DNA of 64,000 nt, taken from positions 768,001 through 832,000 of the forward strand of contig CM000431.1 in NCBI GenBank assembly GCA_000165345.1, in the 5' to 3' direction. The notes under the pieces were generated by a model. The model was not told the DNA's origin and did not search any database. It worked only from the letters and a program-made list of their open reading frames with translations. The position numbers and the translations under genes are program-made. Positions 1 to 64,000 of the stretch are shown piece after piece. The first letter of the stretch is position 1. Every line of letters begins with the position of its first letter.

Positions 1-3000
1 ATACTTTTTTCTATTTCAAACATTTGTTTGCTCTCCTCATTAGTGAATTCCTTAATTTGAATAAGGAAATCATGTACAAGTCTTTGAAAGTCAGAGATGG
101 TTTTGCTATGAACACTATTGAAAAGTTCAAGTACAAAGACTTCAACTTGCTCTTTTTGGACGGTAATGAACGATTTGATGAGTAAGTCTGCAATATACTC
201 CATAACTCCTACTTTTGAAATTTTACATGTGGTTCCTTGGCAAGAATCGCATATTAATGAAGAGTTAGAAGCTATATTTGTTTGCTTATTGCCTTGATTT
301 CCTTCAAATAGAGAGAATTCTGAGATTTTAATCAGCTCATAAAGTACCATTGTTTGGTACTGAAAACCCGATGTATGTAATGTATCTGTCAATACACAAA
401 ATATCTCCCTAATTATTGACAAGTAGAATGCATGGCAAAATTGAAAAAGTGTATTGCTTTGAGCGCATGAACTCTGAATACCGTTATTCTTCGAGCTATT
501 ATGATTAATCAAATTAATTAAAAAGTTGTACAATACAATTAATCCTTTTTCCGCCATATTTGGTTGTTCATGTCTAATAGCCCAAATAATACTCTCAATA
601 TAAAGCGTTAATATATTTCCTGGCAAGTTGAATAATTGCAAGAAGCAAAATTCATTACAATCAGCCAGGAAAGAATAAAAAAACTCTCTATGGTCTGGGT
701 ATGCATGAAAATTGTCCTTAATCATGGATAAAGTGGATTCGAAGAGATGGTAAATGATAGCATTAAACAAATCATTATTCGCTTTAACAATATCATTTAA
801 ACGCACGATAATTGTACTCGATAAAATAAGTACTTGAGATTCCTTAATCTCAGAAATGCATGCATGGTAATCTTCTAAAACTGGAATAATAATTGGATGT
901 ATAATATATTGCAGCATTTCTGTCCCTGTGATATTGTGATACAAAATCGATTGTATATCTGTTATATATCCAGAAAGATTCTTGTTTTCGCTTAACTTGA
1001 GTTTTTTTCTAGGTGCGATAAAAGAAATAAAAGAGTTAATTAATTTAATTATTTCTTTTTTGGAAATTCTTAATTGCTTAATATGAGCATGGGAAATAAT
1101 TACAATCCCTTTTCGCTGAACTTCTCCAGCTATGAAATTAGAATATAATTTATAAAGCTCAACTAAGAACGAACTTCTTTCAATAAGTACACGGGCAAAT
1201 CCAACTCCACAGCTAGATGCAATTGTTTCCATAATGCGTACAATAATAATCAATTTTTGTGAACATTCCATCGAACACAATTCATTTATTATACCTTGGT
1301 TATCAGGATTAGATCTCAATTCAACCAATCTGGAGATAATGTCCTTCCAATATAAACTATCAAAAATGAGTAGTAATTCAGTTACGTACAGATACTGCTC
1401 ATCAACATCCTTTAGAGAAGAGATAGTTAATGAGATTCCCTGTATTAGAATAAGTATTTGTTTGTCATCAAGATGCTGTTTTAGCTCGTGAGAATAACCT
1501 ATCATATACTTTAAAAACTTAATTTCTTGTGAACCGCCGTCAATAATTTCTGGCAGCATTTGATTACTTGAACTTCTATTATTTCCATCAATAAAATTAT
1601 TCGAACTCATTGATTTTTTACATTTAGTTGCAATTTTCAAAAATGCTTCACATGCCATATCTTTTACCCCAGGAAATGTTTCATGCATAAACTCAAACAG
1701 CTTGTTGATTACAGTTTGAAGAAATTTCCAATGGTCTCTGAGAAACCTTGGATACTGCCCTACTACATACATAACACAACTAGCAACGGCTGCTTTATTG
1801 GCCTTACCTCTTTTTCTTTCGCAAAGCATCAACAAAGATTTAATGACTTCTATTATTAGTCTCCTTTCAATGTTTTTGCTCAAACTTCCGCTAATACTAC
1901 CAACAGCCCAGCACAATCTATTAAGTTTTATAGGATTCCATTGATTGCCAGAAGAAGAATTACAAGTACAAATAATTCCACAATTAATGCAAACAACATC
2001 GAATTCTTCTTGAAGTAATTGCAAAATGATCTTTTCCATATAATTTTGGCCTAGGTTACTTAAATAAATTAATATCTCACGCAAGGACTTATATAAAGAT
2101 ATTTCATCTGTATCTGGAATATTTTCTCTGGTCACTTCGCCTGTTTCTGGATCAATAGCAATGTAAACTTCTTGTGGTTTTGCCATCCTACATATTACCA
2201 TTTTTCTGACATCACATAATAATGACTGATAGTGGACTAATCTAGAACTGTATTCTTCAGGATTGTTAAATGGGTTCTCTTGTCTGTGAGGATCAGAATT
2301 ATCAATATTTCCAAAAGTATCGTTTTTCAATAGAAACAAGGGCGATGATTTTGCTTGAGAGTTCATCATTGAGCTGTCATTTGACTTCTTCTTTGAATTA
2401 TCTAAAACATCATAGACCAGCTGTTGAGTGAAATGAAGCCAAAAGTCGACGCAAACTTTAAAAATCTCATCATTTTGAATGTAACTAATATTTACCATAC
2501 GTTCTAGAGCAAAATCCATTCCTTGTATGGTCTCTGGATACTTTTCACAAATCGATAGTCTATGAGTTTTAATGAAACTAGAAAGCAAGAGTGCGATATA
2601 GTTAAAGTATCTCTCATAGTACAATCTTGTGCTTGTGGAAACATTTGGCATACTATCATACTGCGCATATTCATTCGGGACCTCTTTAATGCGATTGACA
2701 ATTGAAAGCCATATTTGAACCATTTGATCTTCTATCTGTTTGTTCAAACCTCCATTGCTATCTTTTGTATTTTCATCAAATTTCAGAGGAGAAATTTCAG
2801 TTAAGCATTTAATTGACTCGAGTCTAAAGGAGGGATTTCCCCAAAAGTGGTCCAAAAGGAACTGAAGAAGGTTGTAAATAATATTGTTATTACCATTTGA
2901 AGCTATTGAATGAGGTAGCTGAGGCCTCAAATCGCATTCTAATATATAATTTAGCGGAATCCATTTTAAATAATGGCACAGGCACTGGAGTGACGAAACA

Positions 3001-3662
3001 ACTAAGTTAACCTTAATATTTTGTGGGTTTTCTAAATAAGAAGTTAATACAAACAATATTAGCGACAAAATTTGAGGGAATTGTTGATTTAATATGTCCA
3101 TCAATTTTTCAACTTTCTTTGAAACCATTTGATCCTCACCAAAATCGAATACTTCCTCGCTTAAAAGTCTCAATAATTTCATTGTATTTTCACAAATATA
3201 TTGATTTGTTTTGGCTGCATTGCATATTTCCGTAATAAAATTTTCCCAATTATCAGGCCACTCTTGTTTAACAATCATAATCAAAGTTTCATTAGTTTTG
3301 TTTAAAAAATGTTTATTTTCATTGAGAATTTTTTCGTCTTGGCAAAGCTCAATACATAATTCAGTAATGTACTGCTTTATGCCAGTCTTTTGGTCAAACG
3401 GCAAAATCTTCCATTGAAATTGAATGCATTTCTCTAAAATACTAAGTGCAAAAAATTTAGTATTATAGTCACTACTTAGCTGCAAAATATTGCCAACTAT
3501 TCTCCAAGAATCGGTTTTTTGCTTTAGTTCGCTTAAAATCTTATCTGCAATTATTCTGTCACCTGGGCGTAATCCATACATAACACCTACTAGTTCATCT
3601 AGCATCTCAACCTTCTGAAGATCATAAGGCTGAGATAAATCCAATAACAGGGAGATATCCAT
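1..3662 (-). CDS. CRM1: Exportin-1 (CRM1/XPO1), partial. The C-terminal ~30 aa lie beyond the window start.
   Basis: Hand translation of the minus strand from the ATG at 3662 to position 1 gives 1220 codons with no stop. The N-terminus (MDISLLLDLSQPYDLQKVEMLDELVGVMYG...ILEKCIQFQWKILP) and internal motifs (GQYPRFLRDHWKFLQTVINKLFEFMHETFPGVKDMACEAFLKIATKC; DSIIWAIRHEQPNMAEKG) match CRM1 along its whole length. It is absent from the ORF track only because no stop codon occurs inside the window. Confidence 0.9.
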   Translation of the reverse strand, partial: MDISLLLDLSQPYDLQKVEMLDELVGVMYGLRPGDRIIADKILSELKQKTDSWRIVGNILQLSSDYNTKFFALSILEKCIQFQWKILPFDQKTGIKQYITELCIELCQDEKILNENKHFLNKTNETLIMIVKQEWPDNWENFITEICNAAKTNQYICENTMKLLRLLSEEVFDFGEDQMVSKKVEKLMDILNQQFPQILSLILFVLTSYLENPQNIKVNLVVSSLQCLCHYLKWIPLNYILECDLRPQLPHSIASNGNNNIIYNLLQFLLDHFWGNPSFRLESIKCLTEISPLKFDENTKDSNGGLNKQIEDQMVQIWLSIVNRIKEVPNEYAQYDSMPNVSTSTRLYYERYFNYIALLLSSFIKTHRLSICEKYPETIQGMDFALERMVNISYIQNDEIFKVCVDFWLHFTQQLVYDVLDNSKKKSNDSSMMNSQAKSSPLFLLKNDTFGNIDNSDPHRQENPFNNPEEYSSRLVHYQSLLCDVRKMVICRMAKPQEVYIAIDPETGEVTRENIPDTDEISLYKSLREILIYLSNLGQNYMEKIILQLLQEEFDVVCINCGIICTCNSSSGNQWNPIKLNRLCWAVGSISGSLSKNIERRLIIEVIKSLLMLCERKRGKANKAAVASCVMYVVGQYPRFLRDHWKFLQTVINKLFEFMHETFPGVKDMACEAFLKIATKCKKSMSSNNFIDGNNRSSSNQMLPEIIDGGSQEIKFLKYMIGYSHELKQHLDDKQILILIQGISLTISSLKDVDEQYLYVTELLLIFDSLYWKDIISRLVELRSNPDNQGIINELCSMECSQKLIIIVRIMETIASSCGVGFARVLIERSSFLVELYKLYSNFIAGEVQRKGIVIISHAHIKQLRISKKEIIKLINSFISFIAPRKKLKLSENKNLSGYITDIQSILYHNITGTEMLQYIIHPIIIPVLEDYHACISEIKESQVLILSSTIIVRLNDIVKANNDLFNAIIYHLFESTLSMIKDNFHAYPDHREFFYSFLADCNEFCFLQLFNLPGNILTLYIESIIWAIRHEQPNMAEKGLIVLYNFLINLINHNSSKNNGIQSSCAQSNTLFQFCHAFYLSIIREIFCVLTDTLHTSGFQYQTMVLYELIKISEFSLFEGNQGNKQTNIASNSSLICDSCQGTTCKISKVGVMEYIADLLIKSFITVQKEQVEVFVLELFNSVHSKTISDFQRLVHDFLIQIKEFTNEESKQMFEIEKS

Positions 3663-3979
3663 TATTGCTAGTTATGTTTCGTACTCGATGTTGTTAGTAC
3701 CTTATAGATTAACTTCATTAATGCGTCTTGGCAAACTAAAAAGTTGTCCTGAATTTCAATTTTAGGTAGTTCAATGTAATTTGTACACTAATGATTACCT
3801 TAAAATACGTACAATACGACCTATACAATTTTAATTTGCTTGTCTAATAAAAAAGTGAGTACTTTTTAAGAGCCAAAAACTTGTATACCGCCAAATTTAT
3901 ACTTAATGAAAGCAAGTCCATTTGATGATCGCATTTTAACCAATTAATTTAGATTTAAAGATATGTAGCGAAACAGAAT

Positions 3980-5449
3980 ATGAATCTTAGTGAAATGGAA
4001 AATATACATATTTTTTCGGGTGATATACCGGCAATTGTTTGTACGTACTTCAATAAAATCTATTTAAATAATAATTATATGTGCGACGTTAAATCTAATG
4101 AATCTAATAAAAGCCAGCAAAGTAGTATCAAACCAGGATCAATTGCCATTTTTGACTCAAGCTACAGTCGAAATAATCTTTTTAAGTTTGAAGATGAGCT
4201 TTGTAATTATTTGGGCATTGAAAATTTAATTCAAAACAATACTTTGTATTGCGCAAATGATAAAAATCAAACTTCTGTTGCAAATAAAGGGAATTTGATT
4301 GAACAACCACCTTGGAATGGGGAAATCAATGTATTTGAACAAAGAAATAATGATAGAATTTATTTAAATAAATTGAATAGCCTATTGTTTTTAAAAAGGT
4401 TAATAGGAGAGAAAAATGTTCACAATGCAGCGATTAATAGGAAAAAGTGCTCAGACTCAAGTTTCATGCCAGGATTATTAAAAAATTCCTATGGATTAAG
4501 TGGTATAAATTTAGATCTTGAAAGAGATGAAGTATTGGAGATTGTTCGTCATAAACTCGAAAACTCTGATCAAAATAGAATTATTCACTTGTCTACTGAA
4601 GTAGACTCTATATTTAGTAATATTTCAAACGAAATACTAGAGTTTTTAGACGAAGAAGCACCTCATGCATATAAGCCATCGCTTTCACTATTAATGAATG
4701 AGGATTCAATTACAAAAACTAATAATTTTAATCTTATTAAAATATCGAATTTTGCAAACACAAGATTCCTATTGGATCAAAGTAACTTTTGCAACGATAT
4801 TTGGTTGATGGACTTAAAATACATTGAAAGTTTGGGAAATGGAAATTTGAATAGCAATTTTAACCCTTTGGCTGCATTAGCATTTGCTGTATATCAAACT
4901 AGTATTACAGCAGGCGATATTAACAGTATATATGCGAATCCACTTAGTATATTAGGAAGAGCTGTAAACCATCCATTCAGAAATATTGCGATTTTTGATC
5001 AAAGTAAAGCCAGTAATATCAGAGATAATACTAGTTTTTTTGTGGATGAAAATTTTGAGTCTCTTTGTTCGAAATATTTTTTGGACATTTGCCAGAGCGA
5101 ATATTTTGGTTTGGAATTACTTGATAAATCAGAAGTTATTTCCATTATAAATGAAAATTCTTGCATTCTTGGAAAAGGAGCTGAACAAATAATTGATTAT
5201 TTGAACAAAAACACCCACAAAGTTATTCCTAATTACAGTAATTCGACTACAAACAATATGTTTCCAATTAGTATACTTCACACCATTTATAGCATAAAAA
5301 ATTGCAAGCTTATTAATAGCTTGTTTAAGAGTATATTAGGATGTAAAAGTGATTCTAAATTCCTAAATATGACGAGAGATTATTACAACTTGGAGTTAGT
5401 TGAAATCAATGAAATTTTTGAATCTGTATCGACTTTGTTAGACACCTGA
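3980..5449 (+). CDS. Hypothetical protein (489 aa), N/S-rich, no recognisable domain
   Basis: Long uninterrupted ORF starting at an ATG. It is divergent from CRM1 with a 317-bp shared upstream region, and its 3' end overlaps the SMU1 3' end by 67 nt. Confidence 0.5.
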   Translation: MNLSEMENIHIFSGDIPAIVCTYFNKIYLNNNYMCDVKSNESNKSQQSSIKPGSIAIFDSSYSRNNLFKFEDELCNYLGIENLIQNNTLYCANDKNQTSVANKGNLIEQPPWNGEINVFEQRNNDRIYLNKLNSLLFLKRLIGEKNVHNAAINRKKCSDSSFMPGLLKNSYGLSGINLDLERDEVLEIVRHKLENSDQNRIIHLSTEVDSIFSNISNEILEFLDEEAPHAYKPSLSLLMNEDSITKTNNFNLIKISNFANTRFLLDQSNFCNDIWLMDLKYIESLGNGNLNSNFNPLAALAFAVYQTSITAGDINSIYANPLSILGRAVNHPFRNIAIFDQSKASNIRDNTSFFVDENFESLCSKYFLDICQSEYFGLELLDKSEVISIINENSCILGKGAEQIIDYLNKNTHKVIPNYSNSTTNNMFPISILHTIYSIKNCKLINSLFKSILGCKSDSKFLNMTRDYYNLELVEINEIFESVSTLLDT

Positions 5450-7170
5450 TTGCTGTAATATAATTTAATTAATTTATTTTTAGCAGTAATAACAATATTT
5501 CCACTGATTTGGTCCATAAGAATTTGCTCATTTTCACATGGATTTTCAATATTTATCTCTTCGTATTTAATGTTCTGATTTATAATATCGTAAATTGCTA
5601 TTTTAGAATTCTTCAGCAAACAAATAATAATGCTCATTTTTGAGTTAAATGTAGAAAAAAGCAAACTTTTCATTACATTTTCCCCAATTGGTAGGCTTGT
5701 TGTTTCTCCATTAGAAATATCAACCAAATACATCCCTGATTTTGATCTGATAAAGAACGAATCAAATGTTTGAATGTTTTTTTTTAACTTTCTATCTTTT
5801 TGGATTGAAAATAAAAGATCATAGTTATTAACCAGTGTTAATTCTAATATTTGCGAGGAACATATATCATACGTTGCTATACAGCTGCTAGACTTAATAT
5901 CCCAAATATTAATACTACCATTACTTAGTGCACTTATTACCATTGTTTCTGAATTATTATAGGAAACTTTGTTTACAAAGAATTCACTTTTTTTTGGAAA
6001 GTACTTGATTGTACGCACCGATTTTAAACCATGAATTTTTATGATACCTTCAATTGATGAGGAAAGTATACAGGTTGCATCTTTGTTAAATACAAAATCA
6101 GTTATATAACTTTCATATGCATTAACACAAAAAATAAAATTCGAGTTTGAATAGTCCCAAACCTTTATATCTGCTTTCTCGCTCGTACTAGCAATTATGA
6201 TACGATCAGAGTTATGATCATTTTCAAATTTATTTCCAAAACTAACTTGATTTTTAATGCAAGTTGCAGATAAACCCAATACTTTAACTTCCTCTTCGCA
6301 ATGTGAGTATATATTTTTCGAATTTACGTTTTTATTTGTAAAACCGTACAGATTAGCATTTCCAATAATAATATACCCTTTTGAAGTTGCAAATATATGT
6401 TCTCCAGAGGGAGTGAATGTAATGCAGCACAGATCTCCAAATTGTTCTGTATTAATGATAGTAGAAGAGCTTTTAAACAGTTTGAATTCTTTCGTCTCAT
6501 TAAATTGCAGTTGTTTTCGGCCGCATGTAAAATTATTTTCATTATGATCAAACCCTAAGTTCTCACATGCTTCCTCATTGTCTAATTCTAAGGTACTTTT
6601 ATATTTCAAGGAATCCCCTATAACTTCTAATAACAACGATTTTCTAACTTCTATGAAATTCTCTGTAATTAATTTAGACAATCTTTCTCTAGATTTTTCT
6701 TTACTTTCTCCTTCTAAATAGCTATTTTTGACAAATGTTAAAATTGAGGAATAGTTTAATTCAACTGAATTATTCTTTACATTTGAAATTATATTTTTTG
6801 ATTTTTCAATTATCTCGAGCAGAGTGTTATATTTTTCATCAAATTGGTTATGCAAAAATAGTGATTTGTTATTTTCTATCAAATATTGAGCAACAAATGG
6901 TTCTTTTAACTCTAACAATTCCAGAGCAATGTGCTCAAAGAGAATTATTTGTAAATTTGCTGGAATTTTGATATATTTTAATACTTCAATTAGCTCATTC
7001 CAATGCCCTTTAGAAATTATTGTTCTTATTTCATCAACACTTTCAATCCAATTTAGGCTAACACCACTTTCATATGATAGAGTAGAATAGCTTTCTAACA
7101 AGCCACTTTCCAACAAAAATTGGAGGATTAACTTGAGCACATTTACGTTTGAAAAGTTAACGTGATCCAT
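5383..7170 (-). CDS. SMU1: SMU1-like splicing factor (LisH-CTLH N-terminus plus C-terminal WD40 repeats)
   Basis: The N-terminus VLKLILQFLLESGLLESYSTLSYESGVSLNWIESVDEIRTIISKGHWNELIEVLKYIKIP...LELLELKE aligns with the LisH/CTLH region of SMU1 ([30 protein letters not shown]...SGHWDTVLQAIQSLKLP). The C-terminal half carries WD40 repeats, with IKIHGLKSVRTIKYF matching SMU1 IRIHGLKSGKTLKEF. Confidence 0.85.
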   Translation of the reverse strand: MDHVNFSNVNVLKLILQFLLESGLLESYSTLSYESGVSLNWIESVDEIRTIISKGHWNELIEVLKYIKIPANLQIILFEHIALELLELKEPFVAQYLIENNKSLFLHNQFDEKYNTLLEIIEKSKNIISNVKNNSVELNYSSILTFVKNSYLEGESKEKSRERLSKLITENFIEVRKSLLLEVIGDSLKYKSTLELDNEEACENLGFDHNENNFTCGRKQLQFNETKEFKLFKSSSTIINTEQFGDLCCITFTPSGEHIFATSKGYIIIGNANLYGFTNKNVNSKNIYSHCEEEVKVLGLSATCIKNQVSFGNKFENDHNSDRIIIASTSEKADIKVWDYSNSNFIFCVNAYESYITDFVFNKDATCILSSSIEGIIKIHGLKSVRTIKYFPKKSEFFVNKVSYNNSETMVISALSNGSINIWDIKSSSCIATYDICSSQILELTLVNNYDLLFSIQKDRKLKKNIQTFDSFFIRSKSGMYLVDISNGETTSLPIGENVMKSLLFSTFNSKMSIIICLLKNSKIAIYDIINQNIKYEEINIENPCENEQILMDQISGNIVITAKNKLIKLYYSNQVSNKVDTDSKISLISTNSKL

Positions 7171-7277
7171 AAAATAATAATTTTAACAATTTTTAGGCGC
7201 AAATAAAAACGCTAGTTAAAAATTCTAACAAAATTAGAAGTATTGCAAAAAAAAGTTTAGAGCATCAAAAATAAATA

Positions 7278-7643
7278 TTACGAAATTTCTTGAATATAGT
7301 GCTTGAAAAATGATCCCAATGAACTTTCAAATAATTGATTATCTATTAAAGACCCGTAATTATATTCGGGGGATTTTATAACATTTTCTAGATAAATGGT
7401 AGAGTATAGTTGCCTGAAATGATATTAATTAAAATTTACTTAATATTTTAAATGATTAATTACCTCAGCAGCTCATTTCCGTAGTGAATTGATGGATGCA
7501 CCATCAAAATAAACTAAATTTTTAATTAAAATAATCACTAAATAGTTTTAACTAACCTTGTGCCCTGAAAGAGTTTCAAAACAATACAGCTTGTATAGTT
7601 CCGTGGTATAGGAAATAAATCTAAAGTGTTTAATAATAAACAT
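7278..7643 (-). CDS. TRAPPC2/sedlin (Trs20)-like small protein. Hand-built 3-exon model (7557..7643, 7464..7513, 7278..7413), probably missing one or more 5' exons further upstream, up to about 8013.
   Basis: Not in the ORF track. Splicing GTTAGT (43-nt intron 7514..7556) and GTAATT (50-nt intron 7414..7463) gives MFIIKHFRFISYTTELYKLYCFETLSGHK|FILMVHPSIHYGNELLR|QLYSTIYLENVIKSPEYNYGSLIDNQLFESSL.... The pieces ELYKLYCFETLSGHKFILMVHP and LYSTIYLENVIKSPEY...LIDNQLFESS resemble sedlin-family motifs (YKVYGYVTNSKVKFVMVV and LYVKTLMNPFY...IRSPAFDSR). Intron sizes match the other introns in the window. Confidence 0.45.
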
Positions 7644-8126
7644 TTTCTTTGCAAATTTTTGAGATAAATTTACCCGTCCTTATCATTGGTAATGTTTGGA
7701 ATAAGCCTTTTACAAAAAGACTTCATTGAGAATAAAAGTCCATTAAGTAGACGAATATGCCTATAGTATTTCTTTGAACTGTGCCTTTTTGGAACACCTT
7801 GTGTTTCGCAAAATTCATCTTTATGTGAAGATTTGGAAAGAAAGTTCCTGCGATTTTTGTATTTAGTATTAAAAATATGTGAAACTAAAGCTTAACTAAC
7901 CTCCAGTAATTTGATGCTTCTGCTTCAGCAATATTTACATGAAATACACATGTTTGTCTATGGAATATCGTCAAGCTATATATTAATAATTCAACGGATT
8001 CTTTTGCACGCATTAAGCCAATTTTTTCTTCTTTTTAAAGTTAGTGGAAACGGCGGTAACATGATTCCGTAAAGTGTGCATATTCTTTAAGTTGAATGAA
8101 ATAATTAGTAAAATTGTTGAATATTA

Positions 8127-11100
8127 ATGAATAACGAGATTAGTATTGATGGAGATTCAATTTCTCCAAGTAGAAGACCTTCAATGGCAACAAATAATTC
8201 CGCCAATTTAATTCCTGAAAGTAGTATCAAGATTCTACGCAATATTTCAGAACAATTAAATAAACTGACTTTTGTTAGTGGGATTGTAGTTCCTAAAAAA
8301 CAATATTTTTCAGAAGAGTTATTTAATAAAACTAGCTTATACTCAGATAATTGTATTAAAAATATTTTTAAGGAAGATTTAGTTGAAAGCCAATTTAATA
8401 AGTTGGAAATGATTAAAACTAGTTTTAATATTATTAAAAACGAATGGGATGATATACTATATAGAAATACAATCAATAAAAAAAATTTAGAGCAACTTGA
8501 ATCCAGAAAGGTTGAATTTATTGGAAATACATCTTGCTTTCAGTCTATATGCGACACTTCAATATCACAGCTTGGAAACCTAGAGTCTCAGGCAAGAATA
8601 ATTGAGGAATATATATTTCCTTATCAACAGTATACAATCATCTACTATAAACTACAAAATGATAAATTCTCAAACAATTTAAAGGAGATTTCTAGTTGCT
8701 TTGAAATAATTGATAATTCAATTATTTTCTTCAAAAACCATATGGAATTGAAACGTACAGATTATTATATTGAAGGCTATAAAAAATTAAGAGTTAGGCT
8801 CTGCTGCATAATAAAAAATATCATGAAAAATATATTAAAGGACTGCCAAGTGAAAAACAGCGTAGATGAAAACCATAATATTACAGAAATATCTTCACAG
8901 CCGTTAGATTACAATGGAGAAAATAAAGGTGGGTATAATATTTCCCTATATTTTACTCAGTTAAGAGCTAAAGGGAAACTTTTTAACGAATATATAAAAT
9001 TATTAATGCAAAGATATAAAGAAACTTTACAAAATGAAACTTACAGATCTGCAATTGAAGAAATGGAAAGATACTATATTGACTTAAGAATTTCGGACGA
9101 ATGTTGTGGGGTCAGGTCATTTATTAAGTTTGGCTCGAAAAAGCTTTATTCAGGCAAAAACTCCCAAAACTGTTTGGCATTAAATATTAAAAGTTTTACC
9201 AGACTGGTTTTGAATTACTGTAAATATGAATGGGCAACATATAAATCGTTTTTCTGCTGTCAAGAAACTCTAAATGGAAAGAATGAAAACAAGATTTATG
9301 AAATTCAGAGGTTAAGCAGGGAACTTGGGAATAAAATTAATGCTTCTAAAAAGAACATCGAATTTAATAACTATTTCAGCTCACTGATTGAAAGGTTCGG
9401 AAATGAATATTATAACGCACTAATATTACAAATTAAAGCTCAAAGAGATCCAGAATTGTTAAGAGAATCAATTCAATACTTGTCACAAGATATAGTTAAT
9501 ATCTCTAACGACCTATACCAGTCCGTTTCCTTTCCGGATATCTATTTGTCTTCTCTTCTTCATTACATAATAAAACTTCAAAGCTCAATACTTGAACAAC
9601 TCATGTATTGTACTGAGGCCTTTATAAAAGAAAAAATTCAAGATTATGAATTAAAAGTTGAGGAGTTAAATTATCCTGAAATATTGCAATTATTTAGTGC
9701 AGATAAAAGGTTAATAAGAAGCCTTCAGCCTCTAGAAGATTCTGCTTCTAATATATCAACTAACCGAGGTCATTTATCTAAAGCTTCATCCCATAATAAT
9801 TTAATGGAAGGAGAAGATTTTGAAGTTACAAATAAAACTTTACGTCCTGAGAACAACAAGCATCATTATGAAAGTGAACTATTGACGAATGTTTCATTCC
9901 CACCTAACAAAATAAGTCTGCAGACTAATAGTGATGCAGAAGATTTTTTATTCGAAGATGAGTACTTTGATATTTTTCAGGAGGAATCTGAGAAAAGCAT
10001 CAATGATAGAAATACTGCGCCTTCGAATGAAAGTTGCCAGAAACAAAATGGTAGAGCAATAAACGTTAGTATTGGATGCTACCCTGTTGTGAAGAATACG
10101 TTGTTAGCTTTATCATTTATTGATAATTTAGTTCCTAATTCCAGCTATTTATTTTTGAATAAATTGATTATTCAAAAGTGCTGTGATAAATTGGTTTCTG
10201 CGAAAGAATTTATATGTAATGAATTCTACTTAAATGATAAAATCTCAAGGATGTATCATGGAAATTTATTTATTGTTAGAAATTTACTTTATTTAAAATA
10301 TGAGCTTATAAATTTAAGTAAGCAAAACAACTGTAAAGGTTTTGATGTATTTGAAAGAAATCTATGCGAGTTAGAAAGTAATGAAAAAAATTTATCCAAT
10401 ACAAAAATAACAGAATCAAATCTTTTAATAAAAGATTCTAACCTTTTGTGCTTTAAGGCGACACTAGATTCAATTGTTAATATAGTTGATGTTCTAATAA
10501 ATTCAAATTTAGAAGAAATGATCAACAATATTTGTTCGAATATCTCTCTCCCATTAACGAAAATCGTGCTGCAAGTTCATCCTGAAATTCAGTCAAGTGA
10601 TATTAAAGAACTACAATGTACAAATCATAAGTACATCCGAGAATCTACTGAATTGTTTTGGAAAAATTTAAAGTTTCATACAAGTAATTATATTTTAAAG
10701 TATCTGAACCTTTACCTTTCAATTGCAGGCAAAGAAGAAATGGAAACATTATTTTACTCTATAATTACAGAAATTGGTTATGAAGGTGACTCAAAAGTAG
10801 ATATTGATTGTAAACTGTCAAATGAATCATGCAACGGTGAGCCAACCAATTTTAGGAATTCAGGAAATTTAAATTCGATGGGATACGAATATGATAAAGC
10901 GCATTTAAACTCGGTTGTTTCTTCTATTTTACCCAGCCCAATGTCAATATTTCTATCTGTTAAGGAAGTTTTAATTGGCGTGATTTTCGAGTTTGACCAT
11001 GTATTGAATAAGAGATTAGGCATTGAAAAAAGTGTTATAGAAGAAGAATTGGATTGGAAACTCCAAAACATTATAAAATTCCTAAACTCAGTAGAAAATA

Positions 11101-11132
11101 AACTCGATGCTTACGAAAATACTAATTCTTGA
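8127..11132 (+). CDS. Hypothetical large protein (1001 aa), alpha-helical with a low-complexity middle
   Basis: 3-kb uninterrupted ORF with an ATG start. No domain recognised by eye. It ends one nucleotide before the kinesin gene's stop on the opposite strand. Confidence 0.6.
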   Translation: MNNEISIDGDSISPSRRPSMATNNSANLIPESSIKILRNISEQLNKLTFVSGIVVPKKQYFSEELFNKTSLYSDNCIKNIFKEDLVESQFNKLEMIKTSFNIIKNEWDDILYRNTINKKNLEQLESRKVEFIGNTSCFQSICDTSISQLGNLESQARIIEEYIFPYQQYTIIYYKLQNDKFSNNLKEISSCFEIIDNSIIFFKNHMELKRTDYYIEGYKKLRVRLCCIIKNIMKNILKDCQVKNSVDENHNITEISSQPLDYNGENKGGYNISLYFTQLRAKGKLFNEYIKLLMQRYKETLQNETYRSAIEEMERYYIDLRISDECCGVRSFIKFGSKKLYSGKNSQNCLALNIKSFTRLVLNYCKYEWATYKSFFCCQETLNGKNENKIYEIQRLSRELGNKINASKKNIEFNNYFSSLIERFGNEYYNALILQIKAQRDPELLRESIQYLSQDIVNISNDLYQSVSFPDIYLSSLLHYIIKLQSSILEQLMYCTEAFIKEKIQDYELKVEELNYPEILQLFSADKRLIRSLQPLEDSASNISTNRGHLSKASSHNNLMEGEDFEVTNKTLRPENNKHHYESELLTNVSFPPNKISLQTNSDAEDFLFEDEYFDIFQEESEKSINDRNTAPSNESCQKQNGRAINVSIGCYPVVKNTLLALSFIDNLVPNSSYLFLNKLIIQKCCDKLVSAKEFICNEFYLNDKISRMYHGNLFIVRNLLYLKYELINLSKQNNCKGFDVFERNLCELESNEKNLSNTKITESNLLIKDSNLLCFKATLDSIVNIVDVLINSNLEEMINNICSNISLPLTKIVLQVHPEIQSSDIKELQCTNHKYIRESTELFWKNLKFHTSNYILKYLNLYLSIAGKEEMETLFYSIITEIGYEGDSKVDIDCKLSNESCNGEPTNFRNSGNLNSMGYEYDKAHLNSVVSSILPSPMSIFLSVKEVLIGVIFEFDHVLNKRLGIEKSVIEEELDWKLQNIIKFLNSVENKLDAYENTNS

Positions 11133-13037
11133 TTATTCATTTATAAAAGATTCTGTATATTTTTTTTGTCGTTTAATCGAGAAATCCTCAGCTAATTCTT
11201 GTATTTTCTTTAATAGTAAAGCTTCGCTATTTAATGTTTCATTGTACTCTAACTTAATTTCTTTTAACTTGTTTAGTGAATCTGCCATAATAATAAATAT
11301 TTTTGATTCAAGTTCCTTAAATAACTCTATAATGCACATTGATTCACCTACTTTGCTTATTTCCAGGGAGTTAATTTCATCATTAGATTGCGTCGAAACA
11401 AAGCTAGCTCTGTTTAATTGCTTATCCGAGTAATTTATTTCACTTTGCTGAAATAGTGAATTGTTCTCTTTTTCTGAAAAGGAGTTATTTTCAATAATAG
11501 TTTCGTTAACTTTTTTACTTGATATTTGACTTGAAAATTCACTTAAGGAATTAATTACATCATATATATTATTATTTATGTGATGAATCAAGTTCAGACC
11601 ATAGTTATTCTCATCTTGAAAAATTTTCTTCTCTTCAACAGTAACTAGTCCGGAAATTATAGTTTGTGAAGAAGATTCAATCTGCGATTTTTTTTTAGAT
11701 TTAACCTTCTGATCAAAAGAGTTGATCCCGATATTACAGTTGCAAGTACATGACAGATCATTTTCTTCATTATCATTTAGTAATTGATTAGATATTTTAA
11801 CCTTGATGTTTTTTGCTCTGTTAGCATATTTCAACGTGTTATGAGATTCTTCAAATGCTTTGGATGATGGGGAAATATTTGCAATCATTACAACAAAGCA
11901 TTTTTCACCTTCTAAACTATTCTTTAATATATGAGTCAATTTTGAGTCTCTATATTTAACATGGTATCTATTATCATTATTCTGGTTAAGAATGGACTGC
12001 CCATCAATGCTCGAACTTGATAAAGCCAAAGAATTAATACAGTTAGCTAGAGCTAGTAGTGAACGATTAATATGCGCACCTTCAGTTAATCTAATTCCCC
12101 TGTTTTGCGTTGCGCTTGCTCTTTCAGAGCCAGCTAGATCAATAAACGAAATCTTGCACCAAAGTTGAGGATTTGTTGAGTTGTTTATTGAGGGCTTGTA
12201 CAGTTTTTCACTAGGAAAATGATCATTTCTATAGTTATTGCTTCTAATGAATTTATGTGGATTGTTATTTGCAGATATATTAAATAACTTTTTTCTTTCT
12301 AAAAATATAGATAGTTGGAAAATTGCATGGCTTCTTGAAGACACATTATTTGCGACAGTTTGTTCAATCTTTCGGTATTTATTTCCGAAATTTAAAGCTT
12401 GAATTCCCTCCTTACTGTTTTCAATTAGTAGTTGAGTCAGGTTGCTAATTTGTATATTTGATTGATCTTCAAGTATTTCACAAGAATATTGACAATTTGA
12501 AGAGTTATTGGATGGATTCAGCAAATCTCTAATTGTTTCATTGTAAATTTCCATGTATGATGCAGTTACAAAGAAATTTGAGTTAGGCTTTAATTCATTT
12601 GAGCTATTATTTTCACTACTGCTCATATCGGAGTTATTATCTTTAACAAACCTTTCATCGCTGAAAAGATATTCAAATGTTTCATTGATCCCTCTAATTA
12701 CTATCCCAGGATTTTTCTCGTTTCCAATAATGGTATATGTTTTACCAGTACCAGTTGCACCATAAACAAATACAGTTAAATTAATTCCATTTGATATTGC
12801 ATTTTTAAGAAAATTACATGTTGATATATTGTAAACAGTCTCCTGATCAGCATTAGGTGGGAATATATGATCAAATGTGTACTCATAATATCTAGTTTGT
12901 TGTGAAAGCAAGTATGTGTTTTTTTTTCCAGGTTTAGATATTATAACCTTTCTCTGGCCCCTTATATCTACAATATCTTCATCATCGCTCCCATCAGCAT
13001 TAGGTCGTACCCTAAGAACAACTCGAACTCTTTCCAT
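11133..13037 (-). CDS. Kinesin-like motor protein (N-terminal motor domain)
   Basis: Motor-domain hallmarks: VRVVLRVRPN, P-loop GATGTGKTYT, switch motifs SSRSHAIF and FIDLAGSERA, and YRDSKLTHILKNSLEG. There are low-complexity inserts. Confidence 0.85.
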   Translation of the reverse strand: MERVRVVLRVRPNADGSDDEDIVDIRGQRKVIISKPGKKNTYLLSQQTRYYEYTFDHIFPPNADQETVYNISTCNFLKNAISNGINLTVFVYGATGTGKTYTIIGNEKNPGIVIRGINETFEYLFSDERFVKDNNSDMSSSENNSSNELKPNSNFFVTASYMEIYNETIRDLLNPSNNSSNCQYSCEILEDQSNIQISNLTQLLIENSKEGIQALNFGNKYRKIEQTVANNVSSRSHAIFQLSIFLERKKLFNISANNNPHKFIRSNNYRNDHFPSEKLYKPSINNSTNPQLWCKISFIDLAGSERASATQNRGIRLTEGAHINRSLLALANCINSLALSSSSIDGQSILNQNNDNRYHVKYRDSKLTHILKNSLEGEKCFVVMIANISPSSKAFEESHNTLKYANRAKNIKVKISNQLLNDNEENDLSCTCNCNIGINSFDQKVKSKKKSQIESSSQTIISGLVTVEEKKIFQDENNYGLNLIHHINNNIYDVINSLSEFSSQISSKKVNETIIENNSFSEKENNSLFQQSEINYSDKQLNRASFVSTQSNDEINSLEISKVGESMCIIELFKELESKIFIIMADSLNKLKEIKLEYNETLNSEALLLKKIQELAEDFSIKRQKKYTESFINE

Positions 13038-13369
13038 AATGTACTGGTTCCATAAATTATTTTAAAAATTTTTTTTCAATAACGGCACGTCACCTCCCCA
13101 CATGCGGGCTTTAAAACCAGTTATTCTATACATATTGCATGCCAAGCTTGCTACATGTATTACATGAAATGTATATATTTCGTTACAAAATTCGCAATTT
13201 TAGTAGATCAATATATTAGCAAAATATAAACTTCTCAATTTTTAAATCAGCTCGAAAAAGCATTCTATTAAAGACAAATATTTGGAGAAAGGCCTAGTTA
13301 CATAGGTAATATTAAAGCTAGAAAATCTATATTCAATAACTTAGAAATTATTTTTGCAAAATATTGCCT

Positions 13370-15205
13370 CTAAGATCGATTTGAAAGAGTATCCGATCCG
13401 TTAGATTCTAACCTGCTTCTAATAGTTCTTGTATAACCAGATATTTCGGATAGTTCAATTTTTAATGATCTCTTATCATTTCCATATGTAAAATGCAAGA
13501 GAGAATATAATAATAAGGAAATACACCAAGGAAAAACTGTAAGGAATACAAGTGCATTCGCAAGCGCATTTGCATTAATAAGTCTTGAATCTGCGTTCAT
13601 TTGACTTACATTTTCTGCAGTAGTTTTATAACCAAACACATTTTCTGATAAAATCCCTACAACAGGAGCCCCAAATGTTGCGGCTGAAATACCTTCAAAT
13701 AAAACGGCTATGGAGAATACAGTTGCTCTATGAGATGCTCTAACAACATCAGAAAGAATTGGCCTGCTTGCAGCAGCGCCTGCAATTGCAAAGAATCCCA
13801 TTAGAAAAGATAAAACCATAAAGTAATAGAATGATGAAGATTCTTTTGGTATTACTAAGAATAGAATACACATTATTGGAATTCTTATTGCCATGGAAAT
13901 TTGACCAACAAGGGGCCTTCCATGGTCAGCAGAGATGCGATTTAAGCAATCTCCTAGCAACCCCCCCATTGGGCCACCAATCATAGATCCTGCAAGCATA
14001 GTTGCAACGACTAGAGCAGCTTGAAAATTTGAAAGGTCGCAGTATTGTAAATACATTGTCATAAATGTTAGTGAACTCCAAGGTATTGTTCCGCTAATCC
14101 CTTCTAAAATCATTAATATAACGCTTTTTACTATCAGACTTTGAGTGATTACGTTTTTCATAAATTGAAGTGTAGATACGTTTTCATCAATTATATCCGA
14201 AATTTCCTCATTTTCATCATGTAAAAATATTCTATTAGTGTTAAATGTATTCAGAAGACTATCTCTTTGTCCTTCTTCTCGCGACATTGTACCAATAACA
14301 GATTGAGTATCAGAATCTGCCCCTCCAGTATCCGGGCGTGCAACAACGGAAATACTAAATTCACTTTGTTCTTGTTGCTCTAATGGTTCTTGTTCGCTCT
14401 CACTATTTGGATCTGATCGAATAGATCTAAAGCGGTGTAGGTGTAGATGAGGGATTTCATCCATAAGAAATACTATTATTCCTCCTAGTATCGCGCTTAG
14501 AACTCCTACTAAAAGGAATGCAAATCTCCATCCTTGAAATCCAACAATAAGTTTCTGTGAAATCGAAGTAGTCAGAACCGCCCCAAAAACTCTTCCAACG
14601 CAACTTGAAAGTTGTATCATTCCAAATCCTAGTCCTCTATTTTTTGAATTGAGCGTATCTGCTAAAACGCTCTGTGCTAGTGGGCCAACACTACCCAAAA
14701 ATGCTCCATTAACAGCTCTAGTAATTAGCACCTCCCAATAAGAACTACTAAATGCAAGCAATATCGTAACAAACCCCCAGACAGTTACACCGGTTGCCAA
14801 AATGTACTTCCTTGAATATCTATCTGCAAGTAAACCCCATATTGGACAACTCAAGGCAAGGCACAATATCTGACACAGGATAATATTGCCAAGGTCTTTT
14901 GGACTCAATTTTAAATCTACTTCAAGCGCTCTAAGGGATGCTGGAAGTAGTTGTTCATCGCATCCATCTAAAGACGCAGCCAAACAAACAATAGCAATAC
15001 TCCTTAAAGCAATACTATGTAGTCTTTGTAATTCAGATGCCTCATAGAGTTCAACAGATGATCCTGAATTATTTGATAAAGTTGAACAACTACTATTGAA
15101 ATGTTTTAACTTTTTTTTTGAATTATTGTCATAAACTTTTTGATCAATAATTGGCCCTTGATTAAAGGGAATTGATTTTTCTTGAGCATTTTTTTGTTTA
15201 TCCAT
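13370..15205 (-). CDS. Major facilitator superfamily transporter with a long hydrophilic central loop
   Basis: About 12 predicted hydrophobic helices in two halves of six. MFS-like motifs GLLADRYSRKY and LGFGMIQLSSCVGRVFGA. An acidic/Q-rich insert sits between the halves. Confidence 0.8.
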   Translation of the reverse strand: MDKQKNAQEKSIPFNQGPIIDQKVYDNNSKKKLKHFNSSCSTLSNNSGSSVELYEASELQRLHSIALRSIAIVCLAASLDGCDEQLLPASLRALEVDLKLSPKDLGNIILCQILCLALSCPIWGLLADRYSRKYILATGVTVWGFVTILLAFSSSYWEVLITRAVNGAFLGSVGPLAQSVLADTLNSKNRGLGFGMIQLSSCVGRVFGAVLTTSISQKLIVGFQGWRFAFLLVGVLSAILGGIIVFLMDEIPHLHLHRFRSIRSDPNSESEQEPLEQQEQSEFSISVVARPDTGGADSDTQSVIGTMSREEGQRDSLLNTFNTNRIFLHDENEEISDIIDENVSTLQFMKNVITQSLIVKSVILMILEGISGTIPWSSLTFMTMYLQYCDLSNFQAALVVATMLAGSMIGGPMGGLLGDCLNRISADHGRPLVGQISMAIRIPIMCILFLVIPKESSSFYYFMVLSFLMGFFAIAGAAASRPILSDVVRASHRATVFSIAVLFEGISAATFGAPVVGILSENVFGYKTTAENVSQMNADSRLINANALANALVFLTVFPWCISLLLYSLLHFTYGNDKRSLKIELSEISGYTRTIRSRLESNGSDTLSNRS

Positions 15206-15404
15206 ATTCTAAACAAAAGAAATCATAATATTTAGCATTAATTTTTATCTTATTTACGCAATAACGATATCGCAAGCATGCTAAATTTTTGCATTTCTGC
15301 GTACAGTTGTCTTTTATGCAACTGTATGTTTTTTAGGCGGTTGCCGTAACAATAATATGAGTAAAATAATATTTAATTTATAAAAAAAAAACTATATAAT
15401 AGAA

Positions 15405-16685
15405 CTATGAAATTCTCAATGAACAGCAAATTGGGCATTGATGTAGAGTATTAAATATAAATTTACAGCATTCATTGCAGAATTGAGTGCTGCAATTTGT
15501 ACATAAATATTTGTTAATTATATTCGATCTTGACCCAGAGTTCAAATATACATTATTAGAGAACTGGCTCTCACATAATTCGCACTTTGTTTTTATAGAA
15601 CTGGACTCAATCTTTGAATATTCCCCATTTTTAATAGGAGTAATATCTGGGTGCTGAAATAAATATGCGAATGATTTTGCAAGGTGATTTGGGGAAATAA
15701 GATATATCAAGCAAACCGGACATTTTGTCGGTAAGTAACAAACAATTGATTTACACTTCGGGCAAGAATACCCACGATGAGTTAAGGACCTGTGACATGA
15801 GCAACCGAAAGGATGCGTTTGATTGCTTACATATTCAGGAAATCCCATTGTAACCAAGTTAATGTTCAATGGGGTGCTCGCAATGTTATTTGGAGGCGGC
15901 TTGATGAAATTTTCAAGGGTCAACTTAAGTAAGTGGTCATTATTCATTGCGCATAAACAAACACCCCCTGTCATCTTTGTAATTGTCTTAATTATATATA
16001 ATTCTGGGATGAAGAGTATTGCATTAATTATGATATTATTAGAAGAAAAACCTTCTACCCATTCGTTGAATAAAAAAGAATTATCTACACTTCTCATGCT
16101 TCCTAGAAAAAAAATAATTTCTTTTGTACCATACGGAGGGATTGAAACTAGTAGATACTTAGCCTTCTCAAGCCCATTTTGAATAGACATGCTTCCCTTA
16201 CATCCCTTTTTCAAATAATTCAAAATACTCGTCATAATTTCAAGAAAATTAGAATTGTAGCTTATTATTACTTCGCCAATGCCGTCGTAAATAGAAATAA
16301 CCGAGATTTGAGTTAGAGGATTATCTTCTAATAGCTGTTTAATGAAAATTTCATTGCATTTAACCATGCACTGTAGTCTGTCAGGCTTGTAATCAAGCTC
16401 CAGCATATTAGAAGTCATATCTAAAATAATTACAATATTTCTGAGTAGACCACGCCTAATATTTGTATTTGGGCCACGCTTCAACAACTCAATATTATAG
16501 CTTTCGTCTGCATTATTCGAATCAAAGCGAGTCTCATCATCAATTACAACAAGCCCACTCTCTGTTTCAACCAATCTCTCCCAATTTTTTATAAGGCCTT
16601 GTTCCCATGAATATACAACTTCTTGCTCATCCAGTGAGTTATTTGAAGTATCTGCCAATTTCTCTGCAAAATCCATTGATTTCAA
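15405..16685 (-). CDS. TFIIH subunit p44/Ssl1 (GTF2H2)-like: vWA domain plus C-terminal zinc-finger/RING-like region
   Basis: A vWA-like region is followed by cysteine clusters CSCH...CPKCKS...CPVC and CELCESQF...CTNCSTQFCNECCKFIFNTLHQCPIC, the typical p44 architecture. Confidence 0.8.
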   Translation of the reverse strand: MKSMDFAEKLADTSNNSLDEQEVVYSWEQGLIKNWERLVETESGLVVIDDETRFDSNNADESYNIELLKRGPNTNIRRGLLRNIVIILDMTSNMLELDYKPDRLQCMVKCNEIFIKQLLEDNPLTQISVISIYDGIGEVIISYNSNFLEIMTSILNYLKKGCKGSMSIQNGLEKAKYLLVSIPPYGTKEIIFFLGSMRSVDNSFLFNEWVEGFSSNNIIINAILFIPELYIIKTITKMTGGVCLCAMNNDHLLKLTLENFIKPPPNNIASTPLNINLVTMGFPEYVSNQTHPFGCSCHRSLTHRGYSCPKCKSIVCYLPTKCPVCLIYLISPNHLAKSFAYLFQHPDITPIKNGEYSKIESSSIKTKCELCESQFSNNVYLNSGSRSNIINKYLCTNCSTQFCNECCKFIFNTLHQCPICCSLRIS

Positions 16686-16930
16686 GAGAAAACCTATTTA
16701 TATCCCAAACTATACAAAGGATACTTCAAATTTAGTTCATTACCTGATTATGAAATAATAACAATCTCAAGATCAAATCGTTTATTATTTAATGGTTACT
16801 TATTATCCCGTTCTTTATTCGATTCGAAAAAAAAAAGCGCTTAGCATTTTTTAAACATAATTAGCGAGTACTTAATAAAGAACTAAATTATTTTGAATGA
16901 AATAAAATATTTCAATAAATATCTAAATTA

Positions 16931-17992
16931 CTATTCTCCATTTAATCTTATATCTGCGAGGTTGTGATTAACATCTCTGTGATGCGATTCATCTCTTCTC
17001 ATTGCTAAAAATAAATCTCTAATTGTTGCATCCTCTGGTAAGCCATAGTAGACGGAGGCAAATTTCGGGGCTTTTCTCTCAAATCCTGGAAGAAGACCCT
17101 TATCTATTTCCTCAATCAGATGAGTGTATGTGCTTACAGCTTCTTCTTCTAAGTATCCAACAAATCTGTGTGAATATTTTGGAGAAATTATATAAAATAC
17201 CGTGTAAAAGATTAAGAAGGCAAACTGAGTCCCAATTACACTGACCCTTGTTAATATTGATGGCTTATTTATCAGCTGCAGTGATATTAGTAGATGCATC
17301 CTTTCATTTTCAGCCTCTTCAAGTAGAGTATGTATCCATCCATTATCTCTTTTCATTTTTCGGAGTGAAGAAAAATGTCTAAGCATTGCACCAACCATAC
17401 CTGGGACGCCGGCTACTGTTTCCAAAAAAATTATTCTTCTGCACCATTGATATTCATTATGTCCTTTTTTGTACCTAGTTAATAAATCGAAACTTTTTCT
17501 TAATGCAATCACAAGATAGTAAGACATTTTGTCTTTAAACCCATTTGGGCATAAATGAGTTTTTTGTACATTATTAACTTCTTCTAAGTCCCAAATGGGA
17601 GAATTAAATCCGTACTCCTTTCCTTCTAATATGGAAGCCGCATGGTTTGATTTCTTCATAAAGTGGCTTCCTACTTTTTCTTCATTTTCAGCGTCGAATT
17701 TATTAATCTGATCACTTTTGCATTCCAAAGTCCTTTTTTTGGAAAAATCCCCTTGATTATTACTTGACCTATCTTTTTCTAAAGTAATATAAAGCTTTGA
17801 AGTGATTTTCTGGCCTTTATTTGAATGGACTATAGAGCACAAATTGTTCAGATTTACTTTTGAAGAGAGTAGCCAAAGATGCCTTCCATAAAAGTATCTC
17901 AATTTATTTGTATTCGATAGGTTTCTTACATAATACATATTAATATTATTTAAAAAAAAAATACGATTGTAAATAAGATTCCGCTGTAACAA
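16931..17992 (-). CDS. AOX: Alternative oxidase (ubiquinol oxidase, di-iron carboxylate)
   Basis: Iron-binding motifs LEEEAVSTYTHLIEE and AMRRDESHHRDVNHNLA plus ETVAGVPGMVGAMLRHF. The N-terminal about 60 aa is basic and N-rich, a putative organelle-targeting extension. Confidence 0.9.
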   Translation of the reverse strand: MLQRNLIYNRIFFLNNINMYYVRNLSNTNKLRYFYGRHLWLLSSKVNLNNLCSIVHSNKGQKITSKLYITLEKDRSSNNQGDFSKKRTLECKSDQINKFDAENEEKVGSHFMKKSNHAASILEGKEYGFNSPIWDLEEVNNVQKTHLCPNGFKDKMSYYLVIALRKSFDLLTRYKKGHNEYQWCRRIIFLETVAGVPGMVGAMLRHFSSLRKMKRDNGWIHTLLEEAENERMHLLISLQLINKPSILTRVSVIGTQFAFLIFYTVFYIISPKYSHRFVGYLEEEAVSTYTHLIEEIDKGLLPGFERKAPKFASVYYGLPEDATIRDLFLAMRRDESHHRDVNHNLADIRLNGE

Positions 17993-18205
17993 TTTAATAA
18001 TTCAAATACAGTTAGCTCGCGATATTCTGTTGGAAAGTGAATATAGTGGAATCCTCTGCATACTATTAGCAATTTTTAAATGTGAGCACGAGCGGGTAAT
18101 ACATGCATCTGGAAAAAAAAAGTTCATTTTGGATTAGAAAAATCTAAAAATTAATTATAACGATTTAAAAAAAAAACAATTTCTAATAAATCCAGATGTT
18201 ATTAA

Positions 18206-19626
18206 TTATTTACTTTTGTTTGCATGAATGAATTTTTTAAGTTTATTAGACTTTTTCTGAATTATTTTTAGATGGTCTTGAATTGACCTATTTTCAATAA
18301 TGTAAGGATCTCCGCTATTCATTATAAAAGAGTATAGAATCTCATATTCCGTGCATTTCATAATCAGTGAATAGATTACTTGGTCAATTATTCTTATGAA
18401 TTCTTCTGAATTGATCAACTCTTTGATTCTATGTAATTTATCTAAAGTTTTACACTCCAAGACTTTGTTCGTATGAAAAGAAGAATAGCTGCAAGCATTA
18501 AATATTAGGAGAATTACCGGAATAATTATCTTTTCTACAGAATACTTTAAATATGTTAATGTAATTTCGACTCCCTTCGAATAAATAAAAATCATACACC
18601 ATTTTTCTGATATTTTTATTAGCCTAATTAATGAAATAATAATTGGGAATGCAATACTGTTTGTACAATTCCTCAAATCGTTTTGTTTTAATACATCAAG
18701 AAGTAATCCGATAATTCCCATATAAACTAATTGTTTGCATTCTTTTTCACTGCCTTGAGTAATAATTATTCTACATAAAATTTTAATTGTTTGTAACCTT
18801 ATTGGTACGCATTCATCATACATTAAGACGAATATTGAAGGACATAATTCCAATGGCTGGATAAAATCTAATGCTAGACAATCTTGGCTATCTGCCTCTA
18901 CCATTTTAATAATAGTTGAAATATATTTAATACCCCATATTCTCATTGAAATATCGTCAGAAAATATTAACTCAGATATTTCATTTTTTAATTTAACCCA
19001 CGTGTATGAAGCTGCAGTTGGAGAAAATCGAATTAATCCTATTATTGTACGTAATAGTGCATTCTTCAATCTATGGGTTATACAATTATCATTTTGTTTC
19101 TTAAAAATTTGGATTAACAATTCCAATAATCCAATCTTAATTGCAACTCTGCAAAACATTGGTTGTTCTTTTTCGATGAAATGAAATAATATTAATGATA
19201 ACAATTGTTCAACCTCGCTTGTGTTACTTTCGTGATTTTCATTTAGAGTGATTTCAAAAATATTAATTATTGAATATAAAAATGATTGATTTGACAAAGT
19301 CTAATTAATGAAGTTTTCAAATTTATAGGTGATTAATTTAACTTACTTGAATAGTTTCATTCGGGAAGATTCTAGCATATGTTGCAAGTATATGTAAAAT
19401 AGATATTCTGATTTTCATCTAAAAAAATTTGAATTAATTTCATTACTTGCTTTAATTCAACTTACATTAAGCTTTATTTCATCTTTATTATTTGGAGCTC
19501 TGTAAGTTGGAGAGTGCTTTATTAATAATTCAACAGCATCTGGGCAAACTACCTGTGGAGATACAAGCTTCTCGAAAAACCCACATCTTGCAAAATGAGA
19601 AATTTTTCTAATAAAAGATAAATTCA
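18206..19626 (-). CDS. ARM/HEAT-repeat-like hypothetical protein, 3 exons (19466..19626, 19347..19418, 18206..19300)
   Basis: The ORF-track entry 18206..19297 begins at an in-frame TTG. Upstream, two 46-47-nt GTAAGT...TAG introns (19419..19465 and 19301..19346) join exons encoding MNLSFIRKISHFARCGFFEKLVSPQVVCPDAVELLIKHSPTYRAPNNKDEIKLN | MKIRISILHILATYARIFPNETIQ | TLSNQSFLYS... in frame. Confidence 0.55.
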
Positions 19627-19917
19627 TCGATATTATTCATCAAAATAAGCTTTTTATTTTGAAGAGACTTAATAATTCTACTCATGTTAATATTTGAAAT
19701 TGCAAAACAAGTTTATCTAATGTAAATAAGTGTGGAAAAACAAAAATTTAGGTAAAGATCAATACCAAAATATTAATAAAAGATTATTCCTATATAATAT
19801 GTTTTTAAATAAAATTTTTAACTTTTAAATTTGTGTGTGTTACATTGTGTGAACAGGAAATAAAGTTTCACATGTTCCCTTACGTTTGCCTTAATAGAAA
19901 TGGTTTAAAATATCACC

Positions 19918-22275
19918 ATGAGGGAATCTATTAACTCAGTTCACAGCGAACTATTTCCTAAAACTAAATTGGGTGCTGAATTTTTACCTCTAAATAAAAA
20001 AGAAAATATTCCAGGAAAAAAAGTTGAGAGTATAAAAAAAGATAACTCTGAAAAAAAAATCAGCGATACTAAAGAAAATGAAGAAATAAATGAAAAAATG
20101 ACTAAAGAAAAAAAGCCTAGCAAAAAACAAGTTCAATATTCTTCATCTGATTCTTCCTCAAATCCATCACCTAGAATTAAGAAAAATTCAAGCGAAATAG
20201 CATCCGACGAATCGGCTTCTATCTATACAGATTCTTCGAATAAAATTGGAAAAAAAATAAATGCAAAGCAATTTTCCAGAAATAAACATGAAATAAAGAA
20301 TGAAGTACACAACATCGGAAAAAAAGTTTCAGAAAGCAAAAAGCTTAAAGTTTCGGAAAATGTCCCTGATGACTTAAGAGCGCAATTTGAATTAGCAGTC
20401 AATAAAGTAAGGGCTTATATAGAAAAAGAATACATAGATCGTATGTGTGAAATCGATAGCGAAAATGCGATTAAATTACAAAGAGAATTAAATAAAATTT
20501 TGCAATCAGAAAGAGATGCATTGGAAAGAGAAAAGTTTAATTTTGAAAAAAGGTTAAGGGAAGAAATGGAAAGAGAAATGCATGCAACTATCGAAATTGC
20601 CGCCGTTGAAAATAAGAAGAAAGCTGATGTTTCACTTGCAGAAATAAGAAAGGATATTGAATCACACTATATTGCAAGGCAAAAAGAGGTTGAGCAAGAG
20701 CTATCAAAGAAGAAAGAATTACTAGAGGAAGAATATTTACGTAAGAGTTCAGAGCTTTCAGATATTATTTCAAAAAGAAAAGCAGAATTAGAAGAGGAGT
20801 ATAATGGCAAGAAAAGTGAATACTTAGAAGGGATTTCAAGAAGAAAGAAGGAGTTGGAAGAAGATTTTGAAGAAAGAAAAAAGTCATTAGAATCCACATT
20901 TAATGAAAGAGCTAGTGCATTAGAGTCCATATATAATGAAAGAATGAATGCATTAGAAAACCAATATGAAGAAAATTTGAAAATAAAACTAGAGGCTGAA
21001 GTAGCCAAAAGCCAAGCAAAACAACAAACTAGCATTATTGAGAAAGAAAAGGAGTTTATTCAAGGAAAGATTTTAGTAGAGTCATTAAAAGAACAATTAG
21101 AAAAAATGACAATTCAAAAGAATGAATTAGAAAATATGAGTTCTAGTACAATCAGTAATATGAAAAATTATATGAAAGAGTTGCAAGATTCTAGTGAGAT
21201 ACAAAAGTCTCAGATAGGAACATTAGAAAAAACAGTTAAAGCTCTATATGTTAAAGAACAAGAGACTATGGAACTTGTTAATCAAGCAAATGAAAAAATT
21301 TCAAATATGATGGATTTGAAAGAAGCAAAAAAGATTGCATATAATTCACTATTAAAAGGTATGGCAGTACAATTACTTGATGAGACTCTGAGAGTGCACT
21401 ATAAACAAAATTATTTGAAAAAAGGATTTGAAATTTTGAAAAAACAAATAAGTAGACCAAAGATTGTTTCAACAAACGAAGATGGGAAAGGATTAAAGGG
21501 AAATGATTTAACTTTATTCTTATTAAGAAAAGAACAGCTTTCACTTTTTGCAGAAAATGAAAACTTAATGAGCCAAGTAGAGGATTTAAGAGTCAAACAT
21601 TTAGAAGAACTTAAAAAGACACAAGAGTCTTTTATGATGTATAAAAAAGATTTAGAGAGAGACTCAAATACAGAGACAAATGTTGCATTGTATGAAACAT
21701 CTATGCTACACTTTGCATATATAATCAATACAAAAATTAGGTTACAAATGGTTGATGCATTCTGGAGAATACAAACACGACCCAGCAAAAGAAATCTTGT
21801 TGAAACAGAGGAGGTAAAGAGGGAAGGTTTAACAAAACCTATGGATCTCAATAGTAGGGACAAGCTATTTGGAAATTTTTTGAGTTCATTATACAGAATT
21901 TCTAGAATAAAGTTGATTTCATTTACTTGGAGAAAAATAGTTCTAAATGCAAAGCTCTCATCGTTCAAAACATTACCTACTGTACCTTTCAAAGATATGA
22001 ATAATAATAGAGGTTTAAATATCGACTCTTTCCATTTAAGGGACTTTATTAACAGTATGGGGAAGGATGGTGTAATGAACTTCGCGCATCAGCCCAACTA
22101 TTATAATAAACTACCATCTGTTATAAATGTACAAAATAAGGCAGTATTCGTCCCTCTAAGAAGAGATAATCCAATAACATATGGAACCTACTTCCAATAT
22201 AATAAGGAAATATTATCCGAAAGCTGCGTTACAGGCAAACCTATGGGTAGTTACGCAAACACTGATTTTAATTAG
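19918..22275 (+). CDS. Coiled-coil protein (785 aa) with four tandem ~22-aa E/K-rich repeats
   Basis: K/E/S-rich N-terminus. Residues about 260-350 form repeated units KKKELLEEEYLRKSSELSDIIS / KRKAELEEEYNGKKSEYLEGIS / RRKKELEEDFEERKKSLESTFN / ERASALESIYNERMNALENQYE. The rest shows a heptad-like pattern. Confidence 0.6.
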   Translation: MRESINSVHSELFPKTKLGAEFLPLNKKENIPGKKVESIKKDNSEKKISDTKENEEINEKMTKEKKPSKKQVQYSSSDSSSNPSPRIKKNSSEIASDESASIYTDSSNKIGKKINAKQFSRNKHEIKNEVHNIGKKVSESKKLKVSENVPDDLRAQFELAVNKVRAYIEKEYIDRMCEIDSENAIKLQRELNKILQSERDALEREKFNFEKRLREEMEREMHATIEIAAVENKKKADVSLAEIRKDIESHYIARQKEVEQELSKKKELLEEEYLRKSSELSDIISKRKAELEEEYNGKKSEYLEGISRRKKELEEDFEERKKSLESTFNERASALESIYNERMNALENQYEENLKIKLEAEVAKSQAKQQTSIIEKEKEFIQGKILVESLKEQLEKMTIQKNELENMSSSTISNMKNYMKELQDSSEIQKSQIGTLEKTVKALYVKEQETMELVNQANEKISNMMDLKEAKKIAYNSLLKGMAVQLLDETLRVHYKQNYLKKGFEILKKQISRPKIVSTNEDGKGLKGNDLTLFLLRKEQLSLFAENENLMSQVEDLRVKHLEELKKTQESFMMYKKDLERDSNTETNVALYETSMLHFAYIINTKIRLQMVDAFWRIQTRPSKRNLVETEEVKREGLTKPMDLNSRDKLFGNFLSSLYRISRIKLISFTWRKIVLNAKLSSFKTLPTVPFKDMNNNRGLNIDSFHLRDFINSMGKDGVMNFAHQPNYYNKLPSVINVQNKAVFVPLRRDNPITYGTYFQYNKEILSESCVTGKPMGSYANTDFN

Positions 22276-22378
22276 AAACATAAATAAGTTATAAATTATT
22301 TAAATAGATTTTTAAAGATAAGTATATAAATTCATTTGAATATTATAGTTATTTCTTATTAATAACTTAGTAATAATA

Positions 22379-23035
22379 TTAGTTTGAAGAACAACCATTT
22401 GAAAAGCAATTTCCTCCTCCTCTTCTATCTGATCTAAACAATTGAAACCCTCCAGTTTTACCATTATTTTCTGTGCTCATACTGTTAGAGTCCAGCTTTT
22501 TGGTGTTTGGAAGCTTTCTTGCAATCTCCTCAAATAGTTCTTGGACATTATATCCAGTTTTTGCTGATGTTTCGAAGCTCAGTATTCCTTTTTCCTTAGC
22601 GTAGTTACGTGCTGTTTCAGAGTCCACAGTTCGACTACTTTCTAAGTCATACTTATTCCCAACTAAAGCAACAACAATATCATTGTTATTTATATTCTGT
22701 AGTTCTGATATCCATGACTTAGCCCCTTGAAACGTTTCTACATTTGTAATGTCGTAAACCACAATTGCTGCCGCAGCTCCTCTATAATACATGGGTGCAA
22801 GACTTCTGTATCTTTCTTGCCCTGCTGTATCCCAAATTTCGAACTTAACAGTATAATCATCATCAACATTTACCGATTGAGTCATAAAGGCAGCACCGAT
22901 TGTTGGTTCCTGATACTCATGGAATTCATCCTTTGAGAACCTAACTACTAAACATGATTTTCCAACTGAAGCATCCCCCAACAAGACCAATTTCAGATGC
23001 AATGTTTTTGGAGTTTTTATTGCTGTCTGAGACAT
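22379..23035 (-). CDS. RAB5: Rab5-family small GTPase
   Basis: G-boxes [27 protein letters not shown] and ETSAK; overall Rab5/Ypt51-like. The cysteine-containing C-terminus is ...[10 protein letters not shown]. Confidence 0.85.
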
Positions 23036-23533
23036 TATTTAAATTTATATTAATGATCTGTCTTATTTCTCAACTGTGCATGACAAGAGTAGTAAAATAG
23101 TTTTTATATATAGACGAAAGCTACACTAAATTAAAGTGTAATCTTGAAGCTTTTTTAATTAACAAGATGATTCGCCGTCTTATGTTATTTTCCCATACAA
23201 ATGATCATAAATAAATTTTTAATTAATTAGGCATAATATCCTCACACCCCGCAACAAAGTTGAATGTCTATTACATTATCTAAATAAGAGAGAATTGATT
23301 TCACTTAAACGAGAAAAAGAGGACAATGAAAAAATATATTACTTTATCTTTGAAATTGTTTAGGATCTACCTATCATAATTGCAGTAATAAAAATCTATT
23401 TTTAATTTTCCTTTTCATTTTGAATTTTAGCGAGTAAAAAAATTAGCCAATAAAAAAATTTGAATTTATTAAATCTGTGGGCTAACTTGTCTTTGCAAGA
23501 AATTAGAAATCTAAAAAAATGTTAATAAACAAT

Positions 23534-24469
23534 TTAATTCACTTTATTTGAACTTACCCAATTGTACGATCTAGGAATAAAACCTGGAATGTAGTTGGAA
23601 TATGATTTCATAAAACCATTGATTTGAGAATTAGCAACTCTAAATGCATATTGAACAAAAGGATCAATAGGATATTTCAATCTTATCAAACTCCAGTATA
23701 TGGAAATATAAACTATACTGATTCTTCTTGTAAGCACTGCAAAGAAAATATAAATTCCCACTACAAATACTTCAAAATATGCTTTTCTTTGATACAATTT
23801 GTTTTTGTTTTTGTTAGCGAGGTCGAAAATATTAATTATTTGAATATTGTTTACAATAGGTTGGTATTTTGATACAATGAATAATGAAGTAATTGCAGGA
23901 ATGAAAAATATCATAGGAAATGAATAGATTAGACCAAAATATGCAACAACCGAAATTAGTGAGTGGAATGATTCTTCAATAAGGATCTTTTGCCAAAAGT
24001 CAATGGAAAGCAATTTAATAGGTTTAATTGAAATATCATATAAGTGTGATCCAAGACCCAGAATGTAAAATAAAGAGCTTATTCGTACAAGTAAATACGT
24101 AAATTTAGATCCACGAATGATTGGAAGGAAATTCAAAATTGGAATTATTGATGAAATCAAAAGTGAAATAGAAAGTGATAATATCATCCATTGTTTGTAT
24201 CCTGTGGAAAGTAATAGTTTTGATTCATTACTTTTGGCTTGGGAATTAAAGCTCGAGAATTTACTCTCTTCTTGATATTTATTATAGTTATGTTCTTTAA
24301 GTTGTATCTCAAGATTAGGGTTCACATTCTTTTTAAACCATTTCCTTTTAAAAGTGGTTAGTTGAGATGCAGATGGCGTCGGGTAAAGATTATTATAATA
24401 TTGCTGCCATAATGTGCTCTTTGACCAATCATATTCCAAAAACTCCTTCTGTGCTTCTTCAGGAGTCAT
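23534..24469 (-). CDS. TMEM33/Pom33/Tts1-family multi-pass membrane protein
   Basis: Several hydrophobic helices. The C-terminal segment IYWSLIRLKYPIDPFVQYAFRVANSQ resembles the TMEM33 motif IYYRFLTLRYSSRRNPYCRTLFNELR. An alternative last exon is possible (see findings). Confidence 0.55.
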   Translation of the reverse strand: MTPEEAQKEFLEYDWSKSTLWQQYYNNLYPTPSASQLTTFKRKWFKKNVNPNLEIQLKEHNYNKYQEESKFSSFNSQAKSNESKLLLSTGYKQWMILSLSISLLISSIIPILNFLPIIRGSKFTYLLVRISSLFYILGLGSHLYDISIKPIKLLSIDFWQKILIEESFHSLISVVAYFGLIYSFPMIFFIPAITSLFIVSKYQPIVNNIQIINIFDLANKNKNKLYQRKAYFEVFVVGIYIFFAVLTRRISIVYISIYWSLIRLKYPIDPFVQYAFRVANSQINGFMKSYSNYIPGFIPRSYNWVSSNKVN

Positions 24470-24699
24470 ATTTTAACTTTAGTGTAGAATGATATAGAGA
24501 TTTAATTAATTAATCAGACTAATTAGTGATGAATAATTTCATTAATTAATTGGCAATTTAAAAAAAAAAAAAGCTCACTGATCAAAAAAAAACCGCTTAC
24601 AAATTTTTATCGTGTCTAATTAACTGCAAAAGAGAAATATCGTGCTTATTCGTGGAAAATTAATAATTTGGATTAAATAATACTATTATTATAGTATGT

Positions 24700-25833
24700 T
24701 TAAACGAGCTTCTCCATTTCCATTCTAACTTCATGGAAGCAAGAAACAATTGCAGCCAGTTGTATGCTTTCGCTAGCCCCCCTTGAAAGCCTGTACTCGA
24801 TATCTGCAAGGCGCCTCATAAGTAACGGAACAACTTCATCAGGCCAATTTGCTTCCATTGACTTGCTGTAAAGACCATTTACGAAATCTTGGGTAGAATA
24901 TCCGTTCTCATTCTGGGAATTTTGAAGTGCACTAAAGCCACTTGAAAAACTCTCTCTTGAGAGAATTCCAAATATATAATCCAATTCACTCTTTGTGGGT
25001 ATCCCAAGAATTCTGTGAATCATTTCTTCATTAATATATGTGATAAGTCCTTCAATAGATGCCCCATTTAGTTCTCCAGAATCTTTATGTTTTTCAATGT
25101 TTCCGTAATTACTCATGCTGCACGACTGCAATACATTTAAAACTTTCCTCATGTCTCCCCTTGAAGACTTTATGAGCGACTCTTGACCTTCTCGAGTTAT
25201 AAAAATCCTCTCTGACAGAGCAATTTCTGATATTCGATTCCTAATATCCTCAATAGGAAGTGGGGAAAATCTAAACCGTGTGCATCTACTTTGCAATGCA
25301 GGAGTTATTTTATTAACATAGTTGCAAATGATGCAAAATCTAACGTGTTCGGAATAACGCTCCATTATTCTTCTTAGTGCCATTTGAGCTGTGCTTGTCA
25401 TCATATCTGCCTCATCTAGAATAATTAACTTAATATTCTCACACAAGCTTTTATTACAGTCTAAATTTCTTGTGCTTACATCAGACATTTCTATATCTTC
25501 AATATTTGAATTTGTTCCACCTGAGTGATTTAATGTCGTTGATGCACTTTCTGAAAAACTTTTGATTGCATCCCTTACAACATTTATGCCACGGTCGTCT
25601 GATGCGTTGAGTTCCAACACCATCTGATACTTTCTATCTTTGTAAATACATTTGCTAATTGCATGTATAGTTGAAGTCTTTCCAGTTCCAGGAGGTCCAT
25701 GGAATAAAAGATGTGGAAGCTGGCCAGAACTAATAAATTTTTCGATAGTGTTAATTATATCTTTGTGCGACAGCAAGTCCTGTAGTCCTGAAGGCCTATA
25801 CTTTTCAACCCACGGTAATTGAGCTTCCTCCAT
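24700..25833 (-). CDS. RFC3: Replication factor C small subunit (RFC3/RFC5-type AAA+ clamp loader)
   Basis: LPWVEKYRP, Walker A GPPGTGKTS, LELNASDDRGI, Walker B ILDEADMMT, sensor CNYVNKITPALQSRCTRFRF and GDMRKVLNVLQS. There is a low-complexity insert between Walker A and Walker B. Confidence 0.9.
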   Translation of the reverse strand: MEEAQLPWVEKYRPSGLQDLLSHKDIINTIEKFISSGQLPHLLFHGPPGTGKTSTIHAISKCIYKDRKYQMVLELNASDDRGINVVRDAIKSFSESASTTLNHSGGTNSNIEDIEMSDVSTRNLDCNKSLCENIKLIILDEADMMTSTAQMALRRIMERYSEHVRFCIICNYVNKITPALQSRCTRFRFSPLPIEDIRNRISEIALSERIFITREGQESLIKSSRGDMRKVLNVLQSCSMSNYGNIEKHKDSGELNGASIEGLITYINEEMIHRILGIPTKSELDYIFGILSRESFSSGFSALQNSQNENGYSTQDFVNGLYSKSMEANWPDEVVPLLMRRLADIEYRLSRGASESIQLAAIVSCFHEVRMEMEKLV

Positions 25834-26171
25834 TTTGAAAGTGAACCTCAGTTATTGCAATAGAAATTCGAAGAATAGAGACAATTTTTATCTATTTAAT
25901 AGTAATTTGTTTTCAAACAAGGGCAACTTTATATTCCTACTGACAAATAATAAAGTTAGTACCGCTCATAAAATTTAACGAGGGAAATAATCATATTTTT
26001 AACTACAAAATTCGTTTGTAGCTTAAAAAAATATAATAGATTAAAGGAAATGTATGAAATAAATTAGTAAATTCAAGTTTTAAGTTCATAGGCAAATTTT
26101 TTTTTATTTAGGTGTTACTTTGCATTTATTTTATTGTTAAGCATATGCAATATAGTTCATAAAATAATTTG

Positions 26172-26186
26172 GAAGTGGCGCGCATG
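26172..26186. promoter_or_regulatory. GC-rich E2F-like box (GTGGCGCGCATG) in the divergent RFC3 / kinase-like intergenic region, about 340 bp upstream of the RFC3 ATG
   Basis: GGCGCGC stands out in otherwise roughly 25%-GC intergenic DNA. The E2F consensus is TTTSSCGC and RFC is a classical E2F target. Confidence 0.4.
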
Positions 26187-26566
26187 TGTGTTAATGTGTG
26201 TAATAGTCAGTCTACAACTTTAAGACATGTGATTAATTGAAAAAGAGGAGGTGTGATAATATTAATAAAGTGTAGGTCTATTTTAAGAACCTTTCATGGA
26301 TCTTCCTAACTTATAATCGTAAAGTAATTAGTGGATTGTATTAATTGGGGCAAATTAAGTTAATTCAGGTAATGAGTAGGAAGGGGAATAAGGTCGGAAA
26401 GGAATAAGGAAAGATATTTATTAATTTGGAAGGCATTTGATTCAATACAATTACTTATATTGCAAGCTTTATTTGGCTATAAATTTACAGAAGATCAAAG
26501 ATTCCTTTAAGATTAGTTACTAGTCCAACCAGATTTTTAGTAATAGTTAAAGACATATTTCAATTA

Positions 26567-28687
26567 TTGATTATATATCAAAATAATATAGCTATTATCG
26601 ATCAATTATTGCGTTATAACGCGCATATAGTACTGAATACAAGATCTGCTTACAGAATAATGCATGAAGAACTAAGAATTAGAAACGGCTCTTTAAATGA
26701 ACAAAGGGTAGCGAATATAAATAAAAAAGGGAATTCTGTGTTTTTCACACAGGAGTGCAGTTGTAATAATAGCGAAAATTGTTTTGCTCTGGCTTCTCCT
26801 CATGCGTCTTTTACTTCTATGGCATCATTTGCCCTGTCATCCTCTACTTCAAATTCAATTCAACCTATTGGAAATACTTCTCCTCACAAATGCGAGCAGA
26901 GATGTAATGCTGGAAATGAACATTTGAAAAAACATTGTTGCATTCCATCAACTTCTTTATCATCAACTTCAGTTTCTCTTGGTGAAACTTCTAAGTTAGC
27001 AATTAGTTCCGGAACGAGTAATGGCAAATATAGCATAATAAATAAGCAGATAAACTGCAATATCAGTACAATAATTAATAATAATTTGACAGGTAAACCC
27101 GAAAAAAATGCGCAGAATACGACTCTAAAAGTGGAAAATGGGAGGTATACAAGTAATACTGTTTCAAATTCAAATAAGTCCCATACTAATGGTGTTTGTT
27201 ATTCAAATATTAATGCATTTTCACAAGAAGAAAACGATAAACTCGTAATGCAACAAAGCAGAGATATAGACATAAGTAATGTAAATACCCTGAACCATCC
27301 TAAAGTTACAACTTATGAATGCGAAAATACTTATTCCAGATGTTCTTCAGGTATGTTAAATGGAAATGAGAAAGATATCGTTAATTCATCAAATACAAAC
27401 CCAAATCCTACAACAAATTCATTCTCTGCAATCTCAAAAATCTCAAAGCCTTCAATTTTAGGAAGCAAAGGCCAAATGGTCTCAAAAAATTACTCATTAG
27501 TATACAAACGTTTATATGATTGTCTCGGCCCAGTGATGTTTCCCATAGCTCCATTAAAGGGAATTAAACATCCAAGAGGTGAATTAAAGCTATGGCCAAC
27601 TAGTTACGATAGAGTAATTTCACAGAATTCATCAAAGAGGAAAGTTCACAGATCTTTATGGATTCCTCCAAAAAGCTATGAACACGCATATGTAAATGAT
27701 TTAAATGGCACAGAGACCATTTCTGCATATCCGATGGCATTGAAGTTTGTTGAGGATGGAAATGCGCGCGATGGAAGAAGCATTAAGAGAGAAATAGAGT
27801 GCCACTTATATATATATCAGAGGCTATCACAGCTTCAACAAGATCAGGGCTACGACAACTTGGAGGATGCATGGCCATGCGCAGAGTTAATCGGATATTA
27901 TTTAGATAAGAAGAACCCTGGAAATTCTGTATTAGTAACTAGAAAGCTTTCAGGGCCAGATTTTTTTGACATCATAAGATCTGAACACTCGTCTTCTGCC
28001 AATTCAGTGTATAGCAAGTGCCAAGCTCTTTACGAATATAATAAACTTCAGTGGTGCACACTAGCATTAACAAGAATTGCGCAATATTCAGCACTTGGTA
28101 TTAGGCATAACGATATTAAACCTGACAATATAGTATTGGATTTTTATTACAATAGCACAAATAACGAAAGGCATTTAGACGTTAAAATTATTGATTTAGG
28201 CACTGCCTCCATGCATAGCGCTAAGGATTTCACAGGAGGTACCTCATGGTATGAGAGCCCTGAGCAGAAAATGCTAGAGTACTATACAAAAAAAAGTAGA
28301 GATTTGAAATCAGCAAAGACAGTTGAAATTGGACTTTCTTCTGATTCATGGGGTGCAGGAATTTCAATAGCAGAAGTTTTAATGGGCAGAAGAGTTGTGG
28401 ATAGTATGAAAAGCCCATATGGCCCAGGCCCATTGGAATTTAAAGGAAAAGATGGGTGGCTAATAGAACCTCAAGAGTGGATTGAGTTTGCCAAAATGGC
28501 ATTGGGATTTGATAATTCAAACTGTCCATACAAATATAAAATATGTGAAGAGGCTGCAAAATATGTATTCAATATGCTTGTACAAGTTAATTCAAATAAA
28601 AGAGCTAATATTAAAGATGTAATACAAAAAATGGACTACTTTACTCAAAAGGCATACCAGGCTGTTAAGCAAAAACATCAAACGTGA
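26567..28687 (+). CDS. Atypical protein-kinase-like protein with a long S/N-rich N-terminal region and a C-terminal kinase fold lacking a glycine loop. The track start is a TTG; the likely real ATG is near 26660.
   Basis: Catalytic-loop-like HNDIKPDN, DLG in place of DFG (VKIIDLGTAS), APE-like SPEQ, and a downstream SDSWGAGISIAEVL (subdomain IX-like). No GxGxxG motif is recognisable upstream of the ALKF lysine. Confidence 0.6.
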   Translation: MIIYQNNIAIIDQLLRYNAHIVLNTRSAYRIMHEELRIRNGSLNEQRVANINKKGNSVFFTQECSCNNSENCFALASPHASFTSMASFALSSSTSNSIQPIGNTSPHKCEQRCNAGNEHLKKHCCIPSTSLSSTSVSLGETSKLAISSGTSNGKYSIINKQINCNISTIINNNLTGKPEKNAQNTTLKVENGRYTSNTVSNSNKSHTNGVCYSNINAFSQEENDKLVMQQSRDIDISNVNTLNHPKVTTYECENTYSRCSSGMLNGNEKDIVNSSNTNPNPTTNSFSAISKISKPSILGSKGQMVSKNYSLVYKRLYDCLGPVMFPIAPLKGIKHPRGELKLWPTSYDRVISQNSSKRKVHRSLWIPPKSYEHAYVNDLNGTETISAYPMALKFVEDGNARDGRSIKREIECHLYIYQRLSQLQQDQGYDNLEDAWPCAELIGYYLDKKNPGNSVLVTRKLSGPDFFDIIRSEHSSSANSVYSKCQALYEYNKLQWCTLALTRIAQYSALGIRHNDIKPDNIVLDFYYNSTNNERHLDVKIIDLGTASMHSAKDFTGGTSWYESPEQKMLEYYTKKSRDLKSAKTVEIGLSSDSWGAGISIAEVLMGRRVVDSMKSPYGPGPLEFKGKDGWLIEPQEWIEFAKMALGFDNSNCPYKYKICEEAAKYVFNMLVQVNSNKRANIKDVIQKMDYFTQKAYQAVKQKHQT

Positions 28688-29009
28688 TAGATAGTCACAG
28701 TTATATATACTTACCTACAAATTATATGAGCAGATAGCAAAGATGAAATCCAAAAAAATTAATGTATTTTAGGAAAAAAAAAATTTGGACAATTTTTTTA
28801 CTTAACAAATTAAAAAGTGGCCAAATTAATACAGCTTTTAGCAATCATTTTCTGCTAAGCATATTTCCACGATTAACAGGTTTTGTTTTTAATTAGATTA
28901 ATCAGATTTTATCTTAAATGGATGTTTTTGACTTTAACATAATGAATATATATGATTGTAAAAGTAATGTTTAGACACCAAAATGTAGTTATAGGTATAT
29001 TTTAACATT

Positions 29010-30977
29010 TTATGATTCCTGTATCGTTTGTAGCATTGGCCAAATAAATGCCTCCAACTGGTTTGCATACTTCGTATAAATTGTATTTTTTGCATTGTAA
29101 AATCTGCAGTTATCAAACATTCTTTTAAGCTCGCTGCTAAACTCAGATAATGTCTTATATTCTTTATTTTTAGCTTTACGCTTCATAGTTTGGATATCAG
29201 TAGGTTCTTTAATAATCTCATAGTAGTCTGATGCTTCCCCTATGCTAACTGGTTTTCTAAACGGCCATGCATTTTCATGCCTTGATAGGGTATCAAGTAA
29301 CTGCCAAATTTGATCGTTCATAGAGAGGTCAACCTTAGATTGCTCGACAGGATCAATTATCTTTTCTACCCAACCAACCTCTAAAACACCAGGTATATCA
29401 CTGGGCTTTATTTTTTTTGTGTTTATGTTTAAATCATTCTCTGGTTTGGTATCTATAATTGGAGTAAAATCTTCAGCACAAGGGTCATTTTGGAAATTTT
29501 TAGCTGGATCACCATCATTCATTGGTTCAGATATAGTTGATTCAATATTTTTTTGATCACTAGTTAACTCAATATTTAAATCTTTCTTGACCATACTTTC
29601 GTCTCCATTTTCCCATAAATTGATACCTGGATAGACCTTTAAAGGTCTAATAGTATTAATAGCCCTTAACAATGCAGATTTTTGCTCATGGAAAAGATCG
29701 GATAATCTCAAATAATTAATCTCTGGATTAATATAACACTCCATTAAAGTACCACCGTCATAATCTTTAATATATCCAAACCATCTTTCTTTTGGCATAC
29801 TAACCTCTTTTCTGAAACCTTGTTTTCTGAAATAACCCGTGGCAAAGTTATCTGCATATGTTAAAAAGTATTCTATTTTGCTTTTCTTGACATGCTGCTT
29901 TAAATGGTTCATTAATCTTGTACCATAACCTTTAACCTGCTCAGTACTAGTTACAGCTAAAAACGCAATTTCAGCAAATCTTTGCTCGAAGTACGGGCGA
30001 AAACATACTCCACCGATTACTTTTCCTTTCTTCAGCAAACAGAAAGAATAATGGTTTCTGTCAAAAATCAGTCTAACTATATATTCTCTTGGCATTTTCG
30101 GTAATTGCCTTGCGAAAACATTTTTTAATGCAATAAGTTTAACAAGATGTTCTGGCTCTCTATCATTGGTAATACATTCAAATGAAATAATACCCAGAGC
30201 TTCTTCCTTTGCACTACCACTATCTCTATGAAGAAAGCCCAATCCAGTTTCAGACAATAGACTGGACTGTAGAGTTTCATCATCAGAAATATACCTAAGA
30301 TGGTCCCATGCTTGCCTTTTCAAATGATCAATAGATTCTTTGGAAGCGATGCCACATGCTACGCACAATTTAATAGCAAACTTCATGCAAATAGCCTTAC
30401 TTAAGTTGCTTTTTAACGCAAATTTAGTAAATATTCCCGAAGTTTCAATATCATTAAGAATTACTCCAATATTTGTAAGCAATAAGGACTTTAAAAATGA
30501 AAGTTTAAACATTTCACAGACTTTTCTACCTGCAGGGGAATCTCTCTTGAGAAACAGCTTCCAAGAATTGTAGTTATTTTCATAATTTTCATCAGGCAAA
30601 TAGTTCATAACAAAGCTCTTTACACTTGCTCTTTCATCTTTTTTAATAGTTGGAAATGGACCCCGTTCGCGAGCTTCAATACTGAGCCATTGCTGAATAT
30701 TAATAATAGAAAGTACTGCTGAAAATATCTCCTCTAAAGTTACCTTAAAAATTCGGATTAATTCATTATTTAAATCTCCTTGTTCGTTGGATAACTTCAG
30801 GAATTCAACAAAACCAAAGTTGTTACATAATTTTAATAATTTTGGATCGGAGTAATCTCTATATATTCCTTCCAAGTAGTCCTTGTTAATATTTTCTACG
30901 ACTAAGGGCGAAAATTCTTCGAAGATAATTGTGCGGATCCCCCTATCAATGCTGGCATTTGCCTCTTCAATAAACAT
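29010..30977 (-). CDS. GCN5: GCN5-type histone acetyltransferase (GNAT HAT domain plus C-terminal bromodomain) with an N-terminal extension of about 300 aa
   Basis: HAT core IAFLAVTSTEQVKGYGTRLMNHLKQHV. Bromodomain WPFRKPVS...DYYEIIKEPTDIQTMKRKAKNKEYKTLSEFSSELKRMFDNCRFYNAKNTIY. Long non-conserved N-terminus. Confidence 0.9.
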   Translation of the reverse strand: MFIEEANASIDRGIRTIIFEEFSPLVVENINKDYLEGIYRDYSDPKLLKLCNNFGFVEFLKLSNEQGDLNNELIRIFKVTLEEIFSAVLSIINIQQWLSIEARERGPFPTIKKDERASVKSFVMNYLPDENYENNYNSWKLFLKRDSPAGRKVCEMFKLSFLKSLLLTNIGVILNDIETSGIFTKFALKSNLSKAICMKFAIKLCVACGIASKESIDHLKRQAWDHLRYISDDETLQSSLLSETGLGFLHRDSGSAKEEALGIISFECITNDREPEHLVKLIALKNVFARQLPKMPREYIVRLIFDRNHYSFCLLKKGKVIGGVCFRPYFEQRFAEIAFLAVTSTEQVKGYGTRLMNHLKQHVKKSKIEYFLTYADNFATGYFRKQGFRKEVSMPKERWFGYIKDYDGGTLMECYINPEINYLRLSDLFHEQKSALLRAINTIRPLKVYPGINLWENGDESMVKKDLNIELTSDQKNIESTISEPMNDGDPAKNFQNDPCAEDFTPIIDTKPENDLNINTKKIKPSDIPGVLEVGWVEKIIDPVEQSKVDLSMNDQIWQLLDTLSRHENAWPFRKPVSIGEASDYYEIIKEPTDIQTMKRKAKNKEYKTLSEFSSELKRMFDNCRFYNAKNTIYTKYANQLEAFIWPMLQTIQES

Positions 30978-31470
30978 TAAATAGCAAATTCGAACTGCCT
31001 AAAAATATCTACGATAAGATGAGTTGTTTTTTCTCTGCCAAGTTAAGAATTGATTTTTATAAACGATATAGAAAAAATATTCTGAAAATTGCGTAAAAAA
31101 AACCCGCCATTAGTTCGGTCAAAGGCAACAAACAAACACAACGAGATAATGGTGAAGATTTGACTAGAAATTAAGCGAAGTCTGCAATATCATTCCTCAT
31201 ATTATGTCTAATTTATGATCGCTCTCATTTAACTATAAGCATCTCAGAAATAATAACTGAATTCAATTATATTATAAGGTAAATTAACGTAGCTTTTAGA
31301 TATTATGTATCAATTAAATTGTCAAGTAAGATTCCCCAAATCCTCATGAGGTTTTCAATTCTCGGAGACCACCATTTTGAGAGTTAGAATAAACTCCAAC
31401 ATTAATTTATTAAATTGACATGTTTGTGTCTACTTTGATTTTTTCTAACTTTGGTGTATTTATTACTTTC

Positions 31471-32739
31471 CTAGTTGATAAGATACTCAACAGAAATAAC
31501 TTTTGATTTGTTACCAACAAGGTCGCTATCTGATATAATAGTCTTATCCCCATTCAAAGCTTCTACCTTAATAATGTCCTTGTTAATATCAATGACTTCT
31601 TGAGAACCAATTTTTTCGCGTGTTTGATTTGATGAAATAGGGGCAGATGGATGCGAGATACCCACCAGTTCATTCTCAGGTGATGAAATATTATCTTCTT
31701 GGTTAACTTGCTCAGCGTTAATTGGCTTAATACCTAATGTATGAACAATCCTTAATTCATCGTCAATACCAAGTAATTCTTGGATAATTAATGGATGCAA
31801 AGTTGAAGAACCAATTCTAAATGTATTTGGTGATGAAACATATTCATTGCCAAGAACATCTTCAACTTGCTTGATAAATTCCCTAGCAATATCCAACGAA
31901 CTAACACCTCCTTGAAGTTTTATACCTACTTTGCGCTTCTGTAAATATCGCAACCTATTTGGAAGGATTAGAGTTCCTTTAACAAAGCTCTCATCATAAT
32001 GAGCTTGTAATCCCTCCAAAACCTCTTCATCGTCACCAGCAGCAATTTCTTTATCACAGGGAGATTCTCCTTCGATGGAAGATTTTACTTCTATAAGAAG
32101 TTGTTTTAGATCTTGACTATTTAATCCTTTTTTAACTTTTCCTGTACATGTTACAATAAAATCAGCACCACCAAGAATTGCACATCTAACCAATGACGAT
32201 AATCTAGATGCTTCGTTGATTTCACCTATTTCTAGTACTACCTTCAATAATATGTTTGGGCCAATCAATGATTTTACACGTGCAATTTCATTTATTACCT
32301 TCTCCATCTGCTGTAATAGCAATTGATGTGTATATTTGTATAACATTGGGTATATAAAGCTCCTGAAGTAGAATATTAATGGCTCAAATTAATATAAACA
32401 TGAATTAACTTACCTATAATCAACAACATATTCGATTTCATGTACTTTGTAATACTCAACTGCATTATATATTTCAGCATCAATAGCCTCCGAGCAGCCA
32501 TCACCTCTTGGCCAAGCTACAACAGTGGATAATGCTGTGCTGCTATTTTCAGGTAGTGAATGTTTGACAGATGGAATAAATTGCGGATAGGTTGAAATAG
32601 AAACAGGAGCTAAAAGTTGATCTGAAGATGCCTCTCTTATTGCATTCTTCAATAATTTATTGTTCATTTCCGAAGTGTAAAGTGTAAGCTCACAAACATT
32701 TGCAACCTTTCTTAAAAATTCTTTTTGATCTTCTTTCAT
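31471..32739 (-). CDS. Deoxyribose-phosphate aldolase (DeoC/DERA)-like class I aldolase, 2 exons (32414..32739, 31471..32362)
   Basis: The two track ORFs are joined in frame by a 51-nt intron (32363..32413, GTAAGT...TTCAG; the ORF-1 stop codon is the TAA inside GTAAGT). The product contains GGADFIVTCTGK (compare the DeoC active-site region GADFIKTSTGF), GIKLQGGVSSLDIAREFI and VAWPRGDG. Confidence 0.7.
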
Positions 32740-32974
32740 ATTTTGGAGTTGGTAAATCTTCTAATGATAAAAATACTTTTTTTTTTGTATTAATATAAAA
32801 ACTTTGGTCTACCCTAAATTATTTGGAAATCCAAGCCTATTTATTGAGCTTGATACTATCTGTTGAAAACCAAATATTTAATACTTTAGCCTTCACACAG
32901 GTTTCTCAGGAAACCGTATTATTTATTAATATAAAAATTATTTAAATAATAAATTATATAAATAAGCAAATAAA

Positions 32975-33032
<58 letters not shown>

Positions 33033-33857
33033 AAGAATTATAAAGCAAACATGCACACTATGCGCAACAACATGTCTCCTGCAGCTAGTGTTTTTTATTT
33101 TCAAAGATTCAAGCCGCAATGTAAGAAATTCGAAAATTAATACAATAAGTAAACATTAACTGTAAACAGATGGATTAGTTATAACAAAACTACTTTTATA
33201 GTAATATGTAAACCATAATTTCAATCTATTTTTTGGTATTTATAGAAAATGTACTAATTTCTGGCGCTCACATGTCACAATTCACTTTCAATTATTGATT
33301 CTATTGTATGTGAGAATTGGAAATTTGAAACTATTTCAGATGTATCCATACTTGAGAAGTAGTTTGACATTGCAGTTGCTGTTTTATAAGAATTTATGTT
33401 CATTGAACAATCAGAGTTATTGTCTTCTATTCCACCATCGCACTCGACATCTATTGCTTCACTTTTACTTTGAAAATTTATATCTATAGTGTTATTTGTC
33501 TTACTTAACATATCTATGGGGTCCACTCTCCAATAATTGAATGAATTATACTAAGGGAAAGAGTTAATAAAAGAAAGTCAATGGAACTATTCACAAATAA
33601 ACACATTGATATTTAGAAATCAAGTTCAAATTCATTAAAAAATTAGATTAAGAGAGATAGATCGAAATAAAACACTACCAAAATTTATTTCATCAGTCTA
33701 TCGTGTTTAATCCTATTTTCAATGATTTCACATTGCTTTTATATAGAATTTGAACCCAATAGTCTAATATGATCATGCTTACAATTTCAAGTGTTTATTT
33801 GTAAGAATAGTAGCAACATAACTGAAATGAGAATGGTAGCAGTAACTTTCCCTAATC

Positions 33858-35896
33858 TTAGACAATAATTTGATCCCGATCAATATTTTCTAAGTTACAG
33901 GTGCATGTCAACCAGTCACAGCCTCCATCTAAAGCAGAATGTTGCAGTAGTTTATATTTTCGACGAACCTGATCATCCAAAATATCCAATTGATTGTCAT
34001 CATTCTCAATAAAATTGCATGTATCTTTGTTTAAATTATTTTTTGTAGATTCGCTAAGCGGTGGGAACATATATTCAACTATTTCTGATAGAGTCTCGTA
34101 TCTAAAATTGAGGTTAATATTTTAAGAAAAAACAAAATATTGTGAACTTACGTTTTTGCATAGGTCTTATTTATATGATGTATCACCCCTTTTGGATCTA
34201 TTATGAAAATTTTTCCTTCGGGAATTCCTACATGAGAATATGAACGATAGTCGGTATCTCGATTTCCAAATCCGGCATAAAGGGGGTTTCTATAAATTGG
34301 GAACAAGTTTCGGATATCTCTCAAGGCAGCAATTTTGAAAATATATGGCTTTCTATCTATTACTTCTCTCTTAAATGATGGAAAGAGTCGATCAGGAGAC
34401 AAAAAAACAGGTCCATCCGGTAAAGTTACATTACCAGAATTTCCTACCTGCTTCAACCCAAATAAAAAGTCACGGGTTGCATCCGCTTGACCAATCGCCC
34501 TAGCAGTTAAGTAAACAATTTTGTAGCCATTGGATTCAATATTAGTCATAAGTTCCGCTACACCCTGGTGTGACCAATCTCTCCCAACAATTGGCATAAG
34601 CTGCCCCAATACATCCGAGCGTGTAATTGTGCCATCTACATCTGATACTACAATCCTCGAATCAGGAGGCCAAAGATAAATAGTCCCACTTACAGTCTTC
34701 CTACCCTGTAAAGAAGACTCAACAGTATAAGTTACTCGATTTGCGCCCCATTTCAAATTCATGCTTTTCAATTGGTCAGATGTTGGTCTCAAAGAGTGTC
34801 TGAGGTACTTAACTGGAGGTTTTGATCTGCATAAGTATATGCAATTTGGTGTGTTAGTTGGATTATCCATTCTTAATAAATTTGGAGAACTTGATATGCT
34901 TTCAATACTTTCAAATGAAGATACTTCACAATTGTCAACAGAAACAGGCGCTGTAAGACAGCCTTGAATATGAGATTTAGAAGAAAGTGGCAATGTTGAT
35001 GAGAGGCACCTATTTGCACGGTGGTTCCCACTAATGTGATCAAAGTTAGAGTCAATAATTCCACAGTCTGAAGATGAGCGGATTTTTTTGGAGCTTTTTT
35101 CGGGTATTCCTAAGAACTTCTTCAATGCTTGCGTTGATGGAGGCTTGCCAAATGCAATTATTGATGTAATTACTGGATAAAACGCTTTAATTGGATAATA
35201 AGGAGGCTTTCCATCTATAACTGCAACTAGGCACGAATGATACCAAAGGTCTGGATCATTTTCGAACTGTTCAAAGGAGATAATATTACTTTGAAATACA
35301 TATTCATCATGTCTTGAGTCTTCCTCACCTCCATATAGTAAGTGACCACAGAGAGATAGCGTAATGTTGTATCTCTGAAAAACTTCATTTATATTTTGAA
35401 TATTTTCATTTTCAGTTTCTATATTTGTGAAATTTGAAGGGTCAGTACTATCTGTCTTATTTCTATACTCGACAGTAGTTTCAAATGACTTAGCATGGGA
35501 TATATTTAAACTTGAATTATTTGCTGGCTGTGAAGGCGTACTAATTTCCACATCACTTGGCGATGATTCACGGGAATCCGTTGGAGAAGAAATGTTTTCA
35601 AAACTATCTTCAGGGGGATCATCTTGGTGAATAAAGTATGCCTCGCCCGCAGCTCCTAACTTCATTTTTAATGGGATATCATTCCCATTAACATTAATTG
35701 AGACATGTTTCTCTCTACTTTTAAGTAACTTTGCTTTACCAAATCTAACATGGAAAGGAGTGCTATGAAGTGTTCCGTCCGCCTGAGGTACCACAATGAT
35801 ATCAATACATCCGCTTAAGGTTGCTTGGTTTATGTCCAATACTGAGCTAACCGAGCTTACGATCCTTCCCCACATCTTCTTACTAAAAAAATACAA
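33858..35896 (-). CDS. Lipin/PAH1-family phosphatidate phosphatase, 2 exons (34152..35896, 33858..34101)
   Basis: [61 protein letters not shown]-type catalytic motif [14 protein letters not shown] (DxDGT) with the LNS2/C-LIP region. A 50-nt intron (34102..34151, GTAAGT...TTTTAG, branch-like TATTAAC) joins the 70-aa downstream ORF in frame. Confidence 0.8.
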
Positions 35897-36405
35897 ATTA
35901 ATTCATATTATTATATATTTTGACACTATAAATCAGGATATGAAGCTCAATATCCAAATTAGTTCAATAATAGATTAGATAATAATCAGCTTGATTATAG
36001 GCGAGAATGCACAAATTGGTATATTCTGGCCTAATTAGATTGCTATTTCCTCATGAAATATCAATTAATCAAATATTTTTGGCGCTCAAATCAAAGGAAA
36101 ATGTTGGGGAGGGGAGAATCAAACAAAATTTTTGTTATAGAAAATTATTATGCATAATTATGTGGCTAGGTTAACTAATTCCTTGTAAAACCTCGGGTAT
36201 TGCTTTACCTATGTAGAATTGTGGAGATATTGTCTAAACATACACATTTTCTAATACATGAGTACTTAAGGACGTTAGGATCTAAACTGATAACTTAACG
36301 CTATTTTTTTCTTCATAAATTACATTATTTACTTTTTAGACGTTTCTTTTTCAATGTTTTTAGTTACTAATTAAAATAAAAGCGCCATTTTTTTTTGTTT
36401 GCTCA

Positions 36406-37374
36406 GTGTTTGCGAATACTATTCACAAATTCATGCAATCGAAAAAAATAGAATTACATGATACAGACTCGAATGCACCCTTGTTACCATACTTAAGGAG
36501 GCTATTCAATACACTAAATAGAGAAATATGTTTATTCTACCTTCCATTAAATTTACCTTGCATGTACTCAGTTCCTTTTATAGAACAAGAACATTTAATT
36601 AAAAACCTATCAAGCGCTGACAACATTGATATATCTAGTTCAAAAAAAAGCTTTAACAGAAATAACAAGGTAGAGTTAATTAAGAGTCTCTATGTATATA
36701 GACACTCAAAAGAGTTTTGTTATATTGAAAGCTGCATTGATAGTGTGAGAGTTAGTCTTAAGTTCTACTTTAAATGCGAATTTGAAAGAAGATTGTTCAA
36801 TCAGCTAACGATTTTTATGAAGAAGAATTCAGATTATTTGCAATTAGTGAGAAAAAAATCGATTGAAGGATTTGATATTAGCTTTTTAATTACAAACCAC
36901 ATTTTAAATTCATACAACAATAAGATTTGTATAAGTAATAAAAGTAACTATGATGGCCAAATGGGTAAATATGATGTGATTCATTTTATTTTGAAATTTG
37001 TTGTTGATATTGATAGACAAATTCAAGACAAAATGCTTCAATCAACATATTTCTCGAGATATTATATTAGAAAACTACTTCAAGAATTCAATGTTAATGT
37101 TTTATATAAGCAGAATAGCATCAATATTCCTAAACATAAAAAACAATTAGATGAAACAAACAAATCGGAAATAAAAGGAATAGATCCTAACAAAGCTGAA
37201 ATAAGTATCAGTGAGAAAAATAATAATTTATTAGAGACTAAAAAGAGCCTAACATCTACGAAAAATATCAATTCAGGAAGTATAGCAACTCAATTAAATG
37301 ATTCAATAGGCCGAGATGCTATTGTGCTGAAAGCACTGAAAACTAGGAATCGAATAAAAAATTTAATTAACTAA
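36406..37374 (+). CDS. Hypothetical protein (about 320 aa). The track start is a GTG; the first ATG is about 36433.
   Basis: Uninterrupted ORF with a K/N-rich C-terminus. Its stop overlaps the stop of the convergent GCN2-like gene by 4 nt. No domain recognised. Confidence 0.45.
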   Translation: MFANTIHKFMQSKKIELHDTDSNAPLLPYLRRLFNTLNREICLFYLPLNLPCMYSVPFIEQEHLIKNLSSADNIDISSSKKSFNRNNKVELIKSLYVYRHSKEFCYIESCIDSVRVSLKFYFKCEFERRLFNQLTIFMKKNSDYLQLVRKKSIEGFDISFLITNHILNSYNNKICISNKSNYDGQMGKYDVIHFILKFVVDIDRQIQDKMLQSTYFSRYYIRKLLQEFNVNVLYKQNSINIPKHKKQLDETNKSEIKGIDPNKAEISISEKNNNLLETKKSLTSTKNINSGSIATQLNDSIGRDAIVLKALKTRNRIKNLIN

Positions 37375-40300
37375 TCATTCATACAATAAAAATCTATAAG
37401 AAATTGTACTAACCTACATTCATTGTCAAGAATTATTTCCAAATTATTCGAGTTGCTTGAACCTGGGTAATTACTAATAAACTCTTTAGCATAAATAGTC
37501 AAGTTTGAATCAGAAGAAAAACACCATTCTATTTTGTACTTAATTTCTGAATATAAAATTGGATTGTTTTGATTATCAGTCAAGTATGAATTATTCACTA
37601 AATTTGAAAGTGCTAGATTATTTGCTTGATATGGCAAATACGAGGATTTGTTTGAAGAGTTCATTGATACATGTCTTCTATTGTCGCCAAAACTCCCACG
37701 AACTATTTGTACAATCCAGTGCAATAAAGGAAATCTACTCTTTATATGATTTTTCTGCTTTATAGTATCTACATTATTTAAAGAAATATTTCTCTGGCAT
37801 TTTATCCCCTTTAATAACAATAGCTGTCTTAATTTAAAAGACTTAACTTGATACTTGGTATTATTATTTAAAATGAATACATGAATTCCAGAATTTAAAA
37901 GCAATTCACAATTGCTAGTTAAGCCTACATTTACTAAAGGGATGATCATCTTAAACTTTGTGTTTCTGAGGATTTTATATATTATTCTTTCGAGTACTAT
38001 TTCGAATCCTACTGCCGAAATCCTATCATTGTTTTTTATTGAGCTATAATTCTTAAAAAATATTACTTTATTGGTATTGGCACTAATATACCAATTATCG
38101 AACCTTCCTCCTTTGACGAGTAGCTCAACATTTGATTGCTTTAAAGAAGCATACGAGGAATTAATATGGTTCAAACTATACCTATTTTCAAATATTAAAT
38201 CCATTATGCAGCCCACTTTACAAATTGGTATATTTTGTGAACAACTAAATGAAGATTCTGCATTTTGGTTGTTTTGATCACTAGAAGTTTCACCTGAAAA
38301 AATATAGAAAAAAAAACCTGATTCAAAAAAATTATTGTTTGAAAATAATATTGGATCAAAAAATATTTTTGTAATACCCAAATTAGTGTTGTTTAATAAA
38401 TTGTTGAATAAAAATATTCTATATATAACCTTCAGTAAATTAGGAGTAAATAATTCTGGATTTATCAATATTTCATTTTGATTTAGCATTTTTTCTTCAC
38501 TAAAATTGTCTGTTGTTTTAAAGTTCAATGCAAGACTGTTATTATAGCCTTTATTATTTACTAAGTTTATAAAAAGCGGATATCTTGTAACTTTCGCTAA
38601 TTCCTTGAAAAACTCATTTTTGCAAGTGATGATAAATTTTTTCTTTTCTATTTCAAACAAGTTGGAAACTTCATTTGTACCCTTATTAATTATTTCAATA
38701 AAATCATGTATTGAACCCTTGAAATCATTTATGATATATAAAATATATTCTACCACTTTTTCTAAAATTGAAGGGTATGATAATATTTTTAATCCAATGT
38801 AATATTTTAAAATTGGTTCTGGAAGCTCAGATTTAATTATATTTGATCCTTCAATTTCACGATCAAAATTGTAACTGTTTACGAACTCTGCAAGAGAAAT
38901 TAATGTGATTTTTTGTAAAAAATTGAGTAATTTCACTCTTGAAATTCCTATTGGAATTAAATTATGTAACCAAATCTGAATATATTTTGCCTTTTCATAC
39001 TTGATTCCAACCCAACTTTCCAACAATGAAATAAATAGCTGAGAATCTCCCCAAACTAAAATTGGTTGTCCAATGAACCTCTCATAAGGCTTAAGCGTAT
39101 CTAATGCTGTAATTATAATTTCAATATCATAATAAATTACAATATTATAATACCACATTGGAGAAATGTTTAAATTGCCACTAATATTTTGAACTTCAAT
39201 AGGAAATTCAATGAAATTGCTAATGCTATCAAATTCTTCAATAACACGATCGTTTATTTTTACTACAATCTCGTATGTTCCAAAAAGCAATTCTTTAGGA
39301 TGGCCGTGAGTCGTTGCGTATTTATTATTATTCGTATCCAAATTAATTAAATTATCCTGAGTATAAATTGAATCTATATAAAATCTTTTAATTACAGCTC
39401 CCATTCTTAATCCATGCCCATCCCCTAGTTGTGCAGACATATTTTTTAAAATATTATTGCATAGTACAAGAGGATTTCCGCTTCTATCTAGAAGTATAAC
39501 TCTTAAGGGGTTTTCGGAAATGGCTATGCTCTCGCTTAACTCACTATCGTCTTTGCTATTTTGTGAATTTTTCTTAGAGAAGTGCTTTCTCCCTTTTTTA
39601 TGTTTTTGTTGGGACTCAATTTCACATCTTTCATTAGTAGATAAAATTAAATAATCGAGATCAAAGTTAACTTTTCTTTCATTGCAGTTGATCTCATTCT
39701 GAGTTTTCTCATCAATAATTAAATTCTTATTGGTACTTTTTGGAAACAAAATGGGAATACCAACTTCAGTTGCACCATGTGTTTTGAAAATATTCTTTAT
39801 ATAAGAAATTAATTCGGATCTTTTCTTATAATAATGATGGTGATTTATTAATATATTATTTGATTGGAATGGGTAGATCCTATACCCAGAATTGTTTAGT
39901 TGAAAGGAGAAATATGAAAAGGATGCATTGCTTCGATAGAGTTGTTTGTCCAATGATCTTTTTTCAATTGAAAATAATGTAGAGAGTATTTGAATATTCT
40001 CGTGAATATATGGGTTCCTGCTAATAATATCGCATATCTTTTGAGAACTATATCCTTTTGCGCCATTTAAGTCAATATCGGTTGCACCTATAACTAGGTC
40101 TTCTGAATTCAAATAAAATTTCGTTTGTTTCAAAATCCATTCATTGTAAAGAAGCTGATAAGATGTAGGCCTTTCTTCTGGATTGTGGCTTAATAATGAC
40201 TTAATAAGCGCTCGAACTTTATTGGGAATATTACAATTGTTGGGAATAGTTCCATATTTGGTTAATTGAGTAAGTATCTGCACTCTTTCCATTCCTGTAT

Positions 40301-42017
40301 TAAAAGGAGGATGGTACATTTCAAATAAAATAACCCCAAGACTAAACATATCTGCGCTTTGATTATAAAAATTGCCTTTACATTGTTCAGGGGCCATATA
40401 AAACATCGTTCCCACTCCTGATGAAAGTTCATTATTTGCTTTTGAGCCATCAATTGAATTGCTTGAATAAGAAAATCTATCGAAGATATTAACAAATGTT
40501 GTGAGCCCAAAATCTCCTAATTTAACCAAGTACAAATTTTCGTCTTGTATTTCATTAGAATTTTCATCTAATTGTAAAAAAATATTTGAAGGTTTTAAGT
40601 CACGATGGATTACTCTCTTTCCATGTAAATATGAAAGTCCTTGAACGATCTGATAGAAAATATGCCAAATAAGCTTGTGGTTATTGCAAACTAATCCTTT
40701 ATCAATTGCATTTTGAAGAGAGTAACCAGAACAATATTCCATTTGAATAAATAAATAAATAGACTTTTTTTTCTCTCCATGAAATGATCCTTGGCTTGGC
40801 CCTTTATTTTTGTGTTCTGCAAGAGTAGAGAGATCATTTGATATATATTGAGCCGTCATTGCAGAGAATTGAGAAATTAATTCAGGAGCAAATGAGCTAT
40901 AAATATTTCCATCAAAAAAATCATTATTGATACATCTAGAATTACCATCAACAGATTCTTGAACCCAAGCATGGTAATACCTAACTATTTTTTCATGATT
41001 TAAGCAAGCAAGCATTGCAGCCTCATTTATTAACATGTGGTTTTCATGTAAATTTTTTGAGCCAAGTGGTATTTGTTTAATTGCATAAGTGCACTTCCCT
41101 CCAAAATGTTCTCGAGCCATAAATACAGAGCCAAATCCACCATACCCTAATATTTTAATAACCTCGAAGTTGTCTTCAAATCTATTTGAAGAAAAAATAT
41201 AATGACTATCTTCTTCATGATTACTCTCATTTAACGAATTTAATTTACATTCATAATCTCTAAGATATTCTTTGTCATTCTCAGCATTATTTCCTAAAGC
41301 ATTTTTAGGAACTATTTGAGTTTGATGTTTAGTTTCCTCAAATTTATTTGCACAATCCAAAATGCCCTTTATAATGTTTATTATTTGAGTGAGTCGGTAT
41401 TCAATTTGCGGATTTTTAAGAAATTTATCAATATTTGTTTTTATCTTTTCTTTAAAACTTTTGCTCATATTATAATGGGAAAGGTAACAAATATCTGGTG
41501 GAATCTTTGGGTATTGATTGTTGATTGAAATCTCTAATTCAAGTCCTTTAAATTGTTTTTCAACATTGTTTGGAGTGCAAGAGTTTGATAAATTCAAGTT
41601 ATTAAAAGAATTTAATACATTTCTTGAGCTTGGATGATCTTCTGGTGATAGTGGTCTGCTATCCAAAATTTTATTGTTAATATGGTCATCTAAAACAAAA
41701 CGTGTATTATTTATACTAATATTCCCAATCAAAACAGTCAGTAACAAATCTCTATTTGATATGGTAGTCTTTATATTTGATTCAGAGTTTGAAAAAAGGG
41801 ATGATGAGCTGTCAGTCACTTCGTCTTCGCCTTGATCATCTTCAAATAAAATCAAACTCCCACTGCTCCCATCAATGTTTGATAAGGAATTCAGTCCGCA
41901 AAACCTTGTACTTTCTGTTGAAATAAATCCAAAATCTAAAATGTGAACTATTGCATGCTCATCTTTAGAAATTATTTCCAGCTCTTCAGCTAGGCTGATA
42001 ATCGAATCTTTACTCAT
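37371..42017 (-). CDS. GCN2-like eIF2-alpha kinase (1548 aa): kinase domain followed by a HisRS-like domain
   Basis: Kinase motifs GYGGFGSVF, AIKQI, HRDLKPSNIFL (the eIF2alpha-kinase-type catalytic loop), DFGL and MFYMAPE, with a long kinase insert. Downstream, ELISYIKNIFKTHGATEVGIPILFPKS resembles HisRS motif 1. Very large single exon. Confidence 0.8.
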   Translation of the reverse strand: MSKDSIISLAEELEIISKDEHAIVHILDFGFISTESTRFCGLNSLSNIDGSSGSLILFEDDQGEDEVTDSSSSLFSNSESNIKTTISNRDLLLTVLIGNISINNTRFVLDDHINNKILDSRPLSPEDHPSSRNVLNSFNNLNLSNSCTPNNVEKQFKGLELEISINNQYPKIPPDICYLSHYNMSKSFKEKIKTNIDKFLKNPQIEYRLTQIINIIKGILDCANKFEETKHQTQIVPKNALGNNAENDKEYLRDYECKLNSLNESNHEEDSHYIFSSNRFEDNFEVIKILGYGGFGSVFMAREHFGGKCTYAIKQIPLGSKNLHENHMLINEAAMLACLNHEKIVRYYHAWVQESVDGNSRCINNDFFDGNIYSSFAPELISQFSAMTAQYISNDLSTLAEHKNKGPSQGSFHGEKKKSIYLFIQMEYCSGYSLQNAIDKGLVCNNHKLIWHIFYQIVQGLSYLHGKRVIHRDLKPSNIFLQLDENSNEIQDENLYLVKLGDFGLTTFVNIFDRFSYSSNSIDGSKANNELSSGVGTMFYMAPEQCKGNFYNQSADMFSLGVILFEMYHPPFNTGMERVQILTQLTKYGTIPNNCNIPNKVRALIKSLLSHNPEERPTSYQLLYNEWILKQTKFYLNSEDLVIGATDIDLNGAKGYSSQKICDIISRNPYIHENIQILSTLFSIEKRSLDKQLYRSNASFSYFSFQLNNSGYRIYPFQSNNILINHHHYYKKRSELISYIKNIFKTHGATEVGIPILFPKSTNKNLIIDEKTQNEINCNERKVNFDLDYLILSTNERCEIESQQKHKKGRKHFSKKNSQNSKDDSELSESIAISENPLRVILLDRSGNPLVLCNNILKNMSAQLGDGHGLRMGAVIKRFYIDSIYTQDNLINLDTNNNKYATTHGHPKELLFGTYEIVVKINDRVIEEFDSISNFIEFPIEVQNISGNLNISPMWYYNIVIYYDIEIIITALDTLKPYERFIGQPILVWGDSQLFISLLESWVGIKYEKAKYIQIWLHNLIPIGISRVKLLNFLQKITLISLAEFVNSYNFDREIEGSNIIKSELPEPILKYYIGLKILSYPSILEKVVEYILYIINDFKGSIHDFIEIINKGTNEVSNLFEIEKKKFIITCKNEFFKELAKVTRYPLFINLVNNKGYNNSLALNFKTTDNFSEEKMLNQNEILINPELFTPNLLKVIYRIFLFNNLLNNTNLGITKIFFDPILFSNNNFFESGFFFYIFSGETSSDQNNQNAESSFSCSQNIPICKVGCIMDLIFENRYSLNHINSSYASLKQSNVELLVKGGRFDNWYISANTNKVIFFKNYSSIKNNDRISAVGFEIVLERIIYKILRNTKFKMIIPLVNVGLTSNCELLLNSGIHVFILNNNTKYQVKSFKLRQLLLLKGIKCQRNISLNNVDTIKQKNHIKSRFPLLHWIVQIVRGSFGDNRRHVSMNSSNKSSYLPYQANNLALSNLVNNSYLTDNQNNPILYSEIKYKIEWCFSSDSNLTIYAKEFISNYPGSSNSNNLEIILDNECRLVQFLIDFYCMND

Positions 42018-42152
42018 TTGATCGCATTTTTTTTATTAATTTCCTGTTAAATTAAAAAGAAATCAGTAGAGCGCCCAATTAAATTTCATAATTTGTTTCT
42101 TAGATGTTATAAGAAATGAATGGAAAAGTTAGCCAAATAAATCGATTGACAA

Positions 42153-42812
42153 ATGATATTTTTGTCTCTAATCGGTGCATTTGAGCCCTTTATAAGCATA
42201 GATAACCTCAAATTTATTGTGAAAAACCTTCAGATTTTAACAGGGAAAGAAATCAAGTTTATTAAGCATGCAGAAACTAATATAAATTTGGTTATGAAGG
42301 GAAGGTGTAGTGTTGGTAATATTTCTGACCTTAAGGACTATGCAGATTTGAAGGAGCAATCAAATCCAGGGAATCATCAACAGATCTCTACAAATTCTAT
42401 GCTGGAAGTATTGCTTAAGATGAAAAATAAATTCATCACAGAAAACTCAAAAAATCAGATGGATTCCAACTTTTTTTTAATTGGAATAACAAGTTTGGAT
42501 ATATTTCCAACAAATGATCATGAATATGTATTCGGTCAAAGCGACCCAGAAAAAGGAATTGCAATAATATCTGCATATAGGCTATATCAAAATAATAAAA
42601 ACTTAATGAATAGTCGAATATTAAAAGTAATAATGCATGAATATGGTCATTTAATGAAATTAGGGCATTGTAAACACGTATGTTTGATGTCTGTTATATG
42701 TTCGATAAGCGAACTTGATAACAGAACGCTATATTGCTGTGAAAATTGTCTAAATCAAATTAGAGAAAAAAGTTCTACATCGGAGTCAGTGAAGAACTTA
42801 TTTGAGTTTTGA
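42153..42812 (+). CDS. Archaemetzincin-family zinc metallopeptidase
   Basis: Signature HEYGHLMKLGHCKHVCLMS...(17 aa)...CCENC, i.e. HExxHxxGxxHCxxxxCxM...CxxC. Confidence 0.75.
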   Translation: MIFLSLIGAFEPFISIDNLKFIVKNLQILTGKEIKFIKHAETNINLVMKGRCSVGNISDLKDYADLKEQSNPGNHQQISTNSMLEVLLKMKNKFITENSKNQMDSNFFLIGITSLDIFPTNDHEYVFGQSDPEKGIAIISAYRLYQNNKNLMNSRILKVIMHEYGHLMKLGHCKHVCLMSVICSISELDNRTLYCCENCLNQIREKSSTSESVKNLFEF

Positions 42813-44834
42813 AATAAGTTTGTAGATGAAAGTTTGCTATATTCAATATAGTTATAAGGAACAATATTTTTCTTATCTTTAATAAAACATGCTGAGTAAT
42901 TATGTAAAATTCCGTTGGGGGATGTTATTTCATGAGCCAAAATTTCTTCTGTGCTTAAACCAATTAAATCTTCATAATTCAAGTTATGAAGATGTCGGTT
43001 GACCTTTGCATTGCTTGCATTCATAGTTAAAGTATTTGATAAATGTCTAATTACAGGCACAACACTCTTATTGTGAATATATAACTCCCATAGCCCAAAA
43101 TTACTTGACAAATAAGTACCCATTTCACAGTTGTTATTTAAACTATCCGCTGTATCAATTTTTTGTCCCTCAGACAAATTTACTGAAGGCTTGTAAGGAT
43201 TAAAAAATTGATCATTTTTATACGAATTAATTCCTTTATCATATGACCATAACTCGCCTTGTGTATTTTTCAAAATTGTGTTTACATATTCATAAATTTC
43301 ATCACTTTCATTGAGAGATAAAACCGGAAACAGTATATTTCTATGCTTTTTAATTATGCTATTAACTAGCGCAATTATCCAAACCGTATTATTCATAGAA
43401 GTAAATAATGAAATTCGAATTAACTTTTTAATGAAACAACTTAATACTGTCATGGGAATTAATGGCGAAAACAGAGAAATTGATAGTAATTTCAAGAACT
43501 TGGCTCTAACTTTCAATGAAAATACTGGAGGGCATAGCAATTCATATAATCGACGATAGTAGCCTGAACTTATATTTTCTTCACTTTCGTTATTTAAATT
43601 AAAGCCTTCGTTTAGTCTATTATTGACAATAAGGTAAAATAGCCCATTTAATGAAATTACTGAGATGGCTAACTTATCCATAGGATTTATTTTGTTACTT
43701 ATACCATCGAAACAATTTTTAAATATATCAGCAAGTTCCAATGGGTTAGATATTATTGGTATTACAAACTCTGAAACGTACTCTAATGCATCCTTTAAAA
43801 TAGGAAGTGGAATATTTCTGTTTTCATCATTATAGTTCATAATAACTATATTAATATATTTCAACCAAAGTTTTTGATAAATCACTCTATAATTCTTGTC
43901 AAATTTAGCAATTTTATCTAGATCTCCATCAAAATCAGAACCAAACATCAAATTGGTCTTGTCTTTGCGTGAACAATCAAATTCCTTTGATTGGTTTTCA
44001 TTGCTTGGACTCGGCAAGTTGACTAATATATGATGCACCCTTAAAAAAATAGTTGTTGCCAAATTAACTTTTTCGTTATTGGTTAAACCATTGTATCATT
44101 GATTCATTTTTTTTGCCAAAATTAAAGATTAATCCCTCTGAGTATTTGTTTAGAAAGTTTAAAATATTTTTCAAAAAAAAGTACCTTAAATCTTTAAAAT
44201 TTGTGATATATTCATTAAGAAGCAAATTTTCCATGATAAAGGTATCATTTGTCATGTTATTTCTACTATCTAAAATAATTCTGTTGATTTCATTGTTTTG
44301 GATAGAGCTAGTCAAAATACTTCTAATAATAAATGTGCTTAAGGAGATCGGAAAATTTCCAGTTTCGTCAAAGTTACCTTTTTCCTTCATATTTTTATAG
44401 TTTCTAATCATAATATCATCTTTAAGCCATTTCATAAATATTTGTACTATCACAGCCCGCAGATTATTTCTATTGGATGAAATACACTTACCCAAATCAT
44501 TATTTATTTGTATGCCTTCAGTACCTATATATTGGTTGTCCATAATAATAGAAGATAATTTAAGAAATTGATGAACTAATGGCTTTAATGAAGATATGGA
44601 TTCATTAACATCTTTATTTTCATCTAATAATAATTCACGAGAGAAATCACTAAAAGACTGATCAGTATCTCCCATAGAAAGAATATCAATTGGTATAGGC
44701 TCCATTGTAGCTTTTCTTGCTTCAGAAATTTGTTTGTTCAAATCTAACAACATTTTCGTAACAATTTCCAATTTAACCTTCTTAGATTTAGAAGCCTTAT
44801 TAAGCTTTTTGGATGTTTGGGAATGAGATTTCAT
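42755..44834 (-). CDS. NOC4/CBF (Mak21)-domain nucleolar complex protein, 2 exons (44089..44834, 42755..44039), about 676 aa
   Basis: Two adjacent track ORFs are joined in frame (...ESMIQW|VHHILVN...) by a 49-nt GT..AG intron (44040..44088). The C-terminal part has a CBF-domain pattern: ISLNGLFYLIVNNRLN...YYRRLYELLCPPVFSLKVRAKFLKLLSISLFSPLIPMTVLSCFIKKLIRISL (compare ASLNGLFLLM...FYRKLYALL...KYRARFFHL...LPAYLVAAFAKRLARLAL). Basic K-rich N-terminus. Confidence 0.6.
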
Positions 44835-44955
44835 GTTTATAGATTCTTTCTTTAAATATCAAGAAAGAGCCCTTAAATAAATAGTTGAATTTATAAATAA
44901 GTTTTTGCCAATTATCCAAAAATTAGTTTTATGATAATAGTCAAAAAATAACTAC

Positions 44956-44977
44956 TTTGGCGGCGCAATCGCGCGAT
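44956..44977. promoter_or_regulatory. Paired GC boxes TTTGGCGGCGC and ATCGCGCGAT (palindrome) between the divergent NOC4 and AK6/Fap7 genes
   Basis: TTTGGCGGCGC is a near-consensus E2F-type site. It lies 70-120 bp from either start codon. Confidence 0.4.
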
Positions 44978-45043
44978 AATTTGCAATTAGATAGAATATT
45001 CATTCCATTCTGAATGCTTGAAAACATAAAAATATAAAATATA

Positions 45044-45583
45044 ATGCTAGGTAAAGGTAGAAAGCCTAACATACTAATTATTGGCACCCCTGGTACAGGG
45101 AAAACTTCATTAAGTAAAAAACTAGAGAAAAAACTGGAAGGCTACAAAAGAATTGAACTTTCAAAAGCTATTAAAAAACATAGGCTCTACAGTGAATGGG
45201 ATGATAAAATGGGAGCAAGCATTTTCGACGAGAATCTAGTTAGAAGATATCTAAAAAATCAATTGGATAAATATAATTCTAAGAATGTTGGCATAATACT
45301 CGATTTCCATTCAGTAAATTTCATCAAGAGAAAGTGGTTCGACATTGTTTTTTGCTTAAACTCAGAAACCCATGTTTTGTTTGATAGGCTTGAGAAAAGA
45401 GGTTACAGCCAAGATAAAATTAAAGAGAATGTTGAGTGCGAAATTTTCAAGGTTATTAGATTTGACGCTACAGAGATATTCGATGAGGAACAAATAATTG
45501 ATTTACAAAGTAATAATATCTGTGAGCAGAGGTCAAATATAAAATTTATATTGAATAAAATATCTAGCATTGAAAATAGTTAA
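45044..45583 (+). CDS. FAP7: Adenylate kinase isoenzyme 6 (AK6/Fap7/hCINAP)
   Basis: NILIIGTPGTGKTSLSKKL P-loop. DFHSVNFIKRKWFDIVFCLNSETHVLFDRLEKRGYSQDKIKENVECEIFKV matches AK6 ([51 protein letters not shown]). Confidence 0.85.
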   Translation: MLGKGRKPNILIIGTPGTGKTSLSKKLEKKLEGYKRIELSKAIKKHRLYSEWDDKMGASIFDENLVRRYLKNQLDKYNSKNVGIILDFHSVNFIKRKWFDIVFCLNSETHVLFDRLEKRGYSQDKIKENVECEIFKVIRFDATEIFDEEQIIDLQSNNICEQRSNIKFILNKISSIENS

Positions 45584-45950
45584 AACAATCTCCACTTAGA
45601 CCTTTTTTTAGTTAATCTTTTATTTTTATAGAACATATTTACCCGCCTAATTTGACATGTAATTATTATTGTGGACAATTCATATAGGTTCATCCACGTC
45701 TTCAACAGGTTTAGATCTGATTAAATTTGAATTATTTTACTATCAATCAGTGGAGGAAGGTGGCTTATGGTAGTGAGTGAGCACAAAAATTGATTTGTAT
45801 ATTAGTAAAATTATGAACTGAGATATAACTTCTATGACGCTGATGAATAGGCAAGAATTATAGTTAAAGTTACTTGATAAGAAAAGAAGATAAAAGTAAG
45901 CTGATTGAGGTAGGGATAATAGTAGTAATCAAGATTGAACAACAACAAAC

Positions 45951-47075
45951 ATGAGTATTGGAAGTTTTGTACCTGAGGTAATTTTTATGGATAACATAGA
46001 GTCAAATATTAAACTACTCACAGAAAATGAGAATTCGAATAACCAAATTGAGTGTATTTCAAAAGAGAATTTTTTAAATTTGAATTCTCAATTTAAACAA
46101 TCATCAGATAGTTTATCTTTTGATATGAAAATAAGAACAGAAAATATTAATTTAAATTCTATTCAAGAACCATCAAAAGTTGACCATTATTATAAAATTC
46201 AACCTTTGCAAGGCATTGAGCAGAATATTGGCGAAAACATTCAAATTCCTGTTGAAGATGAAGTTCAGAGTTATACGAGCTATAGCAATTTCAAATTAGA
46301 ATGGGATCATGAAAATAAAGCATTATTCGTAGTAATTCCTTCAGTTGATAGTTTGGACCATTGGATGATGCTGTTTTTGCAACCTTTAGGTATTACTTGT
46401 GATTCGCTGAGTTTAAATAATTGTTGTTTAAAAAGAAATTGCGACTTTCGAATACGGCTTGATGATGAAAGACTGTTACTTTATCCAGATTTATTAAAAG
46501 ATATTTCTGACTTTTTAAGTACACAGTATTTAAATTGGCAATATTATAGGGAAAATGTAATTATGAGGGATTGCGAGGTGATGGACTCTGAACAAGAAAA
46601 GTATATCGGTGATAACTTAATAAATGGCAATCATTTCGGTCCAAAATGTTACAATTATTGGAAATTCCCTGATATAAATGTATTCGTGAATAATGATTCT
46701 CACTTAAATAATGAAATTAACTTTGCAGAGGATGAAAATTCCAGTAAATTTTATGAAAAAGAAAATTTTTCTCAAAATAATGGTAGCTTTGAAAGGAATA
46801 TTCAAAAATCAATCACCAATTACAACACAGACATTTACGGAAAGTGTTTATTAGTTCCAGAACTGTGTTCAAAAGGTGATGAACCTTTGGTACAGAATAA
46901 TACATTATCATGTCTTACTACCAATATTTCTGATTTAAATGTGCTAACTACAGACTCTGGCGTACTTCAAGTATTGACATCTGAGAATTCTAATCATGAT
47001 GATAACTATTTTGCATTAAATACGAACAGTTCAATGGGAACAAATGACAAGGAGTATTTCCCTATTGAAACTTAG
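45951..47075 (+). CDS. Hypothetical protein (374 aa), N/S-rich
   Basis: ATG-initiated uninterrupted ORF. No domain recognised. Confidence 0.45.
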   Translation: MSIGSFVPEVIFMDNIESNIKLLTENENSNNQIECISKENFLNLNSQFKQSSDSLSFDMKIRTENINLNSIQEPSKVDHYYKIQPLQGIEQNIGENIQIPVEDEVQSYTSYSNFKLEWDHENKALFVVIPSVDSLDHWMMLFLQPLGITCDSLSLNNCCLKRNCDFRIRLDDERLLLYPDLLKDISDFLSTQYLNWQYYRENVIMRDCEVMDSEQEKYIGDNLINGNHFGPKCYNYWKFPDINVFVNNDSHLNNEINFAEDENSSKFYEKENFSQNNGSFERNIQKSITNYNTDIYGKCLLVPELCSKGDEPLVQNNTLSCLTTNISDLNVLTTDSGVLQVLTSENSNHDDNYFALNTNSSMGTNDKEYFPIET

Positions 47076-47169
47076 AAAAAAAAACAAATTCACTGTTTTT
47101 CAAATATTATATAAAATTATACTAGTTGAAAAATAAATTATAGCTTTCGATTTTTAATATTAAGTAATG

Positions 47170-47673
47170 CTAATCTTGATCTTCGCAGTATTCTATGTTC
47201 TTTGGTGTTTCTCCAGTTAATATATATCTTCTGTTTTGTGCGTTTTTATTATAAATTAGAGCAAATTCTTCAGGCCTTTTTTCGTTCTCAAAGTAATAAA
47301 TCCCATCTTCTTTTTTTGTGAAGTCTTCTTCTTTGGGAACTGAATAACGACAACAAATTAAACTTAAAATCACGCAAATTAATAAAACGATTACAAGAAT
47401 TACGAGAATAACTTGACTTATTTGAGATGAAAATGGTTGATCATAGCTAATATTCCATTTATAGCTGGAAAGGCTTAGTTCTCCATTTGCTCTTCTTCCA
47501 GGAGAATTAAATATCTCATGGTTTTCATTTACAATATCCCATGCGTTCTTTTTTGTTCTAACAAAAGAATAAGCATGATTTGATAGTAAATTTAAAGATA
47601 GGTCATATTCAAAATTTATATTAAAAGCTATAATGGAAAAAAATAGAGCTATTATTTTGATATAACTTCGCAT
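47170..47673 (-). CDS. Small predicted type-I membrane protein (signal peptide plus one transmembrane helix)
   Basis: N-terminal hydrophobic segment IIALFFSIIAFNI and a central hydrophobic stretch ISQVILVILVIVLLICVILSLICC followed by RY. No homology recognised. Confidence 0.35.
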   Translation of the reverse strand: MRSYIKIIALFFSIIAFNINFEYDLSLNLLSNHAYSFVRTKKNAWDIVNENHEIFNSPGRRANGELSLSSYKWNISYDQPFSSQISQVILVILVIVLLICVILSLICCRYSVPKEEDFTKKEDGIYYFENEKRPEEFALIYNKNAQNRRYILTGETPKNIEYCEDQD

Positions 47674-48202
47674 TCTGATATAGGCCCTTTAAGTTGTATA
47701 ATTTTGAAATTCAAGATTCCCAAAGTATGTTTTAAACAATTATAAACATAAATAAATCAAATTGAACTCAGTGTGGTGTAAAGTTAAATTTGTTATTAAT
47801 CCCAGTAATTAATTTTTGATAAATTAATTTGCAATTTTTAGATCATTTTTTGGCAAGTATTAGTTACAATTCGACAATATCATTAAATAATCCTTTTTTA
47901 GTCAAAAGTCTATTAGAATACAACTCAATATATGTTTATATTATTTTTGCATTACTAATCCAATCTATATTTCATTCGTGTGAATTGCAATATTTGTACA
48001 CTACCAGTCATTGGCGGGAAGTATTTATTCCTATTAAGGTTTTTTCTCACAAGGATAAAAATCGCAAATTATACAAAAAACAACTCGGCACTCATTCATT
48101 GTTTTAGTAGGCCTGTTTTATAAAATATTAGCTTAATTTAAGCTTGTTTTTTGTATATATGTTTCATTGAGCGATTTTGATATCTTGATCATAAGTAATA
48201 AA

Positions 48203-48562
48203 ATGTTAAGCGAAGGGGAAAGTGAGTTATTAATAGAAGACGAAAACCCTATTGCTAGATTCTCTTTGGAATTAGAGTTTGTGCAATGTCTTTCAAACCC
48301 AGACTATCTTCAATGGTTATCAAAGGAGGGATATTTTGAAGATGAGTCATTCGTCAATTACTTAAAATATTTATTGTATTGGTGTGAATTCCCATATGTG
48401 AAGTATATATCTTATCCCCATTGTATTAAAATGCTGAGACTGCTTCAGATCGAAGATTTCAGAAAAAACTTGTCGAAGGAAGAAGTAATTCAAATTATTC
48501 GCGAACAACAAACATATCAATGGATTTACTCTGACATAAAAAAAGAACATTTAAAGTTATAG
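48203..48562 (+). CDS. MED31: Mediator subunit Med31 (Soh1)
   Basis: RFSLELEFVQCLSNPDYLQWLSKEGYFEDESFVNYLKYLLYWCEFPYVKYISYPHCIKMLRLLQIEDFR is the conserved Med31 core. The ATG is at 48203; the track ORF starts at an upstream TTG. Confidence 0.75.
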   Translation: MLSEGESELLIEDENPIARFSLELEFVQCLSNPDYLQWLSKEGYFEDESFVNYLKYLLYWCEFPYVKYISYPHCIKMLRLLQIEDFRKNLSKEEVIQIIREQQTYQWIYSDIKKEHLKL

Positions 48563-48978
48563 ATAACTTAAAGTGGTATTCATCTATGATTTATGGGGTT
48601 GTGGAGTTTGATTAATTGTAGAATTCCAATATTTAAATATCGCTCCGAGGAGCACTTTTGTTGAGATTCTAATTTGAAAGAAAAAATCTTTTTTCTATAG
48701 TAGTAATCATCAAATTTTTCACAAGTGTGAATTTAGGTCTTGATAATATCGTATTTATTTTACTTCATACTAAAAAAGTAATTATTTATGCTTTATCCAA
48801 TAATTTGGACTAAAAGTTTAAAAAGCAATGACTAATATAACAAAAATTTTCAATTATTTGTTTCTGATAAACAATAAAAGCTAATTATTATTTAAATTCT
48901 AGAACAATATTAACAACTAGTACATGGAACTATTTTTTTATTTAAGCGTTATTAAGATTTTTGAGATAGTGTAATTTA

Positions 48979-51138
<2,160 letters not shown>

Positions 51139-51428
51139 GCTAATATTATGTATTTATATTGTATATTTATCTAGATGCAATAACTAGAAGTGCAACAAAT
51201 TTGAAGTAAATTTGTGTTGATTTTCTCCTGAAATTTTATTGTGCACAAATACTTATGGTAGCAATTAATAAATCCGCCAATTATTTTTAACGGATTATTA
51301 AAATAGAATTATATTTAGTTTAGATTATAATCAAATTAACTAATTAGAAGATATTTTTGATTCTAATGAATTTCAATAATTATTTCCAATTGAATCCAAA
51401 CTTTAATCAAAAAAAAATTTTAAAAATG

Positions 51429-51500
51429 TGCGTGTATCGGGAGTCGAACCCGAGCCATCAGTTCGGAAAACTGAGATGCTAGCCGTTACACCATACACGC
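51429..51500 (-). tRNA. tRNA-Gly (anticodon UCC)
   Basis: Minus-strand sequence GCGTGTA-TG-GTGT-AACGGCTA-GCAT-C-TCAGT-TTTCCGA-ACTGA-TGGC-TCGGG-TTCGACT-CCCGA-TACACGC-A folds as a canonical cloverleaf: 7-bp acceptor stem, T33, anticodon TCC at positions 34-36, TTCGA T-loop and discriminator A. A T-rich tract follows on the transcribed strand. Confidence 0.85.
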
Positions 51501-51627
51501 CCACGTCTGAACGGTTGTTTTTAGTGATTATAATCTAAAAAACAAACATTAATTCGAAAAGTCTACATTAGGAATTAAAAAAAAGAAAACAAAAAAAAAA
51601 AAACAATTCGAGAGCAATATTAATAAT

Positions 51628-53157
51628 TTATGAAAATATTTTTGCTTTAAAGCTAAATAGATCGCGTATATTTGGGATATTATAACTAATCATCGTTGGC
51701 CTTTCAAGAGAAAGCCCCCATGCAATCACAACGATGTCAGAGGGAAACCCGAGTGGTCTAAGCATTTCTGGTCTAAATAAGCCGGAATTTCCAACTTCGA
51801 TCCACTTTTTTAGGGTAGTGTGGTATCCAAAGATTTCCATAGAAGGCTCAGTATAAGGGTTAAATGCAGGTTTAAATTTAAGATCGGAAATACCAATCTT
51901 TTCGTAGAAAGTCTTTAAAGTTCCGATTAGATCTGCAAGTGTAAGATTCTTGTCGACAATTAATCCCTCAACCTGATGAAACTCAGCAAGATGGGTAGCA
52001 TCGATTGATTCATTTCTGAAAACACGGTCAATTGAGAAGTAAGCCTTTCTCTGGAAATTATCAAAAGATAGTCCGTTCTCGTTATATAAATACATTTGAG
52101 CAAGTTTATAAAGCATTCTTACGGAAACTGCTGTTGTGTGAGTTCTAAGAAGATTTTTAGAGGCTTCTTCAATACTCCAATTGTAAGATAAACCAATTGA
52201 TCCATATCCGCCAATCTCATGTACTTTTTTAACTTTATCAATGTGATCGTTCGACAACTCCATTTCATTTCTGAAAGTACTTGGAGTTTCTAAGAAGAAA
52301 GTATCATGAGAATCTCTTGCAGGATGTTTTTGAGGTTGGAAAAGAGCATCAAAATTCCAGAATGAACTTTCAACCCAGCGATTAGTAGGCATCTCTTCAA
52401 ATCCCATTTGAGATAAAATTCTCTTAAACTTTCTTGAAGTGCGAGTAAGAGGATGAATATTTCCTCTTGGCAGTCTTTTTCCTTTTGCATTGAAATTATA
52501 GGGTTTAAACTCGTTGTTTTCCCAACTTGAGTTCATAATCATTTCTTGGGTTAAATCAGTAATCATAGGTTTAAGCTTCACAGTAAAGTCCTCCCCCTTA
52601 TTAATCATGAAGTAAGATATTTTCTGTGAGATTGCAAGTTTTCTCTTTTTTAATTCTGCTATTATTTGTAAATCTTGTTTAGTTAGTTGACTCTCTTTAA
52701 CACCATTTACCCCCACAATAAGAAGATTTTTCCCTAACTCATCGGTATTTAATAAATCCATGTTGGAATCAGCAGGAATCTCTATTAGTCCCAATTCTTT
52801 ATTTAATTTGATCAGCTTTTTCTGAAGACATTTTGAAAGCCCTATTTTAAATATGGAGCCTCCCAGAAATGTCATTGCCTCGTCTTGTTTAATTTTATGA
52901 TCAGACTTTTCCAAAATAATTTTAATAAGCCTGTATTCTGGTGATCCATTCAACAAATAGTCTTTTCCCTCATCTGTAAGAGATAACATATTGTCCGAAA
53001 TAAATTGTGTTTTAATAATATTACGGGACTCCAAACTTTTAATTACTCCTATTACTCTTTCATGCTCACATTTGAGTTCTTCTGAAATGCTAATACTGCT
53101 TAAAGAACAATTAAGCGACTCAAGCTTTTCTAATATTGTTACAGGTTCCACTTCCAT
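51628..53157 (-). CDS. FRS2: Phenylalanyl-tRNA synthetase alpha subunit (cytosolic)
   Basis: Class II aaRS motifs [12 protein letters not shown] (motif 2), [12 protein letters not shown] and [11 protein letters not shown], with an N-terminal DNA-binding-fold-like region. Confidence 0.9.
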
Positions 53158-53728
53158 GGTTTGATCACACGATTAATGCTCTATTAAAAATGATTTTTTT
53201 TCCAAGTTTGACATAGTTAAAACAATTATTAGGCGGCTTTCAGTATTTTTAATTGTCTCTTAAAATTAGAAGAAAATAGCATAGCTAATAATGAAAATCT
53301 ATAAAGTAATTAAGATTATCGTACTAACAAAACAATTTATTACAAATGAAAAATCTAGAAATCACAAAAAAAAAATTATTATTGCGAGTATTGAAATAGG
53401 TTATGACAGAATCAAAACGTATATCCTCCTATCTAATACTTTTAAACTCAATAAATAATATGTTCATTGTTATCTTTCTCTTAAATTTTTGTCTTTTCAT
53501 CGATGGATTTTTTTTTTTTAACAAGAAAATTATTAAATTGGGAATTAGCGCCATATATAAGCGCTGGCAAACTAGTTAGTTTGATGATACTTAAAGGCGG
53601 AGTAAATTAGCTTTTGTAGTCCGATTAGATTGAGTTAGCTAGTGGTTTTTCTATAAAGGGGGATTTAGAACAAAATTATTAACATATATGAGAGAACTTT
53701 TGTTATGAACGTAGGAAACTAACCTCTA

Positions 53729-56620
53729 ATGAACGACGCAGAGGAAGATTGGCAAGATCCGCTTTTGGATGTGAGCATTCCATATAATTCGCTTGCACCC
53801 TATGCACTGACTTGCTATCAACTTGATGAAGATCTTCAGGATTTAATATCATTTTTTTCAACTTTGAGCAAGGAAGATTTAGCTCATCATATAAACGAAA
53901 CGTCTTTTGAGTCCAGCTTACGTTTATTGAAGGATGTTCTACTCGTTCAACCAAACAAATTAGTCAGTTCTAATGGGAATGCACTCGCATATGAATTACT
54001 TGAAAGCAAGGAAGACCTTCAGAGAGACTTCAGTTCTTCAAGTGCTGATATTCTTACAAAGTTTCAAAAGAATGATTCAGCTGGAACTGACCTTTCAATA
54101 TTGGATTCTCCTAATGGTATTATTAGAGTGGCAAATGAAACCAAAGTTAGAACAGATATAGTGGGTGGCGACCCGACTTTAAATAATTCTCAATTTCTTG
54201 AGGGATCTATTCAAGCTTCTAATTCTTCATACAGAATTGTGAGTAATGGTGAAGAAAATAAATTTGTAGATCAATCCAAAATGCTAATGGCATTTTTCAA
54301 GGAGTTGGAGGCTGCCAAACTTTTTGAGAATTTGGAATCATTTTCTGGAATATTAGCAGCACATTCTATTCACTTGAAAATTCTTCAAGATGTTGTTACT
54401 GACATCTTCAGAGTAGAAGAGCTTAGATTAAGACTTTGTTCACAGCTTGCAGCCTTATTAAACCCCATTATTTTATCAAGATTGGAATCTTACAATAATT
54501 CACTATTCTTCACTGCATTTACAATTCCTTCAAACGAAGGCTCATCCATTGATTTAAGAGAAAGTCATTGCTCATTACCTAATCCAATCATTTATAAATG
54601 GCCTTCAAACTCTGTTTGCATTGAAGATTATAAACTGTATATGTCAAGGCTTCCTCTTTTATGTTTTTCTGAAGTATTTAAATTGGGTTCATGTATCAGT
54701 CAATCGTTAAAAGTTCATGATAATTATCAAAAAACAATAGAAACTGATGCTGAGCAGACTGTAGATTTCTCTGAAATCTATCCAGATGAATGCTCTATAA
54801 GAATAAAATCCTTAGACTCGATTTATAATCAAAGAAATGGCTCTCAGATAGACCATCCCTTGTTTCATGTAGATTATGGTTCTAATAGCAACTTGGATGC
54901 TAATAGTAATTTTGTTCATCATCCTTTATGTACTGATATTGCTCAGGATTCCAAAGATATTGAAAGAGACGTTATATTTGTTAATGGCAAGGAGTATAGC
55001 GGAGCTAATGGCGGCTACGAGAGAATTGTTTATATTGTTGCAAACCTGATTGAAAACTATTGGCTGAAATCTTCCAATGGATTTGAGGACTCTAATTTAA
55101 ATACTGAGACTAAAGAAGGTACCCTACAAGGCAGCAGTAAGACTGTTGAACTTTGCAGCGGATCAATCTTCAACTTAGTTAACAATGATCCAAACGAAAA
55201 TTATGATGAGAGAAACACTGAATCTGTCGTAATTGCAACAATACTACTTCATGTATTGAGTAGAACATTTTCAGGCGGTGCATGCTTTGACAAAGTCTCC
55301 CTTGTATATAATAAGCCAGACTGTATTGTGATTTCTCCAAATAGTAAGCGAGCAAGACCACTAGAGATGCTTATACTCCCAAATGTTGCTCTAATGCTTT
55401 CGACATTGAGGTTTAGACTATATGAAGTTATGGAGAATTTAACTGTAAATACGCAACCCTGCTTTCTGGTTGATACACATGTGGTGTCTAGACTTGTTCC
55501 TGACTCTGGGTTGATTGAATTGCTTCCATTTTATTCCTTTCACATTCTATCAAGAACTCCAGTAAGTAAGATCCCATCATCCATATACCAACACCTATTA
55601 AGGTGCGCAAATTTATTTCTTGCTAAGAATATTCTCTTTACAAGAGTCAAAATCGCAAAGAAAGTGGAAGCAGGTACGCAATCGGTGCCTCCAGTAGAGA
55701 TAGAATGCGAAAAACTACAACTAAATGTTGATCAACCATCTGAAGTTCGTGAAGAACCGTGCGGAAAATGTAACACGGCTCAAAATGATTCAAAGGAAAG
55801 TGATCAAAATGTTGCAGAGGCTTTTATTTCCAATAGTAAATGCCTAGACACTGATAAGATCATTGAAGTCACTGGAGACGACTTAACAATAATAACCCCA
55901 GGCGAAGCAGCTTTATTTAGAATGTTCACAAATATACAAGACAAGGAAGCTATACATAACAGCAGTATAGAAAACATTAACTTGAGTAACTCTGAAGTCT
56001 CCACTAATAAAGAGGCTGCGGAAGATAGAGATCGCTATGATTGTGATTCTAATGAATCTATTAAAGAAGAAATAAGGGATAGTGATCCTAGAATATCCAA
56101 TTCGGAATCAAAACCTCAACATACAGTTGTAGAACAAGATTTCCCGATGACGGTAGTGCCTGATAGATCTGTTCAAATTCACGCCTCAGTAAATTCCCAC
56201 CTTGAAGAACAAGAAGGTAATTCTTATTCAAATTACAACACTTTCAGAACTCAACAACAAAGCAATTCAGGAGAAAATCAAATTTCTGATAACACTAAGA
56301 ATTCTTCGTACTCTGATTATATCTCAACAGAAAGCAAAGAAAATAGTGAGAAAAGCTGTATTAGTTTTGGCCTGCAATCCGGTAAAAACATTCCTAAACT
56401 GTATCTTTGCCATAATGTTGAAATTCCAGATTCATGTTCTTTGACATCAAACATTTATATTGCATCGTCTGAAAATTCGTCTAATCTTGCAAATGACTTA
56501 TGTAACTTGCCAGCTGATTCAATTGGAGCCATTGACCAAGAAAATCAACAGCTTGCACTTTTCTTACAATCCAAGAGAGTTATTTCTCAATTTGGAATAT
56601 TTAACATTATTAATACTTGA
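53729..56620 (+). CDS. Hypothetical large protein (963 aa)
   Basis: Uninterrupted ATG-initiated ORF with an S/N-rich tail. No domain recognised by eye. Confidence 0.5.
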   Translation: MNDAEEDWQDPLLDVSIPYNSLAPYALTCYQLDEDLQDLISFFSTLSKEDLAHHINETSFESSLRLLKDVLLVQPNKLVSSNGNALAYELLESKEDLQRDFSSSSADILTKFQKNDSAGTDLSILDSPNGIIRVANETKVRTDIVGGDPTLNNSQFLEGSIQASNSSYRIVSNGEENKFVDQSKMLMAFFKELEAAKLFENLESFSGILAAHSIHLKILQDVVTDIFRVEELRLRLCSQLAALLNPIILSRLESYNNSLFFTAFTIPSNEGSSIDLRESHCSLPNPIIYKWPSNSVCIEDYKLYMSRLPLLCFSEVFKLGSCISQSLKVHDNYQKTIETDAEQTVDFSEIYPDECSIRIKSLDSIYNQRNGSQIDHPLFHVDYGSNSNLDANSNFVHHPLCTDIAQDSKDIERDVIFVNGKEYSGANGGYERIVYIVANLIENYWLKSSNGFEDSNLNTETKEGTLQGSSKTVELCSGSIFNLVNNDPNENYDERNTESVVIATILLHVLSRTFSGGACFDKVSLVYNKPDCIVISPNSKRARPLEMLILPNVALMLSTLRFRLYEVMENLTVNTQPCFLVDTHVVSRLVPDSGLIELLPFYSFHILSRTPVSKIPSSIYQHLLRCANLFLAKNILFTRVKIAKKVEAGTQSVPPVEIECEKLQLNVDQPSEVREEPCGKCNTAQNDSKESDQNVAEAFISNSKCLDTDKIIEVTGDDLTIITPGEAALFRMFTNIQDKEAIHNSSIENINLSNSEVSTNKEAAEDRDRYDCDSNESIKEEIRDSDPRISNSESKPQHTVVEQDFPMTVVPDRSVQIHASVNSHLEEQEGNSYSNYNTFRTQQQSNSGENQISDNTKNSSYSDYISTESKENSEKSCISFGLQSGKNIPKLYLCHNVEIPDSCSLTSNIYIASSENSSNLANDLCNLPADSIGAIDQENQQLALFLQSKRVISQFGIFNIINT

Positions 56621-57643
56621 CAAGTCAGCCAATACCTTTTTTACTTATTACCTTTTCATTAATGTGTTGTTCATTTAATCCAACTTATGATTGTGTAAAA
56701 CTTATTGCCGTGATTTTTATTGAATTTCAGGATCATTGGTGATTAATTTTAATACACTGATAATAATATATAAAAATTACACTTAGTATTCTATAATAAG
56801 CGTTCTTTTTATTTTGTACAAATTTCATTCCTAAAATTAAAAATCCATCAACTATGATTATGTTATTTTCTTTAGCATGGCAACTTTCGTTTATTCCAAA
56901 GCTATTAATTCTATAATCTTAAGTAGAGCTAGACTTTAAATCTATATAACTCTAAAACTTGCTTCAGGTGAAGATAGTGAGTTGAAACCTGTAACTTCAA
57001 CAGTCCATAACAAATTAATTAGTGATTATAACTTATTGCAGAGTTATTAATCGATTGAAGAGAATTCATTCTAAGCCTCTAATTTCGTTTTCTTTCCTCC
57101 TTCCAAATGTTACCCAAATGAATTAATATTCAACGAATGAGAAGTACATGTTTAAGTTTTTAATAGTAAAACACGTCACAACTCAATATTTAGAAACAAA
57201 CACACCAGAGAAAACCTGAACATGAAGATAAAACAATTAGTTTTAAACATTACTATCACGAAACACTTTTTTACAAAAAAAAATCGTCAATTTCGACGTT
57301 AGTCCGCAGGTGAAACAAAATTCGAGGTGGAGGCCTTTCTAATTATTTGTAAAGCGACATAATTCACTCCAGAATGAAAAACAAAAATTTAAGTATCAAA
57401 TAATTAAATCAAAAAGATGCCATCCAAACCAGTTTCTCTCTGGAAGAATGAAAGGTTATTTCTTAATACCCATCTGAATCCCAAATCAATGACTAATTAT
57501 AGAACTGTGTTAAAATAGCATAAAATAATTTCCCGAATCCCCTTGAGCTAGTTCAAATGCATGCAAGGGAGTACAATTTATTAATTTATAGTTAGAAACA
57601 GCCAAATTAAGACTGTTAACCATAATTCTTCAAAGTTCCAAAA

Positions 57644-57698
<55 letters not shown>

Positions 57699-57969
57699 TT
57701 ACATTATGAAAGGAATCGTTATAATCATGAAAAATAGTAATAATATAGTATTAAAATAACCCAAAATTACTAGTCAATAATCAATTATTAAATCATTCCA
57801 TTAAGCTTAACGAATTGGGTAATTCTGTACAAATGTAAATAATGAGCTGTATATTTATCCATCGTAATTGTCTTTAACAAAATAAATTCGTAAATGCTCC
57901 TTTTTATTAAATACGGATAACGCTTGTTGAATAATAATTATTATCAATGCTAAATACAAACGAAAGGAA

Positions 57970-62307
<4,338 letters not shown>

Positions 62308-63375
62308 TAGCCAATAGGATTAACTCCTATAAACGAAAAAGATCGAGATAATAAAGTCTATGTATTAACTCGTAAATACACCGATAATATTACGTTGCAA
62401 ATTGGAGTTATAGATTCGGAATCTAAAATGCCTCTAATTAGCAAACTAGAAAAATCCCTAAAATTAATTAGAAACTTTCCAATTAATAAGCTCTCAAATA
62501 TTCAGCTTATAAATTCTAAGTGCATAAAGATTCATACAGTATACGAGTCCTTATATTTTTTTACGCTTAAATTTTCATTTGAAAATAATTCTCTGTTCCA
62601 AACTCTTTAAATATTTGTATCTAAACAATCATGCTCCTGTTTAGTAAAATGAAAAAGATTCCAAACTTATATTTGATATGAAGATCTTGAGCCTCAACTT
62701 ATTTCGATTGTATCAAATACAAAATAAACAAAGTTCAGTTCAAACCTCCTGATCAACATAACCCAATAAATTCTTTATTTTAGAAACTTATTAATTTTAT
62801 TTCATTTCTAGGTTAATAGTCAGTTCGTACAGTCAATCTATTTCTTGCCACTATCTGACAATATTAATTTTTGTATTTAACTAATAATTTATTAATAAAT
62901 CTATCTATACGTCACGTTTTACGGTACCGCTGAATGTCTTAAACTTAATCTACATTTCTAACTGTTTAGATTGACTCAAAAGTAAATTCTGTCTTATTTC
63001 CACGCATTTCGCGTCTACTACTATTGGGCTGCTAGACACAAAACTGGGCGGGTGTCCCTTCTACCTATTTAAATTTAAAAGAGATAAGCATTAAAAAAAT
63101 AAAGTATTCATTGGAGTTCTATTCCAGATCTACTCACTTCGATATGTGTCTAACTATTAGTAAATTAAAATATATTTATTTCTATATTTACCTGAATTGG
63201 TTCGGTCCACTATGCTCACCGAAAAAAAGGAACTCTGGCGCTACTTTGAAACTGAATATTTAAAAAACAAAAATTTAGACAACTTAAAAGCTTCTCACTA
63301 AAATCTAGATGAGGAGAGGAGACTTTGACTTGTATCTCTCGTTTAGTTTGGATAGTTCATCTTAAGTAGCAGCTC

Positions 63376-64000
63376 CTACTGAATTGAACATGCACTTGTA
63401 GGATTCCATGAACACTCTCTGCAGCTAAAGAAACTTTTTTCGTAGCTTTCTGCACTGTCTACAGAGATTGTATCATCCATTGTCCTTGATCTAGTAGATC
63501 TCTTGAATCCAGTACCATTATCTTTTATTGTAATGATAACCATGTTGTTTGAAAGGCGACTTGTTGATTTAGATGGGTTGAAAGGCGAAATGTTAGAGTT
63601 ACTTAGTTTCTCTAGCTTGTTATTGAACTGAGTTCTGGAGTCAAAGTCAGAATCATTGAAAGAGAATCCCAGACTCGCTGCTTCCCCGTTTAAGACTCTC
63701 TGTAGGTCTTCCACTAGAGGTGTTACTGTTATTGACCTTCTTAGCTGGTTCCCGACACGAATAAACCTTAAAATTTTGGGCTCAGTAAATCTACCGGAAA
63801 TCCTTTCAAAAGAAATAGTTTCAGAAGCACCTCCAACCTCTGAATCTTTGTTTTCTGAGTATTCACCACCAGCGCAAACTTTTACGGTCCTGGAAAAGTC
63901 TGAAACTGTATTCCTGCAATTTGTCTTGGCTTCGTACACTGTTGTATCATTGCTGTGAGCAAATTGACCAGCTGTACCAGATACTGTTGTGGAAAGCACG
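63376..64000 (-). CDS. Hypothetical protein, partial (N-terminus beyond the window end)
   Basis: The ORF is open to the window edge and the track start is a GTG at the edge. S/T-rich with no recognisable domain. Confidence 0.35.
   Translation of the reverse strand, partial: VLSTTVSGTAGQFAHSNDTTVYEAKTNCRNTVSDFSRTVKVCAGGEYSENKDSEVGGASETISFERISGRFTEPKILRFIRVGNQLRRSITVTPLVEDLQRVLNGEAASLGFSFNDSDFDSRTQFNNKLEKLSNSNISPFNPSKSTSRLSNNMVIITIKDNGTGFKRSTRSRTMDDTISVDSAESYEKSFFSCRECSWNPTSACSIQ

Follow-up and report, generated by a model that had tools for sequence, protein, structure and literature searches.

Short GT-AG introns and an intron-like coding segment in a 64-kb window of Cryptosporidium parvum chromosome 3

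Interrupted genes in the window

The window analysed here is a 64,000-nt stretch of DNA (GenBank GCA_000165345.1, contig CM000431.1, positions 768,001-832,000, forward strand) from chromosome 3 of Cryptosporidium parvum Iowa II, the 2004 reference. It is 100% identical to the C. parvum sequences CP044420.1 and CP029782.1 over stretches of 21-22 kb, and a frameshifted 252-aa ORF that it contains is 100% identical to the Iowa II protein XP_626877.1. Five of the approximately 31 genes in the window are interrupted, by ten supported introns altogether (four in TRAPPC1, two in cgd3_3130, two in lipin, and one each in a gene with a 317-aa product and a gene with a 405-aa product), a density that agrees with the published C. 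parvum genome average of approximately 0.35 introns per gene. The genes for CRM1 (1266 aa) and an eIF2-alpha/GCN2-like kinase (1548 aa) have no introns, as had been stated from the sequence alone. The interrupted genes and their introns are listed below in window coordinates.

7278..8013, minus strand: TRAPPC1/Bet5 (sybindin) gene, four introns
7848..7900, minus strand: TRAPPC1 intron 1, 53 nt, GTTAGT..CAG, phase 2; orthologues 51 and 55 nt
7621..7673, minus strand: TRAPPC1 intron 2, 53 nt, GTAAAT..TAG, phase 2; orthologues 46 and 45 nt
7514..7556, minus strand: TRAPPC1 intron 3, 43 nt, GTTAGT..TAG, phase 0; orthologues 45 and 47 nt
7414..7463, minus strand: TRAPPC1 intron 4, 50 nt, GTAATT..CAG, phase 2; orthologues 52 nt (C. 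canis) and 54 nt (C. bovis)
18206..19627, minus strand: cgd3_3130, armadillo-type-fold protein gene
19419..19465, minus strand: cgd3_3130 intron 1, 47 nt, GTAAGT..TAG, phase 0; orthologues 48 nt (C. meleagridis), 48 nt (C. canis) and 64 nt (C. ryanae)
19347..19418, minus strand: cgd3_3130 exon 2, 72 nt, between both introns
19301..19346, minus strand: cgd3_3130 intron 2, 46 nt, GTAAGT..TAG, phase 0; orthologues 46, 43 and 64 nt in the same three species
23469..24469, minus strand: 317-aa membrane-protein gene, annotated in three C. parvum assemblies
23511..23557, minus strand: intron of the 317-aa gene, 47 nt, GTAAGT..TAG, phase 0, preceding a 13-codon last exon; orthologues 48, 48 and 46 nt
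31471..32739, minus strand: 405-aa gene, annotated as a 405-aa model
32363..32413, minus strand: intron of the 405-aa gene, 51 nt, GTAAGT..CAG, phase 2; orthologues 51 nt (C. ubiquitum), 53 nt (C. ryanae) and 188 nt (C. andersoni)
34102..34151, minus strand: lipin/PAH intron 1, 50 nt, GTAAGT..TAG, phase 2; orthologues 47 nt (C. ubiquitum), 60 nt (C. ryanae) and 167 nt (C. andersoni)
33551..33968, minus strand: lipin/PAH intron 2, 418 nt, candidate donor GTTCGT preceded by CAG, 3' end TATTAAC-N13-TAG

The sequence-only reading from which this work started had proposed eight spliceosomal introns. All eight segments are present with the coordinates and termini reported for them, all on the minus strand, with lengths in coordinate order of 50, 43, 46, 47, 47, 51, 50 and 49 nt, donors GTAAGT (five), GTTAGT, GTAATT and GTTTAA, and acceptors ending in TAG, CAG or AAG. 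Seven of them hold up as introns, with the frame restored by their removal and their positions kept across species, and the eighth, at 44040..44088, is coding sequence. Three further introns had been missed, two in TRAPPC1 (7621..7673 and 7848..7900) and one in lipin (33551..33968). We assign a probability of about 0.93 to the reading that the seven candidates and the two 53-nt TRAPPC1 introns are U2-type GT-AG introns, that the eighth candidate is coding, and that the intron lengths are peaked and not uniform.

Evidence for the short introns

Removal of the first seven candidates leaves continuous ORFs, and in several assemblies the annotated gene span exceeds the CDS length by the proposed intron lengths. 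Public annotations include the seven introns. That of IOWA-ATCC, for which 100% RNA-seq support of the introns is stated (PMC8744675), has eight of the nine short introns plus the long lipin intron. Up to six further Cryptosporidium species keep the seven positions and their GT/AG ends. The intron interiors diverge among these species and change in length by numbers not divisible by three, and the peptides encoded after splicing remain open and conserved. Example identities for exon versus intron are 0.62 versus 0.40 and 0.80 versus 0.58. A GT start and an AG end were found in 10 of 10 supported introns and in all 30 orthologous short introns, which were taken from six species and measure 43-64 nt. 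The gastric species C. andersoni also has introns at the same positions in lipin (167 nt) and in the 405-aa gene (188 nt). The intron calls rest on this cross-species conservation and on gapless alignment to homologues, and excision of the supported introns from mRNA is inferred from annotation, from a general statement in the literature and from species comparison.

Frame interruptions such as these could also be sequencing errors or pseudogene lesions, and the Iowa II reference does have at least one frameshift error within the window, at the eighth candidate. For the remaining seven this explanation is vanishingly improbable, given that independent long-read assemblies have these segments unchanged, that six other species keep the same positions and GT..AG ends, and that segments of 43-64 nt with in-frame stops lie between conserved exon peptides. 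Single-base errors are unable to yield such a pattern of conserved segments.

The introns proposed here are further supported gene by gene. For TRAPPC1, one unique four-intron solution yields the annotated 178-aa product. Splicing of intron 2 joins a peptide ending in NDKDG to FISYTTELYKLY, which aligns with MKDGFLSFQTSRYKLH of mouse TRAPPC1. Positions 1-138 of the 140-position Pfam Sybindin profile match residues 11-171 of the product, spanning all four junctions gaplessly, and alignment to the structures 7b6d_C and 2j3t_C shows no gaps across three junctions. The Tetrahymena Pah2 structures 7lhk and 6tzy are likewise gapless across the lipin junction that follows NKTYAKT.

Splicing of cgd3_3130 gives a 442-aa product that matches KAL5369667.1 and WKS77062.1 exactly; the cluster listing for this protein consists of genomic records only. 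Exon 2 is exactly 72 nt in four of four species. Intron 2 also lies within the 388-aa model of IOWA-ATCC, a CDS that begins at exon 2 and has a separate 28-aa product annotated upstream of it. Intron 1 (19419..19465) is thus absent from any IOWA-ATCC CDS, and its support comes from species comparison and four other annotations. The expectation that ORF callers would truncate such genes is borne out here: cgd3_3130 is annotated as 317 aa in Iowa II and its orthologue as 367 aa in C. ryanae, versus 442-445 aa when spliced.

The intron at 23511..23557, which had been offered as tentative, can be upheld. Its donor and acceptor are conserved, as is the mini-exon peptide ISNFLQRQVSPQI (C. canis ISNFLARQVAPQG, C. 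ryanae ITNFLSKQVTP), and its interior is divergent. In the 405-aa gene, the spliced peptide in which VVDYR is joined to SFIYPMLYKY is kept in C. ubiquitum, C. ryanae and C. andersoni. A Pfam search of the 405-aa and 317-aa products returned zero families, and the junctions in these two genes are therefore called entirely from comparative evidence.

The intron-like segment in CBF/MAK21

The eighth candidate lies in a gene with the following features.

42755..44834, minus strand: CBF/MAK21 gene
44040..44088, minus strand: candidate eight, coding sequence and not an intron
44095..44095: extra base, A on the plus strand, specific to Iowa II

At 44095 the window reads CCATTGTATCATTG, versus CCATTGTTCATTG in CP044420.1. 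The extra base splits CBF/MAK21 into ORFs of 252 aa (XP_626877.1) and 397 aa (XP_626876.1). The gene is an uninterrupted 692-aa ORF in IOWA-ATCC and other C. parvum assemblies (at least four in all) as well as in C. hominis and C. tyzzeri, and the ORF is 695 aa in C. ubiquitum, 696 aa in C. ryanae and 677 aa in C. andersoni. Within it, 44040..44088 encodes the conserved NNEKVNLATTIFLR. What is seen at this site is therefore what a frameshift error produces, i.e., a single-base indel relative to independent assemblies in an ORF that is continuous and conserved elsewhere. The segment mimics an intron because the one-base Iowa II insertion is only seven bases away, and taking out 49 nt (48+1) compensates for it.

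Should the extra base be real, 44040..44088 could instead be a true intron specific to the Iowa II strain, and its removal does restore the frame and give a 676-aa ORF. We consider this extremely unlikely. The 676-aa product was not found in a collection of 15 billion proteins in which the 692-aa form is present, no verified splice site in the window resembles the segment's GTTTAA donor or AAG acceptor, the 16 codons that would be lost are conserved across species, and the first annotation of Iowa II has two separate genes here with no intron. The insertion, the continuous ORF elsewhere and the conserved residues together rule the segment out as an intron. Frameshift errors are known from the 2004 Iowa II sequence, relative to which Baptista et al. 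in 2022 repaired 113 fragmented genes (PMC8744675), and the eighth candidate is such a case. In the 2004 reference, frame-restoring GT..AG pairs with poor splice sites are best regarded as assembly errors, and not as introns, where they lie near homopolymers or indel-prone sites.

Intron lengths, splice signals and the long lipin intron

The sequence-only reading took all eight segments to be introns and regarded a uniform, ultra-narrow length range (43-51 nt) as a lineage signature. All but one of the window's ten supported introns do fall at 43-53 nt, and the 30 orthologous short introns of intestinal species stay within 43-64 nt. However, the 418-nt lipin intron lies in the same window, so uniformity already fails there, and the eighth candidate is coding. 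Published C. parvum values also speak against a uniform length: a median of 61 nt, mean of 82 nt and SD of 73 nt, with GTAAGT at 84% of intron starts (PMC2483917); a mean of 99 nt, with introns in 10.8% of genes (PMC4637869); and, for 1364 introns, lengths of 31-2223 nt that average 87 nt (PMC13125899 Table S1). The orthologous C. andersoni introns of 167 and 188 nt mean that short size is not a genus-wide signature. Taken whole, the uniform-length reading is thus very unlikely to be right. Intron lengths are peaked at approximately 45-55 nt, yet not uniform, and the 43-53-nt introns belong to the short class that is typical of intestinal Cryptosporidium species. Annotation with a length prior of 40-55 nt would overlook genuine long introns, the second one of lipin among them.

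The ten supported donors are GTAAGT (five), GTTAGT (two), GTAATT, GTAAAT and GTTCGT, versus GTTTAA at the rejected candidate, and the short supported introns (43-53 nt) have a G+C content of 12-25% and YAG acceptors. Such 5' splice sites, GTAAGT or near variants of it, would be expected to pair with U1 snRNA. A weak branch-like motif, TTAAY or CTAAY, may often be present approximately 9-15 nt 5' of the acceptor, although a 2008 study saw no clear branch signal in C. parvum introns (PMC2483917). Eight of 10 C. parvum introns have yTAAy at 6-30 nt from the 3' end, versus a mean of 3.6 after shuffling (P~0.005), and so do 11 of 18 orthologues, versus a shuffled mean of 6.6 (P~0.03); the motif was chosen post hoc, in A+T-rich sequence. 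The yeast-type box TATTAAC, said to occur in only one of the eight candidates, occurs in two of them (23511..23557 and 34102..34151). With regard to U12-type signals (donor /RTATCCTT, branch box TCCTTAAC), no intron sequence has an ATATCC or GTATCC donor. An Rfam scan of the window returned one tRNA only and no snRNA.

Motif searches alone add little. GTAAGT shows no enrichment across the window (21 occurrences versus 24 expected), and a loose scan for GT[ATG][ACT][GAT]T..AG at 30-120 nt with frame continuity gave 865 candidates, which is uninformative; motif plus frame alone is therefore not evidence. A strict scan of the kind proposed as a check (GTAAGT, YAG, 38-60 nt) gave 15 raw pairs in the window. 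Of these, an ORF filter kept all but one of the true GTAAGT introns, the exception failing because exon 2 there has only 24 codons, and also passed one antisense chance match (61471..61530). The related statement that in three genes the naive stop is the TAA inside GTAAGT is right for lipin and the 405-aa gene and wrong for TRAPPC1, where this stop falls within GTAATT or GTAAAT. Short GTAAGT introns cause a naive ORF caller to cut Cryptosporidium genes short or break them up, a problem already addressed by the 2015 and 2022 re-annotations.

Introns of 42-52 nt are found in the nucleomorph of the cryptomonad Guillardia theta. Like the window, that nucleomorph has very few, very short introns in an A+T-rich compacted genome with an unclear branch-point consensus, but it represents another lineage and compartment and is without a long length tail, whereas the window is part of a nuclear apicomplexan chromosome with such a tail. 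Branch points of cryptomonad nucleomorphs are discussed in PMC2483917. Hemiascomycete yeasts (GTATGT donor, TACTAAC box) share with the window a low intron number and a strong 5' splice-site consensus, and three window introns have TATTAAC 11-13 nt from the acceptor. In contrast, yeast introns are mostly much longer with a near-invariant branch box, and several window introns have a degenerate box or none. The closest known system is the same organism, as these are the same introns already annotated in C. parvum and C. hominis, described as few per gene with an A+T-rich interior and a G+C content of approximately 22%; the 2004 annotation under-called them, with 4.3% of genes rising to 10.8% and later to 1364 introns (Irimia and Roy 2008, PMC2483917; Isaza et al. 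2015, PMC4637869; Baptista et al. 2022, PMC8744675). The window introns cluster more tightly (43-53 nt) than those genome-wide, the one 418-nt intron aside. Publications on C. parvum have thus already described short introns rich in GTAAGT, a low density of introns and truncated ORFs, and the sequence-only reading, while mostly correct, describes what is already known.

For the long lipin intron, 33551..33968 is the only GT..AG solution that gives the 710-aa lipin model of IOWA-ATCC; the donor candidates are GTTCGT, or GTCTAA at the stop codon, near 33861. The exon after the intron starts with YNSFNYWRVDPID, a motif conserved in four species that resembles the WRDPLVDID element of yeast Pah1. 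The donor block, with GATGATCAG before the splice site and GTTCGTCG after it, does not vary among four species, one of them the gastric C. andersoni. The first 36 codons of the intron form a read-through ORF that is protein-conserved and ends at the same stop position. This protein-conserved read-through is the most interesting by-product of the analysis. It is possible, though on balance doubtful, that the intron is a conserved dual-use sequence with a genus-wide, regulated choice between retention and splicing that yields two alternative C-termini. If so, a single lipin/phosphatidate phosphatase would have two C-termini in a genome with only three reported alternatively spliced genes.

Two other introns in the window that are annotated in GCA_048859185.1, one of 125 nt in a kinesin gene (11133..13037) and one of 71 nt in a 489-aa ORF (3980..5449), were rejected, as in each case the uninterrupted ORF is colinear over its full length with its C. 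ryanae, C. canis and C. bovis orthologues. A 67-nt ARPC4 intron (37280..37346, GTATAG..TAG) is present in one annotation only, has a poor donor, and leaves the ORF intact if not removed. All three annotated introns are probably spurious. Public models further disagree on exon 1 of cgd3_3130, on the lipin C-terminus and, for C. canis and C. ryanae, on the exon that encodes the C-terminus of the 317-aa product. Cross-species alignment settles most of the annotation conflicts in this region.

Supported introns and their conservation

The window is part of chromosome 3 in the 2004 reference of C. parvum Iowa II. It is A+T-rich (~31% G+C) and gene-dense, and it is 100% identical to two other C. parvum assemblies, CP044420.1 (hereafter IOWA-ATCC) and CP029782.1, across 21-22 kb. 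A sequence-only reading had proposed eight introns of 43-51 nt in it, and the lengths and terminal hexamers that it gave match for all eight candidates, each on the minus strand. Seven of the eight are correct; the eighth, 44040..44088, is a frameshift artefact. The reading overlooked three introns, two short ones in TRAPPC1 and a second lipin intron of 418 nt, which brings the supported introns to ten, nine of 43-53 nt and one of 418 nt, spread over five of the window's ~31 genes. We rest these assignments on intron termini, restoration of the reading frame, positions conserved across species and interiors under relaxed constraint. The introns belong to the canonical major-spliceosome type and fall close to the lower size range, and the observation is largely real, while the interpretation first placed on it was partly right but overstated.

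Supported introns of the window, with the lipin gene
19419..19465, minus strand: intron 1 of cgd3_3130, 47 nt
19301..19346, minus strand: intron 2 of cgd3_3130, 46 nt
7414..7463, minus strand: TRAPPC1 intron
7514..7556, minus strand: TRAPPC1 intron
7621..7673, minus strand: TRAPPC1 intron
7848..7900, minus strand: TRAPPC1 intron
23511..23557, minus strand: intron of the 317-aa membrane-protein gene
32363..32413, minus strand: intron of the 405-aa gene
33275..35875, minus strand: lipin gene, IOWA-ATCC model of 710 aa, span 2601 nt
34102..34151, minus strand: lipin intron
33551..33968, minus strand: lipin intron 2, 418 nt

The flagged region lies in an armadillo-type-fold protein gene, cgd3_3130 (locus tag 3g3130 in deposits). 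With both introns removed, exons of 162 nt, 72 nt and 1095 nt join into a 442-aa ORF whose product exactly matches the C. parvum deposits KAL5369667.1 and WKS77062.1, and C. hominis and C. meleagridis also contribute 442-aa models to its 90% cluster. Iowa II as first annotated holds only the 317-aa tail, so the earlier remark that ORF callers truncate such genes is correct. Both introns occupy identical positions in C. parvum, C. meleagridis, C. canis and C. ryanae, with lengths of 47, 48, 48 and 64 nt for intron 1 and 46, 46, 43 and 64 nt for intron 2, respectively; exon 2 keeps a length of exactly 72 nt throughout, and the spliced ORFs encode 442, 442, 445 and 444 aa. The deposited C. ryanae model has 367 aa although the three-exon 444-aa ORF is present (locus L012, 10001..11104). 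IOWA-ATCC also lists a separate 28-aa product at 19488..19627, made via a 53-nt GTAGTT..CAG intron (19500..19552, minus strand) that falls within cgd3_3130 exon 1, which is coding according to other annotations and the four-species conservation. The donor GT of this segment is missing from C. meleagridis, C. canis and C. ryanae; cryptic or noisy splicing may account for the annotated intron, as may an artefact of annotation.

For TRAPPC1, the annotated product has 178 aa and a span of 736 nt, and when every set of four GT..AG segments summing to 199 nt was tried, a single solution was free of stops; it adds two 53-nt introns (7621..7673 and 7848..7900) to the two already proposed. C. canis and C. 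bovis retain all four introns. The spliced protein aligns to the Drosophila and mouse TRAPPC1 structures (7b6d_C and 2j3t_C) across three junctions, with one two-residue gap that is not near any junction, and positions 1-138 of 140 in the Pfam Sybindin profile match residues 11-171, spanning all four.

The intron of the 317-aa gene, at first offered as tentative, is convincing: its donor (GG|GTAAGTT), acceptor (TAG|AT) and 13-codon last exon are all conserved. The terminal exon encodes ISNFLQRQVSPQI in C. parvum, ISNFLARQVAPQG in C. canis and ITNFLSKQVTP in C. ryanae and has changed at synonymous sites, and the intron interior has diverged. The deposited C. canis (L010 5234..6175) and C. ryanae (L012 4923..5834) models of this gene do not include the conserved exon. 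C. ubiquitum and C. ryanae also have the introns at 32363..32413 and 34102..34151, with lengths of 47-60 nt.

Across the syntenic loci compared (C. meleagridis, C. canis, C. ryanae, C. ubiquitum, C. andersoni and C. bovis), intron identity was lower than exon identity in every alignment.

The lipin gene and its long intron

The lipin junction at 34102..34151 (...NKTYAKT|) falls in a gapless alignment to Tetrahymena Pah2 (7lhk, 6tzy). The 418-nt intron is the sole GT..AG solution that reproduces the 710-aa IOWA-ATCC model, and has the donor CAG|GTTCGT and a TATTAAC 13 nt upstream of its TAG acceptor. The downstream exon opens with YNSFNYWRVDPID; C. parvum, C. ubiquitum, C. ryanae and C. andersoni all have this conserved motif immediately following an AG. 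The motif resembles the C-terminal element WRDPLVDID of yeast Pah1 and FSNFTFWR of mammalian lipins.

The first 36 codons of this intron form a read-through ORF whose protein is conserved in the same four species and has the same length in three of them, with eight synonymous and four non-synonymous codon differences between C. parvum and C. ubiquitum. The 17-nt donor block, GATGATCAG|GTTCGTCG, is invariant, synonymous sites included. Public annotations conflict: two assemblies have a 655-aa model and a distinct 78-aa gene, another a 710-aa model. This pattern of conservation points either to retention and splicing as conserved alternatives, which would yield two conserved C-termini, or to a different donor located at the stop codon. 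In the latter case the true donor would be the GT of GTCTAA, also phase 0, and the read-through and YNSFNYWRVDPID segments would both lie in one protein.

Intron size and splice signals

The general picture of short GTAAGT introns, low density and truncated ORF calls is borne out and agrees with published C. parvum figures; it is thus established knowledge. Irimia and Roy described 213 introns (median 61, mean 82, SD 73 nt), 84% of them beginning with GTAAGT, and found no clear branch point (PMC2483917). Isaza et al. placed introns in 10.8% of genes, up from 4.3%, and counted 688 introns averaging 99 bp and 22% G+C (PMC4637869). Baptista et al. state RNA-seq support for all IOWA-ATCC introns, and describe loss and shortening of introns as already known for the genus (PMC8744675). 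IOWA-ATCC has 3892 genes and 1364 CDS introns (mean 87 nt, range 31-2223; PMC13125899 Table S1). The uniform 43-51-nt distribution that had been proposed is contradicted by these broader genome-wide lengths and by the 418-nt lipin intron in the same window.

The orthologous short introns measure 43-64 nt (n=30). In the gastric species C. andersoni, the lipin intron orthologue is 167 nt versus 50 nt in C. parvum (L015 17796..17962) and that of the 405-aa gene 188 nt versus 51 nt (L015 19625..19812), with conserved peptides restored on splicing both. From these alignments, ultra-short size would be a trait of the intestinal clade and not genus-wide.

GTAAGT is not enriched in the window (21 observed versus 24 expected), and several sense-strand copies within ORFs carry no intron annotation, so the hexamer by itself is a poor intron predictor. 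A branch-like TTAAY/CTAAY motif occurs in 8 of the 10 C. parvum introns versus 3.6 in shuffles (P ~0.005) and in 11 of 18 orthologous introns from more distant species versus 6.6 (P ~0.03), a signal that is only suggestive because the motif was picked post hoc in A+T-rich sequence. GTAAGT-like donors would pair with U1, and the motif's adenosine, ~9-15 nt upstream of the acceptor, would be used as the branch point.

The eighth candidate and other unsupported introns

The eighth candidate, 44040..44088 in the CBF/MAK21 gene (42755..44834, minus strand), is rejected as an intron in favor of a frameshift in the old Iowa II reference. Its donor GTTTAA and acceptor AAG are unlike every verified site in the window. 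Its 49 nt equal 48+1, and an extra A lies seven nucleotides away, at 44095 (plus strand), the one single-base difference found between the window and IOWA-ATCC and absent from all other assemblies examined. Without this base the gene is an uninterrupted 692-aa ORF; several C. parvum assemblies have that exact protein on deposit, and its 90% cluster also contains 692-aa relatives deposited for C. hominis and C. tyzzeri. The orthologues of C. ubiquitum (695 aa), C. ryanae (696 aa) and C. andersoni (677 aa) are likewise uninterrupted, and the NNEKVNLATTIFLR encoded by the supposed intron is recognisably conserved in all three. In Iowa II the extra base splits the gene into XP_626877.1 (252 aa), to which the window's 252-aa ORF is 100% identical, and XP_626876.1 (397 aa). 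The 676-aa product obtained by splicing matched no protein record.

A 219-aa ORF (42153..42812, plus strand) runs antisense to CBF/MAK21 and overlaps its 3' end. At the syntenic position, a Peptidase_M54 (archaemetzincin-like) gene is present in C. ryanae and C. andersoni; the annotation retrieved for C. parvum IOWA-ATCC lists no gene there.

Some annotations place introns in a kinesin gene (11133..13037, minus strand) and a 489-aa ORF (3980..5449, plus strand). Read without interruption, both ORFs are colinear with orthologues, so these introns look spurious; they may have been added to avoid overlap of convergent genes. An ARPC4 intron (37280..37346, plus strand) found in one annotation only is not supported, a judgement made on donor quality and ORF need: its GTATAG donor is poor, and the ORF is intact without its removal. 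A tRNA-Gly(TCC) gene (51428..51500, minus strand) lies between the 719-aa gene and the PheRS gene.

Follow-up and report, generated by a model that had tools for sequence, protein, structure and literature searches.

Cryptosporidium parvum cgd3_3180, a probable member of an orphan family of apicomplexan protein kinases without a glycine-rich loop

The cgd3_3180 gene and its surroundings

In this study, a 64,000-nt stretch of DNA (the window), about 30% GC and with tightly packed, intron-free genes, was analysed around an ORF at 26567-28687 of the forward strand. This ORF was verified as a mechanical ORF opening at TTG. The TTG start is a by-product of the bacterial ORF rule, and the real coding sequence begins at the ATG at position 26660. 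The protein translated from 26660-28687 was 100% identical (675/675 residues) to EAK89018.1 of C. parvum Iowa II (UniProt Q5CUE3), the product of cgd3_3180, which carries the database annotation 'Ser/Thr protein kinase'. The supplement of the C. parvum kinome paper (Artz 2011, PMC3227725) prints a cgd3_3180 sequence (YEHAYVNDLNGTETISAYPMALKFVEDGNARDGR) that agrees with the window protein. That paper filed the gene as 'OPK-1', and its Table S1 gives TGME49_035370 (now TGME49_235370) as the Toxoplasma orthologue and leaves the P. falciparum column blank. Because all annotated Cryptosporidium orthologues start with MHEE, as does the protein read from the ATG at 26660 (MHEELRIR), the in-frame leader upstream of it is probably 5' UTR. 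The gene and its neighbours are as follows.

26567..26659, forward strand: in-frame leader of the TTG ORF, probably 5' UTR and non-coding
26660..28687, forward strand: coding sequence of cgd3_3180, 675 aa plus stop, introns not required
24700-25833, reverse strand: RFC small subunit, neighbour of cgd3_3180
29010-30977, reverse strand: GCN5-type acetyltransferase with bromodomain, neighbour of cgd3_3180
37371-42017, reverse strand: 1548-aa ORF whose protein-kinase domain is split (PF00069, E = 1.5e-49)

The 1548-aa ORF lies five genes downstream and fits what is reported for the eIF2α-kinase orthologue cgd3_3230 (PMC3227725), in keeping with the cgd3_3180 numbering. Next to it, an ORF at 36406-37374 (forward strand) matched ARPC4, the 20 kDa subunit of the Arp2/3 complex (PF05856, E = 6e-49), and its end has a 4-nt overlap with the 3' end of the convergent kinase ORF. 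Arp2/3 subunits are generally regarded as absent from Apicomplexa.

The gene is not new, being annotated, included in the 2011 kinome and represented by its orthologue in a Toxoplasma screen. A search of the literature with the identifiers of the gene and its orthologue returned only the 2011 kinome paper, a 2021 preprint of the Toxoplasma kinome screen and an unrelated SNP table.

Domain organization and predicted fold of cgd3_3180

An AlphaFold2 model of the kinase domain was built on an alignment of 32 orthologues and had a mean pLDDT of 92.2 and a pTM of 0.91. A full-length model was made as well; it repeated the domain model and left residues 1-274 unstructured (pLDDT approximately 29). 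Features located from the models and alignments, all on the forward strand, are listed below with residues numbered from the ATG.

26660..27481: disordered S/N/T-rich N-terminus, aa 1-274 (from pLDDT, composition and alignment), conserved in Cryptosporidium only, with small Cys patches
27482..27613: N-terminal extension of the kinase domain, aa ~275-318, YxRLYDxxGPVxF...ELRLWP, adding three extra β-strands to the N-lobe (pLDDT 90-96; present in all orthologues)
27614..27664: β1-turn-β2 hairpin, aa 319-335, VISQNSSKRKVHRSLWI, with the SQNSSKR turn at the GxGxxG position (DSSP strands 319-322 and 327-335)
27665..27715: Cryptosporidium-specific β2-β3 insert, aa 336-352 (pLDDT <50 at 342-349), missing from coccidia, piroplasms and gregarines
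27737..27748: β3 A-L-K-F with the ATP-anchoring lysine K362 (A360 and K362 invariant; paired with PKA AMK, K72, by hhalign at mact 0.05)
27764..27847: long αC helix of the model, aa 369-396, DGRSIKREIECH (E378 invariant, E380 nearly so)
27932..27967: β5/hinge, VLVTRKLSGPDF, with Thr427 at the gatekeeper position and D434 at the ribose-contact position (confident hhalign stretch to PKA M120-E127)
28106..28129: catalytic loop HNDIKPDN, non-RD, with D485, K487 and N490 (invariant; Pfam and PDB alignments)
28193..28264: activation segment DLG...GGTSWYESPE, aa 512-535 (D512, L513, G514, T525-T528 and W530-E535 invariant)
28343..28360: subdomain IX DSWGAG in αF (D562, W564 and G567 invariant)

The initial annotation had described a C-terminal kinase part of 330 aa preceded by about 330 aa of low complexity, and both lengths needed revision. 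Counted from the true ATG, the low-complexity region is 274 aa long (S 16.7%, N 14.5%, T 8%), and the folded domain comprises about 400 aa (276-675), including some 45 aa of conserved N-terminal extension, the strands of which were modelled at 277-280, 302-304 and 307-311. The disordered region contains Cys-containing patches (QECSC, CF, HCCIPS and YEC) that are kept among Cryptosporidium species and not beyond; these could be acylation or metal sites.

The elements of the domain are predicted to follow the canonical kinase order (β1-β2-β3-αC-β4-β5-αD-αE...αF-αI). In the model, β1 (319-322) and β2 (327-335) are followed by a variable loop, β3 (353-364, containing K362) and αC (369-396, containing E378); after αE come the catalytic loop, an elongated β7-β8 hairpin, the DLG and activation segment, and then αF to αI. 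The bilobal eukaryotic protein kinase (ePK) fold is thus present, with β1-β5 and αC forming the N-lobe and αD-αI the C-lobe. E378 is probably the salt-bridge partner of K362. The hinge reads R-K-L, and R428, K429, L430, G432, P433 and D434 were invariant in the family alignment. Foldseek searches with the domain model gave matches at E values of approximately 1e-12, the best being canonical ePKs.

All motifs quoted in the initial annotation were found, at residues 360-363 (ALKF), 483-490 (HNDIKPDN), 512-514 (DLG), 533-536 (SPEQ) and 562-567 (DSWGAG), and its reading of the domain as non-RD, with DLG for DFG and SPE for APE, was borne out in the sequence.

[quoted passage not shown]

No match to GxGxx[GAS] was found by a regular-expression search of the whole cgd3_3180 protein. 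Pfam PF00069 matched with 40.8 bits (cutoff 31.7; E = 2.2e-10) in the C-lobe only, at profile positions 116-259. The family profile was also compared by hhalign with PKA and with a small alignment of canonical kinases at mact 0.35, at mact 0.05 and globally. The C-lobe was paired with high confidence, and β3 (ALK with PKA AMK) and αC were paired at relaxed settings only; no counterpart of the Gly loop was found in either comparison at any setting. A relaxed hhalign placement of the PKA loop on the variable, Cryptosporidium-only insert had zero confidence and was rejected. In the alignment of Artz 2011 (PMC3227725), the β2-β3 insert (aa 336-352) was likewise forced under the Gly-loop columns. 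Since a search for a hidden Gly loop, or for a best match to a standard family such as CMGC or CAMK, yielded neither, the earlier observation that the glycine-rich loop is missing, for which regular expression, Pfam and hhalign all lacked a counterpart, is confirmed.

Despite the absence of GxGxxG, the cgd3_3180 model retains a β1-β2 hairpin. Its loop motif, SQNSSKR, was matched in 71 of 75 family members, and two of the four exceptions are truncated sequences. Residues Q322, N323, R327 and V329 were invariant across the orthologue alignment, and the β1-β2 turn was free of glycine in all members but that of Cardiosporidium, which has a single G. No account of a family lacking the Gly loop or carrying an invariant SQNSSKR turn was found for these kinases in the searchable literature.

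Distribution of the family

An exhaustive HMMER search of 1.84 billion representative proteins returned only 50 sequences at E ≤ 1e-3, 28 of them below 1e-30. For a kinase domain this number is very small, and by this sequence measure the family is an isolated orphan. The named members are all apicomplexans in the broad sense, in agreement with the lineage restriction expected in the initial annotation. They included 1) Cryptosporidium; 2) the coccidia Toxoplasma, Neospora, Hammondia, Besnoitia, Cystoisospora, Eimeria and Cyclospora; 3) the piroplasms Theileria and Babesia; 4) the gregarines Gregarina, Porospora, Blabericola, Selenidium, Polyplicarium and Ancora; and 5) Cardiosporidium. No Plasmodium orthologue was found in two word-indexed searches and the exhaustive HMMER search, and the composition of the weak hits was not Plasmodium-like; the P. 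falciparum column left blank in Artz 2011 points the same way.

Several sequences differed in detail. The Theileria and Babesia orthologues P0041, P0043 and P0050 have a piroplasm-specific insert, RLWWN(K/R)(D/E)EYW, ahead of αG. P0061 from the gregarine Ancora sagittata is a divergent paralogue, 41% identical across the C-lobe, in which RHNDIKPSN and DLG are retained and the SQNSSKR turn is absent. Four distant relatives from eukaryotic metagenome and SRA contigs, P0064, P0066, P0067 (locus L001) and P0068, read RHNDLCPxNF, with the catalytic Lys lost, lack the DxG Asp and share a C-terminal W-x-x-x-P-x-x-W motif. They appear to form a degenerate sister group of pseudokinases.

Conservation of the catalytic residues

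The catalytic residues were invariant in 24-32 orthologues from Cryptosporidium, coccidia, piroplasms and gregarines. The invariant set comprised K362, E378, H483, N484, D485, K487, N490, D512, L513, G514, S533-P534-E535, D562 and R648; the GT of the P+1 region was likewise invariant from Cryptosporidium to the coccidia, piroplasms and gregarines. Over the domain, C. parvum had 83% identity to C. muris and 63% to Besnoitia. By sequence comparison, such identity is unusually high for an apicomplexan kinase and as expected of a working enzyme.

Taken together, cgd3_3180 is read here as an apicomplexan kinase of an orphan family, orthologous to TGGT1_235370, in which the catalytic residues are kept and the phosphates would be held by the SQNSSKR turn (probability approximately 0.62). 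An active non-RD Ser/Thr kinase is favoured because the catalytic residues are invariant and because two other apicomplexan kinase families, represented by WNG1 and FIKK, are active without the Gly triad. PfFIKK8 and CpFIKK are both catalytically active without it (PMC4576209). WNG1 is active as well, and its R312 and R313, near the missing loop, form a cap and contribute to catalysis (PMC6442604).

The putative mechanism is as follows. Sequence and model together show a full two-lobed fold with every catalytic residue kept, namely the β3 Lys, the αC Glu, the Asp of H-N-D, the Lys and Asn of the catalytic loop and the Asp of D-L-G. The Lys of the catalytic loop and the GT of the P+1 loop point to Ser/Thr specificity, and the non-RD HND loop suggests independence from activation-loop phosphorylation. 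Instead of a glycine-loop backbone clamping the ATP phosphates, the S-Q-N-S-S-K-R turn may hold them, the Ser, Asn and Gln providing hydrogen bonds and the Lys and Arg charges, by analogy with the basic 'Walker-A-like cap' that stands in place of the Gly loop in WNG1. The side chains of the turn would thus probably have taken over phosphate binding in an active enzyme.

Pseudokinases normally have lost some catalytic residues, and loss of the Gly-loop glycines is common among them. The initial annotation considered cgd3_3180 a possible divergent pseudokinase. On this reading the fold would persist in a scaffolding or allosteric role and, having no glycine loop, the domain could neither bind nor turn over ATP. 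Such a reading draws on the lack of turn glycine throughout the family, except for the one G in Cardiosporidium, on an N-lobe that neither Pfam nor hhalign recognised, and on the distant relatives P0064 and P0066-68, which are without the catalytic Lys and DxG Asp and indicate that the lineage can degenerate. Against it, K362, E378, H483, D485, K487, N490, D512 and G514 do not vary in Cryptosporidium, coccidia, piroplasms and gregarines, that is, across the phylum; the β3 Lys, HxD Asp and DxG Asp are all kept, whereas the pseudokinase class is defined by loss of at least one of them or by a shown inability to bind ATP; the SQNSSKR loop is itself invariant and rich in phosphate-binding side chains; and WNG1 and FIKK8 work without the Gly triad. 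A pseudokinase is accordingly considered unlikely.

Comparison with known kinase families

The closest likeness is to TGGT1_235370 (TGME49_235370) of Toxoplasma, with approximately 62% identity over the whole 400-aa domain and the same SQNSSKR loop and catalytic motifs. The two proteins differ in the disordered N-terminus, which is unrelated in length and sequence, and in an extra 13-aa β2-β3 insert in Cryptosporidium.

The second alternative is a divergent FIKK kinase, or a member of a standard group such as CMGC/LAMMER, in which the Gly loop has simply decayed. The likeness to FIKK is considerable, since both are confined to Apicomplexa and have a variable N-terminus and a C-terminal kinase domain with an N-terminal extension (obligatory in FIKK), no Gly triad, a non-RD catalytic loop and altered DFG and APE (PMC4576209), a layout that is not sufficient for membership. 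A comparison with FIKK, as proposed in the initial annotation, separated the two: C. parvum has a separate FIKK, cgd5_4390 (CpFIKK), and the motifs here are ALKF, HND and SPE in place of FIKK, HLD and PPE, with no detectable sequence match. The 50 sequences found by exhaustive HMMER at E ≤ 1e-3 included no FIKK-like and no Plasmodium-like sequence. FIKK occurs in Plasmodium, where no member of the present family was found. As for the standard groups, LAMMER/CLK kinases were the best PDB sequence matches, and these were weak (E = 1e-4 to 1.6e-3). The canonical ePKs nearest by structure or sequence were RIPK/IRAK, CSK, CLK/LAMMER and PRP4, at 13-23% identity with none standing out, and all of these carry the GxGxxG that cgd3_3180 lacks. 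Decay of the loop is also at odds with its fixation as one specific sequence. On balance, a divergent FIKK or a decayed standard kinase is improbable. A PDB-based family assignment was tried with the single sequence and with the family profile; it gave marginal matches to LAMMER, ULK2 and twitchin only, in the region of the catalytic loop and DxG, and was rejected.

The third alternative, that the kinase is secreted or acts in the secretory pathway like WNG/ROP35 or FAM20, was suggested in the initial annotation by the missing Gly loop and fits an apicomplexan parasite source, and it is highly improbable. The WNG kinases share with the cgd3_3180 family the ePK fold in Apicomplexa, the absence of the glycine-rich loop, the retention of the other catalytic motifs and the presence of basic residues near the phosphate site. 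In WNG kinases, however, β1 and the hairpin are lost, with a helix in their place, and an acidic residue replaces the Gly of DFG (DF-E; PMC6442604), whereas in the cgd3_3180 family the β1 strand and the β1-β2 hairpin are predicted and D512-L513-G514 is invariant. WNG kinases are secreted into the parasitophorous vacuole and limited to coccidia, whereas the present family extends to Cryptosporidium, piroplasms, gregarines and Cardiosporidium. As already stated in the initial annotation, cgd3_3180 has no signal peptide; neither this nor a transmembrane segment was detected, the highest 19-residue Kyte-Doolittle mean being 1.09. The FAM20-like assignment was ruled out by the lack of a signal peptide together with the canonical ePKs as best fold matches. 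The cytosolic location of the Toxoplasma orthologue, with its cell-division phenotype, argues further against secretion (see below).

Localization and possible cellular role

TGME49_235370 shares a 90% cluster with the Hammondia match. In the Toxoplasma kinome screen (Smith et al., bioRxiv 10.1101/2021.09.23.461611), TGGT1_235370 had a CRISPR score of -3.15, being fitness-conferring. The protein was 'Cytosolic with puncta', its depletion gave a 'Cell Division I' phenotype and blocked monolayer lysis, and both localization and phenotype resembled those of TgMAPK2 (bioRxiv 10.1101/2021.09.23.461611). Because TGGT1_235370 is cytosolic with puncta and has a division phenotype, a role in daughter-cell formation, rather than secretion, is indicated. 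By extension from this orthologue, the kinase would be cytosolic, would be recruited to paired puncta and would be needed for cell division and the formation of daughter cells. These functional data come from a Toxoplasma screen, which is neither a Cryptosporidium nor a dedicated study, and from them we infer a corresponding role for cgd3_3180 in Cryptosporidium. In the Cryptosporidium CRISPR-screen paper, cgd3_3180 was not among the genes covered.

Implications

Conserved families without the Gly loop each show another way of holding ATP. In the cgd3_3180 family, the loop is replaced by a specific, invariant sequence and not by a deletion, and the question is therefore directly testable by mutagenesis. 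The result is a sharpened lead on a known gene, the cellular role of which has been glimpsed in the Toxoplasma screen only.

A broader proposal, which we hold at slightly less than even odds, is that the SQNSSKR-loop kinases join WNG and FIKK as a third independent class of active ePKs that lack a glycine loop, the ATP phosphates being held by a fixed turn of Ser, Asn, Lys and Arg. On this proposal, the family would date back to the apicomplexan ancestor, would have been lost in Plasmodium and would be essential for daughter-cell formation, and its ATP pocket, with a Thr gatekeeper, an R-K-L hinge and a non-glycine lid, would be unlike that of any host kinase.

There is no fully effective drug against Cryptosporidium. 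The kinase is parasite-specific, very strongly conserved and fitness-conferring in Toxoplasma, and, with a non-glycine lid, its ATP site could be targeted selectively relative to human kinases. If the SQNSSKR-loop kinases are indeed a third class without the glycine loop, this pocket would be a selective drug target in both Cryptosporidium and Toxoplasma.
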